Shown here: positions 1 to 64,000 of the stretch, piece by piece | How the letters are laid out: every line of letters begins with the position of its first letter | Position numbering within the stretch: position 1 is the first letter of the stretch | Assembly: GCF_030013595.1 (NCBI RefSeq) | Contig: NZ_CP122768.1 | Reading direction: 5' to 3' (one strand) | Length of the DNA stretch: 64,000 nucleotides | Source of the DNA: Escherichia coli | GTDB lineage: Bacteria > Pseudomonadota > Gammaproteobacteria > Enterobacterales > Enterobacteriaceae | Translations under genes and position numbers: made by a program | Notes under the pieces: generated by a model | The model's database searches: none | Seen by the model: only the letters and a program-made list of their open reading frames with translations | Told to the model about the DNA's origin: nothing

Positions 1-104
1 TTATTCAGGGGATGTCGATCAGCGCACGCGAAGGTGCATCGCTGGAAAAACTGATGCAGATTGCCCGAACGACTTTGCGTTTATGGCCCGAACTGGTGAA
101 ATAA
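1..104 (+). CDS. comR: 3' end of a CDS running off the window start; context fits the TetR-family repressor ComR (YcfQ)
   Basis: One frame is open from nt 3 to TAA at 102-104 (...RLWPELVK*); followed by a hairpin terminator and convergent with ycfJ. Identity inferred from synteny only. Confidence 0.4.
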   Translation, partial: IQGMSISAREGASLEKLMQIARTTLRLWPELVK

Positions 105-111
105 GTCGCAA

Positions 112-150
112 AAAAAGCCCCTCAGCCTGAGCGAATGAGGGGCTAAATTG
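112..150. terminator. Bidirectional intrinsic terminator between comR and ycfJ
   Basis: A-run, then inverted repeat agcccctca...tgaggggct, between two convergent CDS. Confidence 0.5.
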
Positions 151-165
151 CAGAGTACAGCCTTG

Positions 166-705
166 TTATACTTTGTTATTCAAAATCAGTTGCCCGTTGC
201 TATCTAGCGGGATCTGCGTACCCGGATCGCGGTCCATGCGGATTTTGCCCTGCTGATCGCCAATCTTATAGGTCACATCATAACCGAGCATTTTTTCTGA
301 CTTGTCATACACCGTTTTACAACGCTGTTGCGTAGTCGTGTAAGTATCGCTTTCCTGGAGAGAGCCCTGGATCTGGTTACCGGCATAGCCACCTCCCAGC
401 GCCCCCACAACAGTGGCGACATCTTTACCGCGACCACCGCCAAACTGATGCCCTATCACGCCGCCAGCAACAGCGCCGAGCACCGACCCGGTAATGCGAT
501 TTTCATCCTGCACCGGTCGACGATGGGTCACTGTGACGTTGCGACACTCCTGACGCGGTGTTTTAACCGTTTCCTTGATTGGGGTTGCAGAAACAACCTG
601 AGCGTATTGCGGGCCACGTTCAAACACGTTCAGACTGGCCACTGCCGCTACGCCCAACGCAGCTGCGACACCAATCCCGATACCCGCCAACATTGATTTA
701 TTCAC
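166..705 (-). CDS. ycfJ: YcfJ, glycine-zipper (Rick 17 kDa antigen-like) membrane protein
   Basis: ORF 166..744 (-); Gly/Ala-rich N-terminus; start trimmed to GTG (VNKSML...) preceded by GGAGGTG RBS, giving 179 aa. Confidence 0.85.
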   Translation of the reverse strand: MNKSMLAGIGIGVAAALGVAAVASLNVFERGPQYAQVVSATPIKETVKTPRQECRNVTVTHRRPVQDENRITGSVLGAVAGGVIGHQFGGGRGKDVATVVGALGGGYAGNQIQGSLQESDTYTTTQQRCKTVYDKSEKMLGYDVTYKIGDQQGKIRMDRDPGTQIPLDSNGQLILNNKV

Positions 706-824
706 GGGAACACCTCCTTCTTTGCTGTTATGCCAATCATGCAAGCGAAGGAGAAAAGCAGCTATCAGACAGAAGATGAAAAGCGCGGGAATGGCTGGAA
801 ATACTTAGGGATTCGGAGGAGTCT

Positions 825-925
825 GAAGGAATGCCTGATGCGACGCTTAACGCGTCTTATCAGGCCTACCGCTCGTACCATTTGTCCAGGGCGGATGAAG
901 CGTTTATGCCCCATCCGCCAGTACA
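825..925. repeat. REP/BIME palindromic repeats (ycfJ-ndh intergenic)
   Basis: gcctgatgcgacgcttaacgcgtcttatcaggcctac and a second gcggatg...catccgc palindrome; classic REP signature. Confidence 0.7.
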
Positions 926-931
926 AGCCGA

Positions 932-2236
932 TTAATGCAACTTCAAACGTGGACGGATAACGCGGTTAATACTCCCCACCAGCATCATTAATCCGGTTTT
1001 AAAGTAACCATGCAGCGCAATCTGATGCATTCTGTACAGCGAGATGTATACAAAGCGCGCAATTCGTCCTTCAATCATCATTGAGCCGCGCGTCAGGTTA
1101 CCCATCAGGCTACCGACGGTGGAGAAGTTCGACAGCGATACCAGAGAACCGTGATCTTTATACTGATAATTTTTCAGCGGCTTACCATTCATCTGCGCCA
1201 GAATGTTGTTCATTGCGCAGGTTGCCATCTGGTGTGCGGCCTGCGCACGCGGCGGAACAAAGCCCCCTTCCGGACGCGGGCATGACGCGCAATCGCCAAT
1301 AGCGTAAATGTCTGGATCGCGAGTGGTTTGCAGCGTCGGTTCCACCACCAGCTGGTTGATACGGTTGGTTTCAAGACCACCGATATCTTTCAGGAAGTCT
1401 GGCGCTTTGATCCCGGCTGCCCACACCATCAGATCAGCCTCAATATATTCGCCATCTTTAGTATGCAGGCCGCCTTCATCAGCACTGGTGACCATGGTTT
1501 GCGTCAGCACGCGAACGCCAAGTTTCGTTAACTCATTATGGGCCGCAGCAGAGATACGTGGCGGTAATGCAGGCAAAATACGTTCGCCCGCTTCTACCAG
1601 CGTTACGTTCAGGGCTTCGTTGGTCAGACCTTTATAGCCGTAGCTGTGCAGTTGCTTGACCGCGTTGTGCAATTCAGCGGAGAGTTCTACACCCGTCGCG
1701 CCGCCACCGACAATCGCAATGTTCACTTTGCCATTCGCGCCCAGGTTGGCGGAGTATTTCAGGAACAGATTCAGCATCTCCTGGTGGAAGCGACGCGCCT
1801 GGTGCGGGTTATCGAGGAAAATGCAGTTCTCTTTGACACCTGGTGTATTGAAATCGTTAGAGGTGCTACCCAGCGCCATTACCAGGGTGTCATAGGCGAT
1901 TTTACGTTCCGGAACCAGCAATTCACCTTTTTCGTCGCGCAGTTCTGCAATAGTGATTGTTTTCGCTTCACGATCAATATCAATGACGGAACCCAGCTGG
2001 AACTGGAAACCATGATTACGCGCATGGGCCAGATAGCTCAACGCATCAACGCCTTCATCAAGCGAGCCAGTCGCCACTTCGTGCAGCAGCGGTTTCCACA
2101 GGTGGCTGTGGTTACGATCGACCAGCGTGATTTTGGCTTTTTTCTTGCGTCCCAGCTTATGCCCCAGCTGTGTTGCCATTTCCAGCCCACCAGCACCGCC
2201 GCCGACAATCACAATTTTTTTCAATGGCGTAGTCAA
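932..2236 (-). CDS. ndh: NADH:quinone oxidoreductase II (NDH-2)
   Basis: ORF 932..2263 (-); FAD/NAD Rossmann motif [10 protein letters not shown]; start trimmed to in-frame TTG (MTTPLKK...) giving 434 aa. Confidence 0.9.
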
Positions 2237-2420
2237 CGTGACCCCCTTAAATTTATTAACCAATTGTTAATTAATGGTTGTTAACATAGCTCTTAATTAA
2301 CAACAGGTTACAGCAATGAAAATGTTCTTCGCTATTGAGAATAACATGAATGGTGCATTGGTCATACCAAAATTGATGTTAATCAAGTTTTGTTGCTGAA
2401 AAGATAGGCGACTTTACCGG
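2237..2420 (-). promoter_or_regulatory. ndh promoter / upstream regulatory region
   Basis: AT-rich region with several TTAAT-type half-palindromes directly upstream of ndh; specific operator sites not resolved by eye. Confidence 0.3.
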
Positions 2421-2504
2421 GCGAGATCAAAAAACAGAGTTTGTTGTTTATTATTTGAGCTAATTTATGAGAGTGGTATAGCGTGAGGGGTGTATGGAGG
2501 ACGT

Positions 2505-2632
<128 letters not shown>

Positions 2633-2635
2633 CAT

Positions 2636-3178
2636 TTACCCGAGGGTTTTGAACGCTTTAATGCGCTGCAAATGCGGGGAGATATTCTTGAATTTGTGCG
2701 TCTGCTCTTCGTCCCAGACAATCTCGTAATAATGATGCAGCTCTTCAGATGTCCGCTGGCTGTTAAGCGCTTCATCATTACGCGACAAAATCACCAGGCA
2801 ACGATCGCGATTCTTCTCACGGAAGTTGGTCACACACTTAGTGGCAATATCGGCATACTCTTCCGGGCGATCAATCTTGCCTTCCATGTTCTCATAAGGG
2901 AACAAATTAGGGTTGAAGATCACCTGGCGGATATCGCAAAGAAAACCAATCCGTTCCGCCCAGTATCCGCCCAGACCAACGCCGCAAATCAGCGGACGCT
3001 CGTCGACGTTCAGTTGCAACATTTTGTCCACTTCTTTGAGCAGATGCTGCATATCATGTTTCGGATGCCGCGTACTGTAGCTTATCAAGCGTACATCCGG
3101 GTCAATAAACTGCAATTGTAAGACTTTCTCGTGGTTACCCGGACTGTTAGAGTCAAAACCGTGTAAATAGATAATCAT
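2636..3178 (-). CDS. ycfP: YcfP, alpha/beta-hydrolase (esterase-like) protein
   Basis: ORF 2636..3235 (-); start trimmed to [10 protein letters not shown]... (180 aa) with GAGGAAG RBS. Confidence 0.9.
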
Positions 3179-3200
3179 CGCTTCCTCACATAAGCCAGGG

Positions 3201-5041
<1,841 letters not shown>

Positions 5042-5061
<20 letters not shown>

Positions 5062-5683
5062 CTTTACCTGACCAGATAATTTCGCCCGTCTGCACCAGCA
5101 TTAGCTGCATTTGTAGGGTCGGAGCGTTAACGTTGCCAGAGGCACTGGAGTATAGTACGTAATGAGCGCCGACATTGCGGGCAATGCCTATGGCTTTACT
5201 ACGGGTGCCTAAACTGTCCTGCGGCGACAAACCTAACTGTTGCTTTGCCATCGACAGCTGCTGGGCGGAAACCAGGGTAAATTTACCGTTATTAGCCAGC
5301 GCATTTCGCAGCGTTTCGGTCGCTTCTGCGGCATTCAGCGAACCGTTAGTACGGTTGTTAACGCTATCAACCAGCAGGACGCTACCCGCAGTCACGCCGT
5401 CAGCCCCAAGCATCTTACTGACCATCGGCTGCATTGCACCATTCCAGTCATAATGGCGAATATGCGGCGCAGGCGGTGCAGTTTGATCTTCGTGCTCAAT
5501 TGGGCCTGGCTGCTGCGGGATCGTCGGCACCGAGGGCACTGTGGGGACAGGCTGTTGTGGCTCGGCTGGTTGTTCCGGCGCTGGTTTCACTTCTTCTACC
5601 GGTGCAGGTTCACGTTGCCCCACACACCCGGCGAGAAACATCGCCAGCGCGGTAATCAAGGCGTAGCGACTCATTTTTGTCAT
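5042..5683 (-). CDS. lpoB: LpoB, outer-membrane lipoprotein activator of PBP1B
   Basis: ORF 5042..5686 (-); lipobox LAGC; Pro/Gln-rich linker; start at second Met gives 213 aa; 3' end overlaps thiK start. Confidence 0.9.
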
Positions 5684-5696
5684 CAAGATTCACCCC

Positions 5697-6074
5697 TTAC
5701 AAATATAGATAAAGTCTGACTTTGTGCGCCCCCAGAAAATTGGCGCTGCCGTACAGCGTTACCGCCGAATGTGCGGGAATGGTAACGCTGCGTGGCCTTT
5801 CCAGAGGATGCATCTCCAGCCCTCTGGCGTCATACCAGTAAAAACGATAATGAACGGTAACGGGTTCTTGCCTTTCGTTATAAAGCGTTGAGGATGCTGA
5901 AGGTTGAATATCAGACGTCGAAAGGACGGGCTTTTCTGCACTGATGCCCGCAGCCAATAAAGATGACTCCATCACCAGCGATTGCTCATCATTCACCGGA
6001 ATTTCCGGATGTGTACGACAGCCCACCAGCACTAACAACGCCAGAGACACCAGCCCAAAGCATCCTTTTCTCAT
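5697..6074 (-). CDS. ycfL: YcfL lipoprotein
   Basis: ORF 5697..6074 (-), 125 aa; signal peptide with lipobox LVGC. Confidence 0.85.
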   Translation of the reverse strand: MRKGCFGLVSLALLVLVGCRTHPEIPVNDEQSLVMESSLLAAGISAEKPVLSTSDIQPSASSTLYNERQEPVTVHYRFYWYDARGLEMHPLERPRSVTIPAHSAVTLYGSANFLGAHKVRLYLYL

Positions 6075-6076
6075 CG

Positions 6077-6436
6077 TTACAGACCTTTATGCGCCAGCAT
6101 TGGTCCCAGCGGACGGCCACCCAACAAGTGCATATGGATGTGGTAAACCTCTTGCCCGCCGTGGCGGTTGGTGTTCATGATCAGACGATAGCCATCTTCG
6201 GCAATACCTTCTTGCTCAGCAATTTTTGCCGCTACGGTGATCATGCGTCCCAGCGCCTGCTCATGCTCAGCAGACACGTCGTTCACAGTTGGAATGAGGA
6301 TATTTGGAATGATCAGAATATGCGTTGGCGCTTGCGGCGAAATATCGCGAAACGCCGTTACCAGATCATCCTGGTAGACGATATCGGAGGGGATCTCACG
6401 ACGAATAATTTTGCTAAATATAGTTTCTTCTGCCAC
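6077..6436 (-). CDS. hinT: HinT, HIT-family purine nucleoside phosphoramidase
   Basis: ORF 6077..6454 (-); HIT motif HIHMHLL; start trimmed to GTG (MAEETIFSK...) giving 119 aa. Confidence 0.9.
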
Positions 6437-6599
6437 GACATTTTCCTTTTTCAAATAGCCATGCGTTGCGCCATGCTACGCCGCGCCACACTGCGAGTAT
6501 AGAGTATGGTCGAGTTAAACCTGCTCTTTCAACCTTAACTCACGATTTCTTAAGCAAAAAATCGTTTTGCTGCCGTATATATCGCCATTATTCCCATTT

Positions 6600-6769
6600 C
6601 TGCCTGCGAATGCGCTGAAAAGACATTCTCTGTTTGGTTTACACGCCAAACATGAATGCGTACATTTCTCATTTGCATTTACATACAAAATTATTCGCAC
6701 ACTAAATATAACCGCTCATCACCCTCCTCCGGCATGAGCCTGACGACAACATAAACCAAGAGATTTCAA
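6600..6769 (+). promoter_or_regulatory. fhuE promoter region (probably Fur-regulated)
   Basis: AT-rich region upstream of a TonB-dependent siderophore receptor; I could not confidently pick out a Fur box by eye. Confidence 0.3.
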
Positions 6770-8959
6770 ATGCTTTCAACACAATTTAACAGGGATAATC
6801 AATATCAAGCCATCACCAAACCGTCACTGCTTGCCGGTTGCATTGTACTGGCACTATTACCTTCTGCCGCTTTTGCTGCACCAGCCACTGAAGAAACGGT
6901 GATTGTTGAGGGTTCAGCCACAGCTCCAGATGATGGCGAAAATGATTACAGCGTAACGTCTACCTCTGCAGGTACCAAAATGCAGATGACTCAACGTGAT
7001 ATTCCTCAGTCGGTCACTATTGTTAGCCAGCAGCGGATGGAAGATCAGCAGTTACAAACGCTGGGCGAGGTGATGGAAAACACGCTGGGGATCAGCAAAA
7101 GTCAGGCGGATTCCGATCGTGCTCTTTATTATTCCCGCGGATTCCAGATCGATAACTATATGGTTGATGGTATCCCCACCTATTTTGAATCGCGCTGGAA
7201 TCTGGGCGACGCACTTTCTGATATGGCACTGTTTGAACGCGTAGAAGTTGTGCGTGGCGCGACAGGCCTCATGACCGGGACGGGTAATCCATCTGCGGCA
7301 ATTAATATGGTTCGAAAACACGCGACCAGTCGTGAATTTAAAGGCGATGTCTCGGCGGAATACGGTAGCTGGAACAAAGAACGGTATGTGGCGGATTTAC
7401 AAAGCCCACTCACCGAAGATGGTAAAATCCGCGCACGAATTGTCGGCGGCTACCAGAATAACGACTCATGGCTGGACCGCTACAACAGTGAAAAGACCTT
7501 CTTCTCCGGCATTGTCGATGCTGATTTAGGCGATCTTACGATGCTTTCAGCCGGTTACGAATATCAGCGTATTGATGTTAATAGCCCAACCTGGGGCGGT
7601 TTACCGCGCTGGAATACTGATGGCAGCAGCAACAGTTACGATCGCGCACGCAGTACCGCACCTGACTGGGCGTACAACGATAAAGAGATCAACAAGGTCT
7701 TTATGACCCTGAAGCAGCGGTTTGCTGATACCTGGCAAGCGACACTGAATGCCACCCACTCCGAAGTCGAATTTGACAGCAAAATGATGTATGTCGATGC
7801 CTATGTAAGTAAAGCGGATGGTATGCTGGTTGGGCCATACAGTAATTATGGACCTGGCTTTGATTATGTCGGCGGCACCGGTTGGAACAGCGGCAAACGT
7901 AAAGTTGATGCGCTGGATTTGTTCGCTGACGGTAGTTATGAATTGTTTGGTCGTCAGCACAATCTAATGTTTGGTGGCAGTTACAGCAAACAAAACAATC
8001 GTTACTTCAGTTCATGGGCCAACATCTTCCCGGATGAAATTGGCAGTTTCTACAACTTTAATGGCAATTTCCCACAAACCGACTGGTCACCACAGAGTCT
8101 GGCGCAGGACGATACCACACATATGAAATCGTTATATGCTGCCACTCGAGTCACCCTTGCCGATCCGCTGCATCTGATCCTCGGCGCACGTTATACCAAC
8201 TGGCGGGTTGATACGCTGACTTACAGCATGGAGAAAAACCACACCACGCCTTATGCTGGTTTGGTATTTGACATCAATGACAACTGGTCGACCTACGCCA
8301 GCTATACCTCTATTTTCCAGCCGCAAAATGATCGTGACAGTTCAGGCAAATATCTGGCTCCAATCACCGGTAACAACTACGAGCTGGGTCTGAAATCGGA
8401 CTGGATGAATAGCCGTCTGACCACCACGTTAGCCATCTTCCGTATTGAGCAGGATAATGTCGCTCAGTCCACCGGTACACCTATCCCCGGCAGCAACGGC
8501 GAAACCGCCTATAAAGCGGTGGATGGGACAGTCAGTAAAGGTGTGGAATTTGAACTCAACGGCGCAATTACCGACAACTGGCAGCTGACGTTTGGCGCAA
8601 CGCGCTATATTGCAGAGGATAACGAAGGAAACGCCGTTAATCCTAATCTGCCACGCACCACGGTTAAAATGTTCACCAGCTACCGGTTGCCTGTCATGCC
8701 AGAGTTGACGGTCGGCGGTGGTGTTAACTGGCAAAATCGCGTGTATACCGACACCGTGACACCGTATGACACCTTCCGCGCCGAGCAAGGTAGCTACGCG
8801 CTGGTGGATCTCTTCACCCGCTACCAGGTGACGAAAAACTTCTCGTTACAGGGGAACGTCAATAACCTGTTCGACAAAACCTACGATACCAACGTGGAAG
8901 GTTCTATCGTCTACGGCGCACCGCGTAATTTCAGCATTACCGGCACGTATCAATTCTGA
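6770..8959 (+). CDS. fhuE: TonB-dependent outer-membrane receptor for coprogen/ferrioxamine/rhodotorulic acid
   Basis: ORF 6770..8959 (+), 729 aa; signal peptide, TonB box region, C-terminal aromatic residue. Confidence 0.95.
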   Translation: MLSTQFNRDNQYQAITKPSLLAGCIVLALLPSAAFAAPATEETVIVEGSATAPDDGENDYSVTSTSAGTKMQMTQRDIPQSVTIVSQQRMEDQQLQTLGEVMENTLGISKSQADSDRALYYSRGFQIDNYMVDGIPTYFESRWNLGDALSDMALFERVEVVRGATGLMTGTGNPSAAINMVRKHATSREFKGDVSAEYGSWNKERYVADLQSPLTEDGKIRARIVGGYQNNDSWLDRYNSEKTFFSGIVDADLGDLTMLSAGYEYQRIDVNSPTWGGLPRWNTDGSSNSYDRARSTAPDWAYNDKEINKVFMTLKQRFADTWQATLNATHSEVEFDSKMMYVDAYVSKADGMLVGPYSNYGPGFDYVGGTGWNSGKRKVDALDLFADGSYELFGRQHNLMFGGSYSKQNNRYFSSWANIFPDEIGSFYNFNGNFPQTDWSPQSLAQDDTTHMKSLYAATRVTLADPLHLILGARYTNWRVDTLTYSMEKNHTTPYAGLVFDINDNWSTYASYTSIFQPQNDRDSSGKYLAPITGNNYELGLKSDWMNSRLTTTLAIFRIEQDNVAQSTGTPIPGSNGETAYKAVDGTVSKGVEFELNGAITDNWQLTFGATRYIAEDNEGNAVNPNLPRTTVKMFTSYRLPVMPELTVGGGVNWQNRVYTDTVTPYDTFRAEQGSYALVDLFTRYQVTKNFSLQGNVNNLFDKTYDTNVEGSIVYGAPRNFSITGTYQF

Positions 8960-8967
8960 ATAACACC

Positions 8968-8998
8968 TGTAAAAAAGGCAGCCATCCGGCTGCCTTAG
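8968..8998. terminator. Bidirectional intrinsic terminator shared by convergent fhuE and ptsG
   Basis: aaaaaaggcagcc-atccgg-ggctgcctt inverted repeat flanked by A/T runs. Confidence 0.6.
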
Positions 8999-9018
8999 TC
9001 TCCCCAACGTCTTACGGA

Positions 9019-10452
9019 TTAGTGGTTACGGATGTACTCATCCATCTCGGTTTTCAGGTTATCGGATTTAGTACCGAAAATCGCCTGAACACCAGAACCA
9101 GCAACCACTACGCCCGCTGCGCCCAGTTTCTTCAGGCCAGCCTGATCCACTTTAGACACATCAGCAACGCTGACGCGCAGACGGGTAATACATGCGTCGA
9201 GGTTAGTAATGTTTTCTTTACCACCAAATGCAGCAACCAGAGCCGGTGCCATTTCGCTGGTACCTGTCGCTTTTGCATCTTCAGTCGCATCTTCACGACC
9301 CGGCGTTTTCAGATCCAGTGCTTTAATCAGCACGCGGAAGATGGTGTAGTAAACAATCGCATAACCGATACCGACGATCGGGAACAGCCACAGTTTGCTG
9401 CTGTTACCAGACAGAACGATGAAGTCGATCAGACCGTGCGAGAACGACGTACCGTCACGCATCCCCAGAAGAATACAGATTGGGAATGCCAGGCCTGCCA
9501 GAATCGCGTGGATGATGTACAGGATCGGCGCAACGAACATGAAGGAGAACTCGATCGGCTCGGTGATACCGGTCAGGAACGAGGTCAGCGCCGCGGAGAT
9601 CATAATACCGCCCACTTTCGCGCGGTTTTCTGGTTTAGCAGAGTGCCAGATAGCAATTGCGGCAGCTGGCAGACCGTACATTTTGAACAGGAAGCCACCA
9701 GACAGTTTACCCGCAGTCGGGTCACCCGCCATATAACGCGGAATGTCGCCGTGGAAAACCTGACCTGCTGCGTTGGTGTATTCACCAATTTGCATCTGGA
9801 AAGGTACGTTCCAGATGTGGTGCAGACCAAACGGTACCAGGCAACGTTCGATGAAACCGTAAATGCCAAACGCAACTACCGGGTTCTGGTAAGCAGCCCA
9901 CTGAGAGAAGGTCTGGATTGCAGAACCAATAGGCGGCCAAATGAAGGACAGCACAACGCCAGTAAAGATGGCAGCCAGGCCTGAAATGATCGGCACAAAG
10001 CGTTTACCGGCAAAGAAGCCAAGATACTCAGGCAGCTTAATACGGTAGAAACGGTTAAACATGTACGCTGCGATCGCACCGGAGATTATCCCCCCGAGTA
10101 CGCCAGTATCCGCCAGGTGTTTAGAGGCGATTTCTTCAGCAGGTAAATGCAGTACCAGTGGCGCAACCACGGCCATGGTTTTAACCATGATGCCATAGGC
10201 AACAACTGCGGCCAGCGCGGATACGCCATCGTTATTGGTAAAGCCGAGGGCGACACCGATCGCAAAAATCAGTGGCATGTTTGCAAAGACGGAACCGCCT
10301 GCTTCTGCCATAACATGCGATACAACGGCGGGCAGCCAGCTGAAATTCGCGGAACCGACGCCCAGCAGAATACCTGCGATAGGCAGTACGGATACCGGCA
10401 GCATCAGCGATTTACCGACCTTTTGCAGGTTAGCAAATGCATTCTTAAACAT
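9019..10452 (-). CDS. ptsG: PTS glucose-specific EIICB component
   Basis: ORF 9019..10452 (-), 477 aa; N-terminal [14 protein letters not shown]; EIIC membrane domain plus EIIB. Confidence 0.95.
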
Positions 10453-10600
10453 AATTGAGAGTGCTCCTGAGTATGGGTGCTTTTTTTACGTTCTCACGCG
10501 TGGCAAGGGGGGAGAGCCTCGCCGTGTACAGGGCATCTAAGCGCCCTTTATTTATTACACAGAGTAAAATAATTCAGTGCCGATTTGTTTGACGGCTATC
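10453..10600 (-). promoter_or_regulatory. ptsG 5' UTR and promoter region
   Basis: Region directly upstream of ptsG. In K-12 this carries the SgrS sRNA pairing site at the RBS and Mlc/CRP sites; individual sites not verified here. Confidence 0.4.
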
Positions 10601-10746
10601 ACGTTTCAACTTCAGATCATTGGAGAAGTTGCACATTTTGACAAAACATATGTCACAATATTTCAAACGTGGTTATTCACCGCCCAATTTTTGGCGGTGA
10701 ACTTTACTCGTTTTAGCCATTAATTACGAGCTTTAAAAAAACTCAT

Positions 10747-11544
10747 TCAACGGATGGATTGAAGGCGGGAAGCGTCGATGTGAAACAGACGGGCGAAGTT
10801 ATCGGTGGTTACCTGCGCCAGTTCTTCAACGGCAACACCTTTCAACACAGCCATGTTTTCTGCAACGTCACGAACCATCGCAGGTTGATTCTCTTTTCCT
10901 CGATGCGGAACCGGTGCAAGGTAAGGTGAGTCAGTTTCTACCAGTAACCGATCCAGGGGGACATAACGCGCGGCATCGCGCAGTTGCTCCGCATTACGGA
11001 AGGTCACAATGCCGGAAAAGGAGATGTAAAATCCGAGATCCAGTAATTTTCCCGCCGTTTCTCTGTCCTCTGTAAAACAGTGTAGTACGCCACCGCAATC
11101 CGTCACTTTTTCTTCGCGCAGAATTGCCAGCGTATCGGCGCGGGCGTCACGGGTGTGGACGATAACCGGCTTGTTCAGTTCACGACCAATCTGGATATGA
11201 TGGATGAAGGACTCTTGCTGCCGTACTTTAGTTTCCGGCGTGTAATAATAATCCAACCCGGTTTCACCCAGCGCAACAACGCCCTCTTCTGCCGCCAGAC
11301 GGCGTAAATCTTCTACATCGTAGGGATCATTCTGGTTGAGTGGATGCACGCCACAAGAAAATACGACGTTGTCACGTTCGCCTACCAGATCCCGCATGTG
11401 TAAATAACCCGGTAATGTTGTGGCGACTGCCAGACAAAATTTCACATCGCGTGCGGCGGCTTTCGCCAGAACGTCATCCACGTCCTTATGCAAAGATTCA
11501 TAATCCAGTCCATCGAGATGGCAGTGTGAGTCGACTAAAAACAT
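10747..11544 (-). CDS. ycfH: TatD-family metal-dependent deoxyribonuclease YcfH
   Basis: ORF 10747..11604 (-); start trimmed to MFLVDSHCHLD... (265 aa). Confidence 0.9.
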   Translation of the reverse strand: MFLVDSHCHLDGLDYESLHKDVDDVLAKAAARDVKFCLAVATTLPGYLHMRDLVGERDNVVFSCGVHPLNQNDPYDVEDLRRLAAEEGVVALGETGLDYYYTPETKVRQQESFIHHIQIGRELNKPVIVHTRDARADTLAILREEKVTDCGGVLHCFTEDRETAGKLLDLGFYISFSGIVTFRNAEQLRDAARYVPLDRLLVETDSPYLAPVPHRGKENQPAMVRDVAENMAVLKGVAVEELAQVTTDNFARLFHIDASRLQSIR

Positions 11545-11554
11545 GATGTCTCTC

Positions 11555-12559
11555 TTAAAGATGAGGAACCGGTAGCACAACGCCCGGTTGCAGGTAATGC
11601 TCAATACGCAGTAAAAGATCGGTGATGAGAAGCTCGCGGTTGATGCCTGTGACAGACATTAACTGTTCACGAATGTGGCAAACATCCCCCAGTATAGCCT
11701 GCAGGCGCGAGGGAGAAAGATGATTTGCCAGTTCGACGACCAGGCCCGGCACATCAACATTGGTCACCTGCGCAGCGCCATGATGGCGTTTTAGCGCATC
11801 CATCAGCAACGTTGCCAGCCAGTGTAAACGCGCCGGAGCTTGTTCATGATTAAGGGCCGCTAGCAGCGAATACCAGTCGCCCGATTGCACGCTATATGCC
11901 AGCGCCTGACACAATGTTTCACGAGCCTGCCAGTTATCTCCCTGAAACAACGCCAGTGCCGCCCCAGGCGAACCGGCGCTTAAGCGCAATGCGGCAAGTA
12001 GTGCATCCTGTGACATTGTCACTTCGCGTGAAAGCCAGGTCACGGCGTACTGTTCCGGCGGCGGCGCAAGGTAATGTAACCGACAACGACTACGTAATGT
12101 TGCCAGTAAACGTTCAGGCTCGCGGGTAGCCAGGAAAAACCAGGTTTCTGCTGGTGGCTCTTCAAGCGTTTTCAGCAATGCGTTAGCCGCGGCGTCAGTC
12201 AGTAAGGCAGCATCGGTTACCCAGACAACTTTCGCACCACCTAAGCGTGCGTGCTCATTTAACTTTTCGGTGACTTCACGTACCGCATCAATGCCCAGCG
12301 CATTTTTCCCTTTTTCGGGAGCCAGGGTGTAATAATCGGGATGCGTGCCAGCCTGCATCAACTGACATCCACGACAGTGACCGCAACTTTTGTGGCCCTG
12401 CGGTTGTTGGCAGAGTAAATAACGGCTCAGGGCGTAGATTAAAGCATCATCGCCCATGCCCGGTAACGCCTGAATGAGTAGCGCATGGTGACCTCTTCCG
12501 GCCTGATAGCTGGCTACCAGTTTTTCGAAATCAGGTCGTAACCATGGATACCATCTCAT
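11555..12559 (-). CDS. holB: DNA polymerase III delta' subunit
   Basis: ORF 11555..12559 (-), 334 aa; clamp-loader AAA+ fold with zinc-module cysteines (CGHCRGC). Confidence 0.95.
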
Positions 12560-13197
12560 GCGTCCAACTCCTTCACCCAGTTGGTCACGGTAGTGCGGAT
12601 TGCATCCATCACGGCCTCCAGCGGCTGGGTGGCATCAATGGTATGAATGCTTTTATCTTGTGCTGCCAGTTCCAGATAGCGGGCGCGGGTGCGATTAAAG
12701 AAATCGAAAGACTCTTGCTCAATACGATCCAGCTCGCCGCGCGCACGCGCGCGTTTTAAGCCAACCTCCGGGGTAACATCGAGATAGAGCGTTAAGTCGG
12801 GGCGAAAATCCCCGAGAACAGCATCACGCAGTGTTGCCAGCATATGTTGGTCAATACCACGTCCTCCACCCTGATAGGCTTGAGTGGAGAGATCGTGGCG
12901 ATCGCCAATCACCCAGGTGCCGTTAGCCAGCGCAGGTTTGATGACCGTTTCTACCAGTTGAACGCGCGCGGCATAAAACATCAGAACTTCGGCTTTATCG
13001 GTAATGACTTCATCGCCTACCGATTTGATATCCAGCACCAGGCTTCTTAACTTTTCGGCAAGTTGCGTACCGCCAGGTTCCCGAGTGAAAACCATGTCGC
13101 GGATACCCAGTTGCTCGAGCGTCTCAACCACCACGTTACGCGCGGTAGTTTTGCCTGCGCCTTCCAGCCCCTCAATGACGATATACTTACTGCGCAT
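12556..13197 (-). CDS. tmk: Thymidylate kinase
   Basis: ORF 12556..13197 (-), 213 aa; P-loop [11 protein letters not shown]; 4-nt overlap with holB start. Confidence 0.95.
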
Positions 13198-27158: not shown

Positions 27159-27187
27159 AGCCCTGGTAACTGCCAGGGCTTTTTTAT
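27159..27187 (+). terminator. rne intrinsic terminator
   Basis: agccctggtaactgccagggct hairpin followed by TTTTTTATTT. Confidence 0.75.
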
Positions 27188-27261
27188 TTCATCTTTAAAT
27201 CAACATATTAAAATTCATCAAATGGCATCCTTGCTAACCAACAATACAAAATAGGCAAAAA

Positions 27262-27298
27262 AATGCCCGCCCCGGCGATCCCAGAGCGGGCAGACAAA
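27262..27298 (-). terminator. Probable intrinsic terminator of the flgKL transcript
   Basis: GC-rich inverted repeat (gcccgc...gcgggc) followed by a T-run on the minus strand downstream of the flgL stop. Confidence 0.45.
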
Positions 27299-27333
27299 AC
27301 ATACCCAGTTTCATGATATGTTTTAAAGCGAGC

Positions 27334-28287
27334 TTATTTGTTGAGCTGGAACAGCGACAATCCCTGCATATCGGTAAATGCTTTATACGATGCCTGCAAT
27401 GCCGTTTGCTGCATGATGTAAGATGAAATAGTTGCATTCCAGTCCACATCAACCAGATCGCTCATCTGCTGCGTTTGCCCTAAAGCGCGATCGCTACCTA
27501 ATGAATCCAGCGACTCCAGTTCGTTCAGCTGCGTGCCTAATTCCGCGCGAATAGTCAGCACATTGTTCAGCGAGTTTTTCAGTCCGCGGTTGGTTTTATC
27601 CAGTGCCGCAGCGGCGGTTTCTTTATCCGCTTCGCTATCCGCGACCGGCGTTTTCAGGGCTGCGATGGCGCTATCCAGCATGGCAAAAAGATTGGTTTCA
27701 GAAGCGCTACCGTCTGGTTCCGCTACCGCGTTGCTGGTAATACTGTCGAAAATTTTGTCACCCGTGTGCCCTATCACCATCGAACGCGAAGCATCGACCT
27801 GTTGTTTAATACTTTCTGCTCCGCCAACATATTCGCCGTCTGCCTCACTAAACGGCGCAGTTTCTGTTTTATAACCGGCAAAAATGTAGCGCCCGTTACC
27901 GTCAGTGGTGTTCGCCAGATTCAGCAACTGGTCACGAAGCCCCTGAATATCCGTAGCCAGCGAGGCCCGGTCATCGTCACTCAAGGTGCCATTGCTGGCG
28001 TAGACAATTTTTTCCTGAGCATTCTGGATAGCGGTGGTGACCTGGCTAAGTACACTCTCTTCCAGTGACACTTTTTGAGTGGCGAAAGTACGCGCCAGCG
28101 TGTACTGGCTGTTTTGCGCCTGTGCCTGGGAGAGAACAACAGCTTGTGATGCAGCAATGGGATCATCTGAAGGGTTAACGACTCGCTTACCCGTCGACAT
28201 CTGTTCACCGTACTTCATCCATTCTGCCTGAGAATTGGTGATGCCGCGCATGTTTTGCTGGTACATCATCTGGGTACTGAAACGCAT
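27334..28287 (-). CDS. flgL: Flagellar hook-associated protein 3 (hook-filament junction)
   Basis: ORF 27334..28287 (-), 317 aa; flagellin-like N- and C-terminal helical segments. Confidence 0.95.
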   Translation of the reverse strand: MRFSTQMMYQQNMRGITNSQAEWMKYGEQMSTGKRVVNPSDDPIAASQAVVLSQAQAQNSQYTLARTFATQKVSLEESVLSQVTTAIQNAQEKIVYASNGTLSDDDRASLATDIQGLRDQLLNLANTTDGNGRYIFAGYKTETAPFSEADGEYVGGAESIKQQVDASRSMVIGHTGDKIFDSITSNAVAEPDGSASETNLFAMLDSAIAALKTPVADSEADKETAAAALDKTNRGLKNSLNNVLTIRAELGTQLNELESLDSLGSDRALGQTQQMSDLVDVDWNATISSYIMQQTALQASYKAFTDMQGLSLFQLNK

Positions 28288-28298
28288 TTTATCTCCCC

Positions 28299-29942
28299 TT
28301 AGCGAATGTTAATCAGCGCATCAAAAATCGCGTTTGCCGTCTGCAGAACCTGCGCATTCGCGAGGTAATACTGCTGAAAACGTTGCAGATTTCCGTACTC
28401 CTCATCGAGATTGACACCGGAAATCGACTGCTGCTGATTGGAAAGCTGCGTCACCACATTACCTTGCGTGGTGCTACTGGTTTTCAACGTCGCGGTTTTA
28501 TTACCGATATCACTCACTAACGAGGCATAAGCGTCGTTAAAGGATTTCGCACCACCCACCGTTTTACTGTTGCTTTGCAGATCCAGCAGGGCCTGACCGT
28601 TGCGGTTGTCGCTATCACCCGCATCTTCTGCGCTCGCCATGGCGATTTTCGCTTCGTCGGTGATTAATACATCCATGTTGACGATGGCGTCACTTACCGG
28701 TTTCAGCGTGAAGCTGTCGTTAACGGCAGGCGTTCCTGTAAACGTCAACTCCAGACCATCAAATGCCACTTTACCGTTGGCATCCGGCGTCACCGTAAAA
28801 GTGGTATTGCTGGCAAGGCGGGTGACCTGCCACTGATTATTATCGAACGAGATTTTGTAATCTGTCGCCAGTACCGCGGAGGCATCAGTTACCGTTGCAC
28901 CGATCGCAACGTCACCATTGTTTTTCGTGTTTTGCAGTACCGCGGGCTTACCGATAGCAAAGAAATCTTCACCGGCATCGCCGTTAGCATCAAATCCGGC
29001 TTTGTGTTGGGTGTTGAAAGCCTCGGCAAATGCCAGCGCCAGTTGTCCAAGCGTATTACGCGTCTGGTCCAGATCCTGAGAACGGAATGTCAGAATGCCA
29101 CCCAGCGACCCGGTATTCAGTAATTTTTCAGGGATCTCAATATTGCCTGCCGTCCCATCAACATAAGCGACAGTCGTACGAGAAGGGTCGGCGCTGGAAG
29201 GAACTGCCGCAAGTTGCCGCGCCGTACTTCCCTGAACCAGTGAGTAGCCATTGGCCATCGTGATATTATAAGTGCCACCATCCTGAACGCTGACTTCTAC
29301 GCCAACAATCTGGTTTAATTCGCTCACCAGTTGATCGCGTTGATCCAGCAGATTGTTAGGTGACGCCCCTGCCCCCACGCCTGTCAGGCGGGAGATTTGA
29401 TCGTTCAGGCTGGCGATTTGTTTAGCGTAATTGTTGATCTGATCAACGCTGGCACCTATCGCGATATTGACCTGTTTGTCCTGGTCGCGCAGATATTGAT
29501 CGGTGGTTTTAAACTGATTCACCAACCCTTCTGATTTCCCAATCAGCGCCTGGCGCGCTGCCGGGTCTTCCGCGTTACTCACCAGCGTTTGCAGGCTGGT
29601 GAAGAAATCCTGCATCTGTGTTGCCAGCGAAGAGGTACTGGTGGAGAGCATATTGTCGATTTTCGACATCTGCTCATAGCGGGCAGTCAGGCCGCTACTT
29701 TGCGTCTGCGCCGCACGTAACTGGTTGGTAATAAACGCATCATACTCACGCTGCACACCAGAAACGTAGACGCCATTGCCAACCCAGCCGCCAGCGCCCA
29801 ACGTGCTATTGGCCTGCGTCATAATAGTGGTTTGGCGGGTATATCCGGCAACGTTATAGCTGGAGATATTATTACTTGCCGTATTTAACGCCGCCTGGGC
29901 CGCGTTCAGTCCGCTCATGGCGTTATTGATCAAGCTGGACAT
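28299..29942 (-). CDS. flgK: Flagellar hook-associated protein 1
   Basis: ORF 28299..29942 (-), 547 aa; MSSLINNAMSGLNAAQAALNTASNNISSYNVAGYTRQ N-terminus. Confidence 0.95.
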   Translation of the reverse strand: MSSLINNAMSGLNAAQAALNTASNNISSYNVAGYTRQTTIMTQANSTLGAGGWVGNGVYVSGVQREYDAFITNQLRAAQTQSSGLTARYEQMSKIDNMLSTSTSSLATQMQDFFTSLQTLVSNAEDPAARQALIGKSEGLVNQFKTTDQYLRDQDKQVNIAIGASVDQINNYAKQIASLNDQISRLTGVGAGASPNNLLDQRDQLVSELNQIVGVEVSVQDGGTYNITMANGYSLVQGSTARQLAAVPSSADPSRTTVAYVDGTAGNIEIPEKLLNTGSLGGILTFRSQDLDQTRNTLGQLALAFAEAFNTQHKAGFDANGDAGEDFFAIGKPAVLQNTKNNGDVAIGATVTDASAVLATDYKISFDNNQWQVTRLASNTTFTVTPDANGKVAFDGLELTFTGTPAVNDSFTLKPVSDAIVNMDVLITDEAKIAMASAEDAGDSDNRNGQALLDLQSNSKTVGGAKSFNDAYASLVSDIGNKTATLKTSSTTQGNVVTQLSNQQQSISGVNLDEEYGNLQRFQQYYLANAQVLQTANAIFDALINIR

Positions 29943-29975
29943 GGAGGTTCCTTATAAGCCTTCAATTACAGAGTA

Positions 29976-30002
29976 TTATCGGCAGCGACCCGCCGGACTT
30001 GA
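29976..30002 (-). promoter_or_regulatory. Sigma28 (FliA) class-3 promoter for flgKL
   Basis: Minus strand reads TCAAGTCC-N11-GCCGATAA, matching the TAAAGTTT-N11-GCCGATAA consensus, in the flgJ-flgK intergenic gap. Confidence 0.6.
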
Positions 30003-30007
30003 GTTAT

Positions 30008-30949
30008 TCAGAACAGATTATCAATGTTCATGCTGTAGGTTTTGCTCACCTTGTCGCTTATCGATTTCATCTGCTGAATCATGTTGGTGAGTTTGCGGGC
30101 ATAGTGAGGATCGGTGGCATAGCCCGCGTCCTGTAGGGCCTGCGCCCCCTGCTCCGCACTCGCGGCGGTCGTCACGGCGGCGTAGCGCGGGTTACGCGTT
30201 AACAGCCCAACGTAATCCGACAATGCTTCCAGATACGAGCTGTAGACCCGAAACTTCGCTTTTACTTTCTTCGCTTCGCCATTTTCATATTCAGTCGTGG
30301 TGATTTCAGTGACTGGCCCTTTCCAGTTGCCAGAGGCTTTGACGCCAAACAGGTTATAGCTCGGCTCGCCGTTTTCACGGCGGATTTGCCGTTGTCCCCA
30401 GCCAGACTCCAGCGCCGCCTGAGCGAGGATCAAATGATGTGGCACACCGCTTTGCTGGCTTGCCAGTTGGGCGGGCAACGAGAGTTGCGCGAGGAATGCT
30501 TTACTGTCACCCGGCAGCGAATCATCGTAGTTACGTGGTACGGCCTTTTGCACCAGCTGCGAAAGCGTCTGATTTTGATAACGCACCACGGTTTCGAGCG
30601 GGAATTTCATCGGTGCTGCTGGCGTGGACTCCTCTGGCAATGGTTGTTCTGGCGTCATCTGTTTAACCATCATCTCTGCCAGCCCCAGACCTTTGCCCGC
30701 CGTCATCTGTTGGGCAATCTGCTGGTCATACATACTGGTATACAGGCGAGTGTGCTCGCTGCTGAACAGGCCATCTTTTGGTAAAGCGTCGCGCATGCTT
30801 TTCAACATCATCTGCACGAACATCCCTTCCACCTGGCGGGCCACCGGACGGATATTTGCCGCCGGATCTTCGCCCGCTTTCGCCTTAAGTTCGTTGAGCG
30901 ATTGTGCATCCCAGGCCGCACTTGCCAGTAGTTTGCTGTCGCTGATCAT
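30008..30949 (-). CDS. flgJ: Flagellar rod-assembly protein / peptidoglycan hydrolase (muramidase)
   Basis: ORF 30008..30979 (-); start trimmed to [16 protein letters not shown]... (313 aa); start overlaps flgI stop. Confidence 0.9.
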   Translation of the reverse strand: MISDSKLLASAAWDAQSLNELKAKAGEDPAANIRPVARQVEGMFVQMMLKSMRDALPKDGLFSSEHTRLYTSMYDQQIAQQMTAGKGLGLAEMMVKQMTPEQPLPEESTPAAPMKFPLETVVRYQNQTLSQLVQKAVPRNYDDSLPGDSKAFLAQLSLPAQLASQQSGVPHHLILAQAALESGWGQRQIRRENGEPSYNLFGVKASGNWKGPVTEITTTEYENGEAKKVKAKFRVYSSYLEALSDYVGLLTRNPRYAAVTTAASAEQGAQALQDAGYATDPHYARKLTNMIQQMKSISDKVSKTYSMNIDNLF

Positions 30950-32046
30950 CAGATGATTTCCAGTTTTGCCCGCAGACATCCCGCACTTTGCATTGATTGC
31001 AGTATGGACATCAGATCCATCGGCGTAGCGCCCAGCGCATTGAGCGCACGCACCACGTTATTGAGGCTGGCGCTGGAACGTACGCTTTGCAGCGAACCGC
31101 CGCTCTGGCGTAAATCGATCTGCGTTTGTGGAGTAACCACAGTCTGCCCACCACCAAACGGTGTATCTGGCTGGCTGACATTGGCCTGGCGATTAACTGT
31201 TACTGAGAGATTCCCCTGCGCTACCGCGCAGCTGTCGAGGGTCACTTCGCGATTCATCACCACCGAACCAGTGCGCGAGTTAATCACTACTTTAGCGTCC
31301 TGCGGGGTGACATTAACCTGCATATTCTGGATATCGGCAAGGAAACGGACCTGGGAACTGTTGCCACTCGGTACGCGCACCTGAATAGTCCGCGCATCTA
31401 ACGCGGTGGCGCTGCCATATCCACGCACACGGTTGATGGTGTCAGCGATTTGCTGCGCCATACTGAAATCTTCGTCGTTAAGTTGCAAATTAAGGGTATT
31501 CCCGACGCCAAACTGGCTGGGCAATTCACGTTCAATAACCGCACCATTGGTGATCCGTCCACCGTTCAGTTGGTTCACCTGAACACTGCTACCGCCAGCG
31601 GAGGCCCCTGCGCCGCCAACCAGAATATTGCCCTGCGCCAGCGCATACACCTGACTGTCAACGCCCTTAAGCGGTGTCATCAATAACGTACCGCCACGCA
31701 GACTTTTGGCATTTCCCATGGAAGAAACCACCACGTCAATGGTTTGCCCCTGACGTCCAAACGGTGGAAGTGACGCTGTCACCATAACCGCAGCGACGTT
31801 TTTTAGCTGCATATTAGTGCCCGTCGGAACGGTAATTCCCAGCTGTGAGAGCATGTTATTAAGCGTTTGTGTGGTAAACGGCGTCTGAGTTGTCTGGTCA
31901 CCTGTACCATCAAGCCCCACCACCAGGCCATAGCCAATCAGTGAGTTTTGCCTTACCCCCTGAACACTGGTGAGATCGCGAATACGCTCAGCCTGAGCAG
32001 CCGTCGTAACCAGTAGAAGAATTAATGCAGAGAGAAATTTAATCAC
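30949..32046 (-). CDS. flgI: Flagellar P-ring protein
   Basis: ORF 30949..32049 (-); two consecutive GTG codons at the start, second chosen ([19 protein letters not shown]..., 365 aa); signal peptide. Confidence 0.93.
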
Positions 32047-32057
32047 CACAGCCTCAC

Positions 32058-32756
32058 TTACATTGGCGACAGGTTGAGGAAGAAACGCTGCAACCAGCCC
32101 ATATTTTGCGCTTCGTTAATGTAGCCATTGCCTACGTATTCAATGCGCGCATCCGCCACCTGAGTAGACGGTACGGTATTGCTGCCGCTGATAGTGCGTG
32201 GATTAACTACACCAGAGAAGCGAATAAATTCGGTACCCTGATTAATGGCGATCTGTTTTTCACCCACCACATGCAGGTTGCCGTTGACCAGTACCTGGTC
32301 AACCGTCACCGTCAACGTGCCGCTAAAGGTATTGCTGGCATTGGCCCCGCCCTTTCCGTTGAACGTGTTACCACCGGAGGCTTCGACATCGGCACGAGCG
32401 TTACCAAACAGCCCCTGCAAATAGCGCGGCACAGTATCAAAGCCAAAATTAGTTTTACCGTCACGGCTGGCATTCGCAGAGGAGCTTTTGCTGGCGCTGA
32501 CGTTCTCCTGCAACACGATGGTCAGCGTATCGCCAATATTGCGTGGTCGACGATCTTCAAACAACGGTTGATAGCCATAGTTAATCGGCTGAGCAGACTG
32601 GAAAATAGAACCGTTGGCGACGGGCGTCGGACCGGGAACCGGTTGTGCACTGGTCGCCCCCTGTACCAGCGGCGTGGAGGGTATCCAGGCGCAGCCGGTT
32701 AGTGAAAGCACCAACAAGCTGGAAATGGCATAAGTATGCGCAGCGTTTTTTTGCAT
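32058..32756 (-). CDS. flgH: Flagellar L-ring lipoprotein
   Basis: ORF 32058..32771 (-); start trimmed to [22 protein letters not shown] (lipobox), 232 aa. Confidence 0.93.
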
Positions 32757-32808
32757 GGCTATCATCTTCAAAAATCAGTAAACCGGTGAATCTGCCACCG
32801 GTTATGCC

Positions 32809-33609
<801 letters not shown>

Positions 33610-33727
33610 TTAGTGACAAGCAGAGCAGAAGCACGCGACGGTGCGAATTTCCCCTCACCCTAACCTCTCCCAAAATGGGCGAGAGAATAGTCCGCGCGCT
33701 TTTATTGCAATGTCATCAATCGTTTAA

Positions 33728-34483
33728 TTAACTCATCGACAGCAGTTGGTTGGCACGGCCTGCGTTATCATCGACGCTGCTGATCACCTTCATCTGCATT
33801 TCAAAACGCCGCGCGCTGGCAATCATGTCGCTCATTGCCGCAACGGCATTGACGTTACTGCCTTCCAGAACACCCGACATCACACGCAAGGTTGGATCTG
33901 CCTGCAGTACCGGCCCACGCGTGGTCTGGGTTTCTGCGCTTAAACGAAAAATGCCGTCGTCACCGCGCTGCACTTCGCTGCCCGTGGCTTTCACCAGTTT
34001 CAGACGCCCCACTGGCGCAACCGTATTTACCGGATCGCCCGGATTCAGCGCCGAGATTGTGCCATCGGCAGCAATAGTGATTTCCGCCCCTTCCGGCACA
34101 GCAATTGGCCCCGCCTCGCCTATCACCGGATGCCCCTGAATTGTCAGTTGCCCGGTGGGATCAACCTGAATGCTGCCATTACGCGTATACCCTTCGCTGC
34201 CGTCAGCGGTCTGCACGGCCAGCCAGCCATCCTGCTGCAACGCAACGTCCATCGGGCGCGAGGTGTAATCCATCTTGCCGGGCGTCATGTCTGCACCCGG
34301 CGTTGACGCCGTTACCAGCGTGCGCGTGGGCAGTGAAAGCCCTTCCACCGGCACTGCGCGCAAGGCGTTTAACTGCGCGCGAAAACCGGGCGTAGAGGCA
34401 TTGGCCAGATTACTGGCGGTTACCGCCTGTTGATTCAGCGTCTGGCTGGCTGCTCCCATCGCAGTATAAATTGCGTGATCCAT
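33728..34483 (-). CDS. flgF: Flagellar proximal rod protein
   Basis: ORF 33728..34483 (-), 251 aa; rod-protein N-terminal motif. Confidence 0.95.
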   Translation of the reverse strand: MDHAIYTAMGAASQTLNQQAVTASNLANASTPGFRAQLNALRAVPVEGLSLPTRTLVTASTPGADMTPGKMDYTSRPMDVALQQDGWLAVQTADGSEGYTRNGSIQVDPTGQLTIQGHPVIGEAGPIAVPEGAEITIAADGTISALNPGDPVNTVAPVGRLKLVKATGSEVQRGDDGIFRLSAETQTTRGPVLQADPTLRVMSGVLEGSNVNAVAAMSDMIASARRFEMQMKVISSVDDNAGRANQLLSMS

Positions 34484-34502
34484 TGAGCTATCCCGTCAGC
34501 GA

Positions 34503-35708
34503 TTAGCGTAAGTTAACTAGCGTGTTGAGGATCTGGTCCTGGGTTTTGATGGTCTGGGCGTTAGACTGATAGTTACGCTGGGCAACGATCATATTGACCA
34601 GTTCTTTACTGAGATCGACGTTGGACGCTTCCAGCGCACCGTTGGTCAGGGTGCCAAAGTTGCCCGTCCCGGCTGTCCCCAACAGCGCCACGCCAGAAGA
34701 TTGCGTCGCAGACCAGACGTTGTCGCCTTCGGATGCCAGACCTTCGTTGTTGGCAAAGTTCGCCAGTACAATCTGCCCCAGCAGTTGGGTTTGTTCGTTG
34801 GAATAGTTGCCGACAACCGTACCGTCATCATTGATTTGATAACTCACCAGATCGCCCGGTTTGTAGCCGTTCTGGGTGGTTGCCACAATGTTGTTAGCAC
34901 CGGTATTTTGCTGCATGGAGTTGAGGAAACTCAGGCTAAACGTGGCGGGATCTGCGCCGTTAATTGCGCCAGTGGAAATATTCGCTGTTGGATCTGAGGT
35001 CAGAACGCCATTGGCATTAAACACCAGTGTTGTCGCTGTCTTCGCAATGCTGTTTGGATCACTACTATCCTGGGTGTAGACCTGCCAGTTATTATCCCCG
35101 GTCTTCACAAAGTAGACGCTCATGTCATGAGCATTACCCTGACTATCGAAAACAGTCACCGAACCTTTTTTGTTATAGCTATCCGCATTGCTGGCATCAA
35201 ATGCGTTAACAGAGGGAAGCGGATCACTGGAATTCAGGTTGATCTGCATCGACGCCGTGGTGGTAGTTTTCGCTGCCATCAGGGTATTCGGAATCGAAAT
35301 ATTGGTCGGATTCGCCCCTTGCTGAATAGTCGGCGGCGTACCGGTTGCCGGGTAACCCGTCAGCTGTAAACCTTGCATATTCACCAGGTTACGGTTTTCA
35401 TCCAGCTTAAATTGTCCGTTACGGCTGTAGAACACCGAACCGTTGCTGTCTACCAGACGGAAAAAACCGTTCTGGCTGATAGCAACGTCCAGACCACGCC
35501 CGGTGTTGGTAGTCGTGCCATCGGTAAAGTCCTGAGTGATACCGGCAACTTTTACCCCCAGTCCCACTTTCGAACCGGCAAACATATCGGCAAAAGAGGC
35601 CGTGCCTGATTTAAAGCCGTAGGTGGCGGAGTTGGCGATATTGTTGCCAATAACATCGAGGTTGGTGGCGGCAGCGTTTAATCCGCTAACCGCTTGAGAA
35701 AAGGCCAT
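34503..35708 (-). CDS. flgE: Flagellar hook protein
   Basis: ORF 34503..35708 (-), 401 aa; MAFSQAVSGLNAAATNLDVIGNNIANSATYGFK. Confidence 0.95.
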   Translation of the reverse strand: MAFSQAVSGLNAAATNLDVIGNNIANSATYGFKSGTASFADMFAGSKVGLGVKVAGITQDFTDGTTTNTGRGLDVAISQNGFFRLVDSNGSVFYSRNGQFKLDENRNLVNMQGLQLTGYPATGTPPTIQQGANPTNISIPNTLMAAKTTTTASMQINLNSSDPLPSVNAFDASNADSYNKKGSVTVFDSQGNAHDMSVYFVKTGDNNWQVYTQDSSDPNSIAKTATTLVFNANGVLTSDPTANISTGAINGADPATFSLSFLNSMQQNTGANNIVATTQNGYKPGDLVSYQINDDGTVVGNYSNEQTQLLGQIVLANFANNEGLASEGDNVWSATQSSGVALLGTAGTGNFGTLTNGALEASNVDLSKELVNMIVAQRNYQSNAQTIKTQDQILNTLVNLR

Positions 35709-35732
35709 GACTGACTCCTGAAATGTGAAGGC

Positions 35733-36428
35733 TTAAATTATCTGCCGTACTTCGTCGAGGGTGGTGGTGCCGTAAGTGCCGAGATCCAGCGTATTACCGT
35801 TGTTGCCGCGGATCACACCCTGCACCAGAGCAAACTGCAGCGGCTGGGCAACCAGTTGTGTACCACCGTTACTGGCGCTAATCGCTACGTTGTAAGAACC
35901 GTTCGGCGCAGTGCTGCCGTCAGTCAACGTACCGTCCCAGGTGAAACTGTGGACTCCGGCAGTCAGTTCACCGATATCAATGGTACGGACAACCGCACCG
36001 TTTTTATCGGTGATGGTGGCCGTAACTTTGTCTGCCGCCTGTTGCAGCTCAACACCAAACGGCGTGGTCGTGGTCACAGCCCCTTCTTCACTGCCGGTTC
36101 CCGCAAGAACAGTGGTGCCGGGGATCATCACGCCGTGACCGATCAGGTTACTGGCCTGTAACGACTGGCTGTTATCAATCTGTCCGGAAATAGATCCGAG
36201 CGTGGTATTGAGTTTTTCAATCCCGCTGACCGTGCTGATTTGAGCCAATTGCGACGTCAGCTCGTTGTTTTCCATTGGATTGGTCGGGTCCTGGTTTTTC
36301 AGCTGCGCCACCAGCAAAGTCAGAAAACTGCTTTGTAAATCTGCGGCGTTGCTGCCCGTGAGCGAACTACTACTGGTGGTGCTGACGCCGGTATTTGTCG
36401 GATCGGTGGTGGTTACCGCAATGGACAT
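35733..36428 (-). CDS. flgD: Flagellar hook capping (scaffold) protein
   Basis: ORF 35733..36428 (-), 231 aa; Ser/Thr-rich N-terminus. Confidence 0.95.
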   Translation of the reverse strand: MSIAVTTTDPTNTGVSTTSSSSLTGSNAADLQSSFLTLLVAQLKNQDPTNPMENNELTSQLAQISTVSGIEKLNTTLGSISGQIDNSQSLQASNLIGHGVMIPGTTVLAGTGSEEGAVTTTTPFGVELQQAADKVTATITDKNGAVVRTIDIGELTAGVHSFTWDGTLTDGSTAPNGSYNVAISASNGGTQLVAQPLQFALVQGVIRGNNGNTLDLGTYGTTTLDEVRQII

Positions 36429-36439
36429 AGTTTTCTCCT

Positions 36440-36844
36440 TTATTGACCGAGCGTAAGGGTTTTCAGCATCATGCTTTTCACCGTGTTGAGCACTTCAACA
36501 TTGGCCTGATAGCTGCGTGACGCCGACATGGTGTTAACCATCTCTCCGACGACATCAACGTTTGGCATTTTCACGTAGCCCTTTGCATCCGCCAGCGGAT
36601 TACCCGGTTCATAAACCAGTTTGTCCGAGGCCTGACTTTCTATAACATCAGCAACCTTTACGCCGCCTGTCGCAGCACCTGGTGCAGCGTTAACCTGGAA
36701 TACCACCTGTTTTGCCCGATATGGCTGTCCATCGGGACCGGTCACGCTATCAGCATTCGCCAGATTACTGGCCGCCACGTTCAGGCGCTGGGACTGGGCA
36801 GTTAACGCCGACCCGGCGATATCAAAAATATTCAGCAGTGCCAT
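36440..36844 (-). CDS. flgC: Flagellar proximal rod protein FlgC
   Basis: ORF 36440..36844 (-), 134 aa; [33 protein letters not shown]. Confidence 0.95.
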
Positions 36845-36847
36845 CCG

Positions 36848-37264
36848 TTAATTTCCGCTCTGTAAAACGTTCATCATGCCTTTGATTTGCCCGCTCAACG
36901 CGCTAAGGCTCATCTGGTATTGCAGGCTGTTATCGGCAAACTGGGTGCGTTCGCGATCCATATCGACGGTATTACCGTCAAGCGAAGGCTGGTCCGGAAT
37001 ACGGTATTGCAGTTCTGCGGTAGGAGGCGTCAACGCCTGCGCCGGAATGTGTTGCGTTGAGGTCATCGTCAGTGCAACCACACTGGTTGCATCCCGTCCA
37101 CGTTGCATGACTTTTTTAAGTTCACTGGCAAAATCGATATCGCGCGCCTGATAACCAGGGGTATCGGCATTGGCGATGTTTGCTGCCAGCACTTCCTGAC
37201 GCTGGGCGCGCAGATTGAGCGCCTCTTGTTGAAAACGTAAGGCGGCGTCGAGCTTATCGAGCAT
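36848..37264 (-). CDS. flgB: Flagellar proximal rod protein FlgB
   Basis: ORF 36848..37264 (-), 138 aa; first gene of the flgBCDEFGHIJ operon. Confidence 0.95.
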
Positions 37265-37418
37265 ATCTCCTCCGCAGGTATCAAAATTCTGCCATCAGCT
37301 TAAATGCCTTTACGCGCGCGTTATCGGCGGAATAAACGCAAAATGGGTCGCTATTTATGCCGTTGATGGTCATTGCGGACAGGTACAATTCACGTTGTAG
37401 AAATGGCAGGGGGCGAAA
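37265..37418. promoter_or_regulatory. Divergent flgA / flgB class-2 flagellar promoter region
   Basis: 154-bp gap between divergent flgB (-) and flgA (+); in E. coli these are FlhD4C2-dependent class-2 promoters. Binding sites not resolved by eye. Confidence 0.5.
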
Positions 37419-38078
37419 ATGCTGGCAATAAAACGTAGCGTGGCGATCATCGCGATACTGTTCAGTCCGTTAAGTGCGGCGAGCAATCTCACATCGCAAT
37501 TGCACACCTTTTTTAGCGCCCAGCTCGCGGGGGTAAGTGATGAGGTTCGTGTTTCTATTCGTACAGCGCCCAATCTACTACCGCCGTGCGAGCAGCCATT
37601 GCTTTCGATGAGCAATAATTCCCGCCTGTGGGGCAATGTGAATGTGTTGGCACGCTGCGGTAACGACAAACGATATTTACAGGTTAATGTGCAGGCCACA
37701 GGAAATTATGTGGTTGCCGCAATGCCCATTGTGCGGGGAGGAAAGCTGGAAGCTGGCAATGTCAAACTGAAACGCGGACGGCTGGATACCCTGCCACCGC
37801 GTACGGTGCTGGATATCAATCAACTTGTTGATGCCATTAGCCTGCGCGATCTATCACCCGATCAACCTATCCAGTTAACCCAGTTTCGCCAGGCATGGCG
37901 GGTAAAAGCGGGACAACGCGTCAATGTGATCGCCAGCGGTGATGGGTTTAGCGCCAACGCTGAAGGTCAGGCGCTGAACAATGCAGCCGTCGCACAGAAT
38001 GCGCGGGTGCGCATGGTATCTGGACAGGTAGTCAGCGGCGTTGTTGATGCAGATGGGAATATTCTTATAAACCTGTAA
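37419..38078 (+). CDS. flgA: Flagellar P-ring assembly chaperone
   Basis: ORF 37419..38078 (+), 219 aa; signal peptide. Confidence 0.93.
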   Translation: MLAIKRSVAIIAILFSPLSAASNLTSQLHTFFSAQLAGVSDEVRVSIRTAPNLLPPCEQPLLSMSNNSRLWGNVNVLARCGNDKRYLQVNVQATGNYVVAAMPIVRGGKLEAGNVKLKRGRLDTLPPRTVLDINQLVDAISLRDLSPDQPIQLTQFRQAWRVKAGQRVNVIASGDGFSANAEGQALNNAAVAQNARVRMVSGQVVSGVVDADGNILINL

Positions 38079-38083
38079 GCTGT

Positions 38084-38110
38084 TAAAGATTACCCGTCCC
38101 TTGCCGATAA
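38084..38110 (+). promoter_or_regulatory. Sigma28 (FliA) class-3 promoter for flgMN
   Basis: TAAAGATT-N11-GCCGATAA, near-perfect match to the sigma28 consensus, about 45 nt upstream of the flgM start. Confidence 0.7.
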
Positions 38111-38153
38111 ATAAGCAACATATGATAAAAGCGCCCTCAATGAGGAATAAACC

Positions 38154-38447
38154 ATGAGTATTGATCGCACTTCGCCTCTGAAGCCCGTAAGCACCGTTCA
38201 ACCGCGCGAAACCACTGACGCGCCGGTAACGAACACCCGGGCGGCAAAAACAACCGCCTCCACCAGCACCAGTGTGACGTTAAGCGACGCGCAAGCAAAA
38301 CTGATGCAACCCGGCAGCAGTGATATCAATCTTGAACGTGTCGAAGCGTTAAAACTGGCGATTCGTAACGGTGAACTAAAAATGGACACCGGCAAAATTG
38401 CCGATGCGCTGATCAACGAAGCGCAGCAAGACTTGCAGAGTAACTGA
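38154..38447 (+). CDS. flgM: Anti-sigma28 factor
   Basis: ORF 38154..38447 (+), 97 aa; [25 protein letters not shown]... Confidence 0.95.
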
Positions 38448-38451
38448 TCGT

Positions 38452-38868
38452 ATGACGCGTCTTGCAGAGATCCTCGACCAGATGTCCGCTGTGCTTAACG
38501 ATCTCAAAACGGTAATGGATCAAGAGCAGCAACATCTCTCTATGGGGCAGATCAACGGCAGCCAGTTGCAATGGATTACAGAACAAAAAAGCTCTCTGCT
38601 GGCGACGCTGGATTACCTCGAACAGTTACGCAGGAAAGAACCCAATTCAGCAAATAGCGTTGATATTAGTCAACGCTGGCAGGAAATTACTGTGAAAACG
38701 CAGCAACTACGCCAAATGAATCAACATAACGGCTGGTTACTGGAAGGACAGATTGAGCGCAATCAACAGGCGCTGGAAATGTTGAAACCGCATCAGGAAC
38801 CGACGCTATATGGAGCGAACGGTCAGACCTCAACAACCCATCGCGGCGGTAAAAAGATTTCGATCTGA
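38452..38868 (+). CDS. flgN: Flagellar export chaperone for FlgK/FlgL
   Basis: ORF 38452..38868 (+), 138 aa; immediately downstream of flgM. Confidence 0.93.
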   Translation: MTRLAEILDQMSAVLNDLKTVMDQEQQHLSMGQINGSQLQWITEQKSSLLATLDYLEQLRRKEPNSANSVDISQRWQEITVKTQQLRQMNQHNGWLLEGQIERNQQALEMLKPHQEPTLYGANGQTSTTHRGGKKISI

Positions 38869-38875
38869 AGATTAT

Positions 38876-38900
38876 CTCCGGCCTGCACTGCAGGCCGGAA
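38876..38900. terminator. Bidirectional terminator between convergent flgN and murJ
   Basis: ccggcctgcactgcaggccgg perfect inverted repeat. Confidence 0.6.
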
Positions 38901-38907
38901 TGCATTG

Positions 38908-40530
<1,623 letters not shown>

Positions 40531-40552
40531 CTACCGCCAGATGTTACAGGGT

Positions 40553-41476
40553 TTATTCACTCATCGCATCGCGCCAGATCTTGTCAACGATACGTTGCGC
40601 CAGCACTGCCTGTTCGCCGGCGGTTTGCGGAACTGTCTGATTTTGCACACATTCAATGAAGTGCCGCGCACAGCCGACAAATCCACGTTGCTCAAGCGTA
40701 CTCTGCCAACCAGGAATCGGTTTATGCACTACGCCCTGCCCGCGCTCCTCACGCCATTCGCGCATATCCGTAATGTCGATGAGCGCACCGTCAGTCACGG
40801 CCTGCACGGTTTCACGCTGGCTTCCGGCACGGCGATGCATACAGGTGGTGATCTGCAAAGGACCGGCCGAAAAATGGTGCTCGGCAAACAGCATTTCGCC
40901 AGCGTCATTAGTCAGTAGCGTACCGCCATCCAGAGAGGCTTTACCGCCCGACAACCACAGCGCGGTATCCACCACATGCAGATAATCATCCAGCAACGTG
41001 AAATAAAGATCGTGTGGCCCGACGCTATTGCTACGATGTTTATCCATTCTTAGCGAGGCTGCGGTGGCGAGTTGCGTTTTTAACTCACCGTAGAGTGGTG
41101 CGAAACGACGGTTAAAACCGACCATCAACGTCAGTTTTTTCCGTGCCGCAAGTTCCACCAGCCGTTCAGCATCGCGCAGATTTTCTGCCAGCGGTTTATC
41201 GACACAGACATGTACCCCCGCATTGAGTAACGTACTGACCACGTCAAAGTGGCTGGCGGTGCTGGAATGCACAAAAACCGCATCGCAACTGGCGGCAAGG
41301 CTGGATAACGAATCGGCATAAGGAATGCGCCAGCTGTCACAAATTGGCAAGGCTTTCGCGCGCGTAGGCGACCACGCACCTTGTAACGTCCAGTCAGACG
41401 CTGCCGCCAGCACCGGTAACCACACCTTTTGCGCGATGCCGCCTAACCCCACTACGCCGATACGTAATTTTTTCAC
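40553..41476 (-). CDS. mviM: Gfo/Idh/MocA-family oxidoreductase MviM (YceM)
   Basis: ORF 40553..41509 (-); start trimmed to GTG (MKKLRIGVVGLGGIAQK..., Rossmann motif), 307 aa. Confidence 0.9.
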   Translation of the reverse strand: MKKLRIGVVGLGGIAQKVWLPVLAAASDWTLQGAWSPTRAKALPICDSWRIPYADSLSSLAASCDAVFVHSSTASHFDVVSTLLNAGVHVCVDKPLAENLRDAERLVELAARKKLTLMVGFNRRFAPLYGELKTQLATAASLRMDKHRSNSVGPHDLYFTLLDDYLHVVDTALWLSGGKASLDGGTLLTNDAGEMLFAEHHFSAGPLQITTCMHRRAGSQRETVQAVTDGALIDITDMREWREERGQGVVHKPIPGWQSTLEQRGFVGCARHFIECVQNQTVPQTAGEQAVLAQRIVDKIWRDAMSE

Positions 41477-41477
41477 T

Positions 41478-42720
<1,243 letters not shown>

Positions 42721-42955
42721 TCTATACCTACTCCTTCCCGTAACGTCTTTAATACGCTGTAAGTATTACTATACCTGCGCAACCAGATCCTGTGAAAAGT
42801 CCAGAATGCCATTTTCTGCATTATTCACATATTTGATAAAAACTCTCTATCAAAGCGACGTTTTGATAAAAAAATATTGTCCCCGAAATGATGGGAAAAG
42901 TCTTAGCGGCAATGCAGAATAGAAAGTGCTCATCTTTTATTTCCCGGGAGGGGAA

Positions 42956-44164
42956 ATGTCCCGCGTGTCGCAGGCCAGGAACCTGGGTAAATATTTCCTG
43001 CTCATCGATAATATGCTGGTCGTGCTGGGGTTCTTTGTTGTCTTCCCGCTGATCTCTATCCGCTTCGTTGATCAAATGGGCTGGGCCGCCGTCATGGTCG
43101 GTATTGCCCTCGGTCTACGCCAGTTTATTCAGCAAGGTCTGGGTATTTTCGGCGGCGCAATTGCCGACCGCTTTGGTGCCAAACCGATGATTGTTACCGG
43201 TATGCTGATGCGTGCCGCCGGATTCGCCACAATGGGTATCGCCCACGAACCGTGGCTACTGTGGTTTTCATGCCTGCTCTCGGGACTCGGCGGCACGTTG
43301 TTTGATCCGCCGCGTTCGGCGCTGGTGGTGAAACTAATCCGTCCACAACAGCGTGGTCGTTTTTTCTCGCTGTTGATGATGCAGGACAGTGCCGGTGCGG
43401 TCATTGGCGCATTGTTGGGGAGCTGGCTGTTGCAATACGACTTTCGCCTGGTCTGCGCCACAGGGGCAGTTTTGTTTGTGCTGTGTGCAGCGTTCAATGC
43501 GTGGTTGTTACCGGCATGGAAACTCTCCACTGTACGCACGCCCGTTCGCGAAGGCATGACCCGCGTGATGCGTGACAAGCGTTTTGTCACCTATGTCCTG
43601 ACGCTGGCGGGTTACTACATGCTGGCTGTACAAGTGATGCTGATGCTGCCAATTATGGTCAACGACGTGGCGGGCGCGCCCTCTGCCGTTAAATGGATGT
43701 ATGCCATTGAAGCGTGTCTGTCGTTAACGTTGCTCTATCCTATCGCCCGCTGGAGTGAAAAGCATTTTCGTCTGGAACATCGGTTGATGGCTGGGCTGTT
43801 GATAATGTCATTAAGCATGATGCCAGTGGGCATGGTCAGCGGCCTGCAACAACTTTTCACCCTGATTTGTCTGTTTTATATCGGGTCGATCATTGCCGAG
43901 CCTGCGCGTGAAACCTTAAGTGCTTCGCTGGCAGACGCAAGAGCTCGCGGCAGCTATATGGGGTTTAGCCGTCTGGGTCTGGCGATTGGCGGCGCTATTG
44001 GTTATATCGGTGGCGGCTGGCTGTTTGACCTGGGCAAATCGGCGCACCAGCCAGAGCTTCCGTGGATGATGCTGGGCATTATTGGCATCTTCACTTTCCT
44101 TGCGCTGGGTTGGCAGTTTAGCCAGAAACGCGCCGCGCGTCGTTTGCTGGAACGCGACGCCTGA
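42956..44164 (+). CDS. mdtH: MFS multidrug efflux transporter MdtH
   Basis: ORF 42926..44164 (+); start trimmed to [19 protein letters not shown]... (402 aa); 12-TM MFS profile. Confidence 0.93.
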
Positions 44165-44226
44165 TTTGATACTCCCCCTGACTCCTCCATACTGAAAGTG
44201 AACTGACAGCCAAATGGAGGAGTCAC

Positions 44227-44874
44227 GTGAAGCTATACATTTACGATCACTGCCCTTACTGCCTCAAAGCCCGCATGATTTTCGGCCTGAAAAATATCCC
44301 CGTCGAATTACATGTTCTGCTCAACGACGACGCAGAAACACCCACCCGGATGGTCGGTCAAAAACAGGTTCCCATTCTGCAAAAAGATGACAGCCGCTAT
44401 ATGCCAGAAAGCATGGACATCGTTCACTATGTCGATAAACTCGACGGCAAACCGTTACTGACCGGCAAACGTTCCCCTGCCATTGAAGAGTGGCTGCGCA
44501 AGGTCAATGGCTACGCCAACAAACTGCTGTTGCCGCGTTTTGCCAAATCGGCATTTGATGAGTTTTCTACTCCTGCCGCGCGCAAATATTTCGTCGACAA
44601 GAAAGAGGCCAGCGCGGGTAATTTTGCCGACCTGCTGGCCCACTCTGACGGTCTGATTAAGAATATCAGCGATGATTTACGTGCGCTGGACAAACTGATC
44701 GTCAAACCGAACGCCGTGAATGGCGAACTTTCGGAAGATGATATTCAGCTATTTCCGCTACTGCGTAATCTGACGCTGGTAGCCGGAATCAACTGGCCAA
44801 GCCGCGTTGCTGATTACCGCGATAATATGGCGAAACAGACACAAATCAATTTGTTATCATCAATGGCGATTTAA
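44227..44874 (+). CDS. grxB: Glutaredoxin 2
   Basis: ORF 44227..44874 (+), 215 aa; active site CPYC (MKLYIYDHCPYCLKARM). Confidence 0.95.
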   Translation: MKLYIYDHCPYCLKARMIFGLKNIPVELHVLLNDDAETPTRMVGQKQVPILQKDDSRYMPESMDIVHYVDKLDGKPLLTGKRSPAIEEWLRKVNGYANKLLLPRFAKSAFDEFSTPAARKYFVDKKEASAGNFADLLAHSDGLIKNISDDLRALDKLIVKPNAVNGELSEDDIQLFPLLRNLTLVAGINWPSRVADYRDNMAKQTQINLLSSMAI

Positions 44875-45007
44875 TCCTGACCCGCCGCGGCAGCCTGTAT
44901 TCGCGGGTTGCCGCCGTTTTCAGTTTTTTCTGCTGGCGCGTTTATCGCTGGTGACACATGCTGCGTTGTGTCAGGATATTGACGCAGATTTCATGTCGAG
45001 GACTACC

Positions 45008-45568
45008 ATGAACAAGTTTTTATTTGCCGCTGCATTGATCGTCAGTGGCCTGCTCGTTGGCTGTAATCAACTCACCCAATACACCATCACCGAACAAGAA
45101 ATTAACCAGTCGCTTGCGAAACATAATAATTTCTCAAAAGATATCGGTTTACCCGGCGTGGCTGATGCCCATATTGTTCTGACAAACCTGACCAGCCAAA
45201 TTGGTCGCGAAGAGCCGAATAAGGTTACCCTAACCGGAGACGCCAATCTGGACATGAACTCCCTGTTCGGTAGCCAGAAAGCGACCATGAAACTGAAGCT
45301 GAAAGCGCTGCCCGTGTTTGATAAAGAAAAAGGCGCGATCTTCCTGAAAGAGATGGAAGTGGTCGATGCGACGGTACAACCGGAAAAAATGCAAACGGTG
45401 ATGCAAACGTTGCTTCCCTATCTGAACCAGGCATTACGCAATTACTTTAACCAGCAACCTGCTTACGTCCTGCGCGAAGATGGCAGCCAGGGCGAAGCAA
45501 TGGCGAAGAAACTGGCGAAAGGCATTGAAGTGAAGCCAGGCGAAATTGTCATTCCGTTTACTGATTAA
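45008..45568 (+). CDS. yceB: YceB lipoprotein (DUF1439)
   Basis: ORF 44807..45568 (+); start trimmed to MNKFLFAAALIVSGLLVGC (lipobox), 186 aa. Confidence 0.9.
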   Translation: MNKFLFAAALIVSGLLVGCNQLTQYTITEQEINQSLAKHNNFSKDIGLPGVADAHIVLTNLTSQIGREEPNKVTLTGDANLDMNSLFGSQKATMKLKLKALPVFDKEKGAIFLKEMEVVDATVQPEKMQTVMQTLLPYLNQALRNYFNQQPAYVLREDGSQGEAMAKKLAKGIEVKPGEIVIPFTD

Positions 45569-45574
45569 TCACGA

Positions 45575-45599
45575 GGGCGCATTCGCGCCCTTTATTTTT
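45575..45599 (+). terminator. yceB intrinsic terminator
   Basis: gggcgc-attc-gcgccc hairpin followed by TTTATTTTT. Confidence 0.7.
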
Positions 45600-45673
45600 C
45601 GTGCAAAGGAAAACGTTTCCGCTTATCCTTTGTGTCCGGCAAAAACATCCCTTCAGCCGGAGCATAGAGATTA

Positions 45674-46720
45674 ATGACTGCACCATCCCAGGTATTAAAG
45701 ATCCGCCGCCCAGACGACTGGCACCTTCACCTCCGCGATGGCGACATGTTAAAAACTGTCGTGCCGTATACCAGCGAAATTTATGGACGGGCTATCGTAA
45801 TGCCCAATCTGGCTCCGCCCGTGACCACCGTTGAGGCTGCCGTGGCGTATCGCCAGCGTATTCTTGACGCCGTACCTGCCGGGCACGATTTCACCCCGCT
45901 GATGACCTGTTATTTGACAGATTCACTAGACCCTAATGAGCTTGAGCGTGGATTTAACGAAGGCGTGTTCACCGCTGCAAAACTTTACCCGGCAAACGCA
46001 ACTACTAACTCCAGTCACGGCGTGACGTCAGTTGACGCAATCATGCCGGTACTTGAGCGCATGGAAAAAATCGGTATGCCGTTACTGGTGCATGGTGAAG
46101 TGACACATGCAGATATCGACATTTTTGATCGTGAAGCGCGCTTTATTGAAAGCGTGATGGAACCGCTGCGCCAGCGCCTGACTGCGCTGAAAGTCGTTTT
46201 TGAGCACATCACCACCAAAGATGCTGCCGACTATGTCCGTAACGGAAATGAACGGCTGGCTGCCACCATCACTCCGCAGCATCTGATGTTTAACCGCAAC
46301 CATATGCTGGTTGGTGGCGTGCGTCCACATCTGTATTGTCTACCCATCCTCAAACGCAATATTCACCAACAGGCATTGCGTGAACTGGTCGCCAGCGGTT
46401 TTAATCGCGTATTCCTCGGTACGGATTCTGCGCCGCATGCACGTCATCGCAAAGAGAGCAGCTGCGGCTGCGCGGGCTGCTTCAACGCCCCAACCGCGCT
46501 GGGCAGTTACGCTACCGTCTTTGAAGAGATGAATGCTCTGCAGCACTTTGAAGCATTCTGTTCTGTAAACGGCCCGCAGTTCTACGGGTTGCCGGTCAAC
46601 GACACATTCATCGAACTGGTACGTGAAGAGCAACAGGTTGCTGAAAGCATCGCACTGACTGATGACACCCTGGTGCCATTCCTCGCTGGGGAAACGGTAC
46701 GCTGGTCCGTTAAACAATAA
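45674..46720 (+). CDS. pyrC: Dihydroorotase
   Basis: ORF 45674..46720 (+), 348 aa; metal-binding HxH motif (DWHLHLRD). Confidence 0.95.
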
Positions 46721-46756
46721 AAATCGTAGCTTCCTGTTGTCATTAGGTTATTTTAC

Positions 46757-46772
46757 CTGTATAAATAACCAG
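46757..46772 (+). promoter_or_regulatory. LexA (SOS) box upstream of dinI
   Basis: CTGTATAAATAACCAG matches CTG-N10-CAG with the TATA-rich core, about 22 nt upstream of the dinI start. Confidence 0.75.
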
Positions 46773-46793
46773 TATATTCAACAGGGGGCTATT

Positions 46794-47039
46794 ATGCGAA
46801 TTGAAGTCACCATAGCGAAAACTTCTCCATTGCCAGCTGGGGCTATTGACGCCCTGGCTGGCGAACTTTCCCGCCGTATTCAGTATGCGTTTCCTGATAA
46901 TGAAGGCCACGTATCGGTACGTTATGCCGCAGCGAATAATTTATCGGTTATTGGCGCGACAAAAGAAGATAAACAGCGCATTAGCGAAATTCTCCAGGAA
47001 ACGTGGGAAAGCGCCGATGACTGGTTTGTCAGCGAATAA
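46794..47039 (+). CDS. dinI: DNA damage-inducible protein I
   Basis: ORF 46662..47039 (+); start trimmed to MRIEVTIAKTSPLPAGAIDAL... (81 aa) downstream of the LexA box. Confidence 0.93.
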   Translation: MRIEVTIAKTSPLPAGAIDALAGELSRRIQYAFPDNEGHVSVRYAAANNLSVIGATKEDKQRISEILQETWESADDWFVSE

Positions 47040-47060
47040 TATGCAGTGATTTTTGTTTTT

Positions 47061-47086
47061 GCCGGGTCGCCCCGGCTTTTTTATTT
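47061..47086 (+). terminator. dinI intrinsic terminator
   Basis: gccggg-tcgc-cccggc hairpin followed by TTTTTTATTTT. Confidence 0.7.
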
Positions 47087-47328
47087 TACTTACAAATTTC
47101 GAGTACAAAATTTCTACACTTCCTCAAAATAACTGCACAATATGCTAAAAAAATATGAATGACATGCTGTTTTATTGTTCATATAAATCTTAAAAGCAAA
47201 AATTTATCTGTTCCCCCCTTTAAAAATTCGGTGAATACCCTTACTTATTGGTATACTGAAGTTGCTTCAGATAAAAACGCATTGAACCTCGAATAACGTT
47301 GTCTAGTAACACGAATTAGGGGGCCATG

Positions 47329-47583
47329 ATGGAAAAAAATAATGAAGTCATTCAGACTCATCCGCTCGTAGGGTGGGACATCAGCACCGTTGATAGCTAT
47401 GATGCGCTGATGTTGCGTTTGCACTACCAGACCCCAAATAAGTCCGAGCAGGAAGGGACTGAAGTTGGTCAGACGCTCTGGTTAACCACTGATGTTGCCA
47501 GACAATTTATTTCGATATTAGAAGCAGGAATCGCCAAAATTGAATCCGGTGATTTCCCGGTAAACGAGTATCGGCGTCATTAA
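47329..47583 (+). CDS. bssS: Biofilm regulator BssS
   Basis: ORF 47326..47583 (+); MEKNNEVIQTHPLVGWDISTVDSYDA... (84 aa). Confidence 0.9.
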   Translation: MEKNNEVIQTHPLVGWDISTVDSYDALMLRLHYQTPNKSEQEGTEVGQTLWLTTDVARQFISILEAGIAKIESGDFPVNEYRRH

Positions 47584-47697
47584 CATGACATGACCATCCA
47601 CCCAAAAGGCACCTCACCGGTGCCTTTACCATTTCTGGGTTGTATATCTGCATTCAGTTAATTACTCTGCTTAAACCATGAGAGCAGAGAGAAAAAA

Positions 47698-48816
47698 ATG
47701 AAATACGATCTCATCATTATTGGCAGCGGTTCCGTAGGCGCTGCCGCCGGGTATTATGCAACCCGCGCCGGTTTAAACGTGCTTATGACCGACGCCCATA
47801 TGCCACCGCATCAACACGGCAGCCACCACGGCGATACGCGATTAATTCGCCATGCTTATGGTGAAGGCGAAAAGTATGTCCCACTGGTTCTCCGCGCGCA
47901 AACGCTGTGGGATGAACTCTCCCGCCACAACGAAGAAGATCCCATTTTTGTACGCTCTGGCGTCATTAACCTTGGCCCGGCTGATTCCACATTTCTCGCC
48001 AACGTCGCCCACAGCGCCAAACAATGGCAACTCAACGTTGAAAAGCTCGATGCGCAAGGGATTATGGCCCGCTGGCCAGAAATACGCGTCCCGGACAACT
48101 ACATCGGCTTATTTGAGACTGATTCCGGTTTTTTGCGCAGCGAACTGGCGATTAAAACCTGGATCCAACTGGCGAAGGAAGCGGGCTGTGCGCAGCTGTT
48201 CAACTGCCCGGTCACCGCAATTCGTCATGACGATGATGGCGTAACTATTGAAACGGCTGACGGTTATTATCAGGCGAAAAAAGCGATTGTCTGCGCGGGA
48301 ACATGGGTAAAAGACCTGCTCCCGGAGCTGCCTGTCCAGCCCATACGCAAAGTATTTGCCTGGTATCAGGCCGATGGTCGCTATAGCGTGAAGAATAAAT
48401 TCCCGGCGTTTACCGGTGAACTGCCCAATGGCGATCAATATTATGGTTTTCCGGCAGAAAACGACGCGTTGAAGATTGGCAAACATAACGGAGGCCAGGT
48501 TATCCATTCAGCGGATGAACGTGTTCCGTTTGCGGAAGTGGTCAGCGATGGTTCGGAAGCCTTCCCGTTCTTGCACAATGTATTGCCGGGTATCGGTTGC
48601 TGCCTGTACGGCGCTGCCTGCACCTATGATAATTCGCCTGACGAAGATTTTATTATCGATACCCTACCCGGCCACGATAATACACTGCTCATTACCGGCC
48701 TGAGTGGGCACGGTTTTAAATTTGCGTCAGTTTTAGGGGAAATAGCTGCCGATTTTGCGCAAGACAAAAAAAGCGATTTTGATTTGACGCCATTCAGGCT
48801 TTCCCGCTTCCAATAA
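47698..48816 (+). CDS. solA: N-methyl-L-tryptophan oxidase
   Basis: ORF 47698..48816 (+), 372 aa; FAD-binding GSGSVG motif ([21 protein letters not shown]). Confidence 0.95.
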
Positions 48817-48823
48817 TCATCAT

Positions 48824-48850
48824 TACGGCCTCCAGAATGAGGCCGTTTTT
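48824..48850 (+). terminator. solA intrinsic terminator
   Basis: ggcc-tccagaatga-ggcc hairpin followed by GTTTTT. Confidence 0.6.
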
Positions 48851-48864
48851 ACAGGAGTATTTAA

Positions 48865-48978
48865 TGCGTCGGCTGTTGCACTATCTCATCAATAATATTC
48901 GCGAGCATCTGATGCTTTATCTTTTTCTCTGGGGATTGTTGGCAATTATGGATCTGATCTATGTGTTTTATTTTTAGT
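48865..48978 (+). CDS. yceO: Small hydrophobic protein (yceO-like), about 37 aa
   Basis: Below the ORF-track cutoff; ATG after [45 protein letters not shown]; position matches K-12 yceO. End coordinate +/-2 nt. Confidence 0.5.
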
Positions 48979-49237
48979 TTTCTGTACTGACATAAACTGA
49001 CAAATATTTAATCTCCCTTTCATTTAGCGTGAAAAATTGAATGAGATTCTTCCTGCCTCTACAGCACTCACCAGACCTTCCAAATGCTGAATCCACTAAA
49101 CTTATGAAGATTCTTTCATTATTAATTCAAAATTATTGAAATAAAAATAAATATCATTCAATTTGTTATTTTTGTGTTGCATTTCATTCTCCGACACGCC
49201 ATTTTCTTTCTCTCGCAAATTCGTTTTGGATGCACTT

Positions 49238-49804
49238 ATGTCATTCACAAATACCCCTGAACGCTATGGTGTTATATCTGCGGCCTTACATTGGCTAAGC
49301 GCAATTATTGTCTACGGCATGTTTGCTTTAGGTCTGTGGATGGTCACGCTCAGTTATTACGATGGCTGGTATCACAAAGCACCCGAAGTGCATAAAAGCA
49401 TCGGCATTTTGTTAATGATGGGGCTGGTTATTCGCGTTCTGTGGCGCGTCATATCTCCACCGCCGGGTCCGCTGCAGAGTTATTCGCCCATGACTCGTCT
49501 TGGCGCAAAGGCTGGACATCTCGCATTGTACTTATTGCTGTTCGCCATCGGCATCAGCGGCTATCTGATCTCAACTGCCGATGGTAAACCGATCAGCGTT
49601 TTTGGCTGGTTTGACGTCCCCGCGACCCTCGCCGACGCTGGCGCACAGGCTGACTTTGCCGGTGCCCTGCATTTTTGGCTCGCGTGGAGCGTCGTAGTAC
49701 TGTCCGTTATGCATGGATTTATGGCCCTGAAGCATCATTTCATCGATAAAGACGACACTCTGAAGCGCATGCTGGGAAAGTCGTCATCTGACTATGGAGT
49801 ATAA
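49238..49804 (+). CDS. yceJ: Cytochrome b561-family protein YceJ
   Basis: ORF 49163..49804 (+); start trimmed to MSFTNTPERYGVISAALHWLSA... (188 aa); four predicted TM helices. Confidence 0.9.
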   Translation: MSFTNTPERYGVISAALHWLSAIIVYGMFALGLWMVTLSYYDGWYHKAPEVHKSIGILLMMGLVIRVLWRVISPPPGPLQSYSPMTRLGAKAGHLALYLLLFAIGISGYLISTADGKPISVFGWFDVPATLADAGAQADFAGALHFWLAWSVVVLSVMHGFMALKHHFIDKDDTLKRMLGKSSSDYGV

Positions 49805-49807
49805 AAA

Positions 49808-50383
49808 ATGAAAAAAAGCCTGCTTGGTTTAACCTTCGCTTCCCTGATGTTCTCTGCCGGTTCAGCGGTTGCCGCCGATTACAAAATTGACAAAGAAGGT
49901 CAGCACGCCTTTGTTAACTTCCGCATCCAGCATCTTGGCTATAGCTGGTTATATGGCACCTTTAAAGATTTCGACGGTACTTTTACCTTTGATGAAAAAA
50001 ATCCAGCTGCCGATAAAGTGAATGTGACAATTAACACCACCAGCGTCGATACTAATCACGCCGAACGCGATAAACATCTTCGCAGTGCAGATTTCCTCAA
50101 TACCGCAAAATATCCACAGGCAACATTCACCTCCACCAGCGTGAAGAAAGACGGTGACGAACTGGATATTACCGGCGATCTGACGCTGAATGGCGTAACC
50201 AAACCCGTCACGCTGGAAGCGAAATTAATTGGTCAAGGCGACGACCCGTGGGGTGGTAAACGTGCAGGCTTCGAGGCCGAAGGCAAAATTAAGCTCAAGG
50301 ACTTCAATATCAAAACAGATTTAGGTCCAGCTTCTCAGGAAGTGGATATGATTATTTCAGTGGAAGGCGTACAGCAGAAGTAA
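49808..50383 (+). CDS. yceI: Periplasmic polyisoprenoid-binding protein YceI
   Basis: ORF 49808..50383 (+), 191 aa; signal peptide; 3 nt after the yceJ stop. Confidence 0.93.
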
Positions 50384-50390
50384 GAGTGAA

Positions 50391-50420
50391 ATGTTGCCGG
50401 ATGACACGCATCCGGCAATG
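50391..50420. repeat. REP element between convergent yceI and yceA
   Basis: gccggatgacacgcatccggc palindrome. Confidence 0.65.
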
Positions 50421-50424
50421 ATAT

Positions 50425-51477
50425 TTATTCTGTTGGATCAGGAATGCCCAGTGTTGTATTCAGACGTCCACGAGACTTATTAAAGATCTTATTGCCATTT
50501 TCACGTCCTGCCCGACGGCGTCGCTGTTCTTCAGGCGGTAACGCGCTTTCTTCGCAGCAAATCTCACTACAACAACCTTTGTATTTTTCCGCACATACTG
50601 GACACTGAATAAACAGCAGGTGGCAGCCATCATTTTTACAGTTGGTATGGCTGTCGCACGGCGCACCGCACTGGTGGCAATGCGCGATAATCTCATCAGA
50701 TATACGTTCGCCCATCCGCTCGTCAAAAACAAAATTTTTGCCAATAAAACGTACCGGTAAACCCTGCTCGCGCGCCTTGCGGGCGTATTCAATAATTCCG
50801 CCCTCGATATGCCAGACTTTATTGAATCCGTTATGTTTCATCCAGGCACTGGCCTTTTCACAACGAATGCCACCGGTGCAGTACATAACGATTTTTTTAT
50901 CTTTATGTGCCTGCATCATCTCGACTGCTTTTGGCAGCTGCTCACGGAAGGTATCTGCCGGAATTTCCAGCGCGTTTTCAAAGTGCCCCACTTCATACTC
51001 ATAGTGGTTACGCATGTCGATAAACAATGCATCGGGATCGTCAAGCATGGCGTTCACTTCCGCCGCTTGCAGATACTCACCCACATTGCTGGCATCAAAG
51101 TGAGGATCGTCAATACCGTCGGCAACAATGCGATCGCGAACCTTCATGCGCAGAACCCAGAAGGATTTCCCGTCATCATCCAACGCGATATTCAGGCGTA
51201 AGCCCTCTAAAGCCGGGTCGAAGGCATAGAGCTGTGCGCGAAATGTTTCAACATTGCTCGCAGGTACGCTGATTTGCGCGTTAACACCCTCATGCGCCAG
51301 ATACACTCGCCCAAAAACATTCAGCGCGGTAAACAGCTGATATAAAGCGTCACGGGTCGCCTTAGGATCGGCGATGTGGAAATACTTATAAAACGAAATG
51401 GTGGTTCGCGGTTCGCTCTCAGCCAACATTTTGGCTTTTAACGCGTCGTTGGAAATGCGGTTGTGTAACACTGGCAT
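50425..51477 (-). CDS. trhO: tRNA uridine(34) hydroxylase TrhO (YceA), rhodanese-domain protein
   Basis: ORF 50425..51531 (-); start trimmed to [16 protein letters not shown]... (350 aa); rhodanese active-site Cys (CTGGIRC) and C-terminal Cys cluster. Confidence 0.9.
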
Positions 51478-51701
51478 GGTGTACGGTTCCTGCGAGATGG
51501 GAAAGTAAAAATCCGCGGCATGATATAGCAATTATCGATAATTAACATCCACACATTTTACGCTACATTTGCGCATTAAAAATTATTTGTTATTTACAAG
51601 CGCGGCAATTTCGCCCAGTCTTCAGCCACAAATTTTGGTTGCGGGCGAAAAAATGCGACAATACATACAATTGCCCGTATAGGTTGAAAAACAGGATTGA
51701 T

Positions 51702-52622
51702 ATGACGAATCTACCCAAGTTCTCCACCGCACTGCTTCATCCGCGTTATTGGTTAACCTGGTTGGGTATTGGCGTACTTTGGTTAGTCGTGCAATTGCCC
51801 TACCCGGTTATCTACCGCCTCGGTTGTGGATTAGGAAAACTGGCGTTACGTTTTATGAAACGACGCGCAAAAATTGTGCATCGCAACCTGGAACTGTGCT
51901 TCCCGGAAATGAGCGAACAAGAACGCCGTAAAATGGTGGTGAAGAATTTCGAATCCGTTGGCATGGGACTGATGGAAACTGGCATGGCGTGGTTCTGGCC
52001 GGACCGCAGAATCGCCCGCTGGACGGAAGTGATCGGCATGGAACACATTCGTGACGTGCAGGCGCAAAAACGCGGCATCCTGTTAGTTGGCATCCATTTT
52101 CTGACACTGGAGCTGGGTGCGCGGCAGTTTGGTATGCAGGAACCGGGGATTGGCGTTTACCGCCCGAACGATAATCCACTGATTGACTGGCTACAAACCT
52201 GGGGCCGTTTGCGCTCAAATAAATCGATGCTCGACCGCAAAGATTTAAAAGGCATGATTAAAGCCCTGAAAAAAGGCGAAGTGGTCTGGTACGCACCGGA
52301 TCATGATTACGGCCCGCGCTCAAGCGTTTTCGTCCCGTTGTTTGCCGTTGAGCAGGCTGCGACCACGACCGGAACCTGGATGCTGGCACGGATGTCCGGC
52401 GCATGTCTGGTGCCCTTCGTTCCACGCCGTAAGCCAGATGGCAAAGGGTATCAGTTGATTATGCTGCCGCCAGAGTGTTCTCCGCCGCTGGATGATGCCG
52501 AAACTACCGCCGCGTGGATGAACAAAGTGGTCGAAAAATGCATCATGATGGCACCAGAGCAGTATATGTGGTTACACCGTCGCTTTAAAACACGCCCGGA
52601 AGGCGTTCCTTCACGCTATTAA
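51702..52622 (+). CDS. lpxL: Lipid A biosynthesis lauroyltransferase (HtrB)
   Basis: ORF 51639..52622 (+); start trimmed to [20 protein letters not shown]... (306 aa). Confidence 0.93.
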
Positions 52623-52793
52623 ATCTCCCATGCCGGATGCTTCAGAAGGGTATCCGGCATTACCACAGCAAATCCCCCTGATTTAGCGATAAAAGCTCTC
52701 TGGATTGCGCCCCCTGGAAGTCGGGCGCATAATTAGTGTGCTTATCTTTTCTTCTTATGTTCACCGCGCCTGGCGCACCAACAGCGGATTGCT

Positions 52794-54020
52794 ATGTCAC
52801 CCTGTGAAAATGACACCCCTATAAACTGGAAACGAAACCTGATCGTCGCCTGGCTAGGCTGTTTTCTTACCGGTGCCGCCTTCAGTCTGGTAATGCCCTT
52901 CTTACCCCTCTACGTTGAGCAGCTTGGCGTTACCGGTCACTCCGCCCTGAATATGTGGTCCGGTATTGTCTTCAGCATTACATTTTTATTTTCGGCCATC
53001 GCCTCACCGTTTTGGGGTGGACTAGCCGATCGTAAAGGCCGAAAACTCATGCTATTACGCTCTGCCCTCGGCATGGGCATCGTGATGGTGTTGATGGGGC
53101 TGGCACAAAATATCTGGCAGTTTTTGATCCTGCGGGCGCTTCTTGGGTTACTTGGCGGATTTGTCCCCAACGCTAATGCTCTTATCGCCACACAAGTACC
53201 GCGTAATAAAAGCGGCTGGGCGCTGGGGACGCTTTCCACAGGCGGCGTTAGCGGTGCGTTGCTCGGCCCAATGGCTGGCGGCCTGCTCGCTGATAGCTAC
53301 GGCTTACGTCCGGTATTCTTTATTACCGCCAGTGTGCTCATACTCTGCTTTTTCGTCACCCTGTTTTGCATCAGAGAAAAATTCCAGCCGGTCAGCAAAA
53401 AAGAGATGCTGCACATGCGGGAAGTGGTGACATCACTTAAAAACCCGAAACTGGTACTCAGCCTGTTTGTCACTACGTTAATCATCCAGGTGGCGACGGG
53501 CTCAATTGCCCCCATTCTGACGCTGTATGTCCGCGAACTGGCGGGTAACGTCAGTAACGTCGCCTTTATCAGTGGCATGATCGCCTCGGTGCCAGGCGTG
53601 GCGGCTCTGCTGAGTGCACCACGACTCGGCAAACTTGGCGATCGAATCGGACCCGAAAAGATCCTGATTACGGCGCTGATCTTTTCTGTACTGCTATTGA
53701 TCCCAATGTCTTACGTTCAGACGCCATTACAACTTGGGATTTTACGTTTTTTGCTCGGTGCCGCCGATGGTGCACTACTCCCCGCCGTACAAACACTGTT
53801 GGTTTACAACTCGAGCAACCAAATCGCCGGGCGTATCTTCAGCTATAACCAGTCGTTTCGTGATATTGGAAACGTTACCGGACCATTGATGGGAGCCGCG
53901 ATTTCAGCGAACTACGGTTTCAGAGCGGTATTTCTCGTCACCGCTGGCGTAGTGTTATTCAACGCAGTCTATTCATGGAACAGTCTACGTCGTCGTCGAA
54001 TACCCCAGGTATCGAACTGA
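52794..54020 (+). CDS. mdtG: MFS multidrug efflux transporter MdtG
   Basis: ORF 52794..54020 (+), 408 aa; [30 protein letters not shown]; 12-TM MFS. Confidence 0.93.
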
Positions 54021-54102
54021 TTTTTCGCCTTTCATACTTGCAAAAGCGGAGAATCAGCTATCCTTTTCCCTGAAACCTCATCAACTCAAAGGGAGAATCG
54101 TG

Positions 54103-54477
54103 ATGACCATGTACGCAACGCTTGAAGAAGCCATTGACGCTGCACGCGAAGAATTTCTTGCAGACAACCCCGGCATCGACGCCGAAGATGCGAATGTGCA
54201 ACAGTTCAATGCCCAAAAATACGTTTTGCAGGACGGCGACATCATGTGGCAAGTTGAGTTTTTTGCCGACGAAGGGGAAGAAGGTGAATGTTTACCTATG
54301 CTTAGCGGTGAAGCCGCGCAAAGTGTCTTTGACGGCGACTATGATGAGATAGAGATCCGCCAGGAGTGGCAAGAAGAGAATACATTACATGAATGGGACG
54401 AGGGGGAATTTCAGCTTGAGCCACCGCTGGATACCGAGGAAGGACGCGCAGCAGCTGATGAGTGGGATGAACGTTAA
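54103..54477 (+). CDS. msyB: Acidic protein MsyB
   Basis: ORF 54100..54477 (+); MTMYATLEEAIDAAREEFLADNPG...; very acidic (Asp/Glu-rich), 124 aa. Confidence 0.9.
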   Translation: MTMYATLEEAIDAAREEFLADNPGIDAEDANVQQFNAQKYVLQDGDIMWQVEFFADEGEEGECLPMLSGEAAQSVFDGDYDEIEIRQEWQEENTLHEWDEGEFQLEPPLDTEEGRAAADEWDER

Positions 54478-54705
54478 TCACTCATACGGGCCATGATGAA
54501 TGTCGATCGGCAGCAGTAAAGTATCAAAAACCAGGGAGAATGGCAGATCAAGGATCGTGACATAACGCCAGGCGGAGTCACGCACATCCCATTGCACACC
54601 GGGATAATATTGGTTGCCATGCCCCTGCCCCGGTATAGTGCGACTAATAATGCTGCCACAGCCACTCAGCAAGGTCACCATGATGCTCACCACAATTAAA
54701 CGCAT
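54478..54705 (-). CDS. yceK: YceK lipoprotein
   Basis: ORF 54478..54705 (-), 75 aa; lipobox LSGC; convergent with and abutting msyB. Confidence 0.85.
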   Translation of the reverse strand: MRLIVVSIMVTLLSGCGSIISRTIPGQGHGNQYYPGVQWDVRDSAWRYVTILDLPFSLVFDTLLLPIDIHHGPYE

Positions 54706-54731
54706 TTGATACCTCTTCCGTAAAAAAATAC

Positions 54732-54744
54732 CGGCATAACGCCG
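54732..54744. repeat. Left copy of the 13-bp IS4 target-site duplication
   Basis: cggcataacgccg immediately left of the IS4 left inverted repeat; identical copy at 56171..56183. Confidence 0.8.
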
Positions 54745-56170
54745 TAATGCCGATCAGTTAAGGATCAGTTGACCGATCCAGTGGCTGTGTAAGAATCCGG
54801 AAACGCTCACTTGTTTCCGGATTTTTTTATGCACATTGGACAGGCTCTTGATCTGGTATCCCGTTACGATTCTCTGCGTAACCCACTGACTTCTCTGGGG
54901 GATTACCTCGATCCCGAACTCATCTCTCGTTGCCTTGCCGAATCAGGTACTGTAACGCTACGCAAGCGCCGTCTTCCCCTCGAAATGATGGTCTGGTGTA
55001 TTGTTGGCATGGCGCTTGAGCGTAAAGAACCTCTTCACCAGATTGTGAATCGCCTGGACATCATGCTGCCGGGCAATCGCCCCTTCGTTGCTCCCAGTGC
55101 CGTTATTCAGGCCCGCCAGCGCCTGGGAAGTGAGGCTGTCCGCCGCGTGTTCACGAAAACAGCGCAGCTCTGGCATAACGCCACGCCGCATCCGCACTGG
55201 TGCGGCCTGACCCTGCTGGCCATCGATGGTGTGTTCTGGCGCACACCGGATACACCAGAGAACGATGCAGCCTTCCCCCGCCAGACACATGCCGGGAACC
55301 CGGCGCTCTACCCGCAGGTCAAAATGGTCTGCCAGATGGAACTGACCAGCCATCTGCTGACGGCTGCAGCCTTCGGCACGATGAAGAACAGCGAAAATGA
55401 GCTTGCTGAGCAACTTATAGAACAAACCGGCGATAACACTCTGACGTTAATGGATAAAGGTTATTACTCACTGGGACTGTTAAATGCCTGGAGCCTGGCG
55501 GGAGAACACCGCCACTGGATGATACCTCTCAGAAAGGGAGCGCAATATGAAGAGATCAGAAAACTGGGTAAAGGCGATCATCTGGTGAAGCTGAAAACCA
55601 GCCCGCAGGCACGAAAAAAGTGGCCGGGACTGGGAAATGAAGTGACAGCCCGCCTGCTGACCGTGACGCGCAAAGGAAAAGTCTGCCATCTGCTGACGTC
55701 GATGACGGACGCCATGCGCTTCCCCGGAGGAGAAATGGCGGATCTGTACAGTCATCGCTGGGAAATCGAACTGGGATACAGGGAGATAAAACAGACGATG
55801 CAACTGAGCAGGCTGACGCTGAGAAGTAAAAAACCGGAGCTTGTGGAGCAAGAGCTGTGGGGTGTCTTACTGGCTTATAATCTGGTGAGATATCAGATGA
55901 TTAAAATGGCGGAACATCTGAAAGGTTACTGGCCGAATCAACTGAGTTTCTCAGAATCATGCGGAATGGTGATGAGAATGCTGATGACATTGCAGGGCGC
56001 TTCACCGGGACGTATACCGGAGCTGATGCGCGATCTTGCAAGTATGGGACAACTTGTGAAATTACCGACAAGAAGGGAAAGGGCCTTCCCGAGAGTGGTA
56101 AAGGAGAGGCCCTGGAAATACCCCACAGCCCCGAAAAAGAGCCAGTAAGTTGCTTAACTGACTGGCATTA
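54745..56170 (+). mobile_element. Insertion sequence IS4 (complete, 1,426 bp)
   Basis: Terminal inverted repeats TAATGCCGATCAGTTAAG (54745-54762) and CTTAACTGACTGGCATTA (56153-56170; 16/18 match); single DDE transposase ORF; flanked by 13-bp direct repeats; the length equals canonical IS4. Confidence 0.9.
54829..56148 (+). CDS. insG: IS4 transposase (InsG-like, IS4-family DDE transposase)
   Basis: ORF 54811..56148 (+); ATG at 54829 ([20 protein letters not shown]...); IS4-family C-terminal Y..R..E signature (...[17 protein letters not shown]...). Confidence 0.9.
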
Positions 56171-56183
56171 CGGCATAACGCCG
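56171..56183. repeat. Right copy of the 13-bp IS4 target-site duplication
   Basis: cggcataacgccg immediately right of the IS4 right inverted repeat. Confidence 0.8.
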
Positions 56184-56204
56184 GTATTTTTATTGGCTCG
56201 TTGT

Positions 56205-56310
56205 TTTTGCCAGATGTGGCGTGAACGCCTTATCCGACCTACAAAATCTTGCAAAATCAACACATTGCAGGAGCGATGTAGGCCTGATAAGCGTAGTGCA
56301 TCAGGCAACT
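56205..56310. repeat. BIME (REP cluster) downstream of opgH
   Basis: gatgtggcgtgaacgccttatccgacctac and gtaggcctgataagcgtagtgcatcaggc REP units. Confidence 0.7.
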
Positions 56311-56316
56311 ACGTTT

Positions 56317-60499
<4,183 letters not shown>

Positions 60500-60781
60500 T
60501 CAGCACGCTGGCTCATGGATTAAGCACCTGATTGCAACCGTTTTCACTTTCCGTGCTTCTCCTAAAGACAGAAGCATCGACTTCGTGTAGGGTTTGCCAG
60601 CAAATTTATTTATCAACCGTCTTACAGACGCTTCCATTCTGGTTAGTGGTAGCGATGATGCTATGCATTAAAACCTTGAAGCCTGCGCCTGGCGCGGTCA
60701 GGTCGGTGTCGCTATGGCAACAAGCCTAAAGGCATAACCCGACAGGGATAAGACGAAAAATCCGAGATTAGTTAACCATAT

Positions 60782-61939
60782 ATGAATCCAGTACCCGCGC
60801 AACGTGAATATTTCCTCGACTCCATCCGCGCCTGGCTGATGTTGTTAGGGATCCCTTTTCATATTTCTTTAATCTATTCGAGCCATACATGGCATGTGAA
60901 TAGCGCCGAACCGTCATTGTGGCTGACCCTTTTTAATGACTTCATCCACTCGTTCCGCATGCAGGTATTTTTCGTTATATCCGGGTACTTTTCCTACATG
61001 CTTTTTTTACGCTATCCCTTGAAAAAATGGTGGAAAGTACGTGTCGAACGTGTAGGTATCCCGATGTTAACAGCCATCCCCCTACTGACATTACCGCAAT
61101 TTATTATGCTGCAATACGTCAAAGGGAAAGCGGAAAGTTGGCCTGGCCTGTCATTGTATGACAAATATAATACGTTGGCCTGGGAATTAATATCACACCT
61201 GTGGTTTTTACTGGTGTTAGTAGTCATGACGACGCTGTGCGTATGGATATTTAAACGCATCAGAAATAATTTAGAAAATTCTGATAAAACGAATAAAAAA
61301 TTCTCGATGGTAAAACTATCGGTGATTTTTTTGTGCCTCGGCATCGGCTATGCGGTAATAAGAAGAACGATTTTTATTGTGTATCCGCCCATTCTGAGTA
61401 ACGGCATGTTCAATTTTATTGTCATGCAAACGCTATTTTATTTGCCGTTCTTTATCCTCGGCGCACTGGCTTTCATTTTCCCTCACCTTAAAGCCTTGTT
61501 TACCACGCCGTCTCGTGGCTGTACCCTTGCAGCAGCATTGGCGTTTGTCGCTTATTTACTCAACCAGCGCTATGGCAGTGGCGATGCCTGGATGTACGAA
61601 ACCGAGTCGGTGATCACCATGGTCCTCGGTCTGTGGATGGTAAATGTGGTCTTCTCCTTTGGCCACCGTTTGCTTAACTTCCAGTCAGCGCGGGTGACTT
61701 ATTTTGTTAACGCATCGCTGTTTATCTATCTGGTTCACCACCCGTTAACGCTGTTTTTCGGCGCATACATTACACCGCACATCACCTCCAACTGGCTTGG
61801 TTTTCTCTGTGGCCTGATATTCGTAGTAGGGATTGCGATAATTCTGTATGAAATTCATTTACGCATCCCGTTACTGAAGTTTTTGTTCTCTGGTAAACCG
61901 GTTGTTAAGCGTGAGAACGATAAAGCACCAGCCCGTTAA
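60782..61939 (+). CDS. opgC: Osmoregulated periplasmic glucan succinyltransferase OpgC (MdoC)
   Basis: ORF 60782..61939 (+), 385 aa; acyltransferase-3 family membrane protein; divergent from opgGH. Confidence 0.93.
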
Positions 61940-61946
61940 GCCGCGT

Positions 61947-63368
61947 TTACAATAACCATTCCACAGGCAATATCGACGCCAGTCTGACCATAACCCGCTT
62001 CCAGAAACTGGTGGCGGGTTCTTTTTTGAGAACAATCTCTTTCTTTGCATGACGATCAACCCAGTTGATCCGTCCCCACCTGTCCAGACGGAGCTGCCAG
62101 GCCGCATCATACTGGCTCTGAATAAAGCGTTTATCAATTAACTGTGCCAGCGTTTCGCTCTCTATCACGAAGCCCATTTCAGTATTGAGCAATGTTGAAC
62201 GCGGATCGAAATTGAAAGAGCCGATAAACACCGTTTTACCATCGATGCTAAAGGTTTTAGCATGCAGGCTGGCACCGGAATTACCGGTTATGCCGCGATC
62301 GTGTAACGTACTACTTTGTTCACGCGTCGGCTTGAGTTCATATAATTCCACGCCGTAGCGGAGCAATTTTTTGCGCCAGCGTGCGTATCCGGCATGGACG
62401 ACAGCAACATCGTTAGCGGCAAGAGAATTGGTTAGGATCGCAATCTTTACCCCTTTTCTCACCATCCGTAAGAGTTGCGCCACACCTGCGCGTGTCGGTA
62501 CAAAATAGGAAGAGATAATATCGATGCGTTCACTGGGTGAGCCCATGATATCGAACAGGCGCTGCGGTAACAGTGAATGCCGTTTTGCCTTGCCTTCCCC
62601 TTTCGCCGGATCATCACTTAATAAACGTGTTTTCGCCCAGATAAGCGGCAACGTTCCATCAACCAGATGATTTATAAACGGGCTGGATTCCATTTTGCGT
62701 AAATAACGATGCGTCATGGCATCGTTGTGCCAGGATGCTGGTAACTCGATGCGATCCGCCATTTCACCTTCCGGGACATCCAGCACCTGCTGTAAGGGTG
62801 AAACCGATTTGCAATACCAGTAGCGGGCGAAATCATCGGCAACGTCCTCTACAACTGGTCCTATTGCCATGACATCTAAATCCGAAAAAAGTGGCTCTTC
62901 CCCTGCCCCAAAATAGGCATCACCAATATTTCGCCCCCCTACCAGCGTCACCACGCCATCAACAGTGAAACTTTTATTGTGCATACGGCGATTGAGACGG
63001 GAAAAGTCGGTGATATAACCAAGCGGACGTAGCAAGCGAAACGAGAAAGGATTAAAAAGCCGGACTTCAATGCGGGGATGACTGTCAAGCAAGCGTAAAA
63101 TGTCGTCAAGTCCGGGTGTATTGTTGTCGTCCAGCAACAAACGGACGCGAACGCCACGCTTTGCTGCGGCTAACAGGGCGGAAAACAGTAACCGACCCGA
63201 CATATCGTCCTGCCAGATGTAATACTGAACATCCAGCGTATGCTCTGCCATTTCGGCCAGACGATACCGGGCGGCAAACGCATCCAGACTTTTCTCCAGA
63301 GGGAAAAGGCCACACTGACCGGGATGTTGCGAACACAGTGGCAGCACCGCGCTCGCCAGCCGGGGCAA
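61947..63368 (-). CDS. clsC: Cardiolipin synthase C (phospholipase D family; YmdC)
   Basis: ORF 61947..63437 (-); two HKD motifs (HNKSFTVDG, HAKTFSIDG); start placed at in-frame TTG (63366-63368), 9 nt after an AAGGAG RBS, giving 473 aa; the in-frame ATG at 63375-63377 directly abuts the RBS. Confidence 0.88.
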   Translation of the reverse strand: MPRLASAVLPLCSQHPGQCGLFPLEKSLDAFAARYRLAEMAEHTLDVQYYIWQDDMSGRLLFSALLAAAKRGVRVRLLLDDNNTPGLDDILRLLDSHPRIEVRLFNPFSFRLLRPLGYITDFSRLNRRMHNKSFTVDGVVTLVGGRNIGDAYFGAGEEPLFSDLDVMAIGPVVEDVADDFARYWYCKSVSPLQQVLDVPEGEMADRIELPASWHNDAMTHRYLRKMESSPFINHLVDGTLPLIWAKTRLLSDDPAKGEGKAKRHSLLPQRLFDIMGSPSERIDIISSYFVPTRAGVAQLLRMVRKGVKIAILTNSLAANDVAVVHAGYARWRKKLLRYGVELYELKPTREQSSTLHDRGITGNSGASLHAKTFSIDGKTVFIGSFNFDPRSTLLNTEMGFVIESETLAQLIDKRFIQSQYDAAWQLRLDRWGRINWVDRHAKKEIVLKKEPATSFWKRVMVRLASILPVEWLL

Positions 63369-63369
63369 A

Positions 63370-63903
63370 TCATTCATCTCCTTGTTGGGTAAGGAGTCTT
63401 TCGTAGAGGTGGGTGTTTTCTTCATCATAACAGACAAAGTATACCTGTTCGGGTAAAGCGTGACGGGTAATAAATTCTGAAACGGTTTTTACTGCGATTT
63501 CAGCCGCTGCCGCACGAGGGTAACCATAAACCCCAGTACTGATTGCAGGAAATGCCACTGACGTATAGCTGTTTGCCGCCACCAGTCGCAGACTATTGAG
63601 ATAGGCATCCTGCAAAAGCTGGTCTTCGTTTTGTTCACCACCACGCCAGACTGGCCCGACGGTGTGCACTACGGCTTTAGCGGGAAGATCGCCTGCAAGC
63701 GTAATAACGGCATGCCCCGTAGGGCAATCGCCCTGCTGTTGCCTGACTTTTAAACAGGCATCCAGCAGAGCCGGACCCGCTGCGCGATGAATGGCCCCAT
63801 CGACGCCGCCGCCTCCCATTAATGACGGATTAGCCGCATTCACAATCACATCAACGGCCAGTTTGGTAATATCACCCTGCACAACATGAATACGCGTTTT
63901 CAT
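63370..63903 (-). CDS. ymdB: Macrodomain O-acetyl-ADP-ribose deacetylase YmdB
   Basis: ORF 63370..63903 (-), 177 aa; [25 protein letters not shown] macro-domain N-terminus; stop 1 nt before the clsC start. Confidence 0.93.
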
Positions 63904-64000
63904 AACGCCTCCTTACACCTTCTTGTTTCTTAAGTGTACAGCAGGCTTTTTGGTTAAATCGCATTTTTCTGCTCAGCAAGGTGAGTTGTTCAGAAACTTA

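Follow-up and report, generated by a model that had tools for sequence, protein, structure and literature searches.

The palindromic repeats in the 64-kb stretch of Escherichia coli DNA analysed in the present study (hereafter, the window) are best explained, with high confidence, as members of the ordinary E. coli REP family, occurring as single units or as BIMEs at six intergenic loci and probably working through a 3'-UTR hairpin mechanism. These REP/BIME elements are already known, routine features. The original prediction had placed REP palindromes in five ranges and after lpxL, and all six loci were present, with essentially the predicted coordinates.

The window is collinear, in reverse orientation and at 98.4% identity, with about 1,105,724-1,168,303 of K-12 MG1655, and this collinearity is interrupted only by a 1.43-kb insertion and one replaced spacer. 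By megablast, the first 4 kb of the window showed 100% identity to two pig E. coli isolates. The gene context was taken from the K-12 annotation and the list of open reading frames of the window. The copy of the RefSeq K-12 record used contains no REP repeat_region features; therefore, REP names and coordinates follow the EcoCyc naming, as given in Supplementary Tables 15 and 16 of Harris et al. (2026).

REP units detected in the window

A covariance model, R1, was built from nine K-12 units aligned GTAG-first, with a bulged-hairpin structure. The training units came from REP325 (a 12-unit array between yjdM and yjdN) and from the BIMEs flanking rayT, all of which are outside the window. Over the 64 kb, the matches of R1 fall exactly at the six named loci and nowhere else. 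A search across the window with REP consensus models had been set in advance as a check on the prediction, and by R1 the prediction had included every REP locus of the window and no false one. Six canonical palindromic units scored 33-55 bits (E <= 7e-7), and four weak REP-like hairpins, degenerate or symmetrised relatives of such units, scored 15-21 bits (E 0.002-0.065). The features are listed below.

831-869, minus strand: Z2-type (long) REP unit GTAGGCCTGATAAGACGCGTTAAGCGTCGCATCAGGCAT (R1 53.4 bits, E 1.5e-12)
886-921, plus strand: diverged Y-type unit, REP103 ortholog (R1 18.0 bits, E 0.011)
2508-2536, plus strand: Z1-type (short) REP unit GTAGGCCTGATAAGAAGCGCATCAGGCAT (R1 36.0 bits, E 1.1e-7)
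2547-2582, minus strand: Y-type REP unit with a GTAA tail (R1 54.9 bits, E 6e-13)
2590-2630, minus strand: unique palindrome CGCATCAGGTAACC..GGTACCTGATGCG, not REP (no R1 match)
22317-22347, plus strand: weak REP-like hairpin GCCGGATGCG-TTTACGT-CGCATCCGGC (R1 20.9 bits, E 0.002)
22358-22393, minus strand: hybrid unit with a Y-type centre, Z-type stem and GTTG tail (R1 47.8 bits, E 6e-11)
50393-50418, plus strand: short perfect hairpin TTGCCGGATG-ACACG-CATCCGGCAA, REP99 ortholog (R1 17.8 bits, E 0.013)
52630-52663, minus strand: REP-like hairpin, REP98 ortholog (R1 15.3 bits, E 0.065)
56207-56242, minus strand: Y-type unit of a BIME-1, downstream of opgH (R1 43.9 bits, E 7e-10)
56243-56277, no strand: L linker of the BIME-1 (conservation against three K-12 BIME-1 loci; ES036 match)
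56278-56308, plus strand: Z1-type unit of the BIME-1 (R1 33.1 bits, E 7e-7)

When R1 was run over the 64 kb with the speed filters off, no further site was observed at E < 0.6 except opposite-strand images of the palindromes. The hairpin between the convergent genes murJ and flgN (38890-38923, E 0.63) was not accepted as REP; it is a listed bidirectional terminator without a REP label. The same model detected 36 strong copies in 150 kb of unrelated K-12 sequence and also recovered the orthologous copies in the K-12 version of the region, and megablast of the ndh-ycfJ site gave up to 7 places per genome. The palindromes had been described as normal for E. coli, consistent with the recovery of exactly these loci by a model made from unrelated K-12 REPs. 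REP density in the window is entirely average, with 10 units at 6 loci versus a K-12 mean of 9.6 units and 4.9 loci per 64 kb. The latter values were derived from 697 units and 355 loci in K-12; literature figures for K-12 are 584-697 REP units per genome.

The tail-plus-stem motif GTAGGCCKGATAAG, allowing up to two mismatches, was observed 8 times versus 0.47 expected; none of 100 shuffles reached 8, and six of the eight matches are the canonical units. All six loci are intergenic in a region with an intergenic share of 9.3% (P about 6e-7), and every locus is more stable than its shuffled versions (z -3.7 to -7.2), with 0 of 200 shuffles as stable. Simpler pattern searches were less useful. 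A loose regular-expression scan (CCKGATR...YATCMGG) returned 65 mostly spurious matches and was dropped for the covariance model, and a fixed-spacing consensus search returned the Z2 unit, two chance matches in coding regions and nothing more, missing units because lengths differ between unit types. Rfam has no generic REP family, and two of its "sRNA" families, ES036 and naRNA4, are REP-derived; naRNA4 is a curated model for a REP pair (Z2 and Y) in head-to-head arrangement.

The comparison with annotated K-12 REPs also agreed with the prediction, as five of the loci are orthologs of REP98, REP99, REP101, REP102 and REP103. Harris et al. (2026) place these at lpxL-mdtG (REP98, K-12 1115627-1115653), yceI/trhO (REP99, inside the K-12 overlap region 1117862-1117893), yceF/rluC (REP101, K-12 1145929-1146003), ycfP-ndh (REP102, K-12 1165740-1165814) and ndh-ycfJ (REP103, K-12 1167403-1167432, 30 nt), and place REP100 at flgF-flgG (K-12 1134587-1134684). 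The orthologs of REP98, REP99, REP101, REP102 and REP103 in the window are, in this order, the lpxL hairpin, 50393-50418, the yceF/rluC pair, the units 2508-2536 and 2547-2582, and the diverged Y unit 886-921. REP96 and REP97 were not found in the supplement of Harris et al. (2026), and the EcoCyc number of the opgH-yceK element is probably REP97. The sites at ycfP-ndh, yceF/rluC, yceI/trhO and opgH-yceK are 95-100% identical to K-12.

Structure and pairing of the units

The units of the window share with the Y, Z1 and Z2 units of E. coli the consensus, the GTAG tail, the bulged hairpin, the extragenic 3' position and the loci themselves. For type naming, we took Z2 to be the long form and Z1 the short form because REP325 is an alternating Z2/Y array (Harris et al. 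2026) and the partner at the rayT flank is z2 (Ton-Hoang 2012), both of which are long. The exact GTAG tail was observed at 869, 2508, 56242 and 56278, and one-base variants at 2582 (GTAA) and 22393 (GTTG); GTAA is offset by one base at 52663, and the tail is absent at 886 (CCAG), 22317 and 50393. An AA/GC-type internal stem mismatch is present in all six canonical units, and 886-921 has A-C mismatches, whereas the stems of 22317-22347 and 50393-50418 are perfect and have no mismatch. In several units, compensatory changes are found in the stem, or the tail deviates by one base (GTAA, GTTG). The motif originally proposed for these palindromes, GCCGGATG...CATCCGGC, holds for the Y type and the weak hairpins, but not for the three Z units and the Y/Z hybrid 22358-22393, which carry GCCTGATG...ATCAGGC, the Z arms being CCTGATG and not CCGGATG.

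According to Ton-Hoang 2012 (PMC3333891), both the mismatch in the stem and the GTAG tail are required for recognition by RayT. The hairpins 22317-22347, 50393-50418 and 52630-52663 are without the exact tail, the mismatch or both. By this biochemical definition, three of the four weak hairpins fail as REPs, although they are EcoCyc-annotated in K-12, and with scores of 15-21 bits their family membership follows mainly from the EcoCyc annotation and the arms.

At ndh-ycfJ, the Z2 unit 831-869 lies 62 nt downstream of the ndh stop codon and, as read directly, has the exact GTAG tail and the AA/GC stem mismatch. The diverged Y unit 886-921 is arranged tail-to-tail with it across a 16-nt linker. 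This unit has kept the Y centre AGCGTTTATGCC, has CCAG where GTAG is expected, and shows a compensatory change in the stem (GCC to GGC on one side, GGC to GCC on the other); its K-12 ortholog scored 26 bits with R1 (E 7e-5). The RNA hairpin of 886-921 has a folding energy of -22.4 kcal/mol (z -5.3). Alignment with K-12 showed that the Z2 at this locus is decayed there, with loss of the right arm and tail, and that what is left is limited to about 10 nt at its start and part of the centre. For K-12, only REP103 is listed at ndh-ycfJ, whereas the Z2 of the window is intact.

In the ycfP-ndh spacer, the Z1 unit 2508-2536, which is identical in K-12 and part of the REP102 ortholog, and the Y unit 2547-2582, which has a compensatory GTC/GAC stem variant, are arranged head-to-head with a 10-nt linker. 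This pair (2508-2582) is an atypical single BIME and scored 56.6 bits with naRNA4 (2511-2579; gathering score 59.5). The prediction had extended the REP range to 2505-2632; the REP units at 2508-2582 stood, whereas the last third (2590-2632) was found to be a single-copy palindrome outside the family. The palindrome 2590-2630 was rejected as REP because R1 gives no match and it is single-copy. It is present in 5425 of 5426 E. coli genomes and folds at -22.8 kcal/mol (z -6.0). Its arms are Z-type REP heads in reverse arrangement, as at a head-to-head BIME junction, and this resemblance suggests that it may derive from a BIME that lost its outer halves and then became fixed.

Between the convergent genes yceF and rluC, the hybrid unit 22358-22393 is paired head-to-head, again with a 10-nt linker, with the hairpin 22317-22347, a perfect stem without GTAG tail that is part of the REP101 ortholog. 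With naRNA4, this pair scored 58.1 bits (22318-22390; gathering score 59.5). The ycfP-ndh and yceF/rluC pairs resemble BIME-2 (naRNA4, Rfam RF02564; Z2-S-Y tandem arrays) in the head-to-head arrangement and the 10-nt linkers. However, neither reaches the gathering score of 59.5, each is a single pair and not an array, and the partner of the unit with the Y centre is Z1 at ycfP-ndh and a symmetric hairpin at yceF/rluC, not Z2. Canonical K-12 BIME-2 loci scored 67-111 bits with naRNA4. At the gathering threshold, naRNA4 had no match in the window, and no multi-copy BIME-2 or tandem array was observed there.

The convergent genes yceI and trhO are separated by a 41-bp gap that is taken up by the hairpin 50393-50418, which has neither GTAG tail nor stem mismatch and folds at -18.3 and -15.9 kcal/mol on the two strands. 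The lpxL-mdtG hairpin 52630-52663 (-19.8 kcal/mol, z -3.7) has Y-type stem arms, a GTAA tail offset by one base and a centre unrelated to the consensus.

The opgH-yceK element is, in its sequence, a textbook BIME-1 composed of a Y unit, an L linker with an IHF consensus and a Z1 unit, and it agrees with the published definition, which includes the single copy (Ton-Hoang 2012, PMC3333891). Y and Z1 are arranged tail-to-tail with a 35-nt linker. The L linker is conserved in K-12 at opgH-yceK, flgF-flgG (REP100) and melB-yjdF, and contains the IHF consensus AATCAACACATTG at 56255-56267, matching WATCAANNNNTTR. Rfam ES036 matched 56243-56285 with 45.7 bits (gathering score 37.6) and also matched the K-12 linker. 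Compared with known BIME-1 (RIB/RIP) elements, the one described here has no structural difference and shares the IHF motif in the linker; it differs in the IS4 found 36 bp away.

This IS4 is complete (54745-56170, 1426 bp) and ends 36 bp beyond the Y unit. It encodes the Pfam domains Nterm_IS4 and DDE_Tnp_1, and a 13-bp target duplication, cggcataacgccg, lies on either side of it; the palindrome that it targeted has an A-tract/hairpin/T-tract structure and resembles the opgGH terminator. The junction beside the BIME-1 is rare (13 of 5426 genomes). IS1397 and IS621 target REPs. Both were considered for the 1.4-kb insertion and rejected, as the Pfam domains are those of IS4 and the target is the neighbouring terminator-like hairpin and not a REP.

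Position at gene ends, function and rival explanations

All ten units are located between annotated genes and none between divergent genes. The description of the palindromes as lying 3' of genes or between convergent genes was accurate: two loci are convergent (yceF/rluC and yceI/trhO), and four are 3' of ndh, ycfP, lpxL and opgH, each of which forms a tandem pair with its neighbour. At all six loci, 6-12 nt separate the stop codon of the upstream gene from the start of the first hairpin: 12 nt after ndh for the stem of 886-921, 10 nt after ycfP for the palindrome 2590-2630, 8 nt after yceF for 22317-22347, 7 nt after lpxL for 52630-52663, and 9 nt after opgH, on the mRNA, for the Z1 hairpin 56278-56308. 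On the rluC side of yceF/rluC, the distance is 31 nt. One idea is that a spacing of this kind stalls ribosomes.

By analogy with published work on the family and with K-12 data at the orthologous loci, we infer the following mechanism. The units would be transcribed within the 3' UTR of the upstream gene, where the stable hairpins most likely block 3'-to-5' exonucleases and act as partial terminators. In this way, they would define the 3' ends and modulate how the neighbouring genes are expressed, with effects depending on context. At the DNA level, the linker of the BIME-1 would additionally offer a predicted site for IHF. Units that have both a bulge and a GTAG-type tail would be potential substrates of the HUH nuclease RayT/TnpA(REP), whose action is a plausible cause of the spread of the family and of the differences between strains at these loci.

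Several observations in K-12 concern the orthologs of the elements described herein. Harris et al. (2026) list REP99 and REP101 at overlapping 3' ends of convergent transcripts, and both are on the published list of bidirectional terminators, REP99 at K-12 1117862-1117893 and the ortholog of 22358-22393 with 3' ends overlapping at 1145926-1145969. An in vitro Rho-binding site overlaps REP102 by 74 nt in the sense direction, within a transcript region that is sensitive to bicyclomycin, and further Rho-binding sites are found at distances of 13 nt (REP98), 47 nt (REP101) and 3-12 nt (REP103) (Harris et al. 2026). In the same study, REP325 attenuated read-through, in part Rho-dependently, and protected the upstream mRNA; REPs in tandem pairs biased expression to the upstream gene, and REPs between convergent genes accompanied higher expression of both. 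The effects of REPs were context-dependent, and over the whole genome terminal REPs gave no increase in mRNA half-life (Harris et al. 2026). The prediction had also assigned the palindromes two likely functions, namely mRNA 3'-end stabilisation and binding of gyrase and IHF. The 3'-end role has experimental backing in K-12, whereas the IHF motif occurs at one locus only and the window has no BIME-2 gyrase target.

The extent to which the elements act on DNA is related to this last point. It is improbable that they serve mainly as sites for chromosome-organising proteins (gyrase, IHF, Pol I and HU). The introduction of Ton-Hoang 2012 (PMC3333891) cites the binding of IHF, Pol I and gyrase to BIMEs, and the BIME-1 has a conserved L linker with the IHF consensus. 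However, that linker is found at one of six loci only, and matches to the bare IHF consensus show no enrichment (5 in the window versus 2.75 expected); among the window's elements, likely only the BIME-1 would bind IHF, as judged from its linker. The published gyrase target is, by the title of the work cited, BIME-2. The window has no multi-copy BIME-2, and for the gyrase association of BIME-2 it has no clear substrate. Moreover, Harris et al. (2026) observed neither a role of REPs in chromosome compaction nor long-range REP-REP contacts. A second reading concerns the hairpins 22317-22347, 50393-50418 and 52630-52663, which might be locus-specific terminators or stabilisers that share only the GCCGGATG/CATCCGGC arm with REPs and were not mobilised by RayT. 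We consider this possible, but the less likely account of these three. The absence of both GTAG tail and mismatch from 22317-22347 and 50393-50418, and the offset GTAA and unrelated centre of 52630-52663, are in its favour, given that RayT binding needs tail and mismatch; so are the R1 scores of only 15-21 bits, and the position of 50393-50418, like that of its K-12 ortholog, precisely at the overlap between the 3' ends of convergent transcripts. On the other hand, the orthologs are REP98, REP99 and part of REP101 in EcoCyc, the arms have the same sequence as the Y-type head TGCCGGATGCG, and 22317-22347 pairs head-to-head with a canonical unit, the pair reaching 58.1 bits on naRNA4. In addition, four R1 matches with E 0.002-0.07 were observed in 3' intergenic spots versus roughly 0.1 by chance.

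The position at gene 3' ends, where terminators also lie, might suggest that the palindromes belong to no repeat family and are either GC-rich inverted repeats that arose by chance or intrinsic terminators of the ordinary kind. This is next to impossible. E values reach down to 6e-13 on a model trained on other loci, and these R1 scores, together with the 8 occurrences of GTAGGCCKGATAAG versus 0.47 expected, refute it. No T-run or U-tract follows any of the ten hairpins, and a terminator scan of 1-3000 gave one weak match, fewer than in shuffled sequence, with only one weak alternative pairing for the REP stems. Membership of the ordinary E. coli REP family, combined with a probable role of the hairpins in the 3' UTR, is the explanation that we prefer.

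Differences between strains and their implications

The window and K-12 differ in their REP content at fixed loci. At flgF-flgG, an unrelated sequence (33620-33712) replaces K-12 REP100, in which an L-like linker joins a Y unit to a degenerate partner. The core of the replacement is CCCCTCACCC-TAA-CCTCTCCC-AAAAT-GGGCGAGAG. The same three-block layout has been described for BoxC/PIT intrastrand-triplex repeats (PMC4666352), and the flgF-flgG repeat in the window is, by its sequence, BoxC/PIT-like. With an identity of about 80%, the core recurs within a genome at six places (median), and the BoxC/PIT-like allele at flgF-flgG is present in 1942 of 5426 genomes (36%). At ndh-ycfJ, the Z2 allele resembling that of the window is present in 3784 of 5426 complete E. 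coli genomes; 70% of genomes have an intact unit, and in the others it is decayed.

Because of the exchange of REP100 and BoxC, the intact or decayed state of the Z2 and the hairpin resembling a BIME core after ycfP, the intergenic spacers of the region could be regarded as turnover hot spots, at which small dispersed repeat families replace one another. We put this forward as speculation and think it rather unlikely. The inverted REP pairs of the window recall the REPIN/RAYT system, in which doublets are mobilised by a single-copy HUH tyrosine transposase. The 64-kb window has no rayT gene; rayT (K-12 b0228) is present in 3575 of 5426 E. coli genomes. Mobility of the copies in the window is suggested solely by the differences between strains.

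For annotation, the segments are best described as REP/BIME, namely the orthologs of REP98, REP99, REP101, REP102 and REP103 and the BIME-1 at opgH-yceK, and not as candidates for new RNAs or regulatory sites. In the same way, the Rfam "sRNA" family ES036 corresponds here to the linker of the BIME-1 at opgH-yceK and not to a free-standing gene. If RayT cleavage or recombination did produce the states observed in different strains, the region would represent a natural series for the gain, loss and domestication of REPs. REP content varies between strains at fixed loci, and this variation could shift, from one lineage to another, the 3'-UTR behaviour of ndh, the flg operon and opgGH.

A repeat linker and an IS4 insertion between opgH and yceK

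Features of this spacer, in window coordinates:
56243-56285 (13439-13481 in the matching K-12 sequence): match to Rfam ES036, above gathering score
54745-56170: complete IS4, 1426 bp
54732-54744 and 56171-56183: 13-bp target duplication flanking IS4

In the opgH-yceK BIME-1 (Y unit, L linker with IHF consensus, Z1), the L linker together with the neighbouring tails is matched by the Rfam family ES036, listed as the CssrF "sRNA". Thus, at this locus, the "sRNA" family coincides with the linker of a repeat element. At the gathering threshold, ES036 did not match the BIME-1-like linkers of REP100 and melB-yjdF in K-12.

Unlike the window, K-12 carries no IS4 at opgH-yceK, and this junction is common to only 13 of the 5426 complete E. 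coli genomes. The copy is bounded by terminal inverted repeats (TAATGCCGATCAGTTAAG.../...CTTAACTGACTGGCATTA) and encodes, in a single ORF, a transposase (445 aa as listed, counted from an upstream TTG) with Nterm_IS4 and DDE_Tnp_1 domains. The target is a terminator-like palindrome of A-tract, hairpin and T-tract between the opgH BIME-1 and yceK; its hairpin core is now present in two copies, of which the opgH-side one lacks the T-run and the yceK-side one retains it.

REP units and palindromes at gene ends

2590-2630: strong unique palindrome, starting 10 nt downstream of the stop codon of ycfP
38890-38923: GC-rich hairpin between convergent flgN and murJ; REP covariance model 11.7 bits, E 0.63 (marginal)
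23593-23929: rne 5' UTR element, Rfam, above gathering score
21564-21732: SraB sRNA, Rfam, above gathering score
45624-45673: pyrC leader, Rfam, above gathering score

The Z2 REP unit 3' of ndh (831-869) is intact in the source strain and in approximately 70% of E. coli genomes. In its K-12 counterpart (1167452-1167490), by contrast, only TGCCTGATAC..AACGCG is left, and the EcoCyc element REP103 spans just the 30-nt unit adjoining this decayed Z2. The palindrome 3' of ycfP is single-copy, is kept in 5425/5426 genomes, and is enclosed in K-12 by a mapped Rho-binding region. Its arms are the same as the heads of Z-type REPs, but turned inside out; from this sequence likeness, we suggest that it may be what is left, now fixed, of the head-to-head junction of a BIME. 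The K-12 ortholog of the flgN/murJ hairpin is entered in a list of bidirectional terminators, with no REP label. The three Rfam matches are ordinary features, expected for the region.

Alternative repeats in the flgF-flgG spacer

REP100, the BIME-1-like element of K-12, is missing from the flgF-flgG spacer of the window (33620-33712), where it is replaced by a BoxC/PIT-like repeat of three blocks, CCCCTCACCC / CCTCTCCC / GGGCGAGAG. This allele was observed in 1942 of 5426 genomes, and its core recurs, with approximately 80% identity, at 6 sites in the median genome. In other words, the flgF-flgG spacer hosts a member of one or the other of two dispersed-repeat families, depending on the strain.

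Follow-up and report, generated by a model that had tools for sequence, protein, structure and literature searches.

The window, a 64,000-nucleotide stretch of Escherichia coli DNA, carries the flagellar flg cluster in the orientation opposite to that of K-12, with flgA, flgM and flgN on the plus strand and flgB to flgL on the minus strand. Gene identities were taken from the ORF list and from the RefSeq annotation of E. coli HCP5S3_I2, a swine isolate to which the window was 100% identical over a 2-kb flgB-murJ test region. On the plus strand, the stop codon of flgA (TAA, 38076-38078) is followed by a gap of 75 nt and then by flgM (38154-38447, ATG at 38154) and flgN (38452-38868). On the minus strand, the stop codon of flgJ (TGA, 30010-30008) is followed by a gap of 65 nt and then by flgK (28299-29942, ATG at 29942) and flgL (27334-28287). 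Farther away (20947-22295, plus strand), yceF and rluC are separated by an annotated IS1397 transposase of the IS3 family, which has a programmed frameshift.

Each of the two gaps contains a motif resembling a σ28 (FliA) promoter. A previous sequence-only reading had placed these motifs at 38084-38110 (plus strand) and 29976-30002 (minus strand), and direct read-out of the sequence confirmed both. The motif upstream of flgM, under which flgM and flgN lie, consists of a −35 element TAAAGATT (38084-38091, 7/8 identical to the consensus TAAAGTTT), an 11-nt spacer (38092-38102) that is conserved in length and free in sequence, and a −10 element GCCGATAA (38103-38110, 8/8). The motif upstream of flgK, under which flgK and flgL lie, consists of a −35 element TCAAGTCC (reading 30002-29995, 5/8 identical to TAAAGTTT), an 11-nt spacer (29994-29984) and a −10 element that is again GCCGATAA (reading 29983-29976, 8/8). 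Both motifs are intergenic and lie on the gene strand, facing the gene. Both −35 boxes begin 5 nt past the upstream stop codon, the distance from the end of the −10 element to the ATG is 43 nt for flgM and 33 nt for flgK, and the CGA core of the −10 element is intact at both sites. The description of the motifs as near-consensus thus held for the flgM site (1/16 mismatches) and for the flgK −10 element, but not for the flgK −35 element, which has 3/8 mismatches.

The flgKL unit ends in a small RNA. FlgO was located at 27257-27334 (minus strand), in the flgL 3' UTR, by mapping the K-12 annotation b4826 to the window with 4 mismatches, and a terminator scan identified its intrinsic terminator at 27292-27264 (minus strand). 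Two of the four differences from K-12 fall in this terminator hairpin. FlgO is known to be processed from the flgL 3' UTR and to be σ28-dependent (Melamed, 2023).

The 28-mers of both sites were identical to those of K-12, and the surrounding 88-nt contexts differed by 1 nt each. The same 28-mers are listed verbatim as FliA ChIP-seq sites in K-12, with fold-above-threshold (FAT) values of 48 for flgMN and 47 for flgKL (Fitzgerald, Bonocora & Wade, 2014, PLoS Genet, Table 2). These peaks are as strong as those of tar or fliD, and no further FliA ChIP-seq site was reported in the K-12 interval that matches the window (Fitzgerald et al., 2014). Genomic SELEX with reconstituted Eσ28 alone gave an intensity of 15.0 for the flgA-flgM spacer and 27.2 for the flgJ-flgK spacer, the latter being among the strongest peaks in the set (Shimada, 2017). 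Sequence and position were read directly in this strain, and holoenzyme binding in vivo and in vitro is published for the identical K-12 sequence. The occupancy, binding and expression data used throughout come from K-12 or Salmonella, and they were carried over to this strain through the identical 28-mers.

To assess conservation, we used a sample of 80 Enterobacterales loci centred on flgB, ranging from Escherichia to Pantoea, Yersinia, Dickeya and Edwardsiella. flgM and flgK were located in each locus, and the 150 nt upstream of each start codon were scored. A σ28 motif with the exact 11-nt spacing was found upstream of flgM in 76 of 79 cases and upstream of flgK in 68 of 69 cases, and of the roughly 40,000 positions in a locus it was usually the one with the best or second-best score. 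The four upstream regions without the motif had maxima of −2.5 to 2.9 bits, which is the chance level in 150 nt. Column information was calculated from the unique aligned sequences (72 for flgM, 66 for flgK). The −35 box carried 1.56 bits per column for flgM and 1.68 for flgK, and the −10 box 1.75 and 1.79, versus 0.36 and 0.16 in the spacer and 0.35-0.57 and 0.20-0.36 in the flanks. TAAAG was invariant in the 76 flgM promoters, and GCCGAT was nearly invariant in the flgM −10 element among the 72 unique sequences. Depending on the taxon, the motif stood anywhere between 30 and 118 nt before the ATG, and yet it stayed intact. At flgM, E. coli and E. albertii have 43 nt between the −10 element and the ATG; Citrobacter, Salmonella and Enterobacter have about 57-63 nt, and Yersinia has up to 118 nt. 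The class-3 flgM leader of Escherichia is therefore unusually short.

The conservation at flgK included its departure from the consensus. At position 2 of the flgK −35 box, C (TCAAG) was present in 65 of 68 sequences and T (TTAAG) in the other three, and the consensus A occurred in none. The box reads TCAAGTCC or TCAAGTCT in E. coli, E. albertii and Citrobacter, and TCAAGTTT in most genera. A TCAAG −35 is also found at the FliA-bound fliL site (Fitzgerald et al., 2014). From this pattern, we tentatively suggest that selection may hold the flgK −35 box below consensus through a gene-specific C at position 2, although we consider this unlikely on balance. If so, the C could tune the timing or strength of flgKL relative to other class-3 promoters, or it could have a second function. 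In the published E. coli data, occupancy of the flgK site nevertheless equals that of the flgM site in vivo, and its binding in vitro is stronger. The position-2 pattern is visible in published alignments; as far as we found, the literature does not discuss it as a selected feature.

We conclude that the two sites are PflgMN and PflgKL, the canonical class-3 promoters recognised by FliA (σ28) in the flg cluster of E. coli, each placed behind the final gene of a class-2 unit, and we place the probability of this reading at roughly 0.96. They are the K-12 promoters base for base; they are already known, and nothing about them is new. The sequence-only reading had called them expected biology, and they do correspond to documented K-12 FliA promoters.

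The same reading had proposed that flgMN and flgKL receive class-3 transcription on top of class-2 read-through. In K-12, ChIP-seq and RNA-seq back overlapping flgAMN and flgMN operons, and RT-PCR across flgJ-flgK showed additional transcription of flgKL from the class-2 flgB operon, which is FlhDC-dependent (Fitzgerald et al., 2014). According to the operon structure given in that study, the source of the read-through is the divergent flgA/flgB class-2 control region, located at 37265-37418 in the window. In a terminator scan, the gene strand of both gaps (38079-38153, plus strand; 30007-29943, minus strand) was free of terminator-like hairpins, which is consistent with class-2 read-through. 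On the class-3 side, FliA overexpression in an flhD deletion strain restores the expression of flgM and flgK (Fitzgerald et al., 2014), and deletion of fliA lowered flgM 6.9-fold, flgK 5.5-fold, flgL 4.9-fold and flgN 4.6-fold (Zhao, 2007). Taken together, the FliA ChIP-seq, SELEX, fliA-deletion and flgJ-flgK RT-PCR data support the proposal.

How much the class-3 promoters contribute is a separate matter. They might be genuine FliA-binding promoters with a negligible role in expression, dispensable for ordinary assembly of the flagellum and kept mainly as a back-up for filament repair or swarming or as docking sites for σ28. RNA-seq in a fliA deletion strain showed modest changes that were not significant (flgM from 451 to 318, flgK from 318 to 138), and for dual-regulated genes fliA deletion had little or no effect, versus more than 100-fold for flhDC deletion (Fitzgerald et al., 2014). 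Under the conditions of that study, the class-2 promoters give most of the transcription. According to work cited there, the class-3 promoters of Salmonella matter for swarming and for the repair of sheared filaments. The 5-7-fold decreases recorded under different conditions (Zhao, 2007) and the σ28 dependence of FlgO levels (Melamed, 2023) speak against a negligible role, and purifying selection on the two boxes throughout the order implies that they contribute to fitness. The two fliA-deletion studies differ in effect size, so the class-3 contribution is condition-dependent, and we infer its size in this strain from these K-12 data. We regard a negligible role as a rather unlikely but serious alternative. 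It refines the assignment of the sites as PflgMN and PflgKL with respect to quantity and timing and does not contradict it.

Probable start sites were deduced from published data. An flgM reporter described as "+1 to 105" relative to the transcription start ends after codon 23 (Romilly et al., 2020). This construct implies a 5' UTR of 36 nt and a class-3 start at the A at 38118 (plus strand), 8 nt past the −10 octamer. In the alignment of 72 unique sequences, the sole strongly conserved column downstream of the flgM −10 element is an A (1.6 bits) at this same position. Fitzgerald et al. (bioRxiv 188474) reported that, in dRNA-seq, most classical flagellar FliA promoters start at a distance of 18-22 bp from the centre of the motif. 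Mapped via K-12, this range corresponds to 38114-38118 for flgM, which includes 38118, and to 29969-29965 for flgK. We infer the exact start nucleotides in this strain from these sources. The predicted flgK start region is 29965-29969 (minus strand), 7-11 nt past the −10 element, and conservation 8-10 nt past the flgK octamer is weak. The measured start of the aer promoter lies 6 bp past the octamer (Hollands, 2009). The sequence-only reading had expected starts 7-10 nt downstream of the −10 elements; for flgM, the distance of 8 nt agrees indirectly, via the construct, and for flgK the position is predicted from the general spacing alone.

One published 5' end lies elsewhere. Cho (2014) reported a weak 5' end (21 reads) at window position 38088 (plus strand), within the flgM −35 box and not downstream of the −10 element. 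Its sequence ends in ...CTGTTAAAG, about 30 nt upstream of the expected σ28 start, and processing of the flgAMN transcript or weak initiation by σ70 could account for it. We judged it uninformative for σ28 starts because the dataset contains no other flg start sites and, according to Fitzgerald et al. (2014), failed to detect the promoters of fliA and fliC. No entry in the Cappable-seq and SMRT-Cappable-seq supplements matched the flgM or flgK sites by coordinate or gene name.

This 5' end bears on a second alternative, in which the boxes are conserved because of some other signal that overlaps them, for instance the C-terminal codons of flgA or flgJ, a σ70 promoter or a transcription factor site. 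Besides the 5' end within the flgM −35 box, this explanation draws on the start of the −35 boxes just 5 nt past the upstream stop codons, and on the observation that TAAAGA can mimic a σ70 −10 element (Hollands, 2009). Nevertheless, both boxes lie outside coding sequence, and the conserved columns are exactly the σ28 −35 pentamer and −10 octamer at 11-nt spacing, while the flanks and the spacer drift. The motif also remains intact at every distance from the ATG noted above, and CRP showed no clear binding to the flgMN or flgKL fragments (Hollands, 2009). We consider an overlapping signal very improbable.

We then compared the two σ28 promoters with chance expectation. A consensus scan of the window allowing up to 3 mismatches returned 3 matches versus 0.55 expected, a number reached in 2 of 100 shuffles; the matches were the flgM site, the flgK site and one site within flgD. 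The octamer GCCGATAA occurred 9 times in the window versus 1.8 expected. The pattern T[AC]AAG-N14-GCCGATAA matched twice versus 0.01 expected, a comparison that gives no independent statistical support, as the pattern was set after both sites were known. An independent position weight matrix (PWM) was built from the 23 strong FliA ChIP-seq sites (FAT > 4) of Fitzgerald et al. (2014), with flgMN and flgKL left out. The flgM site, with 27.4 bits, ranked first in the window; the highest score among 200 random windows was 22.1. The flgK site scored 16.2 bits and ranked fifth, within the range of the random-window maxima (mean 14.7, SD 1.9). The PWM scan that the sequence-only reading had proposed as a check therefore set flgM above all 200 random windows and left flgK inside the chance range. 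On sequence alone, only flgM exceeds chance, and flgK would not stand out; that the flgK site is non-random is shown by where it lies, by its occupancy in published data and by its conservation across the order.

Three other sites in the window scored at least as high as flgK: 4267-4294 (minus strand) in ycfL, 14406-14433 (plus strand) in fabF and 36003-36030 (minus strand) in flgD. The flgD site is in sense orientation, the fabF site is antisense, and the ycfL site lies at the gene end, 20 nt upstream of lpoB. In each, the −10 octamer is imperfect (GCCGATGA, GCCGTTAA or ACCGATAA), and all three are identical in K-12 yet absent from the 52 FliA ChIP-seq peaks (Fitzgerald et al., 2014). The flgD site was rejected as a promoter: it has C at position 1 of the −35 box, its −10 element is ACCGATAA, and it has no ChIP peak despite its identity in K-12. 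The aer213 substitution, which is equivalent to this C, lowers aer promoter activity about 10-fold (Hollands, 2009). A degenerate consensus might be matched by chance at flgK, or at both sites, with all flgKL and flgMN transcription being class-2. This idea could appeal to the flgK score, to these equal or better decoys and to the small fliA-deletion effect in RNA-seq, but it is effectively refuted by the strong FliA ChIP-seq peaks at both sites and at none of the decoys, the selection of both spacers by Eσ28 alone, the order-wide conservation of both boxes, whose spacing is fixed while spacers and flanks vary freely, and the return of expression upon FliA overexpression in the flhD deletion strain.

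Two further candidates were rejected. The octamer GCCGATAA at 37321-37328 (minus strand), upstream of flgB, is without TAAAG at −35, where it reads CCCATTTT. It directly adjoins an inverted repeat recognised by eye, ATAAATAGCG ... GCGTTTATT (about 37359-37331), which we take to be a putative FlhDC-box-like element. Used as a negative control for conservation, this octamer was present in 2 of the 80 loci, only in E. coli and E. albertii. The other candidate came from an RpoF SELEX peak of Shimada that maps to the K-12 flgF-flgG spacer; no σ28-like motif was found in this spacer, in the window or in K-12. The spacer itself (33592-33727) is 136 nt long here and carries a repeat-like insert, GGGAGAGG...GGGTGAGGGG, and that of K-12 is 171 nt long with a REP-type palindrome.

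With the two sites read as PflgMN and PflgKL, established knowledge and the evidence above combine into the following scheme. RNA polymerase with σ28 recognises the T(A/C)AAG −35 and the composite −10 GCCGATAA, 11 nt apart, and would initiate about 8 nt downstream of the −10 element. During early assembly, flgM and flgN as well as flgK and flgL are made through read-through from the FlhDC-dependent flgA and flgB promoters, and FlgM keeps σ28 inactive. Once the hook-basal body is complete, FlgM is exported and σ28 released, and the internal promoters then transcribe flgMN and flgKL independently of FlhDC. The flgMN output supplies FlgM, as negative feedback on σ28, and the chaperone FlgN; the flgKL output supplies the hook-filament junction proteins and, from the 3' UTR, the FlgO sRNA. 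The promoters couple late flagellar gene expression to the completion of the hook-basal body.

The value of the result lies in confirmation: two textbook regulatory signals were correctly picked from raw sequence. It also carries a lesson of method. By PWM score alone, the real flgK promoter could not be told from decoys lying within genes of the window; what distinguished it was its position, its perfect −10 octamer and its conservation across species.

Among known systems, K-12 is the closest. Its PflgMN and PflgKL have the same 28-nt sequences, the same positions relative to flgA/flgM and flgJ/flgK and the same orientation, and the promoters show no difference. Compared with the consensus σ28 promoter TAAAGTTT-N11-GCCGATAA represented by tar, fliC, tsr and aer (Hollands, 2009; Koo, 2009), both sites share the two blocks, the 11-nt spacer and the composite −10 element with its CGA core, and consensus promoters start 6-9 nt past the octamer. 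In the flgK −35 box, in contrast to TAAAGTTT, position 2 is C and positions 7-8 are CC. The aer promoter needs an activator; the flgM and flgK sites need none, because Eσ28 alone binds both spacers and no CRP binding was seen. The class-3 flgM and flgK promoters of Salmonella enterica (Kutsukake & Ide, 1995; Wozniak & Hughes, 2008; Wozniak et al., 2010, as cited by Fitzgerald et al., 2014, and Hollands, 2009) share the boxes and the dual class-2/class-3 architecture, and the flgM promoter of the Salmonella diarizonae locus in our sample (L015) reads TAAAGATT-N11-GCCGATGA.

Follow-up and report, generated by a model that had tools for sequence, protein, structure and literature searches.

The LexA operator of the chromosomal dinI gene in Escherichia coli: sequence, score, promoter context and conservation of a well-known SOS box

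In a stretch of 64,000 nt of Escherichia coli DNA (hereafter the window, meaning the whole stretch that was analysed), the 16-mer CTGTATAAATAACCAG stands shortly before a small open reading frame. Is this 16-mer the LexA operator of dinI? With a LexA site here, dinI, the gene of a RecA filament modulator, is controlled directly by the SOS response; few SOS promoters are induced as strongly as PdinI. A preliminary description had taken the sequence for a canonical and strong SOS box, about 22 nt before the start of dinI, and had concluded that the gene is under tight SOS control. We assign the 20-bp segment that contains the 16-mer to the LexA operator of chromosomal E. coli dinI with a probability of about 97%. 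The assignment is based on its sequence, position, score, uniqueness in the window and conservation, all determined here, and on LexA binding and LexA-dependent induction taken from published papers. The dinI LexA box is real, strongly conserved and already well known; it leaves current understanding unchanged and matters only as correct annotation.

The window belongs to the E. coli chromosome, and its gene order around the box, pyrC-dinI-bssS-solA, is the one found in E. coli K-12 (Table 1). The reading frame downstream of the box matched the DinI family of Pfam (PF06183, E=2e-29, 102.1 bits for a cut-off of 24.2). It also matched the NCBIfam equivalog NF007893, "DNA damage-inducible protein I", over residues 1-81 of 81 (178.2 bits for a cut-off of 111, E=3e-53). 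Together with the RefSeq annotation, these matches establish that the downstream gene is dinI, as had been proposed. A 125-aa open reading frame (46662-47039) was also listed and was rejected: it is merely an in-frame upstream extension of dinI across the intergenic region, and the profile match fits residues 1-81 of the 81-aa form. The position of the Shine-Dalgarno sequence coincides with a G-rich block (consensus GgGGg) that is conserved in the box-anchored consensus of the 107 related loci described below. At the other end of the gene, the hairpin of the intrinsic terminator was retained in the minimum-energy RNA fold, and there are only 21 nt between the dinI stop codon and this terminator stem. 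Four Rfam matches scored above the gathering score in the window (Table 1), and all of them are expected in this region of E. coli.

Table 1. Features of the dinI locus and Rfam matches in the window. Positions are counted from the first nucleotide of the window. The -35 and -10 hexamers are putative.
Feature	Position	Strand	Remarks
SraB sRNA	21564-21732	-	Rfam match above gathering score
rne 5' UTR element	23593-23929	+	Rfam match above gathering score
PyrC leader	45624-45673	+	Rfam match above gathering score; directly before pyrC
PyrC (dihydroorotase)	45674-46720		dinI neighbour
Putative -35 hexamer	46737-46742	+	TTGTCA; read from sequence; 5/6 match to TTGACA
LexA operator (SOS box)	46755-46774	.	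20-mer ACCTGTATAAATAACCAGTA
16-mer core of the operator	46757-46772	.	CTGTATAAATAACCAG
Putative -10 hexamer	46760-46765	+	TATAAA; read from sequence; inside the LexA box; 17 nt after TTGTCA
Shine-Dalgarno sequence	46783-46788	+	AGGGGG; read from sequence; 5 nt before ATG
dinI CDS	46794-47039	+	81 aa plus stop; ORF listing, profile matches, RefSeq annotation
dinI intrinsic terminator	47061-47086	+	stem-loop GCCGGGTCGCCCCGGC then TTTTTTATTT; 6 G-C pairs and T run (terminator scan)
BssS	47326-47583		dinI neighbour
SolA	47698-48816		dinI neighbour
ES036 (CssrF) sRNA	56243-56285	+	Rfam match above gathering score

The 16-mer shows the frame of a LexA operator, with the inverted half-sites CTG and CAG exactly 10 bp apart. 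It occurs once in the 64-kb window and in none of 100 shuffled sequences. Its coordinates and sequence had been given correctly, and the distance of about 22 nt to the dinI start corresponds to a gap of 21 nt (46773-46793) between the operator and the ATG. The qualification "canonical" held for the CTG-N10-CAG frame and did not hold for the rest of the box, since the 16-mer carries 3 mismatches to the perfect palindrome CTGTATATATATACAG and the flanks are AC...TA, not TA...TA, the 5' flank being AC rather than TA. The window has 26 copies of the bare CTG-N10-CAG pattern and dinucleotide shuffles have 13.7, none of 100 shuffles reaching 26. The other 25 copies are G+C-rich and none is LexA-like by the score described below; the excess is probably an effect of codon usage, CTG and CAG being favoured codons. 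With 26 copies in the window, the bare pattern alone is not diagnostic.

The heterology index (HI) was calculated by the Berg-von Hippel approach from 17 other E. coli LexA boxes, dinI being left out of the 18 boxes printed in Table 4 of PMC3009722. Under this leave-one-out scheme, the HI of the dinI 20-mer is 4.95 (printed matrix) or 6.81 (symmetrised matrix), and the site ranks 6th to 9th of the 18 E. coli boxes. When both strands of the 64 kb were scanned, it was the best site by a wide margin, the runner-up having an HI of 10.87 (13.71 symmetrised). The best site across 40 dinucleotide-preserving shuffles of the whole window had an HI of 9.09 (8.52 symmetrised). In the work of Lewis in 1994 and of Fernandez de Henestrosa in 2000, LexA binding sites are said to fall below an HI of about 12-15. 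Other low-HI sites of the window, for example 60774-60793 (HI 10.87) and 13018-13037 (HI 11.18), are no better than the best sites of the shuffled sequences and were treated as chance occurrences. Heterology index scoring had been named as the check on the first reading of this box; the values of 4.95 and 6.81 are low and agree with the published HI of 4.8 for dinI (PMC11228462 Table 1). The site itself has also been published: Table 4 of PMC3009722 gives the 25-mer TTACCTGTATAAATAACCAGTATAT, identical to the sequence found here, for the LexA motif of dinI, and PMC2585105 lists the 16-mer as the LexA site of this gene.

Experimental data on binding and induction are available from the literature. 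According to the legend of Fig 3D of PMC5999292, purified LexA shifts the dinI operator in an electrophoretic mobility shift assay (EMSA), and the same article gives Kd values of LexA across E. coli operators of 8-170 nM. The gene is induced 49-fold by AZT, and the dependence on cleavable LexA, as judged with lexA3, is 39-fold (PMC11228462); it also belongs to the genes with the strongest UV induction (PMC3009722). The tight SOS control that had been proposed from the sequence fits the AZT figures.

Conservation was evaluated within E. coli and beyond. In the promoter region and over the initial 31 nt of the dinI gene, the window shows no difference from K-12 MG1655. A region of 551 bp around dinI, annotated with dinI and pyrC, is present in 5,425 of 5,426 complete E. 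coli genomes (RefSeq), and over these 551 bp the identity of the top full-length matches in other strains is 99.8%. Of 5,424 E. coli genomes, 4,562 have the 71-bp segment that runs from the -35 hexamer to the ATG with 100% identity, and 852 more show 1-3 differences in it. Two variants were inspected, and the frame is intact in both: C46756A gives AACTG, which is nearer to the consensus, and T46773C gives the flank CAGCA, which the lexA, ruvA and cho boxes also have.

The same survey of E. coli genomes gave some further observations. Five matches of the dinI region lie on plasmid-labelled records, and 10 genomes have a copy that is only 80-90% identical over the 551 bp. In strain MLI108K1 (NZ_CP116994.1), the ISL3-family element ISKox3 is inserted inside the dinI LexA box (L002:1137-2533, matching window positions 46761-46768), with a transposase CDS at 1252-2472 of L002 and an 8-bp target duplication, ATAAATAA. 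The insertion splits CTGT from CCAG and parts dinI from its -35 and -10 hexamers. This was the only disrupted box among the matches inspected, and it is the lowest-ranked row in the spread listing of 5,424 genomes.

For the comparison across Enterobacterales, related loci were gathered with a degenerate pattern based on the C-terminal DinI peptide WESADDWF, in a part of the gene well away from the box. As the selection was made through a coding-sequence pattern, the box played no part in it and circularity was avoided. The pattern gave 122 matches, of which 110 passed a heuristic DinI motif filter and 107 had enough upstream DNA; the 12 matches excluded by the filter include clear non-DinI sequences, such as three in an Epulopiscium contig. 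All 107 dinI-family loci of other Enterobacterales have a box with an HI of 8.5 or lower (median 3.67). The CAG half-site is kept in 107/107 and CTG in 105/107, and the central 10 bases vary. From the end of the box to the first in-frame start codon after it, the distance is 19-24 nt in 81 of the 107 loci; the smaller gaps in most of the remaining ones are likely artefacts of the start-codon rule. These 107 loci constitute a cross-species footprint that can serve as a clean positive control for LexA-box scoring. In addition, an upstream box with an HI of 1.0-6.5 was found for 6/6 sampled phage homologues of dinI, whose proteins are 33-50% identical to DinI.

In 87 of the 107 loci pyrC lies directly upstream, which identifies these genes as orthologues. 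The genera represented include Yersinia, Serratia, Pantoea, Erwinia, Pectobacterium, Dickeya, Edwardsiella, Hafnia and Rahnella. A further 18 loci with at least 800 nt of upstream DNA do not adjoin pyrC and have equally good boxes; these paralogues are probably carried on prophages. The linkage with pyrC raises the question of whether LexA bound at this box, besides repressing the dinI promoter, would mainly act as a roadblock that stops read-through transcripts of pyrC. Such transcripts may enter dinI or may halt at bound LexA: the terminator scan gave no terminator-like site between the pyrC stop (46720) and the box (46721-46754). The box starts 34 nt after pyrC, and the pyrC-dinI linkage in the 87 loci is tight, with gaps mostly of 27-57 nt. 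The proposal is nevertheless purely inferential. Moreover, the same box is present in the 18 paralogues away from pyrC and in the phage copies, which shows that the box is independent of pyrC and makes a roadblock role unnecessary. We consider it very unlikely that this would be the main function of the site, and retain the assignment to an operator that acts on the dinI promoter.

The promoter on which this operator would act can be read around and within the box. From the sequence and its conservation we infer a -35 hexamer, TTGTCA, and a -10 hexamer, TATAAA (Table 1). Among the 107 dinI-family loci of other species, 79 have a TTG at the same distance from the box; at the place of the -10 hexamer, 64 have TATAAA and 18 more have TATATA (82/107). 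An automated promoter scan called no promoter on the + strand at dinI. The scan accepts a -10 hexamer only if it ends in T, and the one here ends in A; the -35/-10 assignment consequently rests on the reading of the sequence plus conservation. The two minus-strand hits of the scan were disregarded, being at chance level (2 found for 1.7 expected). The dinI transcription start of K. pneumoniae, mapped by dRNA-seq, falls within the LexA box (PMC10907235), and the E. coli start site is expected at about 46772, on the downstream edge of the box. With the likely -10 hexamer inside the box, bound LexA should occlude RNA polymerase.

This arrangement could also mean that the conservation comes solely from the place of the box in the dinI promoter, at the -10 hexamer and the start site, and not from LexA binding. 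Some of it must indeed serve the promoter, as TATAAA lies in the box at the right distance from the -35-like TTGTCA. However, the most invariant positions are the outer CTG and CAG, and CAG, kept in every one of the 107 loci, is downstream of the -10 hexamer, where it plays no part in the promoter. More variation is found in the -10-like centre (TATAAA, TATATA, TACAAA, TAAATA). Invariant half-sites, 10 bp apart, around a varying centre point to a dimeric repressor; they are the signature of such a protein and not of a -10 element alone. In addition, P2-like phages keep the box despite a different promoter context, and LexA binding has been published by EMSA (PMC5999292) and by ChIP (PMC10907235). 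Conservation through the promoter alone is therefore extremely unlikely. As for a chance CTG-N10-CAG match in AT-rich intergenic DNA, devoid of any regulatory role, its probability is negligible: the bare pattern is common and CTGTATATATATACAG with up to 3 mismatches was found in 13/100 shuffles, but the HI is far below those of all other sites of the window and of all shuffles, 107/107 independently gathered dinI-family loci have a box at a similar place, and LexA binding and lexA-dependent induction are published (PMC5999292, PMC11228462).

The LexA operator being the preferred reading, against which no observation spoke, its strength could be compared with that of its relatives. The Escherichia dinI box (ACCTG...CCAGTA, HI 6.81) is weaker than 99 of the 107 dinI-family boxes of other species and would fall in their weakest tenth. 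Most relatives have AACTG or TACTG and ACAGTA, and the box of E. albertii has the same sequence as that of E. coli. The word "strong" in the preliminary description is thus to be qualified: by its rank among the 18 E. coli boxes the site is mid-to-strong, and most dinI-family boxes elsewhere are stronger. The weaker Escherichia box could be an adaptive detuning, by which dinI would fire earlier or at a lower dose of damage than in its relatives, with a LexA roadblock in addition insulating dinI from pyrC read-through; we regard this combined interpretation, drawn from the sequences, as unlikely.

The following sequence of events would account for the control of dinI by this operator. A LexA dimer binds the 20-bp segment through the half-sites CTGT and CCAG (CTGG on the other strand). 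Bound there, it would cover the -10 hexamer and the start site and would keep RNA polymerase off TTGTCA-17 nt-TATAAA, an occlusion that the position of the box suggests. Once DNA is damaged, RecA filaments set off the self-cleavage of LexA, which vacates the operator. A monocistronic dinI mRNA of about 310 nt would then be made, from about 46772 to the terminator. DinI in turn binds to RecA filaments and modulates them, an activity that has been described (PMC6590174).

The closest known system is the dinI SOS box of E. coli K-12 (b1061). The promoter region, the start of dinI and the neighbours pyrC, bssS and solA are the same, and the operator shows no differences; the K-12 record is in the opposite orientation to the window, and the operator corresponds to a K-12 coordinate of about 1,121,517. 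Salmonella enterica has dinI boxes on the chromosome and on the Gifsy-1, -2 and -3 prophages (PMC8072944). These are likewise single strong boxes about 19 bp before the ATG, with HI values of 3.9-5.3 and strong damage induction; the Salmonella dinI box listed at 19 bp from the ATG has an HI of 4.0, with a 22.8-fold induction by nalidixic acid. For the chromosomal Salmonella gene a second, very weak box is also listed (HI 17.6; PMC8072944), whereas no second site scoring below HI 13 was found near dinI in the window.

In Klebsiella pneumoniae dinIR (PMC10907235), as proposed here for E. coli, the box overlaps the start site of dinI transcription. The mRNA is monocistronic, of about 350 nt, and LexA ChIP occupancy at the dinI promoter falls after mitomycin C. 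The 3' UTR of the Klebsiella gene has an extra stretch, specific to Klebsiella, which is the ftsZ-targeting part of the sRNA DinR (PMC10907235). Given the short distance between the dinI stop codon and the terminator stem in the window, this ftsZ-pairing stretch is absent here.

The dinI-family genes of lambdoid phages resemble E. coli dinI in having strong CTG-N10-CAG boxes close to the gene. In three phage homologues with the box just upstream, two of them annotated in lambdoid-type records, 15-21 nt lie between the box and the start codon; the phage proteins themselves differ, with the low identities given above. In three P2-like phages (Klebsiella ST512-KPC3phi13.6, Salmonella SW9 and Erwinia EtG; L008:133-152, L009:175-194 and L010:153-172), the box is placed unlike that of E. 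coli dinI, 210-250 nt upstream of the DinI-like gene and before a small ORF or an N-terminal extension. In the EtG record, the DinI-like protein carries the annotation "inhibits CI DNA binding", a role different from that of chromosomal DinI, and this suggests that the EtG protein is an SOS-controlled antirepressor rather than a RecA modulator.

Follow-up and report, generated by a model that had tools for sequence, protein, structure and literature searches.

Genes and features between solA and yceI

Reading positions 47400-50600 of the window (the whole 64-kb stretch of DNA analysed here) together with its ORF listing revealed the gene order dinI-bssS-solA-yceO-yceJ-yceI of the E. coli chromosome, with trhO listed past yceI on the opposite strand. 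The ORF listing places solA at 47698-48816, and an intrinsic terminator follows it on the + strand (48825-48850). Then come, all on the + strand, the yceO coding sequence (48864-48977, 37 amino acids plus stop), yceJ (49238-49804), annotated as a member of the cytochrome b561 family and matching Pfam PF01292 with 104 bits, and yceI (49808-50383), which encodes a periplasmic YceI-family protein (Pfam PF04264, 167 bits; NCBIfam NF002994, 345 bits). The 260 bp that separate yceO from yceJ (48978-49237) form an AT-rich tract that constitutes the regulatory region of yceJ-yceI.

When a 701-nt query covering the locus was compared with 5426 complete E. coli genomes, 5424 gave a match, nearly all of them at 95-100% identity, and the annotation at the matched genomes read solA, YceO family protein and yceJ. 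Among some 5400 E. coli matches to the segment, five are on records labelled as plasmids. The MG1655 (K-12) counterparts of solA, yceO and yceJ are b1059, b1058 and b1057. The small ORF is the known gene yceO (b1058, Pfam DUF2770), and the AT-rich tract is the yceO-yceJ intergenic region; yceO and its neighbours are already known and annotated, yceO in practically all complete E. coli genomes. It is highly likely that the region consists of two ordinary annotated items, the gene of the inner-membrane protein YceO and the control region of yceJ-yceI. The first-pass annotation had remarked that small membrane protein genes of this kind are often missed. This does not apply to yceO, which was annotated in the genomes checked and whose tagged product has been detected (PMC12529367).

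yceO encodes a predicted single-helix membrane protein

The yceO coding sequence is supported by the ORF listing, Pfam, annotation, conservation in orthologues and AlphaFold2. A Shine-Dalgarno (SD) sequence, AGGAG (48853-48857, + strand), lies 6 nt ahead of the ATG at 48864, and its predicted duplex with the 3′ end of 16S rRNA reaches -6.9 kcal/mol. At this position, 35 of 51 sequences can form an SD duplex at least as strong as -4 kcal/mol. The product matched PF10968 (DUF2770) with a score of 79.9 bits against a cut-off of 25, residues 1-36 of YceO covering profile positions 1-36 of 36. Its mean Kyte-Doolittle hydropathy is +2.05 over residues 16-37 and -0.63 over residues 1-15, and the best 19-residue window starts at residue 16 with a mean of +2.15. 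AlphaFold2, supplied with a 35-sequence orthologue alignment, returned one continuous helix spanning residues 2-36 (mean pLDDT 94). YceO is predicted to be a single transmembrane helix with a hydrophobic C-terminal half. The first-pass annotation had described a small hydrophobic ORF of 37 codons with a good ribosome binding site, encoding a single-helix, yceO-like protein, and our results agree with this description. The ORF itself stands, and only its start, given as 48865, was placed one base too high.

Compared with YceO (b1058) of K-12, the window product is identical over its 37 residues and has the same neighbours, solA and yceJ, but the K-12 record carries nine further N-terminal codons.

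Comparative evidence favours the 37-codon form of yceO over the 46-codon form

Annotation of the start codon is split, the K-12 RefSeq record giving a protein of 46 amino acids (computed mass 5897 Da) and RefSeq PGAP one of 37 (4719 Da). In MG1655 coordinates these starts correspond to 1119447 and 1119420, respectively. The longer form would begin at the ATG at 48837 and include nine extra codons (MRPFLQEYL, 48837-48863, + strand). This stretch overlaps the solA intrinsic terminator, whose 8-bp stem (ACGGCCTC/GAGGCCGT) encloses the loop CAGAAT and is followed by TTTTT. The MFE fold of the terminator is -15.1 kcal/mol (z = -2.47), and GC-rich hairpins occur at the equivalent place ahead of yceO in orthologues; the simple promoter/terminator scanner that we used did not list this hairpin. 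The T run ends at 48850, the yceO SD begins three bases further on, and the yceO start lies 13 nt past the terminator. The ATG at 48837 is thus placed inside the loop/3′ arm of the hairpin, and the nine extra codons are made up of the 3′ arm of the terminator, its T run and the SD that serves ATG 48864.

Upstream of ATG 48837 the anti-SD duplex amounts to only -1.7 kcal/mol, that is, there is no SD. No orthologue from outside E. coli carries a related nine-codon extension: E. whittamii and a divergent Escherichia genome (L005) have TTG in place of the ATG, and beyond Escherichia the sequence is unrelated. In addition, the PF10968 profile starts at the second Met. Because the extension is unconserved, overlaps the hairpin, has no SD, consists of codons that belong to the terminator and the downstream SD, and precedes the start of the Pfam profile, the 37-codon start (ATG 48864) is better supported than the 46-codon start (ATG 48837). 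The K-12 annotation of 46 amino acids probably has the wrong start, and the nine extra codons are probably untranslated.

It is distinctly improbable that the native E. coli product is nevertheless the 46-residue protein, even though this is the length given in the K-12 RefSeq record and in many of the E. coli sequences of the protein collection. An 11-residue peptide consistent with the longer form has been seen by mass spectrometry, only from a plasmid with the synthetic annotated ORF (PMC12529367), and is thus not decisive for the start used natively. The 37-amino-acid form is the one that agrees with PGAP and with the Pfam profile, and the missing SD, the position of ATG 48837 within the terminator hairpin and the unconserved extension all stand against the longer product. 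Should the 46-amino-acid start be incorrect, native cells would not yield any peptide selected from the nine additional residues.

The yceO reading frame is conserved across Enterobacteriaceae

Orthologues were sampled with YceJ as anchor, taking one genome per species and searching 3 kb upstream. The yceO ORF was present between solA and yceJ in 50 of 80 yceJ loci from other species, nearly always with a length of 37-38 codons. The genera that bear yceO include Escherichia, Citrobacter, Enterobacter, Kosakonia, Lelliottia and Leclercia, as well as Phytobacter, Cedecea, Siccibacter, Buttiauxella, Atlantibacter and Franconibacter. Column entropy in the yceO alignment was 0.84, 0.31 and 1.35 at codon positions 1, 2 and 3, respectively, the third position being the highest, and the mean pN/pS was 0.30 in frame versus 0.84 and 2.42 in the other two frames. 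At the protein level N11, R13, H15 and D30 are invariant, and N10, E14, Y19, L22 and W23 are near-invariant. These comparisons indicate that the yceO frame is under purifying selection and that yceO is a real gene. Conservation of the frame across Enterobacteriaceae had been proposed as a check in the first-pass annotation, and the frame proved to be kept in 50 species with solA-yceO-yceJ synteny.

The ORF is very short, very little of its product is found, and some strains as well as Salmonella enterica subsp. arizonae have frameshifted or truncated variants, as might be expected of a functionless frame left open by chance. However, such a frame would not carry a strong coding signature over 50 species, and the pN/pS and entropy values already refute this explanation. 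The invariant polar residues, the match to a Pfam family and the detection of the tagged protein also speak against it, and we give it practically no weight.

In S. enterica subsp. arizonae CCUG 6322T (L008:2627-2737), a stop occupies codon 23 of yceO in place of the near-invariant Trp. With the rest of the frame still recognisable, this copy appears to have become a pseudogene recently. yceO is also missing from the tables that supplement a Salmonella small-protein census.

A word-indexed protein search returned close relatives only, almost all of them labelled Escherichia or Shigella, and an exhaustive HMMER search contributed nothing beyond further orthologues from enterobacteria and mis-called fusions. 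One 59-amino-acid predicted protein (P0001), from a 573-nt ENA contig, consists of full-length YceO fused to the reverse-strand reading of the AT-rich tract (…YVFYF-YFNNFELIMKESS), which implies that this short contig either carries an inversion or is an assembly chimera.

In 30 of the 80 loci, including those of Pantoea, Erwinia, Proteus, Xenorhabdus, Pseudomonas and Superficieibacter, yceJ-yceI occur without yceO, and no diverged yceO was found by HMM search of the six-frame translations of these 30 loci. The existence of yceJ-yceI without yceO in so many loci suggests that YceO is a later addition that is not required by YceJ-YceI. In Superficieibacter (L018:2632-3000, L028:2626-3000), yceO was not found by profile, and the solA-yceJ spacer keeps the CpxR-type repeat described below together with other blocks. 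The ~100 bp between the solA terminator and this repeat, within which a stretch translates as L-A-A-L-L-C-A-V-L-Y-stop, may be a decayed yceO.

Expression and possible role of YceO

A consensus scan of the + strand from 48700 to the yceO ATG (164 nt) found no sigma-70-like promoter. Because the gene lies close behind the solA terminator and the scan showed no such promoter in these 164 nt, yceO is probably transcribed mainly by read-through from solA. Read-through would fit the very low level of YceO in the cell: chromosomal YceO-SPA was visible by immunoblot in K-12 at a very low level, at least 10,000-fold under that obtained from an induced plasmid, and native YceO was undetectable by targeted mass spectrometry (PMC12529367). 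yceO has been described as encoding an acid-stress small protein (PMC12997748; PMC8765455), and PMC12997748 gives Hobbs et al. 2010 as its source.

In the mechanism that we propose, YceO would be translated from ATG 48864 by means of the AGGAG at 48853-48857 and would lie in the inner membrane as one helix. Its N-terminal third, which is basic (R2, R3, R13) and contains the invariant NN(I/V)REH motif, would be cytoplasmic according to the positive-inside rule, and the C-terminal 22 residues would serve as a membrane anchor holding the invariant Asp30, giving a single-pass protein with an N-in, C-out topology. The invariant NN(I/V)REH motif and the buried Asp30 suggest a specific protein partner, and YceO may bind and modulate a larger membrane protein in acid or envelope stress.

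Several single-helix small membrane proteins of E. coli, among them MgrB, MgtS, AcrZ and CydX, modulate larger membrane proteins. YceO resembles them in having fewer than 50 amino acids, one transmembrane helix and links to stress, but it is unrelated to them in sequence and differs in its invariant Asp within the hydrophobic segment and the invariant NNxREH that precedes it. In the literature consulted we found no partner, topology or biochemical activity for YceO. The strict adjacency of solA, yceO and yceJ in 50 species would allow YceO to be a dedicated accessory subunit or regulator of YceJ cytochrome b561/YceI that acts through its membrane-embedded Asp30 and cytoplasmic NNxREH, one conceivable mode being a switch that responds to protonation under acid or envelope stress. 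We hold such a dedicated role to be highly improbable; the 30 yceJ-yceI loci without yceO imply that YceO is at most an add-on.

The yceO-yceJ tract contains conserved blocks at fixed distances from yceJ

The first-pass annotation had noted about 260 bp of very AT-rich sequence up to 49237, leading into yceJ-yceI. The length is exactly 260 bp (MG1655 1119047-1119306) and the GC content 31.5%, compared with 51.4% for the window, with a minimum of 23% over 100 bp. Only 0.2% of 260-bp segments are as AT-rich as the tract, and in the 64 kb they fall into three places, the tract included. The other two are the dinI-bssS spacer (47004-47370) and positions ~2200-2500, with minimum 260-bp GC values of 0.31 and 0.32, respectively. 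Both the length of the tract (mostly ~260 bp) and its GC content (27-41%) are kept in 50 orthologous loci.

Through an 18-species alignment, pattern searches in all loci and column frequencies, we identified conserved blocks located at a fixed distance from the yceJ ATG. Site A (CTAAACTTATGAA, 49096-49108), with the family consensus CGAA-N5-TGAA, or C(G/T)AA-N5-TGAA with its variants, lies at -142 from the yceJ ATG in the window (-140 to -147 in orthologues), and site B (TCAAAATTATTGAA, 49127-49140), which reads TCAA-N6-TGAA and is part of the dyad TTCAA-N5-TTGAA, is found at -111. The two sites are 31-33 bp apart, at fixed distances from the yceJ ATG, in ~36-38 species. Binding sites for IHF, FNR, Fur, ArgR, MetR, CytR, OmpR, PhoB and Cra were considered for sites A and B and rejected for misfits of spacing or orientation to the consensus. 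A palindrome over site A (TGAA-GATTCT-TTCA, 49105-49118) bears a loose likeness to an ARG box; it is E. coli-specific and probably due to chance.

The conserved intergenic length and the presence of a 32-codon ATG ORF (49041-49139) might suggest that a small RNA or another small protein is encoded within the tract. The best Rfam match, however, scored 16.5 bits (E = 0.21), nowhere near the gathering score, and the RNA at the tract ends folds no better than shuffled sequences; the 32-codon ORF lies in the least conserved part of the alignment, with indels, and has no Pfam match. A product encoded in the tract is therefore a very remote prospect, and we interpret the tract as the control region of yceJ-yceI.

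A CpxR-type repeat lies at the yceO-proximal end of the tract

Ten nucleotides past the yceO stop codon, the tract contains a CpxR-type direct repeat oriented on the minus strand (48988-49002), which reads TGACA-N5-TGACA on the + strand. Read on the minus strand it is GTCAG-N5-GTCAG, a 15-mer at 48987-49001. The TGAC…TGAC columns are invariant in the 18-species alignment. A published ChIP-exo data set reports a CpxR peak for yceJI at MG1655 1119273-1119301, with a signal-to-noise ratio (S/N) of 11.47 and at 227 bp from the gene (PMC7657598 supplement). By direct sequence comparison, this peak maps to 48983-49011 of the window and is centred on the repeat. The distal repeat is very probably a CpxR site, occupancy by CpxR being documented by the published ChIP-exo experiment.

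The repeat was recognised through its conservation and the ChIP-exo coordinates, not through a consensus search. A search for GTAAA-N5-GTAAA allowing up to 2 mismatches hit nothing but a non-conserved sequence across the yceO stop codon. The window repeat has 4 mismatches to this consensus and the orthologous sites, with GTCAA or GTCAG half-sites, have 2-4. At the aligned CpxR position, locus L080 shows 0 mismatches and loci L027 and L031 show 1 each. The sequence at this position is a perfect GTAAA-N5-GTAAA in Ca. Pantoea haifensis (GTAAATCAGCGTAAA), and it reads GTAAATAAATGTCAA in Phytobacter massiliensis and GTCAATCAGTGTAAA in Enterobacter sp. RIT418. Like the CpxR boxes of the Cpx regulon, the yceJ repeat is composed of two 5-bp direct half-sites with a 10-bp period and has a ChIP-exo peak on it; unlike them, it has GTCAG half-sites and is located 227-255 bp ahead of the yceJ ATG. 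The repeat is also kept in loci without yceO, and thus belongs to yceJ and not to yceO.

The presence of a CpxR site at the repeat fits the reported induction of yceJ-yceI by Cpx (PMC2731931). yceJ has also been reported to be induced by heat shock, Cpx and Lol inhibition (PMC10607373; PMC5105897), and CpxR sites, one of them with a GTCAA half-site, have been predicted ahead of P. aeruginosa yceJ (PMC12802237). The ChIP-exo peak is modest (S/N 11.5), and with 227-255 bp between it and the yceJ ATG, the site is remote for activation of the proximal promoter. Because of this distance, the CpxR site may serve a second, distal promoter, and TTGACA-like hexamers followed by TAAnnT-like elements are visible near the repeat in the alignment.

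Supplement file 3 of PMC7657598 lists changes in expression of both genes: yceJ (b1057) shows a log2 change of +4.2 in the cpxR knockout in LB and of +5.3 in the zraR knockout, and yceI (b1056) shows -2.1 in the cpxR knockout under ethanol. This is not a simple activator pattern.

The yceJ-proximal promoter has sigma-32-like elements

Close to yceJ we recognised a candidate promoter on the + strand, TTGCAT-N14-CGCCATTTT, preceded by an A/T-rich stretch (49141-49176) in the position that an UP element would take. Its -35-like hexamer, TTGCAT (49177-49182), overlaps GTTGCA (49176-49181), which is conserved at -62, and its -10-like element, CGCCATTTT (49197-49205), includes (C/T)CATTTT (49199-49205), conserved at -39. 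The combination TTGCAT-N14-CGCCATTT at 49177-49204 is conserved across genera. The promoter/terminator scanner listed no promoter on the + strand. On the minus strand, a sigma-70-like match over site B and antisense to yceO (49161-49132, TTGAAT-18-AATAAT, 9/12) was discarded, the region giving 1 match compared with 2.1 in shuffles.

The match of the candidate promoter to sigma-70 is poor, with 3/6 positions per hexamer when it is read as TTGCAT-17-CATTTT. The heat-shock sigma factor sigma-32 recognises the consensus TTGAAA ... CCCCATnT, as in the dnaK and groE promoters. Much as in these promoters, the candidate has a -35-like element, TTGCAT or TTGCAA across genera, then a 14-bp gap and CGCCATTT, although a G replaces the second C of the C-run. 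The -10-like element is closer to CCCCATnT than to TATAAT. A scan of both strands of the window (128 kb) gave a single occurrence of the loose pattern TTGNA(A/T)-N12-16-CCATNT, with ~1.2 expected by chance. The pattern match alone being within chance, the sigma-32-like assignment relies on the invariance of the elements across genera and on the statement that yceJ responds to heat shock (PMC10607373). We tentatively suggest that the yceJ-proximal promoter uses sigma-32, at slightly less than even chances. The first-pass annotation had also proposed that the tract may act as a promoter; with its conserved blocks and the CpxR ChIP-exo peak, the tract does contain promoter and operator elements for yceJ-yceI.

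The tract shows no sign of intrinsic curvature

The same proposal had included curved DNA, which our calculations did not support. AA/TT periodicity at 9.5-11.5 bp was 0.44, compared with 0.75 ± 0.34 in dinucleotide shuffles. In a wedge model, the maximal 31-bp bend was 32 degrees, versus 35 degrees for the 95th percentile of the window, and was below that of 96% of the shuffled tracts. The wedge model predicted a strong bend at 47133-47142, in the dinI-bssS spacer.

H-NS prefers AT-rich DNA, and a GC content of 31.5% over 260 bp with a minimum of 23% over 100 bp could accommodate a tract whose main role is silencing through bound H-NS and/or intrinsic curvature. Neither the periodicity nor the wedge bend gave a curvature signal, however, and the AT-rich sequence, with its conserved blocks, belongs to the vertically inherited core and is not foreign DNA. 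We consider a silencing region unlikely. H-NS binding is possible from the composition of the tract; the factor with binding evidence in it is CpxR, not H-NS.

All in all, the importance of the locus is limited in that its genes are annotated and YceO has already been used as a test case for the detection of small proteins. Control of yceJ-yceI would involve the CpxR repeat at the far end of the tract, a promoter near yceJ, and sites A and B between them. A control region laid out in this way, with a CpxR box, two conserved sites and a sigma-32-like promoter, would provide a concrete basis for the reported induction of yceJ by Cpx and heat shock.

Follow-up and report, generated by a model that had tools for sequence, protein, structure and literature searches.

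An IS4 insertion in the attenuator of pheST was reportedly described in 1984 by Mayaux et al. in Gene, with AAA-N20-TTT proposed as the target consensus. The resident IS4 of Escherichia coli K-12 (insG; IS4 family, IS4 subgroup) shares with the copy analysed here its length of 1426 bp, its terminal repeats and a target of the AAA-N20-TTT type. The K-12 copy sits at yjgZ-nanX, whereas the copy here lies at opgH-yceK, and the hairpin at this second site is far better than that at the K-12 site (-17.8 vs -8.1 kcal/mol). For the IS4 subgroup, a target-site duplication of 10-13 bp, conserved symmetric 'target arms' and a signature of the element ends have already been described, and some account of the dyad-symmetric target of IS4 was given at the same time (De Palmenaer et al., 2008; PMC2266710).

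Other elements with symmetric or palindromic targets offer a wider comparison. IS231A (IS4 family, IS231 subgroup), likened here by description, resembles IS4 in its family, its 10-12-bp duplication and its dyad-symmetric target, but differs in subgroup, ends and hosts (Bacillus), and prefers transposon ends over terminators. Its consensus is said to be GGG-N5-CCC with A/T-rich bent flanks. The symmetric target consensus of IS231A has been linked with DNA bending (Hallet et al., 1994, as cited in PMC2266710). IS1397, ISKpn1, IS621 and ISRm22, the last of which is a member of the IS4 family, insert in extragenic palindromes (Tobes and Pareja, 2006; PMC1525189). IS4 likewise enters a palindromic intergenic element at a fixed place, but where those elements use repeated REPs of defined sequence, IS4 uses unique terminator hairpins of varied sequence which have only their tracts and geometry in common. 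An excess of terminator-like sequences directly upstream of insertion sequences of several families has been reported in the available text of a preprint, where the terminators are taken as limiting transposase expression and the signal is strongest in the IS200/IS605 family; the element IS4 is not named in that text (bioRxiv 10.1101/2025.07.22.666184). Unlike in that interpretation, the association of IS4 with a terminator here arises because the element splits the terminator at its tip.

The copy considered here lies in a 64,000-nucleotide stretch of E. coli DNA (the window; contig NZ_CP122768.1), between opgH and yceK (Table 1). Two identical 13-bp copies of CGGCATAACGCCG flank it as a direct repeat, a length within the 10-13-bp range of the subgroup. 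Its terminal sequences are TAATGCCGATCAGTTAAGG on the left and, as the reverse complement, TAATGCCAGTCAGTTAAGC on the right; imperfect inverted repeats starting -AATR, TAATGCC..., on an element of ~1.4 kb, are those of the IS4 subgroup. Against the annotated mobile element IS4 of K-12 MG1655 there are 7 differences in 1426 nt (99.5% identity), and near-identical matches of this copy carry the RefSeq label 'IS4-like element IS4 family transposase'. The transposase scores 304.5 bits against NCBIfam NF033592 (IS4 family transposase; cut-off 115), with the whole profile covered. A C-to-A substitution at IS position 1403 makes it 3 aa shorter than K-12 InsG, the last three residues being lost; both ends and the ORF are otherwise intact. 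The original prediction had named the element as IS4, placed its 13-bp duplication at the centre of a hairpin and read its transposase as antisense to opgH, and the identity, the paired repeats and the opposed strands in Table 1 bear out all three.

Table 1. Features at the IS4 insertion between opgH and yceK, in positions of the window.
Feature	Position	Strand	Basis or remark
msyB, convergent with yceK and abutting it	54100-54477	+	ORF list, K-12 layout
yceK, YceK/YidQ lipoprotein, 75 aa, intact	54478-54705	-	NF007555, 168.6 bits, full length
Split palindrome, outer left half: A7 run (54722-54728) + TAC	54722-54731		
Target-site duplication, yceK-side copy, CGGCATAACGCCG	54732-54744		
IS4 insertion sequence, 1426 bp	54745-56170	+	Terminal ends, length, comparison with K-12 IS4
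IS4 imperfect terminal inverted repeats, 18-19 nt	left 54745-54763, right 56152-56170		
IS4-internal hairpin, 15-bp stem + U7, directly before the transposase AUG	54791-54828	+	Listed as inverted repeat I4
IS4 transposase gene, 439 aa, single uninterrupted ORF	54829-56148	+	Translation, NF033592
Target-site duplication, opgH-side copy, CGGCATAACGCCG	56171-56183		
Split palindrome, outer right half: GTA + T5 run (56187-56191)	56184-56191		
REP/BIME-type repeats between the opgH stop and the hairpin	~56225-56310		Approximate bounds
opgH (mdoH), gene upstream of yceK, stop at 56317	56317-58890	-	Longest GTG ORF

The neighbourhood is otherwise that of K-12. The distance from the yceK ATG to the left end of IS4 is 39 nt, with a layout identical to K-12. 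The start of opgH was taken from the longest GTG ORF, the protein having 847 aa in the K-12 annotation. Within the REP/BIME-type block, Rfam ES036 matches at 56243-56285 (45.7 bits vs a gathering score of 37.6), and there is a weak match to naRNA4 too. The pair yceK-msyB has been reported as a convergent excludon (PMC12288877).

Deletion of IS4 and one copy of the repeat leaves a site reading ...GTAAAAAAATACCGGCATAACGCCGGTATTTTTATTGG..., a perfect A7-stem-loop-T5 hairpin of about -16 to -18 kcal/mol with a 12-bp stem and a 5-nt loop, laid out as A7-TAC-[13 bp]-GTA-T5. On the - strand, the direction of opgH and yceK, it folds at -18.2 kcal/mol (z -4.4) and is followed by U7; on the + strand the values are -17.9 kcal/mol and z -5.7, with U5AUU next. 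On neither strand did any of 200 shuffled sequences fold as well. The reconstruction is matched by natural empty sites: the exact 400-bp empty junction is found at 100% identity in 4 E. coli genomes, and at a query coverage of at least 80% the empty site is present in 5372 of 5426 complete E. coli genomes, so that it represents the normal state. K-12 carries the same hairpin at opgH-yceK. The claims that removing the element restores a perfect hairpin between an A-run and a T-run, and that IS4 splits a terminator-like palindrome downstream of opgGH, are thus upheld by the fold and by these genomes together.

The position of the hairpin agrees with a role in termination on both strands. On the - strand it lies ~125 nt past the opgH stop, behind the REP/BIME block. 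On the + strand it lies ~250 nt past the msyB stop; msyB and yceK adjoin without intergenic space, and the hairpin is the first terminator-like structure past msyB, reached after the transcript has crossed yceK in antisense. A G+C-rich stem-loop with a U-tract is found on both strands, in each case 3' of a transcription unit, and the pre-insertion hairpin is predicted from its sequence to be a bidirectional intrinsic terminator. The available part of the supplement of Adams et al. (2021) has no 3' end at K-12 111353x-111356x and no entry for opgH, mdoH or yceK, which may reflect low expression. A simple terminator scan of K-12 missed the intact hairpin, in our reading because stem extension consumed the T-run, and the result was kept out of the evidence.

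A profile of IS4 targets was derived from a metagenome scan with both IS4 ends, which gave 92 distinct E. coli-type flanks; the flanks surveyed come from extant genomes and metagenome contigs and so are already filtered by selection. In these flanks A is enriched at -23..-16, with a peak of 87% at -18, C is enriched at -14..-9, and G is present at -4 in 76% and at -1 in 84%. At least four of the six positions -21..-16 are A in 79% of flanks, compared with 6% of random positions in the same contigs. The A-run beside yceK, at -23..-17 from the end of the element, agrees with the A-rich positions of this profile. In 17 cases the full target could be rebuilt; the median fold was -14.4 kcal/mol, against -6.1 kcal/mol for controls (Mann-Whitney p = 1e-6). 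The duplications measured 11-14 bp where flanks were paired and 11-13 bp in copies found whole on a single contig.

The profile also predicts the insertion point. A log-odds matrix was built from 90 flanks, with the yceK site excluded, and applied with symmetric scoring and staggers of 11-13 bp to the IS-free window. Among 187,527 candidates the highest rank fell to position 54732 at a stagger of 13 bp, which places the insertion far from chance.

The same site has been used more than once. The junction of the yceK flank with the IS4 left end occurs, in the present orientation, in 13 of 5426 genomes, and a chimeric query for the opposite orientation at the same site found 4 further genomes. 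At three loci that were inspected, covering both orientations, IS4 is 1426 bp long, falls at one and the same nucleotide and is flanked by an identical 13-bp duplication. Since both orientations occur at one nucleotide, the site has been entered at least twice independently. A second E. coli site, found through the resemblance of its flank to the yceK site, lies at aroA-ycaL (AAAAAAAACGC[CGGCAATGTGCCG]ACGTTTTG) and is occupied in 40 genomes; here too a 13-bp duplication is centred in an A-run, palindrome and T-run.

Relatives of IS4 in other genera show the same pattern. In a contig scan, an identical 18-nt end was found, among the matches listed, in Pseudoalteromonas, Pseudomonas, Shewanella, Vibrio, Methylophaga, Vreelandella, Comamonas, Vogesella and others. 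One complete relative (L109) measures 1436 bp and encodes a transposase 46% identical to that of the IS4 copy. The flanks of the relatives have an A-run and then a G+C-rich arm, with at least four A in six positions in 85% of flanks, and their rebuilt targets are perfect sites of A-run, hairpin and T-run with duplications of 10-12 bp. The matches listed also include short MITEs (120-215 bp) that carry these 18-nt ends, dozens of them in REP-like palindromes of Pseudomonas sp. ok272. A cross-pairing of the Pseudomonas MITE flanks was dropped, as all copies share one duplication-like sequence.

The original prediction had also suggested that IS4 might prefer hairpin-forming targets, to be checked by comparing other insertion sites for palindromes. 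The comparison strongly supports a preference for such targets: the rebuilt targets are mostly hairpins, the palindrome at aroA-ycaL is similar to that at yceK, and the use of one site in both orientations and the 92 flanks point the same way. What does not stand is a strong hairpin as a constant feature. The K-12 resident site fits AAA-N20-TTT with a weak fold, and two further genuine targets have correctly spaced tracts around weak hairpins (L132/L156, -2.9 kcal/mol; L191/L219, -6.7 kcal/mol). Given these weak-folding targets, the preference is best put as one for A-tract/T-tract sites with dyad symmetry; the genomic sequences of this kind are usually bidirectional terminators.

The geometry of the tracts can be followed in 22 rebuilt targets of E. 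coli IS4 and its relatives, pooled from different elements. From the boundary of the duplication, the nearest AAA or TTT lies at 3 nt in 27 of the 44 half-sites and at 2-4 nt in 40 of 44. The length of the duplication (10-14 bp) tracks the interval from A to T (rho 0.64), a correlation that is partly built in because the interval includes the duplication, and shows no correlation with loop size in the rebuilt targets (rho 0.12). Stem sequences vary among sites, and the A/T tracts and their geometry are constant, the tracts being ~18-20 bp apart.

From this we favour a reading in which two A/T-tract half-sites are read by a symmetric transpososome with a fixed cut offset, and terminators happen to satisfy it. 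The target chosen would consist of an A-tract and a T-tract with ~18-20 bp between them, mostly G+C-rich and as a rule self-complementary, and in real genomes such targets would almost always be bidirectional intrinsic terminators. Terminators as the usual target agree with a crude heuristic count of long ORFs that lie no more than 250 nt from an IS4 end: in 38 of 57 the 3' end was the one turned toward IS4, with a median gap of 40 nt. A two-fold symmetric complex of transposase and ends may read one A/T tract per protomer. Each strand would then be cut ~3-4 bp inside its tract, so that the central 11-13 bp, the tip of the hairpin, are duplicated, and differences in half-site spacing would give duplications of variable length.

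Alternatively, IS4 may read DNA structure, an extruded cruciform or single-stranded hairpin, with the palindrome itself as the signal instead of the tracts. Most rebuilt targets are indeed near-perfect palindromes whose stems differ in sequence and yet stay complementary, and in 49% of flanks, compared with 2.6% of random positions, the last 4 nucleotides are complementary to a 4-mer that lies 3-7 nt upstream. Top matrix hits in the window are mostly hairpins, so composition and structure are inseparable in genomic DNA. However, the poorly folding targets named above are genuine and have kept their tracts (K-12, -8.1 kcal/mol, among them), and the matrix still puts the true site first without a pairing term. 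The IS4-family transposases of Tn5 and Tn10, moreover, act on duplex targets. We consider recognition of structure improbable, and return to the reading of two tracts as half-sites.

The consequences of the insertion for transcription can be predicted for each side. At the junction on the opgH side, A-run, arm, loop and partial arm are followed by IS4 sequence, and local folding reaches no more than -8.9 kcal/mol and lacks a U-tract. With the U-tract lost, read-through of opgGH into IS4 is likely, and because opgH lies on the - strand and the transposase on the + strand it would be antisense to the transposase. Intrinsic termination is probably lost on this side in our fold model, and opgGH transcripts would enter IS4 and continue to Rho or a later signal.

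At the junction on the yceK side a new 8+2-bp hairpin (-10.9 kcal/mol) is predicted, with the original U7 directly after it; it re-forms through pairing of the IS4 terminus CGGCAUUA with UUAUGCCG in the adjoining repeat copy. As modelled, yceK would probably stay about as insulated as before the insertion, and the altered expression first proposed for it appears less likely. Both ends of IS4 share TAATGCC, and by eye the same junction pairing is therefore expected in the opposite orientation. A promoter scan detected no promoter, outward or hybrid, running from the left end of IS4 into yceK, where only weak matches can be seen by eye, and no sigma-70-like promoter was detected in the opgH-yceK spacer of K-12. 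The layout suggests that yceK is probably expressed by read-through of the terminator, with or without IS4. In the available part of the data of Adams et al. (2021), a Rho-dependent 3' end lies antisense to msyB in K-12, so transcripts do cross yceK there.

On the + strand, IS4 brings a strong hairpin of its own directly before the transposase (-24.4 kcal/mol, z -4.7). It overlaps the -10 of a promoter-like site at 54769-54796, the predicted transposase promoter. The transcript of the element itself would not form it (-7.3 kcal/mol, z +0.6), and transcripts from outside would. This hairpin and its U7 would be expected to stop msyB read-through.

It could be argued that the insertion is adaptive and was kept because it changes the expression of opgGH, yceK or msyB, for example by removing the shared terminator. 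The 17 genomes that carry it come from varied sources and show both orientations, the terminator on the opgH side is structurally destroyed, and the reported excludon means that transcript overlap matters at this locus. However, 17 of 5426 genomes is rare beside the 5372 with an empty site, target specificity alone accounts for the recurrence, and a terminator-like hairpin is re-formed before yceK, with IS4 bringing another on the + strand. An adaptive origin thus appears quite unlikely. The insertion has little local weight: the element is known, the site is occupied in the 17 sequenced E. coli, and the predicted effects are at most modest on the opgGH 3' ends and probably nil on yceK.

Selection might also act in a more general way. 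In mutation-accumulation lines 4 of 8 new IS4 insertions were in coding DNA (Lee et al., 2016), which indicates that the terminator preference of IS4 is not absolute. These coding insertions, and the filtering of extant copies by selection, would suit an IS4 that inserts anywhere and of which only harmless intergenic copies survive, but we find this scarcely credible, as selection would not produce registration exact to the nucleotide with the same position and 13-bp duplication in both orientations, an A-tract offset fixed at 2-4 nt or conserved G at -1 and -4, and the true site ranked first among candidates that included many other intergenic positions. The insertion is very probably an ordinary, targeted IS4 transposition into its preferred kind of site, ordinary because IS4 and its relatives habitually choose such sites.

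The insertion at opgH-yceK is therefore a real insertion of a known element behaving as expected; it is already known in kind and of low novelty. The generalisation across genera, the interpretation of the targets as terminators and the idea of measuring from half-sites are modest extensions. More widely, the flanks surveyed show elements of the IS4 type breaking bidirectional terminators in a predictable way, exact to the nucleotide. A target rule of this kind would let annotators forecast IS4 hot spots, and it accounts for recurrent 'identical' insertions that could be mistaken for shared ancestry. For work on how DDE transposases recognise targets that are dyad-symmetric, bent or extrudable, it also provides a natural model.

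A broader reading, which we put forward tentatively and think somewhat more apt to fail than to hold, is that the whole IS4 subgroup, full elements and MITEs alike, is a dedicated 'terminator-tip' inserter across Gamma- and Betaproteobacteria. Its members would cut 3-4 bp inside the tracts, the length of the duplication (10-14 bp) would be set by the spacing of the half-sites and not by a fixed stagger, and the 3'-end overlap between neighbouring genes would be systematically rewired. We know of no explicit statement of such a reading beyond the target-arm conservation of De Palmenaer et al. (2008).

IS4 occupies a second E. coli site of the same kind as that at yceK, in the aroA-ycaL spacer of IAI39, where the duplication is the centre of a terminator-like palindrome adjoining the aroA 3' end. 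Counting the orientation found in this locus (L001), the aroA-ycaL site carries IS4 in 40 of 5426 complete E. coli genomes. The next-best unoccupied matches in the window to the IS4 target matrix, with predicted duplications starting at 21575, 15101 and 8980, all have the A-run/hairpin/T-run arrangement (3/3), and each is a candidate hot spot at which IS4 may insert in future.

Coordinates of features at and around IS4 insertions
Feature	Location	Strand	Details
IS4 site, aroA-ycaL spacer, IAI39	L001 2516-2528 and 3955-3967		13-bp duplication CGGCAATGTGCCG
Promoter-like site in IS4	window 54769-54796	+	predicted
IS4-internal hairpin	window 54791-54828	+	15-bp stem and U7, directly 5' of transposase AUG
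REP/BIME block	window 56195-56310		between hairpin and opgH stop

Exact copies of the 18-nt IS4 terminal repeats are also found on MITEs of ~120-215 bp (L051-L101 from Pseudomonas sp. ok272, and L010, L013, L014, L016, L047 and L106). The Pseudomonas sp. ok272 MITE is present in dozens of copies of ~145 bp that lie within REP-like palindromes, in the layout GTAGGAGCGAGGCTTGCCC, MITE, ...AGGCTTGCCCGCGAAGG, and the Comamonas MITE (L047) is located in an A-run/hairpin/T-run. A complete 1436-bp element of the IS4 subgroup (L109, 1-1436) has 18-nt ends identical to those of IS4, although its transposase shares only 46% identity with the IS4 transposase; given this divergence, a comparison of the two elements indicates that the ends are conserved unusually strongly.

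The hairpin within IS4 has a folding energy of -24.4 kcal/mol (z -4.7), and its left arm contains a predicted -10 hexamer. Therefore, RNA reading through from outside would form this hairpin, whereas the transcript made by IS4 itself would not. The hairpin thus positioned before the transposase looks like a shield, which may guard against activation from outside.

On the strand antisense to msyB, Adams et al. (2021, supplement) report a Rho-dependent 3' end at K-12 coordinate 1114048 (+), corresponding to ~54236 (-) in the window, and RNAs crossing yceK therefore extend into msyB antisense. Such extended yceK transcripts fit the reported yceK-msyB excludon (PMC12288877). In the yceK Shine-Dalgarno region (54716-54717) the window has GGAAGAGG 5' of the ATG, where K-12 and strain 789 have GAAAGAGG, and none of the 13 genomes sharing the yceK-IS4 junction has 100% identity over the 300-bp junction query.

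On the opgH side, Rfam ES036 (CssrF) matches at 56243-56285 (+) with 45.7 bits, above the gathering score of 37.6, and the REP/BIME block includes a weak naRNA4 match at 56195-56239 (-). The IS4 of K-12 and IAI39 has C at element position 1403, where the window copy has A; this substitution produces a TAA stop (56146-56148) three codons early, and the transposase of the window copy ends in ...KKSQ (439 aa) rather than ...KKSQSVA (442 aa).

Follow-up and report, generated by a model that had tools for sequence, protein, structure and literature searches.

A recent IS4 insertion at a recurrently used, terminator-like target between yceK and mdoH in Escherichia coli

One insertion sequence interrupts the intergenic spacer between yceK and mdoH (opgH) in the Escherichia coli DNA analysed here, a stretch of 64,000 nucleotides of contig NZ_CP122768.1 hereafter called the window. 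How did the element come to lie there, how old is it, and why does it sit at this particular nucleotide? The explanation that we favour, and consider very probable as a whole, is a recent transposition of IS4 into the terminator-like structure of mdoGH, a near-ideal target that is recurrently hit, with probably mild consequences for the host.

Identity and anatomy of the element

Assignment to IS4 was judged by a length of about 1,426 bp with more than 95% full-length nucleotide identity to the type copy, imperfect 18-bp terminal inverted repeats starting TAATGCC, a target duplication of 11-13 bp, a single ORF combining DDE_Tnp_1 with an IS4 N-terminal domain, the Y(2)R(3)E(6)K signature (defined in PMC2266710) and insertion in the preferred target, an A-tract / ~20 bp / T-tract palindrome. 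All of these were found. An earlier note, made from the letters alone, had described a complete IS4 between opgH and yceK with 18-bp inverted repeats carrying two mismatches and a perfect 13-bp target-site duplication, and each of these features was recovered (Table 1). Over its 1,426 bp the element aligns without gaps to the annotated IS4 of K-12 MG1655 and is identical to it at 1,419 positions (99.5%). The left inverted repeat agrees with the reverse complement of the right one, TAATGCCAGTCAGTTAAG, at 16/18 positions, the two mismatches being adjacent (positions 8-9), and both ends are those of the K-12 copy. Both K-12 and the nearest relative, in which the site is empty, carry the duplicated segment once. 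A 13-mer would match exactly at both ends of a 1,426-bp element by chance with a probability of ~4^-13.

The K-12 copy (insG, b4278), type element of the IS4 family and member of the IS4 subgroup, has the same length and the same 18-bp inverted repeats, and shares the single DDE transposase with Nterm_IS4 and DDE_Tnp_1 domains and the YREK motif. In contrast to the window copy, it lies between yjgZ and nanX, differs by seven nucleotide substitutions and is flanked by a duplication of 12 bp instead of 13 bp. Both lengths fall inside the 11-13 bp range, and other IS4 copies show 11, 12 and 13 bp.

The description of the transposase ORF as intact held in that the frame is open over 439 codons (ATG at 54829, stop at 56146-56148), but the product is three residues shorter than the 442-aa InsG of K-12: a C1403A change converts codon 440 from TCA to TAA and removes the final S-V-A. 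Reading from an upstream TTG at 54811, which PGAP-style annotation would take as the start, gives 445 aa. The remaining substitutions relative to K-12 are four synonymous and two missense changes (G304A and R326L), and the nucleotide states behind the latter (995C and 1061T) recur among many of the natural alleles compared. Profile searches returned Nterm_IS4 (PF13006, 7.5e-33) and DDE_Tnp_1 (PF01609, 1.1e-31) from Pfam, and NF033592 from NCBIfam (304.5 bits; cutoff 115). Residues 307-321, around the catalytic glutamate, hold the Y(2)R(3)E(6)K signature. A sequence search among solved structures with the IS4 transposase yielded no relative at E <= 0.01.

Upstream of the transposase gene, the consensus scan picked out one sigma-70 promoter-like site where 1.7 were expected in shuffled sequences, which argues only weakly for a promoter. 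A stem-loop follows, with a 15-bp stem and then UUUUUUU; 2 nt separate its end from the transposase ATG. In form it is like an intrinsic terminator or an RBS-occluding structure, and it has the A-run/hairpin/T-run shape of IS4's own targets. Judged from its predicted fold, it is probably an attenuator or an RBS-occluding structure. The placement of stem-loop and U-run between the promoter-like site and the ATG would fit a tightly controlled expression of the transposase.

Table 1. Positions of the IS4 element, its parts and its neighbours in the window
Feature	Position	Strand	Basis and remarks
yceK (YceK/YidQ lipoprotein)	54478-54705	-	ORF; annotation of orthologous loci; start codon 39 bp from IS4 left end
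yceK-proximal half of the split, predicted mdoGH terminator, including T-run	54720-54744	-	folding
Target-site duplication, left copy, CGGCATAACGCCG	54732-54744	.	identical to right copy; top of the former terminator-like hairpin
IS4, complete	54745-56170	+	identity to MG1655 IS4
Left inverted repeat, TAATGCCGATCAGTTAAG	54745-54762	+	inverted-repeat search; comparison with right end
Sigma-70 promoter-like site TTGACC-16-AAGAAT with TG, candidate transposase promoter	54769-54796	+	consensus scan only
IS4-internal stem-loop then U-run	54791-54826	+	-19.9 kcal/mol, z = -6.3; 0/200 shuffles fold as well
Transposase gene (insG homologue), 439 aa + stop	54829-56148	+	ORF; translation; profile matches
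Right inverted repeat, CTTAACTGACTGGCATTA	56153-56170	+	inverted-repeat search
Target-site duplication, right copy, CGGCATAACGCCG	56171-56183	.	identical to left copy
mdoH-proximal half of the split, predicted terminator	56171-56195	-	folding: -8.9 kcal/mol, no U-tract, then IS sequence
mdoH/opgH	56317-58860	-	ORF; annotation of orthologous loci; stop codon 146 bp from IS4 right end

The target and its recurrent use

In K-12 MG1655 the site is empty: yceK and opgH are separated by a 172-bp gap in which the target occurs once, and the annotated IS4 lies at 4,502,090-4,503,515, between yjgZ and nanX. The statement in the earlier note that K-12 carries its IS4 at another locus was thus correct. 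Removal of the element and of one copy of the duplication reconstructs the target of the window as GTAAAAAAATAC[CGGCATAACGCCG]GTATTTTTATT, with the duplicated segment in brackets. Read on the mdoH-sense strand, this empty site folds as AAAAAUACCGGC-GUUAU-GCCGGUAUUUUU followed by more U (-16.4 kcal/mol, z = -4.6). We interpret it, on the strength of this fold, as a probable bidirectional, intrinsic-terminator-like structure downstream of mdoGH, which would end 9 nt before the yceK Shine-Dalgarno sequence. A consensus terminator scan of the empty site did not flag the intact mdoGH structure, extension of the stem swallowing the A- and T-tracts; explicit folding was used for terminators in its place. 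In the spacer between IS4 and the mdoH stop codon, the Rfam sRNA model ES036 (CssrF) matches window positions 56243-56285 (+), scoring 45.7 bits where the gathering score is 37.6. The match sits on a REP-like palindrome and is probably a repeat rather than a dedicated sRNA gene.

Mayaux et al. reportedly proposed, in 1984, the consensus AAA-N20-TTT for IS4 targets. The K-12 IS4 site fits this pattern. Our search of the literature available to us returned nothing specific on the consensus itself or on IS4 at the pheS attenuator, at yceK/mdoH/opgH or at terminators. A 'spectacular apparent insertion specificity' has been described for the IS4 subgroup (PMC2266710). IS231A, another member of the IS4 family, selects palindromic targets in which a GC-rich core is duplicated over about one helical turn, with A/T tracts outside (De Palmenaer et al.). 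Compared with IS231A and with the AAA-N20-TTT rule, what is given here is a quantification over 65 sites, in which the targets appear as terminator-like hairpins whose top becomes the duplication.

These sites were gathered through IS4 left ends, by exact 30-mer scans of species-representative genomes and of metagenomes. The genome scan gave 18 loci (16 from Kosakonia oryziphila, one from Photorhabdus and one apparent contamination), with no E. coli locus among its exact matches, and the metagenome scan gave 83; de-duplication left 65 distinct left flanks. They carry A at -20 to -17 (89% A at -18), a C-rich stretch from -14 to -9 and G at -4 and -1. AAAA occurs within -25..-14 in 45/65 sites, compared with 2/65 at control offsets (p = 2e-16). 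GC content reaches 66% in the last 16 nt, which correspond to the duplicated region, and this segment is far more prone to form hairpins than controls from upstream (p < 1e-6). All nine sites for which both flanks were available reconstruct to an A-run and a hairpin, followed in six of them by a T-run. On these sequence statistics, a preference of IS4 for A-tract/hairpin/T-tract sites is well supported.

To score the window, a leave-one-out position model was built from the other 64 sites and applied symmetrically, with 11-13-bp duplications, to the window without its IS (62.5 kb). The true site with its true 13-bp duplication ranks first of ~187,000 candidates with 27.3 bits; the best other locus reaches 19.9 bits, on a background with a mean of -19.4 and a standard deviation of 8.1. 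The insertion therefore lies exactly where IS4 is expected to land. The fourth rank is held by the same site with the 12-bp duplication observed in strain VL46 (see below). The next-best predicted targets, at 15100, 21575 and 48830 in IS-less coordinates, all have the A-run/hairpin/T-run form and are candidate future landing sites; that near 21575 coincides with the terminator region of the SraB sRNA.

The scans also brought up IS4 outside Escherichia and some rearranged copies. In the draft genome of Kosakonia oryziphila REICA_142 (loci L022-L037), 16 contig ends run into an exact IS4 left end and stop there; the flanks are all different, and most show the A-run/hairpin target: an expansion of IS4 in this species. 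Photorhabdus khanii NC19 carries an IS4-like element of 1,411 bp (L038:1089-2499) with the same first 30 nt, an 11-bp duplication and an A-run…T-run site. The 265-bp contig NZ_BPQU01000128.1, assigned to Methylobacterium mesophilicum NBRC 15688, has an IS4 left end after the exact K-12-specific yjgZ-side flank …GTTACAAACACCAGAACCAAGAT, and looks like E. coli K-12 DNA contaminating a draft assembly. Four metagenome contigs (L066, L104, L113 and L116) hold a full-length IS4 whose flanks share no duplication, and L067 and L075 have a left flank whose reverse complement forms the right flank in L113. Inversions, or recombination between copies of IS4, are suggested for the four contigs.

Is the site used in other E. 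coli strains? Of 5,426 complete E. coli genomes, 2,685 contain IS4, with a median of one copy and a maximum of 32. The yceK-mdoH site is filled in 17 of the 5,426, 13 in the orientation of the window (identified with junction queries) and four in the opposite one (identified with a synthetic junction query). All 17 are inserted at the same nucleotide, 16 with the 13-bp duplication and VL46 with a 12-bp one. Compared with the window, they have 22-88 mismatches over 3 kb of left flank and IS4 alleles that are 3-17 nt apart from its own; right-flank counts for VL46 and RMDEC465 were left out on account of small indels that put them out of register. Unlike the window copy, all 17 (e.g. those of 32-4, MS 21-1, 789, P27_L1_05.20 and VL46) encode the full-length C-terminus. 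Orientation and duplication length unambiguously require a minimum of three independent insertions, and the alleles, which fall into about ten allele/orientation groups, suggest about ten. Part of the allelic differences could come from gene conversion among IS copies instead of separate insertions. The yceK-mdoH site is thus an IS4 hotspot, and the view of the earlier note that the insertion is strain-specific stands only in part: IS4 is absent from this position in K-12 and in the closest genome, but the term is too strong for a nucleotide that independent events have filled in 17 of 5,426 genomes. The near-ideal fit of the site to the IS4 preference (A-tract, ~20 bp with a GC-rich palindrome, T-tract) would explain both why it was chosen here and why the same nucleotide was hit independently, in both orientations, in other lineages.

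The junction queries also matched STEC346, CE0026a and 19KM1766N, where positions 1-286 of the right junction align at 88.9% and the IS4 copy lies away from yceK-mdoH; another IS4 copy therefore adjoins a sequence resembling the REP-containing, mdoH-proximal spacer in these strains.

A second common IS4 site lies in the aroA-ycaL intergenic region. It was read in SMS-3-5 (L021:3029-4454), where IS4 is flanked by a 13-bp duplication within the target AAAAAAAACGC[CGGCAATGTGCCG]ACGTTTT, of near-identical architecture. Many D/F-type genomes (IAI39, CE10 and others) give partial junction matches with the flank length and identity of SMS-3-5, the locus itself having been read in SMS-3-5 only.

Age and origin of the insertion

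The flank of the window is collinear in 5,419 of the 5,426 complete genomes, a collection to which the source strain does not belong. Two isolates from UK pigs, HCP5S3_I2 and LCP30S3_I5, match the window best. The nearest complete genome is that of HCP5S3_I2, where the site is empty and matches the reconstructed 600-bp empty site exactly. Its flanks are 100% identical to those of the window over 3,584 bp on the left, and differ by two mismatches in 6,430 bp on the right (99.97%); over the whole window, identity is ~99.95%, close but not clonal. HCP5S3_I2 also carries an IS1397 (IS3 family) between yceF and rluC (L123:20896-22327), absent from the window at ~22328-22331, and the two sequences are at least two IS events apart within 64 kb.

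The exact 1,426-bp allele of the window, premature stop included, is found at 100% identity in HCP5S3_I2 and LCP30S3_I5, carried by the chromosome and by a plasmid of 82-96 kb; the chromosome record has IS4 at five places, and the identity refers to the best of these. Copies 100% identical to it also occur in the pig-associated strains UMNF18, P13-6, ETEC1747 and ETEC1716. A local donor therefore exists in the near relatives of the window. The perfect duplication and the zero divergence from sister copies point to a young event, and the insertion is derived and recent. The suggestion of the earlier note that it looked recent is borne out by the empty site in HCP5S3_I2, the near-identical flanks and the same allele elsewhere in the lineage.

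We infer the following course of events. An IS4 copy resident on a chromosome or plasmid of the pig-associated E. coli lineage would have transposed into the mdoGH terminator-like structure, with a 13-bp staggered cleavage by its DDE transposase, centred on the hairpin and spanning its top; repair would then have duplicated CGGCATAACGCCG. The view of the earlier note that the element is potentially active is plausible: the new insertion itself, and the presence of the identical allele at more than one chromosomal and plasmid position in related strains, speak indirectly for it, against the loss of three C-terminal residues from the transposase.

Three other histories were weighed against de novo transposition and rejected as the main explanation. 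The filled allele could have been imported, by homologous recombination or transduction, from an E. coli already carrying IS4 at yceK-mdoH. Recombination is frequent in E. coli and the 17 other filled genomes provide natural donors, but the flanks of the window are identical or almost identical to those of the empty-site relative (0/3,584 bp and 2/6,430 bp mismatches), and differ from every filled genome by at least 22 mismatches per 3 kb. In addition, the window allele (168T, 348T, 1403A) occurs in 0/17 filled sites and is identical to copies in the lineage of the relative. Absence of the allele from the other filled sites and the relative-like flanks therefore argue for de novo transposition over import, which is already largely refuted and which we regard as highly improbable.

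An insertion ancestral to the lineage, lost from the nearest relatives by precise excision, is just as improbable in our estimation. The closest genome is ~0.04% divergent and not clonal, so that a loss is conceivable on phylogeny alone. Against this, DDE insertion sequences rarely excise so precisely that one perfect copy of the target is restored, 5,409/5,426 genomes are empty at the site, and the perfect duplication together with an IS identical to other copies of the lineage speaks for youth. Insertion sequences are, finally, a classic cause of misassembly, and a single sequence represents this locus, so that an IS4 repeat placed at the wrong position by the assembler had to be considered. 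A misjoin would not duplicate 13 bp of flanking target perfectly, nor would it land exactly on the best-scoring IS4 target of the window, and the same nucleotide is filled in 17 independently assembled complete genomes; such an artefact is the least probable of the three, and its chance is negligible. Recent transposition of IS4 into the site is retained.

Probable local effects and meaning of the insertion

Insertion splits the terminator-like structure in two. On the side of yceK, pairing of the IS terminus (…AUCGGCAUUA) with the duplicated segment is predicted to yield a hairpin of -10.9 kcal/mol at 54725-54760 (-), followed by the original U-run and lying shortly before the yceK Shine-Dalgarno sequence. 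On the mdoH side, the hairpin of the mdoH-sense strand is shortened and its U-run lost, whereas the + strand keeps hairpin elements and a T-run facing out of IS4. Transcription of mdoGH may thus continue into IS4, in the antisense direction of its transposase gene. Before yceK, the IS end and the duplication would re-form a hairpin and U-tract, leaving a terminator-like element in place, so that the local transcription pattern would probably be little changed, the insertion tolerated and its consequences mild, as far as folding models can indicate. The same insertion is tolerated in 17 natural isolates. The phenotypic effect of the insertion is probably little.

The finding is already known in kind: the element is IS4 itself, the same insertion is annotated in 17 RefSeq genomes, and the selectivity of IS4 has been noted before. 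What is added here, namely the count of genomes filled at the hotspot, a profile over 65 sites, a connection with terminators, the prediction of the site by a leave-one-out model and the 3-aa truncation, is confirmatory or incremental, and the terminator-targeting pattern is a modest by-product, partly known. A wider reading, which we offer tentatively as possible rather than probable, is that IS4 is a dedicated terminator seeker that would read A-tract, GC-hairpin and T-tract, duplicate the hairpin top and regenerate hairpin and U-tract. Its insertions would then be near-neutral, 'safe-haven' events at predictable hotspots (yceK-mdoH, aroA-ycaL) across Enterobacteriaceae, with the 3-aa-truncated transposase still active.

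As a young event, the insertion is a useful strain marker, which separates the isolate from its closest sequenced relatives. IS4 sites are highly predictable: a simple position model picks one site in 62.5 kb, and that site has been reused independently in nature. This can serve in annotating and anticipating IS4 hotspots at terminators between genes, and in keeping shared IS4 positions from being over-read as shared ancestry in typing schemes.

Follow-up and report, generated by a model that had tools for sequence, protein, structure and literature searches.

Competing candidate start codons for clsC at the ymdB-clsC junction of Escherichia coli

As the start of clsC, a pair of ATG codons inside the ymdB gene is at least as well supported as the TTG just beyond the ymdB stop, at which the K-12 annotation begins ClsC. 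The junction lies in a 64,000-nucleotide stretch of Escherichia coli DNA (contig NZ_CP122768.1), here called the window. The evidence comes directly from the anatomy of the region, from a conflict between RefSeq gene models, from the distribution of start codons and the synonymous constraint among relatives, and from published TetRP and INRI-seq numbers. Our preferred reading, which we regard as about an even call, makes the upstream ATG the main conserved clsC start and the TTG at most a weaker one, dependent on translation of ymdB. There would then be two in-frame clsC initiation regions, the conserved one being the ATG doublet at 63428-63423 (minus strand), which has no SD. This doublet would be the main and ancestral start, yielding a ClsC of 492 or 493 amino acids whose first ~20 residues would be encoded by the ymdB tail in a different frame. 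The TTG at 63368-63366 would be at most secondary, active only while ribosomes translate ymdB, either by re-initiation after the ymdB TGA or through ymdB ribosomes opening a CUCCUU/AAGGAG hairpin; the ATG adjacent to AAGGAG would not be used. We infer both that the E. coli copy of the upstream site is still used as a start and that use of the TTG depends on coupling.

The ymdB-clsC junction and its gene models

The ymdB gene (63370..63903, minus strand) encodes an O-acetyl-ADP-ribose deacetylase with a macro domain (177 amino acids); it is present in the ORF list and annotated in both PCN033 and MG1655. Its SD, GUAAGGAGGC, is strong (-12.1 kcal/mol), and ymdB gives strong initiation peaks in both INRI-seq (PMC9825163) and Ribo-RET. 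The ymdB stop codon TGA (63372-63370) is followed by a single T (63369) and then by the TTG. Upstream of the stop, the ymdB codons CAA GGA GAT contain the SD-like hexamer AAGGAG (63383-63378, minus strand), whose duplex with the 16S 3′ end is -8.5 kcal/mol and whose last G is spaced 9 nt from the TTG; the hexamer occurs at chance frequency, the window holding 20 of them where 20.4 are expected. Abutting it with zero spacing is an in-frame ATG (63377-63375, minus strand; position -9), from which the product would be 476 amino acids. The sequence-only reading, which had proposed that clsC most likely initiates at the TTG rather than at this adjacent ATG, described the arrangement exactly: AAGGAG abutting ATG, TTG 9 nt on, the ymdB stop 1 nt before it, and a product of 473 amino acids. 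A further ATG, out of frame, overlaps the ymdB stop as ATGA (63373-63371, minus strand) and opens a 67-aa ORF (63373..63170); no INRI-seq peak is listed for it (PMC9825163).

The clsC frame is open upstream as far as a TTG at 63437, and within this extension lies the ATGATG doublet (63428-63426 and 63425-63423, minus strand; positions -60 and -57). It is written in the ymdB codons TAT GAT GAA (Tyr159 Asp160 Glu161), within the last 19 codons of ymdB, and is followed by A-rich codons (AAG AAA). Counted to the clsC stop at 61947-61949, the ORF has 473 codons from the TTG, 476 from the adjacent ATG and 493 or 492 from the doublet. The predicted N-terminus of the long form is M(M)KKTPTSTK, and that of the TTG form is MPRLASAVLPLCSQHPGQCGLFPLEK. 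The two forms would have masses of about 55.9 and 53.7 kDa, respectively, and the upstream ATGs correspond to MG1655 positions 1106295 and 1106298. The doublet has no SD, the best match being CAGGUA (-3.8 kcal/mol), 13 nt away; directly 5′ of it is a conserved U-rich element, GTATACTTTGTCTGTT (63429..63444, minus strand), which contains TATACT (63443-63438).

RefSeq holds two incompatible models of clsC. The short model, from the K-12 MG1655 annotation, corresponds to 61947..63368 (minus strand), with a TTG start and 473 amino acids; in MG1655 itself the gene is 1106355..1107776 and begins 2 nt after the last ymdB base. The long model, given by RefSeq/PGAP for PCN033, the strain of this window, is 61947..63428 (minus strand), with an ATG start, 493 amino acids and a 59-nt overlap with ymdB. 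The 493-aa model is found in every non-K-12 E. coli record that we inspected, and the large E. coli protein clusters are likewise of 493 amino acids; we found no ClsC-specific model in NCBIfam that might account for PGAP's start choice. The TTG is the curated MG1655 start, so the claim for it is not new. The other non-ATG starts put forward for the window agree with MG1655 as well: ndh with TTG (2236-2234, minus strand), and hinT (6436-6434), ycfJ (705-703) and yceM/mviM (41476-41474) with GTG. The MG1655 annotation gives four more within the window, namely thiK GTG, plsX TTG, yceQ GTG and flgI GTG.

Variation within the species is unable to discriminate between the start models: of 5422 E. 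coli genomes, 3777 share one and the same 60-mer across the SD and TTG, and none of the seven variant alleles inspected alters AAGGAG, either ATG, the TGA or the TTG. YmdB-ClsC fusion proteins of 651-653 amino acids were set aside; they arise from mid-ymdB frameshifts and are uninformative on the start.

Start codons and synonymous constraint among relatives

Start codons were compared at 28 loci with overlapping ymdB and clsC, and synonymous diversity was measured across the ymdB genes of 30 species. At the codon homologous to the TTG (site 0), the C. freundii complex has ATG; E. fergusonii, C. sedlakii and C. amalonaticus have TTG; E. albertii has TTA; Salmonella has AAA; and the Enterobacter group has AAC, AAT, AGT and others. 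Four of the five species in the TTG group retain TTG, although six leucine codons are possible. The geometry of stop, one nucleotide and start is present at 12 of the 28 overlapping loci (one further locus has an ATGA overlap), and Cedecea, Buttiauxella and Dryocola show it with GTG or TTG; in C. werkmanii site 0 is the only possible clsC start. This geometry, with its exchanges of start codon across genera, argues that at least some relatives do initiate at site 0.

Along with the curated MG1655 annotation, the SD duplex and its workable spacing, these patterns favor the view that ClsC is the 473-aa protein, begun only or mainly at the TTG by means of AAGGAG and coupling to ymdB termination, with the upstream element serving as a start elsewhere or having some other function. 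We consider this possible but rather doubtful. The SD is not conserved among the TTG species: AAGGAG is found in E. coli and E. fergusonii only, E. albertii has AAGGCG, and most relatives have GGC or GGT. In E. albertii neither the TTG (now TTA) nor the SD survives, yet clsC is full-length and intact there, at 93% identity.

Only the three species of Escherichia have the adjacent ATG; at this position C. sedlakii reads ACG and C. amalonaticus AGG, and the codon is missing from all non-Escherichia relatives. For it to start a 476-aa ClsC, ribosomes terminating at the ymdB TGA would have to slip back 5 nt and re-initiate. ATG is the strongest type of start codon, and this one is in reach of the terminating ribosome and is the closest start to the conserved protein core in E. 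albertii; however, with its zero SD spacing, its narrow distribution and no alternative INRI-seq peak reported at it (PMC9825163), we judge such initiation very improbable. In preferring the TTG to this ATG the sequence-only reading is supported, the TTG position being start-bearing in some relatives and curated in MG1655.

Its broader claim, that the TTG is the most likely clsC start, is not secured against the ATG doublet 57-60 nt upstream, which it had not weighed and which is the RefSeq start here, the sole start in many relatives, part of the most constrained stretch of ymdB and the site of a TetRP signal. Eight of the 28 overlapping loci lack any in-frame ATG, GTG or TTG over the 40 nt that precede the first conserved ClsC residues. 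The relatives whose sole canonical start is the upstream ATG are Salmonella (where the junction reads TGA TAA A ACA CGC CTG), Lelliottia, Leclercia, Cronobacter, Pseudenterobacter, Enterobacter ENT03, Superficieibacter and I. alba. Between the internal start and the conserved core, the clsC frame is open at 27 of the 28 overlapping loci, the sole exception being C. werkmanii, whose frames are shifted by an indel.

Synonymous diversity within ymdB is lowest at codons 155-162, with a value of 0.49 against a gene mean of 0.76 (30 species). Only two degenerate ymdB codons are invariant: Tyr155, which is TAC in 24 of 24 species, and Tyr159, which is TAT in all 19 Tyr-bearing species; the other ymdB Tyr columns mix TAT and TAC. 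It is the Tyr159 TAT, with the G that follows, that forms an ATG of the clsC frame. An exact copy of the 19-mer TATACTTTGTCTGYTATGA is shared by 17 species (13 named genera), E. coli and Salmonella among them, and by one isolate whose genus label is doubtful. On our preferred reading the synonymous constraint would reflect a translation initiation region; the conserved element could have a different role.

Decay of the element is restricted to two clades, the C. freundii complex and Cedecea/Buttiauxella/Dryocola, and both carry ATG or GTG directly 3′ of the ymdB stop, while the element is intact in five of five TTG or TTA species. That it is undecayed in all TTG species and decayed where a strong ATG or GTG lies at the stop counts against the TTG as the only or main start, the association of decay with start class being one of two independent clades only. 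In Yokenella and Phytobacter, ymdB and clsC are separated by ~130 nt, and clsC is still preceded by a copy of the ymdB tail that has decayed; it retains ATATA(A/C)T, 9 nt and then ATGACAATA, and in the Yokenella copy the clsC frame alone is open. In I. alba ymdB is a pseudogene and the element is retained. Beyond the element, codons 162-177 have a synonymous diversity just slightly under the gene mean, and the N-terminal extension of ~20 residues, which is hydrophilic and has no evident function, appears free to vary in sequence. Where it precedes an A-initial codon, Leu171 is always CTT or CTC; the four other Leu codons would put a stop in the clsC frame.

Initiation data and RNA structure

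The only published initiation-profiling signal for clsC is the TetRP signal at -57: depths in three samples are 0, 30.1 and 16.1 at this ATG, and 0, 0 and 5.7 at the TTG (PMC4909307). Its authors considered the -57 signal inconclusive, since it lies inside the strongly translated ymdB (PMC4909307). INRI-seq, an in vitro method that detected 70% of annotated starts overall, gave 0 CPM at the TTG in five of five replicates (PMC9825163); its clsC transcript includes the SD and TTG, and the -57 ATG falls outside it. Ribo-RET has no ClsC peak at the TTG (where the value is 0) or at the upstream ATG, but growing cells express clsC poorly, its expression belonging to stationary phase or high osmolarity, and this absence is therefore weak evidence. 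For this poorly expressed gene the proteomics of the TetRP paper and TRAINSPOTTER likewise hold no ClsC N-terminal peptide, and we found no ClsC entry in the supplements of Giess 2017 and TRAINSPOTTER; the Meydan 2019 preprint names neither gene.

Zero initiation in vitro and almost zero in TetRP speak against the TTG as the main start. If, however, the SD is masked by CUCCUU, the INRI-seq zero would become a sign of coupling dependence. The hexamer CUCCUU (63396-63391, minus strand), from the ymdB Leu170-Leu171 codons, is complementary to AAGGAG, and a hairpin of 6 bp with a 7-nt loop is predicted in both the MFE and centroid structures of 63353-63402; from this folding a putative masking of the SD may be proposed. 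The fold of the SD region is statistically ordinary when set against shuffled sequence (z = -1.4, not significant), a point against the TTG as the main start. The ATG doublet lies under a weak predicted hairpin that is likewise not significant (z = -0.5).

A further alternative is that both starts are used at comparable levels to give proteoforms of 492/493 and 473 amino acids, perhaps dependent on conditions, for example on ymdB translation. Each site has independent comparative support, sample 3 of the TetRP data has depth at both (16.1 and 5.7), and that study reports dual starts in many E. coli genes (PMC4909307). Against this, ribosomes initiated upstream would occlude the TTG site, and the 20-residue hydrophilic extension is of a freely varying sequence with no evident function. 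We think such balanced use unlikely, and the reading that we prefer keeps the upstream ATG as the main start.

Other roles for the conserved element were also considered. TATACT is located 9 nt 5′ of the ATG, and its counterpart in the decayed Yokenella copy is TATAAT. An internal promoter at TATACT gained no support: the sigma-70 scan was empty and there is no credible -35. No TSS was found at the element coordinates in the Cappable-seq supplements examined, and promoter activity as the other role of the element is of low probability. Rfam gave no match within 63000-64000.

Significance and comparison with known systems

ClsC is the third cardiolipin synthase of E. coli. Clones in which ymdB is present produce larger amounts of ClsC, "by an unknown mechanism" (PMC8027125), and the position of the clsC start bears directly on why they do so. 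Tight coupling of ymdB and clsC, as the sequence-only reading had predicted, is plausible, and it agrees with this reported rise in ClsC when ymdB is present in cis. The cis effect also favors initiation at the TTG: were clsC begun there, its coupling to ymdB translation would account for it. If instead the start lies inside ymdB, every construct that follows the K-12 annotation omits the native initiation region and expresses a ClsC missing ~20 residues, and the upstream start could be the reason that ymdB DNA in cis raises ClsC levels. The ymdB product itself is reportedly not required, to judge from the title of a 2024 paper by Sawasato & Bogdanov. We put forward tentatively, as something less than probable, that the K-12/UniProt ClsC (473 aa, TTG) is truncated, with the real conserved start located 57-60 nt within ymdB. 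Were this true, the long-standing puzzle of why ClsC requires ymdB in cis and yet can do without the YmdB protein would come down to an artefact of annotation. Apart from these points, the case is one of ordinary start-site annotation.

Translationally coupled pairs with juxtaposed stop and start include trpE-trpD, trpB-trpA (UGAUG) and galT-galK. Like these, ymdB and clsC are adjacent on the same strand, with a start 1 nt past the stop and an SD inside the upstream ORF, and their geometry is conserved across genera with ATG, GTG and TTG exchanging. Unlike these, the clsC SD is not conserved, a second candidate start that is better conserved occurs 57-60 nt farther 5′, and clsC coupling is putative. 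In rpmI-rplT and MS2 coat-replicase, coupling proceeds by unmasking of a sequestered ribosome-binding site. The clsC case is similar in that AAGGAG is predicted to pair with CUCCUU in ymdB and the isolated clsC transcript is silent in vitro; it differs in that the predicted hairpin is short (6 bp), statistically ordinary and specific to E. coli and E. fergusonii.

Long out-of-frame overlaps offer another comparison, and lpoB-thiK, in the same window, overlap out of frame by 20 nt. As in such overlaps, the clsC frame is open throughout, the start is built from ymdB codons, and ymdB synonymous sites are constrained around it; in contrast to overlaps of the lpoB-thiK type, at 59 nt this one is long for E. 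coli and is without an SD, and PGAP accepts it whereas the curated K-12 record does not. Finally, infB, clpB and cheA each yield a long and a short proteoform from two in-frame starts. A further such gene is speA (PMC9825163). As in these four genes, clsC has two in-frame candidate starts, 57-60 nt apart and each partly supported; in contrast to them, the two ClsC products are hypothetical.

The ymdB-clsC junction and its annotation

The window is E. coli DNA: its segment 63150-63650 is 100% identical to strain PCN033, and 5423 of the 5426 complete E. coli genomes carry it. On the minus strand the last codons of ymdB (63903-63370) read ...CAA GGA GAT GAA TGA; its Gln-Gly-Asp codons form an AAGGAG hexamer (63383-63378), followed with zero spacer by an ATG in the clsC frame (63377-63375), the ymdB stop TGA (63372-63370), one base, and a TTG (63368-63366) that begins 473 codons running to the stop at 61947-61949. 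The sequence-only reading, which had clsC initiate at this TTG rather than at the adjacent ATG, described these elements accurately in every detail. AAGGAG is unremarkable by number, with 20 copies in the whole window against 20.4 expected. The clsC frame is open upstream as far as the TTG at 63437, and contains an ATG doublet inside ymdB (63428-63423), 60 and 57 nt upstream (-60 and -57) of the TTG start candidate; these candidates are absent from the sequence-only reading. An out-of-frame ATG (63373-63371, minus strand) overlaps the ymdB stop as ATGA, a classic coupling motif, and opens a 67-aa ORF (63170-63373) in the +1 frame relative to clsC.

The TTG conclusion is not new, because the curated MG1655 record for clsC (b1046, NP_415564.2; 1106355..1107776, with ymdB ending at 1106353) already has exactly that TTG and 473 aa. 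RefSeq PGAP instead starts clsC of this strain 60 nt further upstream, at ATG 63428-63426, giving 493 aa and a 59-nt overlap with ymdB. This incompatible 493-aa model also stands in each of the seven further non-K-12 E. coli records examined, and dominates the large protein clusters. The start conflict is an annotation question already present in databases. Four macro domain-ClsC fusions of 651-653 aa from E. coli-like and Salmonella-like Logan assemblies (P0001, P0002, P0010, P0011) are mid-ymdB frameshifts whose reading runs on through MMKK... in the clsC frame; an assembly error or a ymdB pseudogene is the probable cause.

Other non-ATG starts proposed from the sequence, TTG for ndh and GTG for ycfJ, hinT and yceM/mviM, all match the MG1655 annotation, which has four more on the minus strand: thiK (GTG, 5061), plsX (TTG, 20700), yceQ (GTG, 23819) and flgI (GTG, 32046). 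thiK overlaps lpoB by 20 nt.

The TTG site and adjacent ATG in relatives

The adjacent ATG lies in frame directly after AAGGAG, with no spacer to this Shine-Dalgarno (SD) sequence, and is confined to E. coli, E. fergusonii and E. albertii, the codon being ACG in C. sedlakii and AGG in C. amalonaticus. The preference for TTG over this ATG is thus upheld, and we consider it very improbable that the adjacent ATG is the clsC start.

In several relatives the TTG position has the character of a start. It holds TTG in E. fergusonii, C. sedlakii and C. amalonaticus, and ATG in five C. freundii complex genomes. One of these ATGs must serve in C. werkmanii, where, after an indel, the upstream frame meets a stop at -12 and this ATG is the only possible start; it overlaps the ymdB stop as ATGA. 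In the separate clade of Cedecea, two Buttiauxella and Dryocola, ymdB ends 15 nt earlier, and its stop is followed by 1 nt and then GTG, or TTG in B. izardii. From sequence comparison, this recurring geometry of stop, 1 nt and start, with start codons exchanged, looks like a re-initiation site. At this locus E. albertii (ClsC identity 93%) is nearer to E. coli than E. fergusonii (82%); the one E. albertii genome compared has TTA for TTG and AAGGCG for AAGGAG, and keeps full clsC and the conserved U-rich element that in the window (63429-63444) lies directly before the ATG doublet.

Conservation of the upstream ATG doublet

Eight overlapping loci (Salmonella, Lelliottia, Leclercia, Cronobacter, Pseudenterobacter, Enterobacter ENT03, Superficieibacter and Intestinirhabdus) have no in-frame ATG, GTG or TTG in the 40 nt ahead of the first conserved ClsC residues (T/P-R-L), so that only the ATG cluster of the ymdB codons Cys-Tyr-Asp-Asp/Glu-Glu-Asn can serve there. 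In several further loci the near start is limited to a poorly placed GTG or TTG.

Thirty ymdB genes were aligned by codon and their synonymous diversity scanned in 8-codon windows; the minimum of the whole gene falls at codons 155-162 (0.49; mean 0.76). Just two degenerate codons are invariant, Tyr155 TAC (24/24) and Tyr159 TAT (19/19), while the remaining Tyr columns mix TAT and TAC; Tyr159 TAT with the G of the Asp codon makes the upstream ATG. An exact copy of the 19-mer TATACTTTGTCTGYTATGA occurs in 17 species, E. coli and Salmonella among them. Before an A-initial codon, Leu171 is written CTT or CTC without exception; each of the other four Leu codons would create a stop in the clsC frame. 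At Thr146 (~63466-63468, 39 nt 5′ of the internal ATG), one of five near-invariant ymdB codons, 22 of the 23 Thr-bearing species have ACC.

Some loci have ymdB separated or broken. In Yokenella (L092:572-700) and Phytobacter (L019:1317-1500) the distance from ymdB to clsC is ~130 nt, and the gap holds, 5′ of clsC, a decayed duplicate of the ymdB 3′ end that keeps ATATA(A/C)T, 9 nt and ATGACAATA. In the Yokenella remnant the clsC frame alone is open; TATAAT stands there in place of TATACT. The ymdB of Intestinirhabdus alba (L011:1296-1500) is a pseudogene readable only over its last ~60 codons, and despite this the conserved element and upstream clsC ATG survive.

Two clades alone show synonymous-site decay of the element: part of the C. 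freundii complex, and Cedecea/Buttiauxella/Dryocola. Each carries a strong ATG or GTG right 3′ of the ymdB stop. Wherever the TTG position reads TTG or TTA (five species), the element is intact. This pattern, which counts only two independent decay events, suggests that a TTG at that position does not remove the need for the upstream element.

Initiation data and possible mechanism

Tetracycline-inhibited ribosome profiling (TetRP) lists clsC, as ymdC, with a new candidate start at ATG -57, with depths of 0, 30.1 and 16.1 against 0, 0 and 5.7 at the annotated TTG; the authors were undecided whether the signal is real, because the site is inside strongly expressed ymdB (PMC4909307). The in vitro initiation profiling of INRI-seq used synthetic transcripts, that of clsC beginning 30 nt upstream of the TTG (PMC9825163) and therefore including CUCCUU, AAGGAG, ATG and TTG and excluding the -57 ATG. 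The TTG gave 0 CPM in 5/5 replicates, with 70% of annotated starts detected overall; the sole alternative clsC peak was a weak CTG at +69, none being listed for the out-of-frame ATG 63373-63371. In vivo Ribo-RET also gave 0 at the TTG, in a data set where just 18% of starts were seen (PMC9825163). The peptide sets searched contained no N-terminal peptide of ClsC.

The sequence-only interpretation is supported in part. The TTG is the known K-12 start and preferable to the adjacent ATG; the ATG doublet inside ymdB is the more conserved of the candidates, and no other has any initiation signal. We put at about even the chance that the upstream ATG is the main clsC start in E. coli; that the TTG has this role is possible but doubtful, and comparable use of the two starts seems improbable.

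AAGGAG pairs with CUCCUU (63396-63391, ymdB Leu170-Leu171 codons) in the predicted minimum-energy structure. Such a hairpin would limit the TTG site to moments when ribosomes translate ymdB, and SD masking would account for the INRI-seq zero; we infer this masking step, as the hairpin is short and statistically ordinary. The upstream ATG is not preceded by an SD (the best match, CAGGUA, is -3.8 kcal/mol and 13 nt away), so it would need SD-independent initiation, and would act as such a site in a U-rich, then A-rich, context. A role of TATACT (63443-63438) as the -10 element of an mRNA with a very short leader was considered and found no support.

The ymdB product is reportedly not required, going by the title of a 2024 paper. 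The wider point here concerns the cis effect of ymdB on ClsC: clsC clones containing ymdB yield more ClsC, by a mechanism left unexplained in a 2021 review (PMC8027125), and for this effect two testable explanations are now offered.
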